From positions 1-38,105 of the forward strand of contig JASJQH010000050.1 in the NCBI GenBank assembly GCA_040143965.1: a DNA stretch of 38,105 nucleotides, given 5' to 3'. The translations under genes and the position numbers were made by a program. Positions within the stretch are counted from its first letter, which is position 1. Each line of letters starts with the position of its first letter. Positions 1-38,105 of the stretch are shown piece after piece. The notes under the pieces were generated by a model that made no database searches, was not told the origin of the DNA, and worked only from the letters and a program-made list of their open reading frames with translations. Origin of the DNA: Basidiobolus ranarum (Eukaryota).

Positions 1-730
1 CTCAGGGTTAACTGCACCCCTTATCGTCAAACCCCATACATTCTGACCAGTCCCTCTCAGGATTTGTGGCTTGAATCTCTGATGGGCGGGAAGACAAGGG
101 TTAATTGTATATTATAGCATAAATAGTCGGTAGTACTGCGATGGGGATAGGCTACATATGAAAACAATATCATGTCAATAGGACCTAGCATCACAGTGAT
201 ACTAAGAAGCTCAATGAACCAGGTCACTCTTTGCCTCCATCATTGAGTACTAATTAGATACTCGGTGTGACTAACCAACATTAGCCACTCTGTCATGAAT
301 TGCAGTCTAGAATAGTACTTTACTCAACTATGCCATGTTGTCTAGACTCATCTTTGATATACAAATAACGGATGCCTTGATTATTAGTACGCCATTAGGG
401 CATCCTCCCCTCCCAGTAAATCATTTAATAAGTCACGCTTAGTTCCAAAACTCTTTACGGCAGATATTGAAGATGCGACTAATTTATTCAATAAGTCAGA
501 CATGAAAATTTAAACAAGAATTAAAGAATGAACATTCTACTTTAGGAGATAGTACTGATGTATATGTACTTAATGTAATTGTAAATCATTACTTTCGATA
601 CAAATCCGAAAGAAATCTGTAGACGACAAACTTGGTATGTTTTCTTTAGGTGAATACAAGTAGGCTGAGGAAAAATGAAAAAAACTGACCACTGGATATT
701 ATGAACCTATTATAAACAATACCTTGAAGG

Positions 731-2455
731 CTATCTGAGTGACAGCTCTTCTAACTCATATCGGTCTGATGTAGCTTGTGGTTGCGGGGCCGATTGTAGT
801 GGATAGTAAACGTCCTCCGATTGCGAACGGCTAGTGTTAGGCGATGGGCTATATTGAGTTGTATTTCTGTCAGGACCACCAGCTTGTTTTCGTCGAGCAA
901 CCAGTTCTATACGCTTTCGCGCCAACCGAAATGAGTCCACTCCACAGCAAAACACATTGCGAATGAATTCCGGTAGATAGTACAAGTAAGCATCCACAAA
1001 TGCCCACCACGGAGTTAATTTACTGGGTGTCGTCGTGCCAGTATCATGCTTGGTATCACTATGCATCAACGAAGTGCTCACATCATCGATGTTGTAGAAT
1101 TTGATCATCGCAAAACTAGCAGCACACATCACCGTGCAGACGATAATCACATAGATACCCGCTTGTACTTCTTCAGCAGGCCAGGCTAAACCATCACTGG
1201 AGTGTGATCCGTCAGTTCCTTTGATGACGCCCACCGATTTCAGAATAGCCAAGAGAATATTACCAGCGTAGAACATAACCATAATGGGACCCTTCACACA
1301 CCAAAACATACCATGTGCATGGATTTGACCCTTGTTCCATTCCCGATGAAATACTGCTAGATATGTGAATAGGGCTGACAAGATGGTTGACAAGGAAAGA
1401 AAGTTCACTATAGTCAACCACAAGTAAGCTCCATGGACATTAAATTGAGATTCACAGTAATAGCCCTTGAGCTCGGTGAAAATGGAAATAAAGGCGTCAA
1501 TAATAGACCTATGATCCACATGAACATAAAGATATTAGAATTTAATAAGTAAAGTTCTAGGCCATGCGTTATCTAATTGTTTCTTACCAAATTGGATATT
1601 GGAAAACAAGGATATCGGTAATGATTCGGTAATGCATGCCCCACTTCGATTTCCTAGATCATGCGAATAGAACTACTCATCAATATCAAATGATATACAA
1701 GATAGTAATAAATAAATTTGTGCTTACAGATCGACCTTGATCATGGAAAAGACCTTTGTGGAAAAGGGTTCCTTGATACCTTGAGCTTCTTCACGGAAGG
1801 GGTGCAGGTAAGCTTGTAAGCAGGCATATAAATTGTAAACGGCAAAAGCCTCGAATAGAGTAGCAAAAAAAAGAATGGTAGTGGAATAATCATAGCGAAG
1901 GTAGGAAATCCAAGCCAAAGTAGCGTAGAAAGGCGGATACAATAATACGCGAAGCTTATGTCTCTGAATCATAGGGTCACTAGAAATATTGAATAAGTTA
2001 AGGTTACACTAATCCATTCTGATAGAGCAAAGAGAATGAGTCAATATTTACTAATAATTCCGAAGGTGTTTTCTAACAATATACAACGCAACACCCCAAG
2101 TGATGAGTAAGAGAGCCGAGCACACTAACCAACCTACAATATGCCAATTGTACCTAATTAGAAGCAAACAAAAGTAGAAAAAAGATAGATTAGTTAACTT
2201 GTAGCAAAGCGTCAAGCATGCACAATTCATAATGACAACAAGATTCCTTACGTTGGATGTAGCCAGACATCTTTAAAGTTAAAACTGGGTTGACCACTAT
2301 AGTATTGAATTAAAAGGGAAGAGAAATGAGAAGGCTTAGTGCATCATTTTTAAGAGATATGTCACTAGGAAGGAGAAAACTTACAAAAGTCCTTGGATTT
2401 TCAATCCACCAGTAGTGGGACATGTTAGTTCACTTGCCGAGTTACTATTATCCAT
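731..2455 (-). CDS. OSTalpha/TMEM184 family (organic solute transporter alpha-like) multi-pass membrane protein, 6 exons
   Basis: Manual model complement(join(731..1508,1588..1653,1728..1979,2052..2153,2252..2296,2385..2455)) = 1314 nt, open frame, all GT-AG introns. Translation includes 'WLVCSALLLITW...IVRKHLRNYYDPMIQRHKLRVLLYPPFYATLAWISY...FEAFAVYNL', 'GYYCE' and 'KGPIMVMFY', matching my recollection of the Solute_trans_a family pattern (HL..Y..P..QR..IRIL...P.YA). Confidence 0.85.
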
Positions 2456-3242
2456 ATATGTATTAATATGTTATCTGTGTTACTTCTGTACAATAGTGTC
2501 AGAGAGACAACCGTGCAAACATCCATGCTAAGCAAGTTGGGATTCTTTTATATTATTATTTCGGGCTAAGTAACAATGTGATAAGACATCTGCAAAAAAT
2601 TAACAAATCTGACCCGCTAAAACCCCCCAACCGTTTATCCGATCGTAGATTTGATGAACATTCCAATGAAGTTTCCAATTGACATTCAGAATATTTCAAA
2701 TCAGTAAGAACAGCTCATGCTTGTTATCGTTATCGATGCAATGAGCAGAGTATATTCCACAAAGTATTTCCATTTTTATAGCACTTCGCATGAACTCTAT
2801 TGTTTCCTTAGAGAATATGGATATAAATATATGGGATTAAACAATACAAACATAATATCCAATTCACAAATGAGATGAAATGGAGATAACCTGCTCCTTT
2901 AATCCAAGCCGATTTATAAATATTCCGGGCTAAGCCTTGCGGTTGGAGTGTCAGGGTGGTGAAGATCTGCGTAGAAATTGTATTCGCATCGGTAAATCTA
3001 TTTAATTAATGTCATGTGTTTGTACTGGACTTTTAGGGATCATTGGCACATGTGATTCGGTGGTGCAAAGTGGTGTGCGCCTTAGCCTAAAGAGAGCAAA
3101 GTAACTCCTATGCACAGAAAAACCAATATGCACATCTAACCCTAACCCTAAGCATTATTGATTGATTTTGGTTGTTCCTAATTTATGAATACCAAATGAT
3201 ATACTCACCCTAACCCTAATTGCTCAGCCAATATTGTAGGCG

Positions 3243-3420
3243 TTTATCCACCCGACATCATACTGTTTATCATTTATTCAATCCATTAGCCGCCCGATGT
3301 TTTTTTGGGCCACGACTCATATTTGCCACTGGATACACAAATCAGTTCAAGATTTTGTAGCAAGTTGCTGAGCCTGACTCCATGTACATCACCAGTGGCC
3401 TTTAAACCCGTGAATCTGGG
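3243..3420 (+). mobile_element. Decayed Ty3/gypsy integrase zinc-binding (HHCC) fragment
   Basis: One frame from 3243 reads FIHPTSYCLSFIQSISRPMFFWATTHICHWIHKSVQDFVASC*A*L, resembling the integrase motif H..G...T...I.R.F.WP.M.KDV..FV.SC..C. A purine tract (gatgggaggagggacag, ~3432-3448) and LTR-like repeats follow. Recognised by eye only. Confidence 0.45.
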
Positions 3421-3509
3421 ATATATGTCCAGATGGGAGGAGGGACAGTTTTATACATTTCATTGAATTGGAGCTTCCTTGAGTTGTCTAGAGATTTTCA
3501 AGCCCCCAA

Positions 3510-3815
3510 TGTTGTGAGTATTTGGTACGAATTGGAAGTGCTTAGGATAACTAGAGGAAATATGGATTTTGCACTTGTTATTTTATTGGATTGAAAATAA
3601 AGAAAAGTGGTGACAAGGGTGTGTTCCTAGGGTGTTCAGGAAGCCGGGATGAAATTTGGGCTGTTTTGGATGAGTTTGAAAATTTCTATCTTTGATCATT
3701 GCTGAGATATGTCAAATATATCCAAAATAAATGCCATTTTGAACTTATGAAATATTAACTAAATAAGCGTTGAATATGCTAAACGTGAATATGAATAATT
3801 TGGTGCTTATTCTAA
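3510..3815 (+). repeat. Highly diverged copy of the local LTR family
   Basis: Starts TGTTGtgagtatttggtacgaattggaagtgcttaggataactagagga, which aligns by eye with the reverse complement of the 4244-4565 element (TGTTGaagtgttttgggaatttgttggaagtggtttggagcactagaaga). The 3' end is approximate. Confidence 0.4.
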
Positions 3816-3941
3816 TACCCCAGTACCCATGGGAGCAAACGAAATCACCTGAATTTTTATGTATTGCTGCCCAACCAGGGGCGTATGGTATGAGCACAAG
3901 TTGAAACTAATGCAGCTTTATTAAGATTCCAATGTTTTACT

Positions 3942-4187
3942 TGTTGAAGGATTTTGAAAACTAGAAGAATTGGTAGTTTTCGCCTACTGATTTATTTCAT
4001 GCAATTGACATTTATACTTTTATCAAGAAGTAGATAAACTAACGTGTAGAGTACAAAGTTTCAGAAAATCATATAATCTTCAAACTTCCAAGTAAATTCC
4101 TCATGAAGATATTGAATAATAACGTAGTGAAATTTAGGTAGCTAACTATATGACTTTATAGATGCTCCAGCTACGTCATTTTCAACA
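3942..4187 (+). repeat. LTR-like repeat, forward copy
   Basis: TGTTGAA...TTCAACA termini. Clearly collinear with 11903-12153 (shared blocks aactagaagaattggt, gacatttatacttt, aacttccaag, aataacgtagtga, tttaggtagc, actatatgact, gtcattttcaaca). Confidence 0.8.
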
Positions 4188-4243
4188 TTGCGATGAAGCA
4201 CAAATGATGAGTCCAAGGTTGCTGCCAGTGTTTGGAGAGTAAC

Positions 4244-4565
4244 TGCTGAAATTAGCATAGCCTAAACACCTATATAGTCATATATAGCTTAGTATTTATT
4301 CATTCTATATTGAACTAAGATATCACTCACTATTCTCAACCGGAATTTACTTAAAAGTTTGAAGATATATAGATTTTGATAACTTATCCTAGATGCTCCA
4401 AACTTGGCACACATGTTCCTAGGACCTTCATTGACACACTCTACACGTTTTTTGGTTTACCCAACTATAAATGACCACTTTCCACTCAATAAATCAATGA
4501 GTGAAAACCTTCAACTCTTCTAGTGCTCCAAACCACTTCCAACAAATTCCCAAAACACTTCAACA
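4244..4565 (-). mobile_element. Solo LTR (322 bp) with 5-bp target-site duplication
   Basis: On the minus strand begins TGTTGAA and ends TTTCAGCA. Flanks are GTAAC (4239-4243) and GTGAC (4566-4570). It is an inverted homolog of 3942-4187 and 11884-12153. Confidence 0.7.
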
Positions 4566-4619
4566 GTGACAACCTAACAGATATTCCTGCGTTTTTGCAG
4601 TTTAGCAATATATTTATTA

Positions 4620-5040
4620 TATTGGAAGATGTGAGGTTTGTGGAAAGAGTTTAAAGACATGAGGTTCTTGTGAGTCAGGGCATATGCACCTATTGAACAG
4701 AAGTACAATATTTATACTTTTAAGGGTATACAGGAGTAATGTGGTTATGTTCGAAATACTGCAATCAAGAAAGGTAGAAAATCTGGCACATACTTTGCAT
4801 ACTGTTGGACTAAGAAACATTTGCTTAAGGGGGGATACATTGAGTGCCAATTTTTAATATCGGATTTAGCGAAGAGAATTTGCCTATCCATTTGGATAGT
4901 ATTTACTTGGAAAATCATACAGTCAGGTTTTGTCAACTAAATTGCAAGCCCTAATTCTCTATGCTTATTGGGAGTGCACAGCTTACATTTGCACTCAGCC
5001 GTAGGCTAACATAGTTCAGTAGAAGGGATAAACTATGGCA
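4620..5040 (-). mobile_element. Decayed Ty3/gypsy reverse transcriptase fragment
   Basis: Frameshifted motifs in the expected order: FIPST (GFI.PS), LTKPD, ILFAKSDIKNWH (FSKLDL..GYHQ), KQMFLSP (KTAF.TP), SISNITT (GL.NAP.T). The YxDD motif is not preserved. Weak, by-eye call. Confidence 0.35.
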
Positions 5041-6746
5041 AGTGTATGTGAAGCTTATTAGTATCATATGATACTTCCACGCGAATGTACGTTCCAAACT
5101 GGTGATAGCACATGGTCAGTGGTGTCTCGAATTTTCGTGATCTCAGACTCGGTTTCAAACTAAAAGAGCTTTGTGATATAGCGCTCTCAATTGCCTTCGA
5201 ACTCACACTCAGTTTTTTCTGCAATGGTCAGTGCGGACACCATTCAGATCTAGGAACCGTATGCAGCCACAAACAAGTAACCCACTTACTATTGTATTCC
5301 CATCAGATCTTCCCATACATATTCAGCCATAGTAAAGATTATTATTCAAACAATATTTGGTATGATGCTTACGATGTACGTACTGTATTAAACGTGGGAG
5401 GGAAGAGAAGAAAATAGTATATTATTAAACATAGTTCAACCCTAAATTCCTACATTGACAAAAGTGAAACTATATACCATTGAACTGTGTTGAACAACTA
5501 AGCCATTGTTTACTATGAAATATGTTAGATAGAAACTCCATCTCCTGGGAGTCGCTAATTTGGAGACTGAGCCAATGGTCACACTGTACGCGAGTTCCGG
5601 CATTATGCATTTAGTAGACAACAGAGCCAACACGTAGTGGTTATAATTAGAGTAAACTGGTATCATCGATTGGTTTGCCGTTGACACTAACGAATAACAT
5701 AGACCAGGAATGCTAGTTCTCCGCATTTAACCCGAAATCCAGTAAGAATCACATGATGAAACAGCATTCAAGCGACAGCACAGCTAATCAGTAAACTGAG
5801 ACCAATCGATAGCGTTTAGCACACTCGCCATCATACTGCATGTTCAGTTATGACAAGCGGATACAACGATTTACCTAAGCCATCTCGACAGCTGGGACTG
5901 TTATTCGGCGCAATACCAACGGTGTTCTTATGTAACTTGGTAATTTTCTCTGATTCGGCAGTATTGAATGACAAGTAGGCGAATATGTGCCATTTCAGTT
6001 ATAGCAATGGTTGTCTCAAACCTTGGAGTTTGGAATGAAGTATATATACGAGCGCTCAAACCAATCATAAGCGAGTAAATCCATACAATGTCTAATCTTA
6101 TATTTGTTTTCTCTTGCGACCTGGCTATTCTGTCAACAGTGCAAAAATAAACTCGTTCTCCAGCTAAGGTTGGAGTTTCGATCCATGATTCGCTCATCGA
6201 TAATGATCGAAATCTTCATTAGAGACATTAACGATGTGTCAGAGTGTGCCATCTTTATCTTGGCCATCGATCTCACTAACATGATTGATACCCAACGACT
6301 CCGAAGACTCGTTTAAAAGTGCTGTTGATATTCATTAGATCATATATAGTACTGCCCAAATGACGTGATACACTCTCTGGTTCTTCGAGCTGTTTCAATC
6401 GTTGGATCAAAATTGCGCTAAATGCGGTCAAGATGATTTGCGCATCCTCATTCTCAAATTTGACAGGATGCCAATAATACCATGGGATTATGCGACAAAG
6501 AGGAGTAAACTTTATAAAGGATGGTGTCGTATTCCCCTAAAGATATCGTAAGCTCTTTTTGGAGTATATCTCGACTCCAGGGTTGCCATAGCTTCCATAA
6601 TTCTACTCGACACCGCTAGATCCTGATAAATTCACTTGCTAAACAACCTTCCTTTGGGATAGCTTGTGTTACACCTACTGTTATATTTCATTACAGAGAA
6701 ATTCCAAACTTGTGTAGACTGCCTACCACCTTCAGAGGGTCTCTCA

Positions 6747-9133
6747 ATGAAGCCTGTGCAATTCACGCAACATCTGTTCAAGGGCAGAAGTTTTGATGCC
6801 CGTCATATAGTAAAACGCCATGTTCCTCTCAGCGGATGGATCAATCGATATAATAAGAAGTGGTTGATAGGTGATTTGATTGCAGGCATCACCATCGGTA
6901 TAATGCTAGTTCCTCAAGTAAGTCAATTCTTGCTAAACAGATTCCTCAACAGAAGTAATGACCAAATAATGTTTTTGATTAGGCTCTTGCGTATGCGCAA
7001 CTGGCGTCGGTACCTGTTCAATACGGTCTCTATTCCTCATTCCTTGGTGTTGCCATTTATTGTATTTTTGGTACGTCTAAAGATATTTCAGTAGGACCAT
7101 CTGCAGTATTGGCACTGTATATTGGTACGGCATTAGATCCTCTCATAGCGAAAGGTTACGACCCAATTCAATGTGTCGTTACAATGTCATTCTTGATTGG
7201 CTGCTTCGCACTAGGGCTCGGAATCTTCAGGCTTGGTATTATCCTCGACCTGATATCTATCCCTGTTATCAAAGGATTCACTGCAGGTGCCGCTGTTACT
7301 ATTTTTTTTAGTCAGGTCAGTTAACAAATTTAGCCACATTGACCCATCTAGTAGATATTAAATTATCTGATATTTAGATCACATCTCTGCTCGGTATCTC
7401 AGGTGCAAAAGTACAAGGCCCTATCATTGATGTCATAAAAGCCATCATTGCAGTTCTTCCGCGCACAAGATGGCAAGATGCGTTGGTAGGGTTCAGTGGG
7501 ATAGCATTGATGGTTATTTTAAAATGGATGTCGGCCAAGCTGAGTAATGCCCATCCTGCAATTAAGATGCTAGGAATCACTCGCAGCGCCATCTGCGTTA
7601 TACTATTTACACTATTGTCATTTGCAGTCACCAAAACGCAAGGGGAGGGTGTTATTACTGTTGTCGGAAAAATTCCCACTGGCTTCCCTATTCCTGCTGC
7701 ACCTCGCCTAGATGGTGACTTCATTTCTCAACTCGCCGGCCCTTCGATTATTGGCCTTGTTGTGGCTATTATTGAACACATTGCGGCAGCCAGAACTTAT
7801 GGTATATTCTCATACAGCCGAATAATTCTGAGGCCCGTAACTGATATTTACTGAATTCTTAGGTCGCCTAAACAATTACAAAACAGATAGTAGTCAGGAA
7901 TTCATCGCGCTTGGAGTATGTAACATATTTAATAGCTTCTTTAGTACCTTTCCAGTTACCGGTGCATTATCACGTAGTGCAGTGATCTCACAATCCGGAG
8001 TCAGAACTCCTGCGAGCGGAATTTTCACCAGTGTCGTAGTTATGCTTTGCCTAAATTTTCTGCCCCCCGTGATGTACTTTGTTCCGAAACCTATACTCGC
8101 TGCCATCATTATGGTCAGCATTGTTCCACTGATATGTGGATTCAGTGTGTACAAGCAATTGTGGGATATTCAAAGTAACGTTATATCTCTTTGTACTGGA
8201 GTTCGACTCAATTACTAAACAGTTTCTTAACACTTAGAAACTGATATGATTGCCTGTTTACTAGCGTTTCTGGTGACGATCTTTACCAATATTGAAACAG
8301 GTATCGAAGTTGCAGTCGGATTTTCTCTTCTGATAAGTTTGCATAGAATTGCCCGACCAAAATGGCAAATGCTTGGTGAAGCAGTTGAAGAGTCGGGGAT
8401 ATATGCTGATAGATGGTCCAATGATTGGGCAACGTATCCATCACCACCTGGAATTGTCATATTTCGATTCTCCGAATCTATCACATTCTTAAATGGAGAA
8501 TACTTTAAAGACAAAGTCCTAAATGCTGCATATATAGCCACTGAACCAGCGGAGAAGTTACCAGACTCTTGGGCAGAGCGAATTTGGTCTGATGATAGGG
8601 ATTCTCGTATCCGCCGTATACGAAATGCATTTATTCAGCAATTACCGCCAAATGCAATTAATCGGCCAAGCGAAACGAGTACACCCGATGTAAACTTTGA
8701 AAGTGACCGGCTATCGAGTACTGATGACCTTTCGGTTGCGATGGACACTGAGAAGAAAGATTCCATTGCAACCTTAAAGGCAGTGATACTGGACTTTAGT
8801 GGGGTGAATCATGTAGATTTTGCCGGATTGCAATGTCTCTTAGACTTAAAATCGCAGCTTACCAACTACGCAGGAAATCGTGGATTTGAACTTCATTTTG
8901 TTGGTCTAAAATCCAATGTATTAAGACGTATCGAACCATCTGGTATCACCCGACATCCGGATGATGGACCAGAAGAACAACACCGGTATATGCACCTAAG
9001 CATCAGAGATTCGGTACAGTGCATAATGGAAGATTGGCATCATAAGGGGAATCAGTCCATGGGACAGCTTCATTCACAATACGACCTTAAAGAAAAATTT
9101 GATGAAGTGGATATCCATACCCATCAGCCTTGA
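6747..9133 (+). CDS. SLC26/SulP family sulfate/anion permease with C-terminal STAS domain, 5 coding exons
   Basis: join(6747..6917,6983..7315,7378..7801,7863..8174,8238..9133) = 2136 nt, GT-AG introns. Motifs: GDLIAGITIGIMLVPQ|ALAYAQLA.VPVQYGLYSSF, FGTSKDISVGP, QEFIALGVCN, TGALSRSAV..QSGVRTP, and STAS 'PPGIVIFRF' and 'VILDFSGVNHVDFAGLQCL'. A TATAAA at 6513 and a possible 5'UTR intron (6548-6696) lie upstream. Confidence 0.93.
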
Positions 9134-9812
9134 GGAGTTCCAATTCAATACACGATGAAATGCCACTGATTCGCCCCAATCTAGGATATCCACTCCACAT
9201 AACCCGGCAAATGATAAATAGCATACCATTAAGGTAACCATCATCGACTACCGAACACATAAATGTAACTGAAAATAATCCACGGAAGTAGTCCGCTTCG
9301 ACTAGTATCGTTGTGTTGAAGGGCACTCTCAAGTTTGCGAAATTGAATACGATTTTGAATTAAGAACCGACTCTATTTATATATACGTATACTAATGTTA
9401 CAATCGCCCAAATATTAGCATCATTCAATTGTCATTTCATATAGCAAACATAGTATGGCACTACTAATCTAAAGTACGCCTTCAGTCATTCAATTTAATA
9501 AAGGAAAATTGCCAGTTACATTCCATAGGTGATATTTATCGGTCATAAAGTTAATGTTACAACGCCTTTAGCATCAACTAGTCTCGGCAACAATATTAGT
9601 AGCCGAGGCAAGATCATACACTTTGATATCTTCCTTAATTCAATTTGTGATAAATGAGCATTCAATCTTCTGATACATTAGATGAATCATAGATTATATG
9701 TACATACAACTGACAGTGAAGTTCTGCATATATGCACCAAAGTACAATAAAATTATCGAAGGATGGATAATCACAAGTCAGACATTTCTCCTCCTTCGAC
9801 AACATTTATGCT

Positions 9813-11588
9813 ATGGCTAATAGAACAACTAAGTCACATCTGCTACCTTCTCCATCTTCCACTAGTGAAAATCCATCTTCTCTCTCTTCTATGATATTTG
9901 ATTCACCCCAGTATATGCCGAATTCACAATCAAGAGAGTACAGTAACAAAAAACGCTTGCGCTCAAATAATGAACCACTGGGTCTCTTGAATTCCACTCA
10001 ACCAGCACCGTTGGTAACCAAAAGATTGCCAAGAATTCCCAAAGCCAAGTATAACTGGTTAACCATCATCAGTCTTTATTTTCAAATAGTTTAGAAGAAA
10101 ATGATTTTGATAGCGATTGTACAGCAATATCGGATTCTGAGACGAACCAACCCAATTTAAACAGTGAGAAACGGTTGACCATTAGGGAAGCGAAAACGAG
10201 GGAAGATCTAAGGGTAAGTGGAGATAGAATATGAAAAATGAATTCTTTATTAAATGGTATCCATTACATTGAAGCCTCGTAGTGATAAAGTTGGAGTAAA
10301 ATCAATATTTAAGCGATATATCTCACTACCTTTTCTGAAAACTACACTAGAAGAATCAGTGAAAGTAACTGAAAAAAAGAAACCCCAGGAGAAAGGGATA
10401 TCCGAGAATCCGAACTCAGTCGAGACTCACAATGCAGAATCATATACAGACGAGAGAGAAAGATTCCCCTTGACGAATATTCGACAATTCAAAAATCGTG
10501 TACGAGAATTTGACACAATTTGTTCGGATATGTTATTTACAACAACTACATACCATGAGAAATACAAACAGTTGAAAGATGATTTTGGTGATCATCAGCA
10601 AGATTTCCACAATGAATTGATGACCAAATTTAAAGAGATGTCATCAGAGTTGGGTAATTCGATATCCGAAGATATTTGTATGATATAGAATAATATTTTA
10701 TGGTAAACTCATACTAAAATGATTTGACAGTGAAAATCGTCAGTGCGAAAACAGACGATGCAGAAACTGATGTCAAACAGCAGTTAGATTTAGAAGTTGC
10801 TAATACACAGCAACAAATTAAGGTAATTTTTCTTGTAATCTTGGGATAATGGCATTTACTTATGCGAACATTGCCTTTAGCAAGTTGCAGAGCAAGTCGG
10901 TCGAATAAAGAATAATTTTGAAGAGTTTAATCAAAAATGCTCCTATCTGATGGTAAAGATATTGATACTTGAAATTTTTTAGAGAGGCTCATTGATAAGT
11001 TGCTTCTTAACTAGAATAATCAATTGGTCATCCAAGAGACCTTAAATGAGCTGTGTAAAAAGTTAGTATCAACAATTAGAAATTATTTTAAAACATCATA
11101 GTAATATGCTGTTCACATACTACTAATACAGTGGTTGCCAGTTCAATGAGTTTCCCATTGCCAATGTACCAGACAAACCAAATCAATGCGAAGGTTTAGC
11201 AATCAAATGACGTCAAAAATTGGCTCGACTAAAGTTATTAACTACTAGATATTAATTTTTTCGTAATAGTCATTCTCAAAGCGGTACCTTCAGTACCTAA
11301 CAGATGTACAACACCGATTTCATTAGCTAATAAGAATGGAACTTCTAAAGAGAATGGTAAGCATCTTAAGTAATATGATTTGGATAAAAACAACAATGAA
11401 TTTCTTTCAAGTCATCAAAGAACGAGAGGTCTCGATTCCACCAAAGAAAAAATTAGTTAACGAGAAGAAATCCACCACTCCTAAGAAACAAATCAAGGTA
11501 ATGTTGATTCAGCTTTAGATTGGAAAATAGGAAGTAGTCTGATCGCTGATACCTTTCTCATTAGAAACGTCGGATGCTAATAACTTAA
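9813..11588 (+). CDS. Uncharacterised multi-exon (~10 exons) protein with Ser-rich N-terminus, central predicted coiled coil and basic C-terminus
   Basis: Exons chain in frame through GT-AG introns (e.g. DLR|PRSDK, SEL-V-KIVS, QIK|QVAEQ, YLM|NNQLV, QIK|KRRMLIT*), with the stop at 11586-11588. The boundaries of the first intron (~10049-10089) are uncertain. No family confidently recognised. Confidence 0.75.
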
Positions 11589-11883
11589 CACGAAACTCAT
11601 AAGATTGTGTCCTACTAAATATAGTTGATGATTAATTATGATTTCCTTATTTATGAGAATATTATTAAAAGGAGTCACTACAGTATTTAATGCAATATTC
11701 GATAGTATGAGCAAAACCAAAGCATACTACAGTCAATTGATTAAATGTATGATTAAGAATAAACCCTATTCAAACATCAACAGATGTGGACTATTTCCAA
11801 GTAACAAGGAATCAATATTGAGTATCCCTTACCATGTAGTGCTACTCCTTTGGACTATCAAAGGAATGAGATGATGCTTTAAC

Positions 11884-12153
11884 TATCAAGTATTTTGGGA
11901 GTTGTTGAAAGTGATTTTGAGAACTAGAAGAATTGGTGGTTTTCACTTAATGACTCATTGAGTGTAATTTGACATTTATACTTTTGTCAAGAATTAGATC
12001 AATCAACATATAGAGAGTACAAAGTATAAGAAAATCATTAAATCATTGAACTTCCAAGGAAATTCCTTATGAAGATATCTCATAATAACGTAGTGAGATT
12101 TAGGTAGCCAACTATATGACTATATAGATGCTTAAGCTATGTCATTTTCAACA
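11884..12153 (+). repeat. LTR-like repeat, dispersed copy
   Basis: TGTTGAAA (11903)...TTTCAACA (12153) 8-bp inverted termini. Collinear with 3942-4187 and with the reverse complement of 4244-4565. No clear TSD. Confidence 0.8.
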
Positions 12154-12806
12154 AATACAACCATAAAATTACTGCATAAATAGATTGAGAATAGATGGGA
12201 TATCAAGTGCATATGTCATTTAAATTGAAATTACATCCAGATAATTTGGGAAAGAAAAAAGTTCATTGTTGAAAATATGAAAACTAAAAATGATTCATCA
12301 TTATTACTATTATATATGTCTCGTTTGATTTCAATAAAATTGAATACATTCAAAGAAATGCCAACATATTAGAAGTAAAAGATTATGAAAAGATTTGGGA
12401 GGGAAAAAGAGGAGGGTTGAAGATAGATAGATCAGACATGGTAATACTGCCTAGATAATGAAAAATCAAGTGGCGATATTATTTCTATGCATCAAGAAAA
12501 TGCTTGAGAAAAGAATTAATTCCAGAATTTATATACACTGGCTGAGGGAGGAGGTGCACCAAGAGGATGAACGGAGATAAAGTAAGGGGTAGAGGATTAA
12601 ACTTGGTGAAAAATATATGGGAAAATGACTAATCCTTCAATATTTTCATGGATAATCTATGAGCTGCTCTCCTTACTCAATCTCTCTGACAACTTTCTAA
12701 TCCTGCTTGGAAATTATATTTGGTTGTTTCAAATCCATTTGCTACTTTTTTGGAGTGTAAACATTTGATGAGTCAGTACCATTTAAGCATCATATCTGCG
12801 ACTCTG

Positions 12807-15800
12807 TCAACGACCTCTACCAAGATCGTGTGAAAACCGACACTTATCTCCATACCTACAGCTACCTTCGGCAAAAAATTTACAAGGTGCTGTCGCAATT
12901 CTAGATTTAATACCTGAGTGGTCTCTGCCTGGCCCCCAGCGACCACCACGATTTGGTCCACCTCTTCCGCGACCTCTGCCACCTCTATAATGCTTTCTAC
13001 CAGAGCCGAATCGCCATCGACGATCCTCTTCCTCATAGCCAGAATTGTAATCCTGTTGTTCATCCCCCTCATTATCATTGTATCTCTCATAATCATTACC
13101 GTATGACTGATATGATGGATCATATTCCTCCCGAGAATCCTAAAATATTCAATTTAATAAAAACTCTGATTATGTAGATAATTCGCATAGGTTACCTGAG
13201 GGTAATCTTGGTATGGGTCATATCCTTGCTCCTCAGTTGAATTCGGATGAGCAGAATGTGGTGCATCACTATTATTTGATGAGTACAATACTCCATTGGA
13301 ATTAAAAAAACATGTGACTGACCTAGTGTATTGATTCGATATATCCATATCAGGTTCATCGGGATTATAGGGTGGATCTTGTTGGGACCAACTCTGAGTA
13401 AACTCAGATTTCCATGAGTGTGAGGTGGATGTGTTGGACGGGCGGTCCCAAGATTGGGTAGAGGTAGAAGTGGTTTCAATGCTTTGACTTTGTAAAGATA
13501 CAGGGGCAGAGATTGGAGCTGCGGCTTGAACCTGTGATAATAATTGTGACAATTGGAAAGCTTCGCTTCCAACATCATAAAGTGGTATTGCTTTGACTTG
13601 ATGCGCAGAACTCTCACGAATATCCTCTTCTGGTTCATTAGGAGTGTCTGGGATATGACCTTCACTAAAGTAAACGGCAGATAGAACCTTGATCTCACGT
13701 TCTTGTTGGACAAACACTTCATTGCTATTTTCTCCACGTTGAACAACATTAAACTCGAGAAGAATGCAAAGAGGCTTTTCCCATTCTTTCATTACCGTTA
13801 TACTTGGTTCCTCCTAAAATGTTCGAGATGAAATGTCAATCATTTGTTCAATTATAAGTGTTCCTAAAGAATTTACGTACCACTTGCGTTTTGAATTCTC
13901 GAATTTGGACAAGTGCATGATCAGGGGCAAATGAAACACGCTTTTTCTTTGTTCCAGGTTTCAGTACACTTTCTGAGTCAGGTCTCATAGAGGGATGTAA
14001 ATCTAGAGTACCAACATGTGAGCCTATGCGGGAAGTCTTGTTTCTCCGCTCGGTATTATGAGAACCATTATCTTTACGCTTTGAGCTAATAAATAACATA
14101 AGAATTGAATTTAAGGACATTGTATCATCAACATATTTGAGTATCATCCTACTTATTCCCATCTCTAGAGAGTATTTTAGGTAAAAGTGCGTCCAACGGA
14201 GAAAATGAATTGTTTTTTGATTTTGATGAAGACCGAGTACCGAGTTTTGACACCGTAGCGTTGGGTCGAACTTTATTAATCTTTGGCAAAGATGTAGCGG
14301 AAAGGTTGTTAAAGAAATCGACGTTTGTAACAGCCATATTATCTTTCTTGTGTTTTATCGGTCCGGAGCTTTCGGATAGTTTCAATGAGCTGGTTTTGAC
14401 AAGTGTTGCCGAGTGAGGGAATTTCGAAATCTTGGCCTAGAAGGGCGACCGATTCGCTATTATTAGTGGTGTTACACTAATAGGGACAATTAGACGAGAA
14501 AAATTACCATGCCAGGATTCGAAGGTTTCTCAGGGCGAGATTTCTTCTGATTATCTTCTCGAGAGGTGTGACTACCATTTTTAGGGTTGTCAGCCTCAGG
14601 TTTATCACCATTTTCCCTAATAGACAACAAAATTAGTGACCCTAGCATATGAGATTCGGTACAGTAAGGATTCTACCTTGGTCGCTTCTTTTGTCCAGGA
14701 GTAGAGGCTGTCGAATTTCAAAGGGAGTTTAGCAGAGTTTAATAGAAAACTAAGTTTTTATCAAGTTTACTAACCCTCTTGCTGGATTAGCTTGGTCCAT
14801 CGATCCATTAAATCTATAGCGAGTTTTTTAACATCTAGTAATACATAAAATGATTAATTAAATAATCTACTAGGGTCAAGCATCCAAATACCTGCCTTCA
14901 TTCTCCGAATTCTTCAACGTCTTAATAACTCTACCAAGCATAGTTTCCTTCAGTGTATCAATATCCATCGGTATATTGCTCAACGCCTAAAATAGGAATG
15001 TGTCAGTGATGAAATTATAATATGAATATGATAGTTTCCAACTAACTTCTAATAACTTAATAAGCATTGGACTGCTTTCTTTCTGCGCTTGCACTATCCA
15101 CATGCGCAATACTGTAGGTCCTTTAGAATTGGAAAACCTGTGGGTACATAATTGATTAGATCAAGAGGATAGTACGACGAAGTCACATAGTCTTACGATT
15201 TTAGAGTGGTACGATCTGTTGTATTCACTAGTACTGTCAATAGAAGGGAGCGACTCATCAGTTGCTCTTCGTTGCGCATCAATTTAACAAATTTAGGAAT
15301 ATGATCAACATGACCCAATCCCCAATCTTTGTTAACAAGCGGAGTGAGCAAATGCATCAACTCATCTGCATTTTCCTACAAACATAGAATGAGTGCCAAT
15401 GCAAAAGATGAGATAGGACTAGTATAGAACGAACTTCTTTAGGTGTTGTTGCTCCACTCATTATGCCTGGATCATTGTCTAGCGGTAAATCCTCTATTGT
15501 ACAAAAGTTAGGAATTAGCAGCTTAAGTTAAGATCAATCACAAGTATACTGACTTCGAGGAGGCGGGACGATAACCTCGACAACATACTTGGGTCGTACT
15601 ACAAGTGGCACTAAAATGTGAGCATTGGAAAAATAAAATGTCTAGTAATATTTGTTAGGAAGTTATTATACAGACCTGCAGGAATAAATGGGCTAAAGTT
15701 TGGTCTAGGATTGAATACTATAACGAAACAATGAATCAGTAAGAAAGGTGAATTGAAGTGTATTTAAGATAAGTGCACCTTTCGTGGCATTCTGGTAGTT

Positions 15801-18800
15801 CTGGAAATAGTCAATTGCTCTATGGTTGATCAGGTTCAAGTTACCCCAATTGTGTGGGAAAGCAATGGGCGTAGAAGTAGGAATGGACGAGAACCGCCCA
15901 ATATTAACAGAGGCAGCAGGATAGGGCTGCGTAGCATAAGATGCACCATTACCCATGGATTCCAATCTAAGTATAGAATCTAAATTGATGCTTGAGTCAA
16001 TACTATCAATCTAAACAACTTGCACAACGTATAGACTTGATAATTACTTGGATTCAGCGCCGGAAGAGTGGAGGATTCAGACTCGAAAGAGTTAAACACA
16101 GAACCGTTTCTCATATCCTTCTTCACATTAACTACACAAAAACATATAAAATACGCTTAACTTTATAAAGCTAGGATATCACTATGAACTAAAAGACTAA
16201 CCATCATTCAGATCAATCTTTGGGCCCTCTATAGTCCCGGTTTTCAACTGACTAGGTAGCAAAGAAATGTTGGGTTTGGTCGATATCGGATTCAAGTCAA
16301 CATTTGAATTAGCCATAGACGCAGCTGATTGGATGGCTATTTTAGCTTGAATAATATGTTAGACATTCGTTCCATAAAGCAATTCAACTTACACTTACAT
16401 GCGATTTCGAAATTGTTGACTGTGGAGAAAATGTTTACTTTAGAATGGAATAATTAATGGATAACATCAAGCACTTTGCAATGAAAGAGTAAACTACCAG
16501 GGTGAGAGATGTGGCTCATATTCGACCCTGGAACCATCGTAGTCCAGTCTATCATTTCATTAGAATTAGTATGTGATCTAAGAAATAAAGAAGAACGCAT
16601 CAATTACCATGTAGGAGATTTGATGCGTGGGGGCTGCCTATTACTGAAATGGATAGGAAGTCAATTAATAAATTTGTCATTGATATTTGACGCCGAAACT
16701 GAACGTAAAGTGATTCAATGGTCGGCAATTCGCTCAAGACTTAATAATAAGTTACTTACAAGGTGGCAAAGATATACCATAAGGTGCTGGATAAGTGTAA
16801 AAGGAATGGAGGAGGTCAGTAAAAATCAATCACATTCAAAACCATAGGGCTTTGCAACGCTACCATCCGATATTCCTTGAAATGGCGAACTATATGCTAA
16901 ATGTAAAGGTGAGCCAGAAGCTATTTATGTGCAAATGTTCCGTAAATGCTCTTACCAGCTGTGTTCATTGCTCCATGAGAGTGACGTTGGGCTAAAAGCA
17001 AGGGTGAGTTGATTGGGATGTCTACTCGGTAACAAAGATGATTTGAATATACAAACCTTCCACTAAATATAGGCAAGCACAAAAAATTGAGGAGTGATGT
17101 CAATGCGAATTTACCATTGCGAAGTATTTAAGATTGCTTACAAGTTTCAATTCCTTCCAGGAAATCGCATAAGTTGGATGCATCTCCGGCTTCGTTGTCT
17201 TTATGCAAATCTGTTAGATAGTCCAGTTCAAACCCAGATGAGTAGTTGATGTTAGGAGCTAAATTTCCAAAATGTTATATTAGTCTTGACATGGAATGTG
17301 CTAATTCCAACGAGGCAGTTGTTGTTTCTTACGATCCATGATAGACACGCCCTCCGTTTTCACTGGAACTACCTCCATCATCGAAGACCAGTCTACTGAT
17401 TGGGTGACCAATTGAAGGCATGCATTAGTCTCGCGAAAGAATATAGAAGAATATCGATATCCTACCGTTGTTTGGTTGGGATTCATTGAGAGGTGAGGCT
17501 GGTCGATTTAACGGTTCATTGAATCGCATCATGTTCATCCTGGGATCAGTGACTAACAGAAAGCATGCGGTCAATTGCTGAGAATGCATGATATATAATT
17601 GCAGCTTAACCTACTATTTGTATTTTCAAACGCCTTATTGCTAATAGATGAATTGAACGACGCCCATTCTAAGAGATTGAAAAGTAATGATTTTGTCAAT
17701 CAGACCATGCTACAAAACATTGGGCCACCTCCTGGTACCAGAAAAATATAACGACAAGAAACATGATGGAGTGGCTTCTCTACAACTTAAATATTAAACA
17801 CACCTTGCTTTCCAGTAGACTGTGAAGTAATCAAATTCCCTCCACTTGTGACATAATTAAGAGGGACAGGCTCTAGATAACGCACAATGTATTTAGCTTA
17901 AAAGCAGTGCAGACATTGATAATGGGGAATATTACCAGGAGTATTCGTTCCACTATCCGACCCTCTATCACCCAGAACTACAAAGCAATTGTTTAATAAC
18001 ACAATAAGTCAGTAAACCCTATGGACACAAATTGTAGCTTACCGCCAATATATTCTGGCTTTCCTTTGACCTGAGAATCTTTCCCTCGGCGTCTCGAAAA
18101 CCAAGTGTTGATCTGAAAGGTAAAAAAACGCGTACAAATTGTGTTTAAAACCATGATGTCTGGAGTGCAGGTTGGACATAAATAACCCTTACTTGGGCCT
18201 CAGAGCATCCAAACGTATTGGCCAGATCTGACTTGATCTGTTTGGAAGGATATCCATATCTTTCCGAAGTACGGTAAGCGGTTTCTAATTCCTCTATTTG
18301 CCCTTGTGTGTAGATCATTCGACCACGAGTTCGAGGAGTGTCTGAATTGTATCATTGGGTAGGTCGAAAGATGTATGGTGTTATGATTACATTTGCATGT
18401 CGAATTTGGTTCAATTATTGTGGTTTGTTTGGTAATTTTATGAGGAAATAAACCATAGTCAGTACGCGTTGCAATGTGAAGATTGTTAAAAATGTTATGA
18501 ATCCTCAACAAGATACAGCCTATTTGGCTTACTTAAACATGATACTTTGATGCCACTACCCGATAACTATCATAGATATAGCCACCTCTCCATTTTATAT
18601 GTTTGTCAGTAATTAACGTATTAGCTTAGAGTTGGTGTAAATGTATGCCCAAGGGAAAGAATCAACACGGTGCTTCAACCTTCGAAAGAATGTAGCAAAT
18701 TACTGTCCCAATGAAACGATACTTTTTCATCATGTTTTGAGGAATGCAATTTTGAGGTTGGCAACGTTAGAGAAGATCAAGACAAATATTCAACCAATGA

Positions 18801-19297
18801 AAATGTCAGGACATCTCTCTGGTCTTACTATTGAGAAGTAACTGGTCATAATCTTTTAAAACTTCTATCCTTTTGAATATAGACGGGCTTAATTCTAGTT
18901 CAAGTAATACTTGAGCAAACATATTGACCGTATTTACGGTTGGAGAGGCAGCTTAACGTAGTAGGGCAAGAAGTATATGTATGAAAAGAAATCAAAAATA
19001 GATGGGCTTTCATCCCAGTGACTTACCAGGCTGTTGGAAGGAGGAAAGCCCTCCAGGGTCAAGTGAAGTCGTGAGGTCAGGCATGACACCAAGTATACTA
19101 TTGGGTGAGAAGGCTATTGCATGATGACCTCCTCCATTCTCGGACAACAGAGAAGTCTGCATAGTCAATGGCATAGATATAGGATGAAAAGGTATGATGT
19201 AACTATCAAAACTAGCTCCTGAAGCAGGATAGATAGAGTCTAACTCCGGTTGTTGATATATGTGTCCATCATTGAATTGGTTGTTCCAGTTATTCAT
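12807..19297 (-). CDS. PNUTS/PPP1R10-like PP1 regulatory subunit (TFIIS-N-like domain, RVxF, RGG, CCCH finger) with N-terminal atypical homeodomain, ~33 exons
   Basis: Spliced translation 15375-14775 gives ENADELMHLLTPLVNKDWGLGHVDHIPKFVKLMRNEEQLMSRSLLLTVLVNTT...VLRMWI...LLEALSNIPMDIDTLKETMLGRVIKTL...VKKLAIDLMDRWTKL, resembling the PNUTS N-terminal domain. Also KKKRVSF (RVSF 13929-13940), RGENSNE..VQQERE...P.EP, an RGG tract, and CKFFAEGSCRYGDKCRFSH (12828-12884), then TGA at 12807-12809. Upstream exons join in frame back to ATG 19297. PNUTS identity is strong (~0.9); continuity with the 5' half is inferred from splice phases. Confidence 0.8.
18073..18341 (-). other. Homeobox split by a phase-0 intron (exons 18341-18193 and 18112-18043)
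   Basis: TPRTRGRMIYTQGQIEELETAYRTSERYGYPSKQIKSDLANTFGCSEAQ|INTWFSRRRGKD, with R5, Y8, Q12, L16, Y20, YP, LA, W48-F49 and R53. Absent from the supplied ORF track. Confidence 0.85.
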
Positions 19298-20789
19298 GGA
19301 AATAGAATGGAATGACAGTGCAACTCAGCAAGTAAAATTTTTCAGAAAGTTGATAGTAATGATGAGAATGAATTGTGTGCAAACTAAGATGTTTTCGAAA
19401 CCTGAGGCTGGCAATCAAGAAGTTCTAGCTAACGATGCACTTGTTAGCTGAGTAGACCGTTAAAGGGACTTGAGGAAGCTTAGAAGTAAAAGATATGTTA
19501 GTGGCGTTTGTAGCCTATCTAACCTAAGTATATGACAGAGAAACCAACGCTAGTGTGAAGAACTAAAACTGGGTTTAGCAACTGATTTAAATCATGATAG
19601 TTTTCAATGGATTCCTGTACTACTTCTAAACATCATAAAGTCTCCTTCCCACATGACTTCAATCGTTTCCTAATGTCCTGTATTAAGAAAGGCTATATTT
19701 TAATATAAGAGGGAAGTTCTGCTTTCAGTAAAGAGTACAATCAAATATCGATGATAATTGGATACCGATGTATATACTAAAAGCCATGCACAAGCAAGGC
19801 TCACCAGAAGACAGGGTTTATTGATTGGGGATGAAGGATATTGTTAAGATCCGCTGTTTTGCATGCTAATTTGTAACTTGATTTCATTAAGTCATCATGA
19901 GAGCGCAGATTTCAAAATCCACGAATTCTACGAAGTGTGATATGGTTTAGAAGACGCGATTTACAATTACTAAGCCATCGAAGTTAGATAGAAGATGTAT
20001 GTAACTTGATTTACCCTCTCAGTATATTATCAATATGTGTATTTGCTTAGATAAAATCACACGTGCACGCCTGGTGCCCAATCCTGACCAACTTGGAAGC
20101 ATCGATTATTGCCCTCCCCAATCAAAACCAATAGCTACTTAACATACGGTTTTACAACTAGTCTAAGATTGGCTTGCTAAGGAGCATTCTGAAGCTGAAG
20201 GAGAGTAGACTATGATTGGCGTTGTCGACTCAAAATCGCAGTTGGAGCCACATACCGTATTTAGTGGACAGATATTAGATTGATTAACCACCTGTAGAGC
20301 GTTCATGCTACCGTAGAATACTGATGAATATCCATCAAACAAGCTGTATGTAGCTGATGCTGCACAGCACAGTCATTCATGCCACATCCAACCGTGATAT
20401 TCCATCTTAAACCGGGATTCTGCCATGGTCGTATCTGGTGTGGGTTTAGGATGTACAGGCATTGCACGAAATGGAACACTTGCCTGATTGATCTTTGTTT
20501 TGAGTAAATACAGAGATCTCTTAATGATTGGTGAGACGCTAGAAATGTACAGCACACTCATATCCAATCAATAGATGGACTCTTACTGCGATATATAAGC
20601 AAGCCTTACAACATGGCTATTTACTTGTCTTCTATGGCACTTTGCGTGTCGGTGATCTGTTGAGCGTGGACCAACGTATAAATAAGCAATACAGCATGAT
20701 AGGATTCCATGTCTCTGCGAGGTTCTAGGAAGCATGCATATGTGGTGATTAGATTGAAATCAATGATTTTAGTTTAGAGGTTTGACTGC

Positions 20790-21450
20790 TTCATCTTGCA
20801 AATGCAGGGATCCATCCACCATCAAATTATCTGAAGCATTAGTTTGCATCTGGGTAATTCGCGTAATTTGACAAAACAATGGTGGTAATTTGTCTATGAT
20901 CAATCCGAAATTCACTGGAAATGCCATGTTTCTCAACTAAATACAAGTGGAAGTGCAGGACTCTGAGTATAAATGAGGGTTAGGGCTAGTTATGCATTTA
21001 GCCTAAAAGAGAATCAGCTTGCGCCTTTTCTGACAAATAGACCAGCTCTATGAAATCAGGGGGTTTTGACCCTTGACTGGTCATCTTTGTAACATTGAAT
21101 GAGACTGATCAGGACAGGCAATGAAAAACCGGCAAAGTAGTTTTAGAATACTTTCTCCAATACTAACTGTATGGGCGATCTGGGCTAGTCAAGTCGAATC
21201 AGCCTGTAAGCCCAGCTCGGAGGTCAGAGAGTTGTACAAATCAGCTGATCTCCAAATGATCTGTCAGAGGCATCACAAGAGACCATAGAGAACTGGCAAA
21301 CAGCAATTGGATTAGAATTGTATACTTCTCAAGAATAGCATGGACTGTATTTAGCAATAGCCGATTGAACTGTAACAATGGCACACTTGATATAGCACTA
21401 TTGCCTATATCTATATCCTACATCAGGCTCAGATGAGACTAATGGTACAT
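20790..21450 (+). mobile_element. Decayed Tc1/mariner-like transposase
   Basis: Ordered remnants across frames: PFLTNR (KP.LT.RH, ~21023), TLDWSS/VTLNET (DW..V.WSDE), ILTVWAI (VMVWG, ~21170), NSMDC...PIEL..W (SPDLNPIE..W, ~21335-21381). No TIRs found. Confidence 0.4.
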
Positions 21451-21899
21451 GAATGGAAGAGAGTCCTTAGGACTTCTTAAAGTGTAACTGAAGACAAACA
21501 ATATTGAACTAATCAGAAGAACACCGAAGTATGCGATGCATATCCTAAGAAATGTGTGTATCTTTTCCTGCTGAGCAGGTGACAAGAGTATGGAACCAAT
21601 GGACAGTTGGGCTTTTGAAGGAGCTTGTGGAAGCAGGTGTAGGTTCTAACCCATAAATCATAATGAACAATCTATATGGCCAATACTCTGAATGTGTGTG
21701 TGAAGATTAGTGATACATATGAGGTATGTTGCATCATACATAAAAGTGGAGTGCATATGATTGAGGAATGTAAATTCCAGAGTAACATATCGCCATCAGT
21801 GTGTTGGGGCTCTAGAAATTTAGCATTCATAGAATACTGTTGCTTGAATCTGTTAAGCTTGTCCCTTTGCAATAGGGGACTCCGCGCAATTTCAGTAAG

Positions 21900-23150
21900 T
21901 CGAGATCAGCTTAGAGTGGAGGCACTTGACTCGCAATTTTCGAAGTACACTGCATCTGGTTCACTAACATGAAATAACTCTAATATAATTGATGAAATTA
22001 CGTTCCATAAATAAATTGAACCACTAGGAAATGATGAGTGAAGTGAGCTCTTGCATCTTGTTCGTTTGTGTTGTGCTTTATTCCTTAACTCAAATTCGAT
22101 TTTTCGTAAAACTTTATGTATTCTCAAAATTGTTTGGATATTAGCCACTTTCCTCACACACGAGATAATTCAGGTATTATATACTACATATATCGTGAGT
22201 TTTAACTTTATTCAATCATAGCAGTGGACAAATCGGGCATGTTTGCTAGACAGAGATTTCCAAGACAATGATGTAAAAATGTGAGGTCGAAGAATAATGG
22301 TAGAACGCCTGAATGTAGAGAAGAATATTTAGTAAAATGGAACGATCTCTTAGATCGTGCTATTTAAAAAGCATCGAGAAGATATTGGCCTATCGATATC
22401 TCGGTGAGGAAAATGAGTACTAGGTGGTTAGAGATTTGGAAAGAAGAACTAGCTCTAATGTTTATTTGATGAAATTCAAGGGTCGATCCTATTGTTGTGT
22501 AGAACGAGTGACTATTTGAGGTTTCCCTAGACCTCATGTGCGAATTCGTTAAGAATAATCCTGTATTGTACACAAGCCATTAGAGAGAAATGGAATTTAG
22601 TAGATAAACACTTGGATGTTCATTTCGAAGAAGGAGTGAATAATTCCAACATAGATCACTTATTGGAAAGAAATACATTTGAAAAATAAGCATCCAGCCT
22701 TCCCTAAACTGCTGATGCTTCGACTGGGTCGTTCAATTTTGCCAGAGCTTGGATGAAATAGAACGATAACAACTGTGAGAATAAAAGCTATTGAGGTAGT
22801 TTTTTAAAGAAATATATTACCGAACCCCATGAAGAAATGACTGCTAGATATACCTAAGTATAGATGATTATAACCAACCAATTTCAAATTGGTCGTGTCA
22901 CTGCATAGAGATTAAGCTCTATGAAATATCGAAATGATATTCCAGCTGATAAGACCAAAGATTGTACACCTCGACCGTTTAAACGTCATCCCAAGAGTCT
23001 ACTGATTATCAAAGGTGCTAATAGTAGCAGTCTACTCTAGAACATTAAACATTTCAACAGAAGTTTGCTACGTTACCCCACATTATACCACCTGTTAGCG
23101 TTTATGAATTATGTAGAGTCACAATATGACGCTTCATCTCTCGCTCAATT
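21900..23150 (-). mobile_element. Decayed Ty3/gypsy pol (protease-RT-connection)
   Basis: Minus-strand order: TLGMTF (ILGMDF), VGII/PSS, SLMACVQYRIILNE (SLRLCVDYR.LN), FYTTIGSTLEFHQINI (FSTLDL..GFHQI), GQY/MLF (G.YE..MPF), LYIQAFYHYSST (VYIDDI.IYS), LRKIEFEL..KAQ (L.K..F.W...Q). Many stops and frameshifts. Confidence 0.55.
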
Positions 23151-24999
23151 ATTAATATACTTTGAAACTATCCTACAATCATATTTCTCCCTGCTACTTT
23201 CAACCAAGTACATCTACAATTTCTCAGCAACTATCACTGTCGTCAACTCAGATGCAGTAAGAGCGATGACTAAGAAGTCTATATTGCTTCACATCGACAG
23301 AATATAGCCATTCTTCGTTAAACCATATCAGGGCCAACAACATGAAAAAGGCCAGAGTACAGATCAACAGGAATCTATGCCAATATGACTAAACGTGGCG
23401 TTCATCAGAGCAATCACGGCTGGAATAGCAATATCAGCATAAACAAATATAATATTTTATCAGCCAATATAACCCCTTCCCATTTATTCAAACCAGACAA
23501 GCGAAGTGTATACAAAACCATGCATCCCAGTGTAAGTAAGCGCGACATGCCATCTAGCCTATACGAGTAAAGCTGAGTTCCAACCAAGCCAATTTGATTT
23601 ACTCAATAGACATAAAATAGGCTTGAATATCGAGTATAAAGATCAACAATCGAAGCGAAATATCTCCAATTGCATACCCTAGATAACCAGCACTTTTAAT
23701 CAATATACTTCCAATGTAACGATGGTCTTAACTTTGAAGGAGAGCATGAAGACCCATTGCTGTTTCAAATTGACACTTTCTTATCATTCGATATCTTGTA
23801 ACATCCTAATATTGATCCTCAATCTCGCTACAGTAGAGCAGGAATGCCAGGTTGTGGATACGATATCAACTGTGGCCAGTATGAGACTACTCACTGAGAA
23901 ATGCGAGCATCGTACAGGTAATATTTTAAAACGTATGTATAGAGAACGTGAACAGTGCAGAAATAGTAACGCAGAATGCCAACAATGTGAATGAAAAAAT
24001 ACTAAAATGGAAGTAGAAACTAGGCACAGATCGCACAAATGAATAACAGCAAATCCTTGCCCTATTGAATTGCACGAATTTGAGTAATTGAATAGCACTT
24101 TAGCCCTATATGATTGTATTAAGCACAATGTCACATTCAGTGCAAACAAATAGCAGGTGATTTCCACATCGATTAAGACCAATTCCAATGTCAAAGCTAA
24201 ATGATCTCTTACAAATTAGATTCACATCGAACCATCACGGAACAGCTCAAACTTTAATTTATGTGAGCTAAATTGGAAATATCTTCTGTGTAATATATCT
24301 TCTCTGGTTTGGATTTCCTTCGCGATTCTGATATATCTGGTTACTATCGAGTTTGTTGTGTATTATATGAGAATAGGCCACGGCTATGCCTGAAGTAGGT
24401 TGAAGAGGTAAAGACACTGGCTTCACAGAATGACTCGATTAAACAAGTTTTTGAACTTCAATTCTACCATTCCCCACGAAAGTTGAGACCCGGTAATAAA
24501 CTCAGTTATCTAAGCATACGGTGCGGGTATTTTCCCAGTCACCGAGCTAAGAGGGATGAACATCCATTAGTACGGGTAACATGAAAATACACATTAATTG
24601 CGGGCCATGATGCTATATCTGATCATTGCTCCTCCTTTATCTTAGCCTAAGCCTAAGCCAAAATCAAAATCCTTTGTACAGCATCATTCAGTTTGTCCAA
24701 TGAGATTCTATAGGTTAGAGATATAGCTTTCTGAGGACTACTGTCTTCCTTACTACTCTTCATTACAAAGTGGCATACATATGTTCACTGTACAGCAAGA
24801 ACAACCTCATATATTTCTGTAGTTAGTTTTGTTGAAGCAACCACAGCCTTACACATACTTCGATCAACATAGCAATACGCTCCAGGGGCCTAGATCCACA
24901 ATTGTGTATGTTGTGCTCGGCTTTCTATTTTGATATGCTAGTAAAATCGGTTTTCTACAAGGAGGTGGTACGCATCCAACTTAGGTTTAATTGAATTGA

Positions 25000-25920
25000 C
25001 TAGTCTCTCCTCAACCGCGTCAGGTTGCCTTAAACAATATTTATCTTACGGACTCACGAATCTAGGAGATATAAATCATTGCCGTAGTTACAACTGTGGG
25101 AGAGGAATTTGACTCAAACGGCAACGATGTACATCATGAGACAAGATAACAATATCGTATGCTTATCGAGTCGACAACGCAAGAGTCATGGAGTCAAGAA
25201 CTGGTTTCGATGAACTAACCTCTTCACAAAGTCCTATAGAGTCCAAATACCAGTCATATAGCGAGAAATTCTTGAACCACTATGCCACCTCCCCAAACGC
25301 CATTCGAATTCAGATAGTCACAAATCTAAGAACATACCGATGGTTAGATGGTTGCACTCGAACCTGTAACATCCAATGTGACCGTAGTAGTTGTTTTTAC
25401 TAACATATTTAGACGTCGTGATTTTTTATGGTACACCAAGGAAAACCAGTTGATAGGAAGTCATACAGCGTGCTACAATATGGAGATGGGTTTCTCATTG
25501 GCATTCCTTTTGTAGCTGATTGATTCATGGCTACTCTGGTGCACAGATTTATTGGTACAGCGGTTGGTGGGGATGAACTCGGCTATTTTATTTGGAAAGG
25601 TTGCTCGTTTAATAAGGCGACGAATAAATGGTATCCTTGATTGTTAAATCGAAATATAATTTCCAATCATCCCTATCAGGTCTGTCCATATTCCGACTTT
25701 ATCATCCACATAAACGTGTGACTATTGTTCGAGTTCTATAAGCAGTCTAACAAATCCGTTGAATGACGAAACTCCAGTTCATGATAAGGTGAAGTCACCT
25801 TGGAGGCCTTTCATCCGAACCGCCCTTCTGATCATACTAAATTAGACCAACAGAAAGGGATTTATCGGCCATTGATCAGCACCACTTCTTTCATGTGGTG
25901 CACCCGGTTTTGCTGGACTA
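25000..25920 (+). mobile_element. Decayed Ty3/gypsy gag-protease-RT start
   Basis: Ordered weak motifs: YSEKF and CFY (gag/knuckle-like), GIPFV/LIDS/SGA/RFI (protease LIDSGA..FI, ~25500-25555), PNRPSDH (~25815), KGFI...CGAP (~25855-25906). Very degenerate. Confidence 0.35.
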
Positions 25921-26708
25921 ATGGATGAGGAAATAGTGTCGATAAAATCCAATTGATTCTATGGATATCCTCAGGGCATCCTATGGTTTTGAGAAACAGG
26001 AGTATCCACTCGGCGAAGTCTGTATATTTTGACCCTATCTTATATTAATCATTAGAATAGGAATGTTCATTGATGGATCCGTTCCGACATCCTGTTAACA
26101 TGGGGGGATTTCGGATAAGTGATCTAAATCACACAACATACTTAGGATTTTATTTATTCCTATATGAACTCCATTACAAACCACGTAGTATTATCTTACC
26201 TACCACTTTCATCTAACTTGATTCCTGAACTTTACCTCCTTGATGTGTCCGTCATCAAACAGTTCTCTTCTGAGCCATAATTTGAAAACTCCAGATAACA
26301 TGTCAGAAACATACCCCACGATTTGATTTCGAATCATGTGCCTGAAAGAAGGAATATAGCACGAGCGAAGAAGAAAAAAGCCACTTGAGCTATTATCGTG
26401 TGGCACAGCCAATGTGGCTATCATCATAAATGTGAGTGTTTTACTGCTGTTTTTCATATCAGAAATGCAAAGATTTCATGCCGTCTAATTTACAAATAAA
26501 AGAGAAGCTCAACTCTATCAAGATAAAGGATGAGGGTGTAAGGCGTAGGAAAGGAAAGGGAGGTGATAAGCGTGATTATCTAACATGCAATAGGGTACCA
26601 AAGGAAAGTTAAATCAATGGGAAAAGCGAAAATAAACATTTTGGAGAGTTGAATCTACAGGGTTGGGTCATCCAGGGATATATTATTTGCGAAACACGTA
26701 GAGAAGAT

Positions 26709-27710
26709 TCATAGCTCTGGTACACTAAATTCTTCACTCACATACTCTTCGTCTCCAAATGAGGGTCCATATACTGGGGATGGATTCTCCGCCGGTACTG
26801 CCTGATTGATTTCCATATACATGGTCCAATGGTATTTGAAATCCTCATATGACACAAATAAATCAAATTGTAAGAAGCTCAACAATTCTAATTCCATACG
26901 AGTGAGTTCAGGGGTCGAAAAAATGGCACTAAGGCGAGCCCAGTGTTCATTTGGTGAAATCAAGGATGAAAGTGGCACAGATACAACAGGAGATGATGAA
27001 TTGAGTCCAGTGGCCATATCTGCTCCACGGCACTGCAAGTCAGCTGATGTGGGTACGGCGGGGGCCAGCGGAGATGGTTTTGTCCAAGAATTAAAATGAG
27101 CTTGAATATACTTGGTAGCAACCATGTAGGAGACAAGGAAAAGCCGATGTCCACATCCAGCCTCCCCTTTGGCAGCAGGGTGCATTTTCTTCAGTCGGTC
27201 AACATACATCAGTGCCAACACAAGTGCAACACATGAATGAGAAGGAAAGACTGTAGAAAGAGTCGAGTTGGTCACAGGTGCGATGGATGTACGAGTAAGA
27301 ATGGTGGAAATGTAGGTGAAGAGTTGAACAATTCTGCCAGATTGACGGGTCGATTCAGTAGTTGGTCGGTCTTCGCCTAGCTGTAGGCCTTCCCAGTGAG
27401 CCTGAATACGATTGGCAGTCATACTAATTACACGAGAATTCAATTGTAATCCACCAGGAATACCCGATAACTTTTTGAATAGATCTGTCTGCCTAGATGT
27501 AGGGCTTGGTAGATACACTGAGGCGTAGGCAGCTACCACTTTATCACGAGGAGAGGAGAGTGAATTCTGCGGTGGATGTTGTGTAGGGCGTGATTGAATT
27601 TGAGACGAGTGGGAACGAACGCCTCTTGGAAGGCGATTACTAGATCTCTTTAGAGCAACTCGTTGGTGGCTATAAGCCATTTGAGGGGAGTGTTGCTTTG
27701 CATAAACCAT
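26709..27710 (-). CDS. Pho85-type cyclin (Pcl/Clg1/Pho80-like cyclin box), intronless
   Basis: 333-aa ORF with VALVLALMYVDRLK, GCGHRLFLVSYMVATKY, NEHWARLS and ELTRMELELLSFLQFDLFV. An in-frame stop 60 nt upstream of the ATG supports the start, and TATATAAA lies on the minus strand near 27979-27986. Confidence 0.88.
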   Translation of the reverse strand: MVYAKQHSPQMAYSHQRVALKRSSNRLPRGVRSHSSQIQSRPTQHPPQNSLSSPRDKVVAAYASVYLPSPTSRQTDLFKKLSGIPGGLQLNSRVISMTANRIQAHWEGLQLGEDRPTTESTRQSGRIVQLFTYISTILTRTSIAPVTNSTLSTVFPSHSCVALVLALMYVDRLKKMHPAAKGEAGCGHRLFLVSYMVATKYIQAHFNSWTKPSPLAPAVPTSADLQCRGADMATGLNSSSPVVSVPLSSLISPNEHWARLSAIFSTPELTRMELELLSFLQFDLFVSYEDFKYHWTMYMEINQAVPAENPSPVYGPSFGDEEYVSEEFSVPEL

Positions 27711-29759
27711 TGAATGAAGTTTGATAACGGAGGATAGATTGGGATACAGGAAGAACGGTAGGGAATGTATCTAGAGAGAGAGCCCGAGTTGTATTGTACT
27801 ATGGAGAATTGGAGTGAAATACAGTCCACACTTTTTGGTAAAGCGTTGGGGTGATAGATAAGGGAAACGGGGGCTGGCAAAGGAGGGCAAATAGTCCAGC
27901 GTTAACTGTGCAGTTGATCTCTGTTAAAATCCGGTCAGGCGGATTCGTTGGATGAGGCCAAATTGAAGTTGCTCAGCCTTTATATATTAGTTTTTTGGGC
28001 TCACCTATGTCCTCCACTTGATTTTAACAGTAGCGGCTTCTCCCAGAATGGTTTCACCGGTTTTTTAGCCACCAGCTAAATGATTCGACGCTTTTAGAAA
28101 AGATATCATAATTACAGGAAAACACAATAGAACCGATTTAATTGCCCAGCCAGTGATTGCACTGCGCTATTTAGTGATTTGGCCAATCGTTGCTGAATTG
28201 GCTTATAGTCAGCCATAATTAAGCAGTGATGAGAATCTCTCCACCCTTTGTTTATTTATTCTTTGTCGAATCCGTTGCATTGATTTCCCTTTTAGTTCCG
28301 ATATGGTTCCCAGATTTGTCTTTATTGAATGAAGTCATTTCAGATTATTGCCATCGAATTTTCATTTAAGTTTACAGCAGTCATTCTTTATTTGGGAGTG
28401 CGATAGGCAAGCATTCTCTACCTGCTGGTGGGGCGCCTTGTGAGTGGAAGGACCTGGTCGCATGCACAACGCATCAATCATGAATGCCTCACTAAATCCC
28501 AATTATGATGTGCATAGGCTGGAGTTGTGTTGAGTTACAACGTAGTGCGTGGTTGTGGTCGCCGATAAATATTGACTCTCACTTTAATTTCTCGGTATTT
28601 GAAATGGTGGCCGCTGATTGGGCAGTGATCAAAATCATTGGTAGGTAAGCTTGGATAGCTTCAGATATATATTTGCGGACCAATGTTATTCCATTCGGAA
28701 TATAACCATTGTCCCCTTTTCGTTCTTATTCCATGATCCCCATTGACCAATTCAGTTGGTTTGAACTGTCATTTATACTGATCATCAAAGCCATTACCAT
28801 TCCTGGCTCAAATAACTAGTCTCCACAGGTTCTATCAGCAAGTGGAACGTGTTCAGGCTTATTTAATCTGCTCAGTTCAGTAGATCAATAGAAAACATAT
28901 ACTGACTTCACCAGAATGACCAGATGCCGCCTGCTTAAAATGAAGATCATGCTACTACAGCCTGTATTCTAAAAAGAAATCCACCGCCATTGTTAGCTGT
29001 ACAAAACGGTTGACCACAAAGATTCACCCCTGGGACGATAGTCCAAATTCGATATGCTAACAGGATTCTGTGGTTTCTCTTTGAATAGCAGTGGCATCTT
29101 CTGAGTCGCTCTATCTATGGACAACCAAACCAAGGCTAGTAACCGAGCAGTCAGTGATGCGATCGTGCTATTTCATAGATACAAATACAGTAGTGTTCCA
29201 TTGTGTGCAACACAGCAACCGTTTGATATCTCTACCTTTTGAGAATACCCCTATTTCTTATTCTATGAGATTCTTTTTGATCTCAATTCTTGGTCAAACT
29301 TGAGTCAAGCAGTGAATAGCATTCTCTCACCATTTCCTTTTCTATGCCAGATCATCAACCCTCAAGTGAATCTTTAGAGTTTGAAAACTTTATTTGTATT
29401 GTCGCTGAATTATTCTCTCCTAGTTGCCGCCATCAGTTCTTGGTTTGATCTTGGCGAAGCTTGCGAATATCTGACTCAGTGCAAACTCGTGCTCATCCTG
29501 ATTACTGATGACATTGTGAAATTACCTTACTACACAGACCAAATGTCCTCAGGATCACAATACTTGAGAGCATACTTTTCACTGCCACATCCTAGTGGTT
29601 TCAATCAGTGCGTTGTTACATTTTATATCACCAATGATGCTCGTAGCGAGTGGCCTTTCATACTCTTCACGTACACTTCCATAATGTATACACCCTGGCT
29701 GTAGGTACAGTACAGCATATAGTGACAATTTTATGCCGTAATTTTGAGTTGAAGCTATC

Positions 29760-31650
29760 GGCGGTCTTCTAGGTAGCTTCCCATACACTATACACCATAC
29801 ACATTCTATTCTTTGTGATGCTGCACTTACGTGATTTTCTCAGTTGTTTCATATCACGAAGTTCTACAGTGATACCATACTTACTTACTAGACACATACC
29901 GTGTCATATATTGGTATCCACGAAAGAGATTGGCAAACAAGTAGTGGACATATATGAGGCAGGCGACTTCGTCGTCAAGTGAAATCCTTCTTCTTTTGGA
30001 TTTTTTCCCATGAGAAAACTTATGCGAAAGCAAAGTAATACAAACTCGTAGGTAGTTTTGGACGGGAATATATGCACCAGTTCCGAGGTAGAGAAGCAGT
30101 GACACTGAGCATCGTAGCTGACTCCACTCCTTATTTCACATTCTTTTCAAGTTAATTCCTTTAGGTTTTGATTTTGTCCCATATTTAAATCATCATTTAA
30201 GATTTATTAATATAATCTTCGGTACAATTCACCATCGCTGGAATGTACGTGGGTTTTCCAAATAAGCCGCATTACTTGTATATTTTATGCTAGACATGCT
30301 CATTCTCACCAGAATGCAACCAGTAAACTTCTAAGTATAACCGCCAATTGGGATTACATGCTACTTAAGCTATGAGTCGATTGGTGCACAGGTATTGTTT
30401 CAGATTTAGTACGTAAGGCCGTAGATAGGTGCACTTTCGGGTGCGCACGATTTGAAAGGTTGCCTTCAATATGGTGGTGTCTTGCAATGTACCACAGGTT
30501 GAGGAAGGCCTGTATTAATATGAAATTGATATCACTTAACTATGGGAGTATTTGGGAGCATCAGTTGCACCAGTGCTGTACGTACAAGAAGGTAATGTAG
30601 GCCAATCCCTGCCGATCCGTTGCCAACTTTTTTTATGGGTATTCGTTGAGGAGACGGCATGATAGTTAGTACTGACCCCATGCGGATTTACTCATGGAGG
30701 GTTTCTCTTAGTAACTAGCGAATACTACAGTGCTCTACTAGGATCCACAGTAGGATCCTGGCTACGAATGGTTTGATTGTGTCTTCAGTGTTCTTTCGGA
30801 TTTAGTCTGCTTACAGGGCGTGTTATGGGATTGGCTATGAGGGATTGCAGAGTGCCTTGGATAACCCCCGAACAAAGGCCCGCACTTGTATCATTCGAAT
30901 CAAGACTACATCAGTTTGTTTGAAAAGTGTAGAGAAGGGATCTAGTGACCTCATCCAGTCCTTTCTTCCAGTGAAAAGGATATGATTTGGGGAACCCTTT
31001 TGTTCCATTTACATGGGAATGAAACATGATGCAATGTGGGGTCTCTTTCTGTCACATCTCAATCTCCCTTCTCTGCATTCTCGCGAGGCAATGGGCATCC
31101 ATGATCTAACGATGATAATCATCTGTGTGCAGTGAAACAGATAAAGATCTGATACCCACTGAGATCATATTAAATCCCAAACGCTCAGATTCCTGATGAA
31201 GCCACGTTACATCCAAATCCAACATGAGCCATGGAGCATAGACGAGCCAGAGAATCAATCAATATGAACTATTGGGCATAGAAATATCAAAGGTGTCCTT
31301 GTCATTCAGAATAAGCGCTGTAGAGTTGGGCCCAGATGTCAAGTAGAAACCGGAAATTGCAAACAAATCTGATCTCAGCAGCATGCCTGGAGAGGAATTC
31401 AATTTGACTGCCATTCAGGACATACGCTACAGGAAAGGATGCCTCTGTTTGTTGGTCTCTTAGCTATCCAATCATGGTCTAATAGGCACATTGACCACTC
31501 CGATTAAATGTTTTGTGTACTTGATGCGACAGTCCCAACGAAACACGGACTTCGATTTGGAATTCCTAATGGCGGTCTTGAAGAAGGTTTCAGAGCGGAT
31601 ACAACCAGCCCTCTGCTGTTCAAATAGGAACTTCTGATCTCTACCCTGTA
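29760..31650 (-). mobile_element. Decayed Ty3/gypsy pol (RT-RNase H-integrase order)
   Basis: Minus-strand order: AGCIRS, SDL..SGFY, DKDTF...PNSSY, HTDD/IIVRS, PFHW, ATDRQGLAYI, LSDINF, VQNYLRVCIT...K, RISLD, VYGKLPRRP. Each match is weak; the collinearity is the main support. Confidence 0.4.
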
Positions 31651-31989
31651 TAAATGAAGAATTCATATCTTTTCATTTAGAGATGATCTTCATCAAAAGG
31701 TCAATCAATGAACTGCGCAAGCCCTTATTAAGCTACTCGATAATTAATGGTACCGCAAACAACAGAGGTCCTGATTTTACAATTTCTTCTGGAAAATCAG
31801 CCACTTTATCATTTCTTATTATTCAGCATGCCTCTTGACTGAGGGATGTTGGCAGCAGACAATCAGCGGTTTTCAGTCAAAATGGATTTGGTCACAACCA
31901 TAGATTAATATACATAATAGTATTGTAAAGTTGTATTACAAAGATGACGGCTAGTCAACCAACTCGACCTCTTTTGGGGGGAATTGAAG

Positions 31990-34150
31990 GGAGATTCGAT
32001 GAGGATGTAATGACTTATTGAAAAAGGGTAAGAGCCATACTAAATGTTGGCACCTAGCAGAGAAAGCTCCGTTGTGAAAATGCAGGGCTTCTTAGTGCTA
32101 CCTTGGCTTGCTATTCTGTATCTTTCTATCACACCATGTCTGCCTGATATCGGGAGCAACTTGGGCATTCTTCTCACCAATATATAAAGAGTAATTAGCG
32201 TTCAAACTCCTTTCTTTTGATAAATGTGGGCATTGTTGCCAATTGTGGATATTTGCTCTACTAGCTTTCGTTCCAGATGAGAACTGTCAGTAAGCTTGAT
32301 GTCATCAATGAGACTGTTCGTATACGCCTATTTTCTCGTTCTACTTTGCAATTCTTACATTCGGCGGCTATTTAATGAAGCCCAGAAGAGTGCAGTTTAG
32401 TCAAACACGACAAATAAGCCCTTACCACCTCTCCATTTGTATACAATCATGACGTACCGTTGCTTGCTCAAATGCTTTGTTCTTATTATGATTCGTGTTT
32501 TCACTTTCAAATGACGTTCTTGTCCATAAATTTACGATTATCTAGATGCCACTTAAGGGCTACAGGTAGATTTGAAATCATGGTCTAGGGGGCTCGGATA
32601 TTTCTCAGAATGACGTTGGTTCCTAGTCCCTCCTTTGACTAATGGTGAGTTTTCGTGCGAAGATAGCCACTACACTCTGCTGAAATAAGGTAATCAAAAT
32701 TTGATGAGTAATACTAGAGACAGCGCATAATAGCACAAGGCCACCATGCTTCCGTCTAATCATTTCAAATATTCTCCAATAAGCGGTCTAAATCCTGTCT
32801 CATCTTTGATGCAAATCTTCCACTAAATTAAACCAGATGGGTATTTTGGCTGGTTAAACTAACGAACAATCATAAATAGATTGAACTAGAAAGCACAGGC
32901 ATGAAGCGCCAGCTTGCCCTTCAGTAAGAGCTGTCTCAATATCACCATAACAAACGACTACAATACGCCCTCCCTACGATATTTACTTTCTAATTGGTAT
33001 CTATACTATGGGCGCATATTAAAGTTTTGCCCGGTTAATCGAGTTCCATATATAGTCCTTGTAATTTAACGTATTGGAAATCAAATTTGCTTTATCTGCT
33101 TGCAACACAATGTTGATCAAGCTCCCACTGCGAGCTTATACAAACGGAGAATTACTCACCCATCATGACGTAAGAAATCGCCGACAGGTTATCCATCAAG
33201 ATCTCCACTGGGTCAGGATAGATGGGTGTTCATGGAAGTGATGAATATCAGGCAGCTTGGTTTGGTCCTTGCGATGAGACTACACCACACTAGTATCTTT
33301 TACATAGCACAGGAGATAGATTCCGCTATTCAGTCAAATGCAATGAGCCCCAATTCCAAGCAAGCTTGTGAACAAATAGTTCAGAAATGGGTTGGAGAGC
33401 GTGCTGTTCAGAAACACATTCATTGAATCATTGTATCTTCTATTTTACTCACCGCTATCCTCAAGCTTCCTCTGGTTTCAAAGATAGGTAAATCTAGTGG
33501 ACATATGCTAGCCTCAATTAAATGATAACTCGACACCAGAGTGACATTGCCATAAAAAGCATTAGTAATCTTTTATTCAGCTCTGTCTTAAGACATCTGC
33601 ATTTGCCAAAAATCCGCCCAGAAAGGCAAGATCCCATTGTTGATTTTTGGCTCCAAACTGCCACTCAATTGAGTATCGTAGCCACAGGTAGTAGTGTTCT
33701 TGACAATCTGTTCTTCTCACCCCTCGGCTATCAAGTCACTGTCCATTTTGGTATAGAGATTGGGTACTAAATTGAGTATCTGCGATTACCATCGGATACC
33801 CACTCTACGCTTCCACGATCTTTCTGATCAGTGTAGGATACGATGACTTGCTCTTCATGGTTTGACACAAATATGTCTTAGGCTTCAGGTCTCTCAATAA
33901 CCATATAGTCTCCACATGTTAGCTGGAACCACAGTAATTTAGTGGAAAGATAGATGTCAATATATTATATCTAGAGGAGGCACGTTTTCTGCAGTAGATA
34001 GTTCGAAGATAATCTTTCTTGCCCAGCAATTGCCTCACCCTCCAAATGGATTACGTAGCTTTATGTTCAACTTCCCAGTTTGCACCTGCAGAGTACTCTA
34101 GCAGACGTGTTTCTCCGTGTTAAGTGGGACTTCTCCACACCTACAAAATA
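31990..34150 (-). mobile_element. Decayed DIRS1-like tyrosine-recombinase retrotransposon (RT, RNase H, YR)
   Basis: Minus-strand order: VRQLLGK, HVETIWLLRDL (FKMET), LNLVPNLYTKM (GL..APR.FTK), QKST/LAFLG, YLFTSLLGIGAHC (TDAS..GWGAH), VEILMDNLSAISYVMMG (DN..A..YI..GG, ~33158-33209), TALFWASLNSRRM*ELQS (KT.FLLAL.S.RR.SEL, ~32343-32396), QCP, LLFI, GSTKK...LLGANI (HSTR), SHY. Confidence 0.6.
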
Positions 34151-35449
34151 ATCATCAATGGTCAAGAATCATTTCACAAATGACACAAGGACCTATTCGG
34201 TTTCACAGAAAGCTGGTGGTCTTACTTGTCAGATTCCTCTCCACGTCTCTATATTCCCATCGTGTCAGGTATCCAATATGAACTGACATAGTCTATTCTC
34301 TGAATAAATTCCCTCTAAATGAATGGACCCTGTAAAAGGTTAGCCATGCCATGGGGCGGCTAGTTGATCTGACATAGCAATATACGCCTTCCATCTATTA
34401 CATTGTGAGAGGGGTTTGTTTCTCTTGGCACAAATATAATTTGAATGACGAAATTCTCCAAACAAACCCCATCCCGGCCTAAAATAGAAAGCAGCAGCTG
34501 ATTCACTTGTATGGCTTGGAAGAAGACCACTTAAGATAGCTAATTTGGAAATCAGACTTTAATGAGACTGCCTTTTATAAACAGTCATAGGCCGAACGAG
34601 AATAAATCGGAGATGGATATATACCACACATTGTTGTTTTAAGAACCATCCTCAAATAGCCCTAGCATAATAAGGGGTGTATAATGCCTGACTGGTGGAA
34701 GAGCACATTGTCATCCACCATCCTCTCAAACCAAGCCAGCATGATATTATCTATGATTAGCGGTATCTGAATGATTTCAAAGTCAAAATGAAGGGTACAT
34801 ATGCCGTTAAACCATACAAATTCCTTACTTAAGCTGGCTAGAGATGCAGGTAATCTAGGATAGAGGAGACTACACTGACAAGTCGCTCGCACCATCAATT
34901 GGATACAACACCAAAAACCGATGGTCATGTGAGTAGTCGGAAAGCTGAATATTATTCAACCTTCCAATTCAAATATGGAATGCTGGAAGTCGCCTTGGAC
35001 ATCGATAGTGATAAACAATGCAGCTGTGATACTATATGAAGTCTTATCCACTTAATGTGCAATTGATTCATCGTAAGCAACTAGCATGCGCTTATTTCTC
35101 CTTAACATATGTTCTCAAGTTTCATAACTCTCACATATGCAACTGATGTCGGAGCTGACAACATCTGCTACATCAAGGCCGTGATGATCTCCGAGTTTGA
35201 GGCAGTTCGGCAAACCAACTTTCACTTGAACTCACGATCCTGGAGGGAAAACAAACAGGCCTTGTTGTGAAGGTGATGTATTGATGCTTTCAATCCATAA
35301 TTTATGTAAGTAGATTATTCAGTTTTCAAACGGACATGTCTGAGATATTTAGATAAATATCAGGGTAGGACAACGGCCATCATCACCCATCCCGGCATCA
35401 TCTCCTTTCAGTCCTTAGTATCCCCACCAGTAACTCGTGATTCACCAAA

Positions 35450-35749
35450 ATGAACATCCATTTCTTGATGAGCATTGTCTTCTTGAGCTTCATGAATGTT
35501 ATTTATGGAATGCCTATCATAGAGTTAAGCCCAAGTCTTGTGCTTTCCCCAAAGCTTAATCCAAACTTCGGTTCTCTGGGATTGTTTAATGGAATTCAGA
35601 ATTTCTTAGGTTTTGGAAAGGGCCGTAGTACTCCTGCTACCGAGGCTGCTAATGCTCCTGCCGCTATAGTTGGGGATAAGAAGGAAACCCTCGACATCAA
35701 AAATCCGAAGCCAGAGGATCAATTAACTACACCTCAAGCTGGCTTGTAG
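35450..35749 (+). CDS. Small secreted protein (99 aa) with predicted signal peptide
   Basis: aaaATG context, hydrophobic N-terminus MNIHFLMSIVFLSFMNVIYG|MP, Ala/Pro-rich tail, TATA-like GATAAATA ~100 nt upstream and AATAAA at 35851. Confidence 0.65.
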   Translation: MNIHFLMSIVFLSFMNVIYGMPIIELSPSLVLSPKLNPNFGSLGLFNGIQNFLGFGKGRSTPATEAANAPAAIVGDKKETLDIKNPKPEDQLTTPQAGL

Positions 35750-35919
35750 TTCCGCCATTGTGAGAAGTCCAGGGATTGGAGTGTAATTGATAACCGGGAT
35801 ACGATTATTTATGATATATATACATATATATGATAAACTATATGATGGGTAATAAAAGTATCTCTTGATATTCAACCACATGGTAATCCATTCTTGCACA
35901 AGATATCAATCCAGTGTTA

Positions 35920-36900
35920 CCCTCATATGACGTAGACAACCAGTCATCACAGACTTGATTCAAAGAAAGGCTAATAACGGGTCTTTTAGAAAGTATCTGG
36001 TATTCGGTGAGAAATATGTACTACGAAGTAGGATAATCACTCTAAGTTGGGTCCATTGAAATATGTACCGGTAAAGGATAGGGTAAGGGGTAGTGAGTAA
36101 TGGGAACAGATATGAGATTTAGTGAATTGATCGCATTGCATTGATGATCAAGCTCTAACTGTTTGAAGATATCTATGTTTAAGTGGCAACAAGTGCTTAC
36201 GCAATGGATTCCTATTATCCTCAGAGTAATTCTTGATTCTCTCGTAATTTGATATAAGCAAAGCCCCTATGGCCATAGCGGAGCATCATATCACCAAGAA
36301 ACAGACCATCCATTCTCTGTACACCCGTATCTACTTAACTATGACTGGAGCGTTTCATGTTCTCCTTACTGCGATTTGTTTTGCTTTCAATTCCAACTGT
36401 GATCGATCATTTATTCTCTTGTACGGTAGAGTTAATACTCACTGGCAGGCTTATTTGCATGGTGGATTTGAATTACGCATATCCGATAGGAATCTACAGC
36501 AAATGCGATCTGAGTTCTCCAATTACCGAGATTGGAGGGATCGCACTGATGCCATTCACCTATATTTTCGAGAATTAAACAATCTCAACATAATTGTTCT
36601 CTTGTACTTGCCATAACAGAAATTGTGTTTCTTGTATAGTATGAACGACATACTAATCCACAAATCTACATAATTTACAAAAACTCCTATGATACTGCCT
36701 TTTATTTGTAACTCGGCAAGTATCTGCGCCATTGGAATCTGGACAAAGACAAGAAGTAGAAGCTAGAACTAAGTACCAGAGGGTTCTTTGGTGTAGAGAT
36801 ATCAATATGGGAAAATGAAGGATTTTTGACTATGGAAATACTCACTGCCACTAAGCATCGAATTAAGTCTGTGCATGTTTCTCAAATGTATTGGATACAC
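35920..36900 (+). mobile_element. Decayed Ty3/gypsy integrase (rve core and C-terminal module)
   Basis: ORF 36269-36616 contains HVLLTAIC, HGGFELRISDRNLQQMRSEF (HG.P..IISDRG.QF.S.F) and TDAIH (T.AYHP). Downstream reads KLELSTRGFFGV...RIKSVHVSQM (KL...GPF.V...VHVS.L). Confidence 0.5.
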
Positions 36901-37099
36901 CTTCCCCCAATAATTGCCAAGTAGAACTCAATATCTAACACAATAAATGGTGTGATCATGTCAACCTACTTCTATATATACCTGGCTTTGCTTGAGATTA
37001 ACTGGGTCATATGAACCTCTAGGTTCACAATTATTAATATATATATTAATAGTTGATATATTACTATACATACTACTAATTTGTTAACTTACCAATCAG

Positions 37100-37560
37100 T
37101 TACTACTCATTTCTGATTAGTTATCCAAGTAGCACACCAACATAAAAAGTTTCATAAAGCTGTTTCTTTGGTAAGTAAAATTACAAACTTTTTATATCTC
37201 TTGCTTGGACACTACAATCTATCCTTATTCAATCATGGCTTTGAAACCAACAATTCACCTATTGTATGACACATTAACAGCTGATTACCTAACCTAATGA
37301 TGCTCCATATCCTGCAGAATTAGTAATCCATTTAGTTGATTCTTATGAACTCCATTTGCTACAGAGTTGATAAATAAAGGTTACTAACCATTTTGATTCA
37401 ATGCGTGTAAACAAAAGTTATTTTCAACTTCTGCAATATATACTAGTTCTCATTCCTAAGCCTTGTTATTTGCATTCATTGAGCACTAAGCCAACTACCC
37501 CTCCACTGTTGCAAGGCAAATTCATTCAGGTGTTATGGCCTTTATCAATTTAGATATGCT
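37100..37560 (-). mobile_element. Possible decayed non-LTR (LINE) reverse transcriptase fragment
   Basis: Faint ordered similarity: NNKA (N.KA.G.D), LFINSVANG (LFN....G), ELLVSK..LNKDRL (KLL...L..RL). May be chance. Confidence 0.2.
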
Positions 37561-38105
37561 CTGCCAATGCCTTGTGCTTAAATAGTTGTAAGACCCTGCA
37601 CTTGACTGTTTCCTAGGTTCAGTAAAGTTCAAGAATTTTATTCTGGATCACTTGAGCAATTACTATTTGACGTTTAGCAAGAGTGTGAATATGAATAATT
37701 AGACCAAATCCAATACAAGCATTAACAAAATTTCTCACTCACAATGCTGTATAGAGATATATATTTAAGCTACATAGTTCAAACCCAATAATTAGCAAAG
37801 ATGTATTTAAAAGTCAAAAATCATTTTAGTTAACTACGGAAATGCTTAATATGCACTTGTTGATGTTTTGACTATGATAATATTACTTGCTTTCAGTATT
37901 TCTTTCAGTTGTTGAGTCACTATGGTACTGTCATGATTCTGATCTCAGCATACTGATCCACTGCATATGGGACTCTTCTATTATTAGATTATGGCATCAT
38001 ATCTACTGTGCCATCCCTTCTTGGCAATCTGCTGTCAGTTCATCCAGATTACCTTATATGGAAGTCATGTTCTTTGGAACATTCCATGAAACCTGACCAA
38101 TCATG

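Follow-up and report, generated by a model that had tools for sequence, protein, structure and literature searches.

Evidence for a PNUTS-type PP1 regulatory subunit with an atypical homeodomain in Basidiobolus ranarum

Gene model and exon–intron structure

The window, a stretch of 38,105 nucleotides of Basidiobolus ranarum DNA (GenBank assembly GCA_040143965.1, contig JASJQH010000050.1), contains on its minus strand an open chain of exons running from an ATG at 19297 to a TGA stop at 12809-12807. The exons of 12807-19297 were used as queries to retrieve the public B. ranarum protein model P0001. A hand-curated chain of 1234 aa became 1216 aa after edits comprising a 6-nt micro-exon, three other acceptors and one extra intron, and the resulting list of 33 exons translates letter for letter to P0001. 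An earlier reading of the sequence alone (the sequence-only reading) had claimed that the exons from this ATG chain in one frame, and the exact translation of the public 1216-aa model bears this out. The features of the locus are the following.

12807..19297, minus strand: whole coding region of the predicted homeodomain-PNUTS gene K7432_002000 (P0001); 33 exons, 32 introns, 1216 aa
19027..19297, minus strand: exon 1, aa 1-90, N-terminal region kept within Basidiobolus; 71% identity to the paralogue P0002
18342..19026, minus strand: intron 1, 685 nt, GT-AG, phase 1, by far the longest; links exon 1 in frame to the homeobox
18043..18341, minus strand: two homeobox exons (18341-18193 and 18112-18043) with an 80-nt phase-0 intron between them; Pfam Homeodomain
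15554..17977, minus strand: linker, aa 164-548, 18 short exons of 6-201 nt, each with a length divisible by 3 and bounded by phase-1 introns (introns 3-21)
17057..17062, minus strand: 6-nt micro-exon in the middle of the motif ETLEAQRHSH; required to reproduce P0001
14677..15493, minus strand: PNUTS-type TFIIS N-terminal (TFIIS-N) domain, aa about 565-715, six exons; Pfam and PDB matches
14835..14895, minus strand: GC-AG intron 25, lying within the TFIIS-N coding stretch; use of its GC donor gives ...NSENEDVKKLA...
13929..13940, minus strand: RVSF, candidate PP1-docking RVxF motif, within KKKRVSF; Leu at +6
13323..13813, minus strand: conserved block right after RVSF (EEPSITV...IPLYDVGSE.FQLSQLLSQVQ); 68% identity to P0002
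12924..12986, minus strand: RGG/RG box, conserved in P0002, P0003 and P0006
12828..12884, minus strand: C-terminal CCCH zinc finger, aa 1191-1211; zf-CCCH_4, 42.5 bits (protein) and 47.3 bits (exon)

The gene structure at 12807-19297 exceeds chance. All 32 introns have an AG acceptor, and the donor is GT in 31 of them and GC in one. Apart from intron 1, the introns (31 of 32) are 53-135 nt long, and 28 of the 32 would introduce a stop within 22 codons if retained. Exon 1, opened by the ATG, is 271 nt long and ends in phase 1; the exon 1/exon 2 junction is the same in P0002 and in the Basidiobolus meristosporus model P0004, and the residues bordering intron 1, ...QQ(P/H) before and D(T/A)PR... 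after it, are common to three models. A search for the B. meristosporus N-terminus with exon 1 as query, covering proteins of 159-2000 aa, matched only the two B. ranarum proteins. The flanks of the gene, about 0.9 kb in each direction, contain no ORF of at least 70 aa. A comparison for an introner-like origin of the phase-1 introns returned no intron pair similar at E < 1e-3.

The single GC donor belongs to intron 25. With it the sequence aligns gap-free to human PNUTS, and the donor was accepted because the resulting sequence aligns in this way. A GT donor 4 nt downstream of the GC breaks the frame and was rejected. This GC-AG intron in the TFIIS-N frame (14895-14835) is absent from the sequence-only description.

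Domain composition of the protein

A homeobox, a linker, a TFIIS-N domain, RVSF, RGG and a CCCH finger had all been claimed from the letters, and each is present by Pfam, PDB or sequence comparison. In a profile check of the spliced protein, Pfam Homeodomain (PF00046) matched aa 96-151 at 36.1 bits (cut-off 22.9), Med26/TFIIS-N matched aa 655-705 at 45.6 bits (cut-off 20.6), and zf-CCCH_4 scored 42.5 bits. The Homeodomain match already reached 28.5 bits against the same cut-off when single exons were searched.

The four best PDB matches of the TFIIS-N domain are all PPP1R10 domains (9ci7, 6zv2, 7lqt and 6vti; E 7e-15 to 1e-12), and their alignments span aa 572-717, about 145 residues. The matches to TFIIS (E 9e-6), Elongin A and MED26 are weaker, at about 1e-5 or worse. 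Judged by these matches, the domain is of the PNUTS subtype, which it fits far better than TFIIS. The candidate docking motif RVSF is identical in P0002 and in B. meristosporus P0003, and a motif of the form [KR][KR]x0-1[VI]x[FW] lies downstream of TFIIS-N in 19 of 21 homeodomain-bearing relatives. A PDB search with the RVSF exon gave no significant match, only a spurious one to PCNA with a per-stretch E around 500. The block that follows RVSF is also conserved in P0003 and P0006, the latter assigned to Basidiobolus by alignment only; from its position only, this block is a candidate WDR82/Swd2-binding segment.

The linker is roughly 400 aa long. Its identity to the paralogue P0002 is 64% over aa 164-272 and 50% over aa 273-560, and parts of it are also conserved in the B. 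meristosporus models P0003 and P0005. The LEA motif of the micro-exon region is kept in P0002 and P0003.

The homeodomain is the best-conserved part of the N-terminus, with 85% identity to P0002. The intron between its two exons falls at homeodomain position 44/45, and the exons together form a 219-nt, phase 1-1 cassette. The best PDB homeodomain matches (aristaless, CDX2) reach E 7e-5, and others are weaker. Helix 3 reads WFSRRR, in which Trp48, Phe49 and Arg53 are kept and Asn51 is replaced by Arg; the canonical DNA-contact set Trp48/Phe49/Asn51/Arg53 is thus incomplete. Among the aligned fungal members with helix 3, nearly all have Arg51, and Lunasporangiospora alone reads WFENRR. Asn51 is the base-contacting residue of homeodomains, and with Arg in its place, tethering to DNA by this homeodomain, an idea raised in the sequence-only reading, is a guess. 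The most likely contribution of the homeodomain is not classic TAAT recognition but a non-canonical contact with nucleic acid or chromatin, or else a contact with protein. In Basidiobolus the homeodomain carries an insertion of three residues in a loop and scores 24.3 with Homeobox_KN (cut-off 24). TALE membership was considered and set aside, since the other fungal members are without the insertion, which was treated as local.

Fusion, rival explanations and distribution

Conservation across gene models makes the fusion of homeodomain and PNUTS very likely real. We put at about 0.8 the probability that the locus is one B. ranarum gene encoding a PNUTS/PPP1R10-type PP1 regulatory subunit with an extra atypical homeodomain near its N-terminus. 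The sequence-only reading had proposed such a fused protein, and it is the best-supported reading in the light of the public model, the paralogue, P0005 and the wider set of relatives. The paralogue P0002 of B. ranarum, K7432_002299, has the same layout from the N-terminus to the CCCH finger. In B. meristosporus P0005, exon 1, one homeobox exon, the linker and the TFIIS-N domain follow one another in a single model, albeit a poor one that retains introns and misses the second homeobox exon. All four Basidiobolus gene models are computational predictions. Among 150 listed representative relatives, 127 have a PNUTS-type TFIIS-N match, and 20 also have a homeodomain, which is N-terminal to TFIIS-N in every case; P0027 is a further homeodomain-bearing relative by Pfam. 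In Linnemannia hyalina the two domains are only about 22 residues apart, a spacing that leaves no room for two genes.

Gene predictors might have wrongly merged a small homeobox gene with a PNUTS gene lying next to it in the same orientation. JGI splits a second B. meristosporus locus in just this way, into P0004 (175 aa, partial homeobox) and P0003 (973 aa, PNUTS), the latter starting with MNFPDDFELDY inside the linker; the B. meristosporus loci are numbered 338539 and 317653/317654. Yet what separates P0004 from P0003 is coding sequence that both B. ranarum paralogues conserve (64% identity), free of in-frame stops and interrupted only by introns of 62-135 nt. Moreover, both B. ranarum proteins have Ile where P0003 has its start Met, and P0004 is flagged partial, with a non-homologous tail just past the splice donor position that looks like intron read-through. 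At the B. ranarum locus the gaps between exons from homeobox to TFIIS-N are only 53-135 nt. Together with the joint presence of homeodomain and TFIIS-N within one model in the 20 representatives, which belong to more than 15 genera and have spacers down to about 22 aa, these points render a false merger quite improbable.

A single locus could also yield something other than the full fusion as its main product, if exons were skipped, an intron retained or an internal start used, giving a homeodomain-free PNUTS, a homeodomain-only isoform, or both. Skipping of the homeobox cassette or of any of the 18 linker exons would keep the frame, and P0004 resembles a homeodomain-only, intron-retaining product. 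This argument is one from exon structure, and the strong conservation of the homeodomain between the paralogues and its retention with TFIIS-N across phyla argue that the fused form is used, so we consider such an outcome unlikely. That the protein is a homeobox transcription factor with a borrowed TFIIS-N domain and zinc finger, and not the PP1 subunit of this fungus, seems very improbable: the TFIIS-N is specifically of the PNUTS type over about 145 residues, and the order of TFIIS-N, basic patch with RVxF, conserved block, RGG and CCCH is that of PNUTS. Several relatives are named only 'Homeobox domain-containing protein' in UniProt and PP1 docking is here a prediction, yet the best matches include no homeodomain-free PNUTS-type Basidiobolus protein, the Basidiobolus entries among them being P0001, P0003, P0005 and P0006 only.

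The fused gene has a broad distribution. All 19 homeodomain-bearing relatives with an organism name are chytrids, Mucoromycota or Basidiobolus, and the layout was found in chytrids, Mortierellomycotina, Glomeromycotina, Mucoromycotina and Basidiobolus. Two relatives from Basidiomycota and two from animals were inspected, and none has a homeodomain. A TFIIS-N tree was built from 30 rows, namely 28 named relatives and two Set2-type outgroups, with unnamed matches left out. It recovered lineage groups on a backbone that is an unresolved polytomy, placed P0005 as the nearest relative of K7432_002000 (support 90/81), and neither shows nor rejects a single origin or an order of losses. The presence of the layout in many early-diverging fungal lineages favours an architecture that is old within fungi over a recent local fusion, as far as sequence comparison can indicate. 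The sequence-only reading had attributed to this fungus either a retained ancestral architecture or a convergent fusion; age within fungi is now favoured, and the layout is not peculiar to B. ranarum, chytrids and Mucoromycota having it too. Literature searches found no published description of a homeodomain-PNUTS layout; in PMC12139180, the mentions of a homeodomain refer only to 'plant homeodomain' PHD fingers.

Relation to PNUTS, Ppn1 and LUMINIDEPENDENS

Animal PNUTS/PPP1R10 resembles the fungal protein in having a PNUTS-type TFIIS-N domain with a basic patch and RVxF downstream. The C-terminal layout of PNUTS, an RG/RGG region followed by a C-terminal CCCH finger, is also that of the fungal protein. 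The two differ at the other end: in animal PNUTS the TFIIS-N domain lies at the very N-terminus and there is no homeodomain, whereas in the fungal protein about 560 residues, including the homeodomain and the linker of about 400 aa, precede it. The best matches outside fungi include a sponge protein that bears the name PPP1R10-like (E 5e-22), and the sponge and centipede relatives looked up gave no homeodomain match. The basic patch and motif of PNUTS are given as RKRKTVTW in an excerpt of PMC7990198.

The same excerpt describes S. pombe Ppn1 as having a disordered N-terminus, a TFIIS-like domain and a basic patch with a Vx(F/W) Dis2 site and Leu at +6, and places a Swd22-binding segment directly after the PP1 (Dis2) site (PMC7990198). 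Compared by this description, Ppn1, a member of the CPF phosphatase module (Ref2 in S. cerevisiae), has the same order as the fungal protein, with Leu at +6 in both. Ppn1 differs in that its N-terminus is disordered and dispensable, and the excerpt makes no mention of a homeodomain or a CCCH finger (PMC7990198).

The layout described for the Arabidopsis flowering regulator LUMINIDEPENDENS (LD) shares the fungal front half: a homeodomain N-terminal to TFIIS-N in a largely disordered protein. LD has been proposed as the plant equivalent of Ref2/PNUTS, binding APRF1 (WDR82) and TOPP4 (PP1), and was linked to the PNUTS-PP1 module only in 2024, through weak sequence similarity (PMC7616277). From excerpts of PMC2775110 and PMC7616277, we infer that the LUMI domain is the TFIIS-N domain. 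An excerpt of PMC2775110 characterizes the LD homeodomain as atypical, with the signature W48F and N51X, and reports that the LD class arose within streptophytes. Set against that described signature, the fungal homeodomain shows N51X (Arg51) and lacks W48F (Trp48 is kept). The LD-class order is found in the fungal protein, with the homeodomain at aa 96-151 followed by TFIIS-N at aa 565-715. The named ESM Atlas cluster closest to a fungal member carries the label 'Homeobox protein LUMINIDEPENDENS' (score 0.84), which serves as a lead only. We know of no CCCH finger in LD.

In animals and yeasts, PNUTS-PP1 governs how RNA polymerase II is released from pausing and how it terminates, and on Pol II the PNUTS subunit is physically associated with PP1, WDR82 and Tox4. 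By analogy with PNUTS, Ppn1 and LD, the RVSF segment of the fungal protein would dock PP1, and the conserved block behind it may bind the WDR82/Swd2 orthologue. The TFIIS-N domain would recognize elongation factors through their short disordered motifs, and RNA contacts may come from the CCCH finger and the RGG box. With these parts combined, the protein would recruit PP1 to elongating RNA polymerase II, where it would serve pause release, 3'-end processing and termination.

A more far-reaching scenario, which we offer tentatively and consider somewhat less probable than its negation, is that homeodomain-TFIIS-N-RVxF-CCCH was the ancestral form of PNUTS, handed down both to early-diverging fungi and to land plants, where LD represents it, with the homeodomain lost independently by animals and Dikarya. 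On this view LD would be a genuine orthologue of PNUTS, and its class would not have been invented by streptophytes. In Basidiobolus the homeodomain cassette and the 18 linker exons, all of phase 1-1, would make modular isoforms possible, some including the homeodomain and others not.

The fungal family combines an LD-like front (homeodomain and TFIIS-N) with an animal-like back (RVxF, RGG and CCCH) and so forms a natural bridge that strengthens the equation of LD with PNUTS. The family also points to the homeodomain as an ancient component of the termination phosphatase, later lost in animals and Dikarya, and calls into question the streptophyte origin of the LD class reported in PMC2775110. 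Tractable fungi such as Mucorales and Batrachochytrium offer a setting for asking what role a homeodomain that lacks Asn51 plays when attached to a phosphatase scaffold.

Exon-intron structure of the gene

The window is a contig of eukaryotic DNA, about 38-40% G+C, whose introns are short and of GT-AG type. The sequence-only reading had described a minus-strand gene (12807-19297) running from an exon with ATG 19297 through a homeobox, a linker, a TFIIS N-terminal (TFIIS-N) domain, RVSF and RGG to a CCCH finger, and all of these parts were found in minus-strand frames.

Features of the gene (the first six from stop-to-stop frames)
N-terminal exon, minus strand, opening at ATG 19297
Split homeobox, minus strand
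Linker region, minus strand, numerous short Ser-, Pro- and Asn-rich frames
TFIIS-N-like helical region, minus strand
KKRVSF, minus strand
RGG box and CCCH finger, minus strand, immediately 5' of TGA 12809-12807
17062-17057, minus strand, 6-nt micro-exon TGGAAG, flanked by introns of 79 and 65 nt
14895-14835, minus strand, GC-AG intron inside the TFIIS-N domain, required for the frame

Pfam searches with single exons returned Homeodomain (28.5 bits) and several CCCH families. Automatic exon chaining was discarded; a manual chain, built from the sequence and a candidate-intron list, gave an uninterrupted frame of 1234 aa. The largest exon, used as query, retrieved the public protein of this same locus, P0001 ('hypothetical protein K7432_002000 [Basidiobolus ranarum]', 1216 aa), which carries precomputed Pfam families PF00046, PF08711 and CCCH families and a UniRef name starting 'Serine/threonine-protein phosph...'. 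Four changes to the manual chain (the 6-nt micro-exon, three other acceptors and one additional intron) yield a 33-exon list that translates exactly to P0001.

Intron 1 is 685 nt long and the other 31 are 53-135 nt. All 32 end in AG; 31 start with GT and one with GC. A GT donor near this GC-AG intron (14895-14835) was rejected as it would shift the frame, and the TFIIS-N sequence with the GC-AG intron spliced aligns to human PNUTS without gaps. The micro-exon is required for the conserved motif ETLEAQRHSH, also present in the B. ranarum paralogue and in B. meristosporus. The intron phases read 1, 0, then 19 ones, then 0,2,0,1,1,2,0,2,0,2,0. The 19 consecutive phase-1 introns are introns 3-21 (17978-15494, minus strand), which gives each of the 18 linker exons a length divisible by 3. 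Phase 1 is found in intron 1 as well, and the pair of homeobox exons forms a 1-1 cassette. A repeated introner element is an unlikely source of the introns because no similarity was found among those of this gene.

Elsewhere in the window, long open frames at 7841-9133 (plus strand) resemble by eye a sulfate-permease-type transporter in its membrane and STAS-like C-terminal parts. In the ~3 kb 5' of the gene's ATG (19325-23000), open frames are few and short on both strands.

One gene or two

Whether the homeobox and PNUTS halves constitute two separate genes was judged by comparison of gene models, which in Basidiobolus are computational predictions. The paralogue P0002 (K7432_002299, 1257 aa), on another B. 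ranarum contig, matches this order all the way from MNNWNNQ to its CCCH finger. Its identity to P0001 is 71% in exon 1, 85% in both the homeodomain and the TFIIS-N region, 64% and 50% in the first and second parts of the linker, and 64-94% in the remaining segments. From these linker identities, the predicted stretch between the homeodomain and the TFIIS-N domain is coding and conserved; it contains no in-frame stop, and its introns are all 53-135 nt. For roughly 0.9 kb to each side of the gene, no ORF reaches 70 aa.

The sole evidence for two genes is one B. meristosporus locus, which JGI divided into two neighbouring models on the same contig, and this split looks like an incomplete model. 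P0004 (317654, 'partial', 175 aa) contains the homeodomain, and its last 19 residues, directly past a donor position, are non-homologous; the start Met of P0003 (317653, 973 aa) corresponds to Ile in the two B. ranarum proteins. Against separate genes also stand the short homeodomain-TFIIS-N spacers of several genera (~22 residues in Linnemannia hyalina), which, at the level of protein models, rule out a two-gene reading of the whole family. A second B. meristosporus locus has a single, poorly spliced model, P0005 (338539, partial, 798 aa), spanning exon 1, a homeobox exon, the linker and the TFIIS-N domain. The domain order is identical at all four Basidiobolus loci and, with the conserved coding linker in P0002, upholds the proposed homeodomain-PNUTS fusion. 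Because the TFIIS-N tree pairs P0005 with the window gene (90/81) and P0003 with P0002 (94/74), both branches unstarred, the duplication seems older than the split of B. ranarum and B. meristosporus.

The homeodomain and the PNUTS-type region

The homeodomain scores above the Pfam threshold, and solved homeodomains match it at E 7e-5. Asn51 of homeodomains is a nearly invariant base-contacting residue; position 51 is Arg here, and helix 3 reads W-F-S-R-R-R in the window protein and almost all fungal relatives. Three extra residues in the helix 1-helix 2 loop (the TALE position; exon 18341-18193) occur in Basidiobolus alone and are absent from the aligned Mortierellomycotina, Glomeromycotina and chytrid members. 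The homeobox intron falls at homeodomain position 44/45.

By sequence, the TFIIS-N domain is specifically of the PNUTS type. The four solved structures that match it best are PPP1R10 domains (9ci7, 6zv2, 7lqt, 6vti; E 7e-15 to 1e-12, ~145 residues); TFIIS, Elongin A and MED26 structures match at 1e-5 or weaker. Farther downstream is KKKRVSF, whose Phe is followed six residues later by a Leu, a pattern described also for the Dis2/PP1 site of S. pombe Ppn1 and for PNUTS RKRKTVTW (PMC7990198). A strongly conserved block follows RVSF where Ppn1, as described there, has its Swd22 site directly after the Dis2/PP1 site (PMC7990198). The RVSF exon had no significant match among solved structures. An RVxF-like motif lies downstream of TFIIS-N in 19 of 21 homeodomain-bearing proteins, and a C-terminal CCCH finger is present in six of the 21, from Basidiobolus and four chytrids.

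Distribution and relation to LUMINIDEPENDENS

With P0003 as query, a full HMMER scan yielded 484 matches at E up to 0.001, 150 of them listed. These 150, P0002 and P0004 were scanned for homeodomains by a local profile, for TFIIS-N by a PNUTS-type query, and for two motif patterns; some matches are incomplete owing to truncated models. Of the 150 listed relatives, 127 have a TFIIS-N match, and 20 of those also have a homeodomain, in every case N-terminal of TFIIS-N. Look-up of the 20 gave an organism name for 19, every one an early-diverging fungus. Pfam upheld the homeodomain in nine of the ten first checked, the exception being the mis-spliced P0005, and added P0027 (above threshold) and P0131 (below threshold).

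Taxa with the homeodomain + TFIIS-N layout
Mortierellomycotina: Dissophora, Podila, Linnemannia, Lunasporangiospora, Gamsiella, Mortierella; Haplosporangium as cluster member
Glomeromycotina: Ambispora, Racocetra
Mucoromycotina: Apophysomyces
Chytrids: Phlyctochytrium, Fimicolochytrium, Blyttiomyces, Batrachochytrium (five records), Siphonaria (flagged possible contamination)
Basidiobolus: layout present

The scan found no homeodomain in ten strong matches looked up, seven of which carry names. These include Endogone (shorter isoform), a sponge 'PPP1R10-like' protein, a centipede PPP1R10, the chytrid Nowakowskiella and the Basidiomycota Mucidula and Clavulina; the last two have TFIIS-N and CCCH, with ~300-330 residues N-terminal of TFIIS-N and no homeodomain. 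One Endogone isoform, P0165, carries a truncated homeodomain. Parsimony on the accepted fungal phylogeny suggests that the fungal ancestor had the homeodomain and that Dikarya lost it; the TFIIS-N tree has too little resolution to bear on this.

Among the Apophysomyces records (P0082, P0163, P0162), the orthologue of sp. BC1015 is divided between two neighbouring models (677 and 582 aa), which combined equal the 1283-aa model annotated in strains BC1034 and BC1021; the homeodomain, the TFIIS-N domain and the RVxF motif all lie upstream of the split. TFIIS-N occurs with other partners in P0137, P0147 and P0077; the TFIIS-N matches include two Set2-like proteins (AWS, SET, TFIIS-N, WW, SRI) and one combining SAND, TFIIS-N and CCCH.

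Plant LUMINIDEPENDENS (LD) was absent among the 150 listed of the 484 matches. LD is described as an atypical homeobox protein, 'W48F and N51X' (PMC2775110), and its reported ChIP gave no typical homeobox motif (PMC12704789). The fungal family likewise lacks Asn51 but does not have the W48F of LD. For the Ambispora protein, the nearest named ESM Atlas cluster is 'Homeobox protein LUMINIDEPENDENS' (0.84), a lead only. The LD class is reported to have arisen after the Chlorophyta/Streptophyta split (PMC2775110). The LD-PNUTS link is already published, in an article whose main text does not contain the word 'homeodomain' (PMC7616277).

The domain content, order and conservation of the window protein are observed. 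By analogy with PNUTS, Ppn1 and LD, a disordered scaffold would dock PP1 through RVSF, the adjoining block would bind the WDR82/Swd2 orthologue, the TFIIS-N domain would read partner motifs, and the RGG box and CCCH finger would contact RNA, the scaffold acting on Pol II in elongation and termination. For the homeodomain, our best guess is a non-canonical contact with DNA or chromatin.

Full-text searches found no paper joining PNUTS, homeodomain and fungi, and titles and abstracts from broader literature searches held nothing relevant. The gene models are public, some with automatic PPP1R10 or homeobox names; what is new is a fungal family that unites an LD-like front with a PNUTS-like back.
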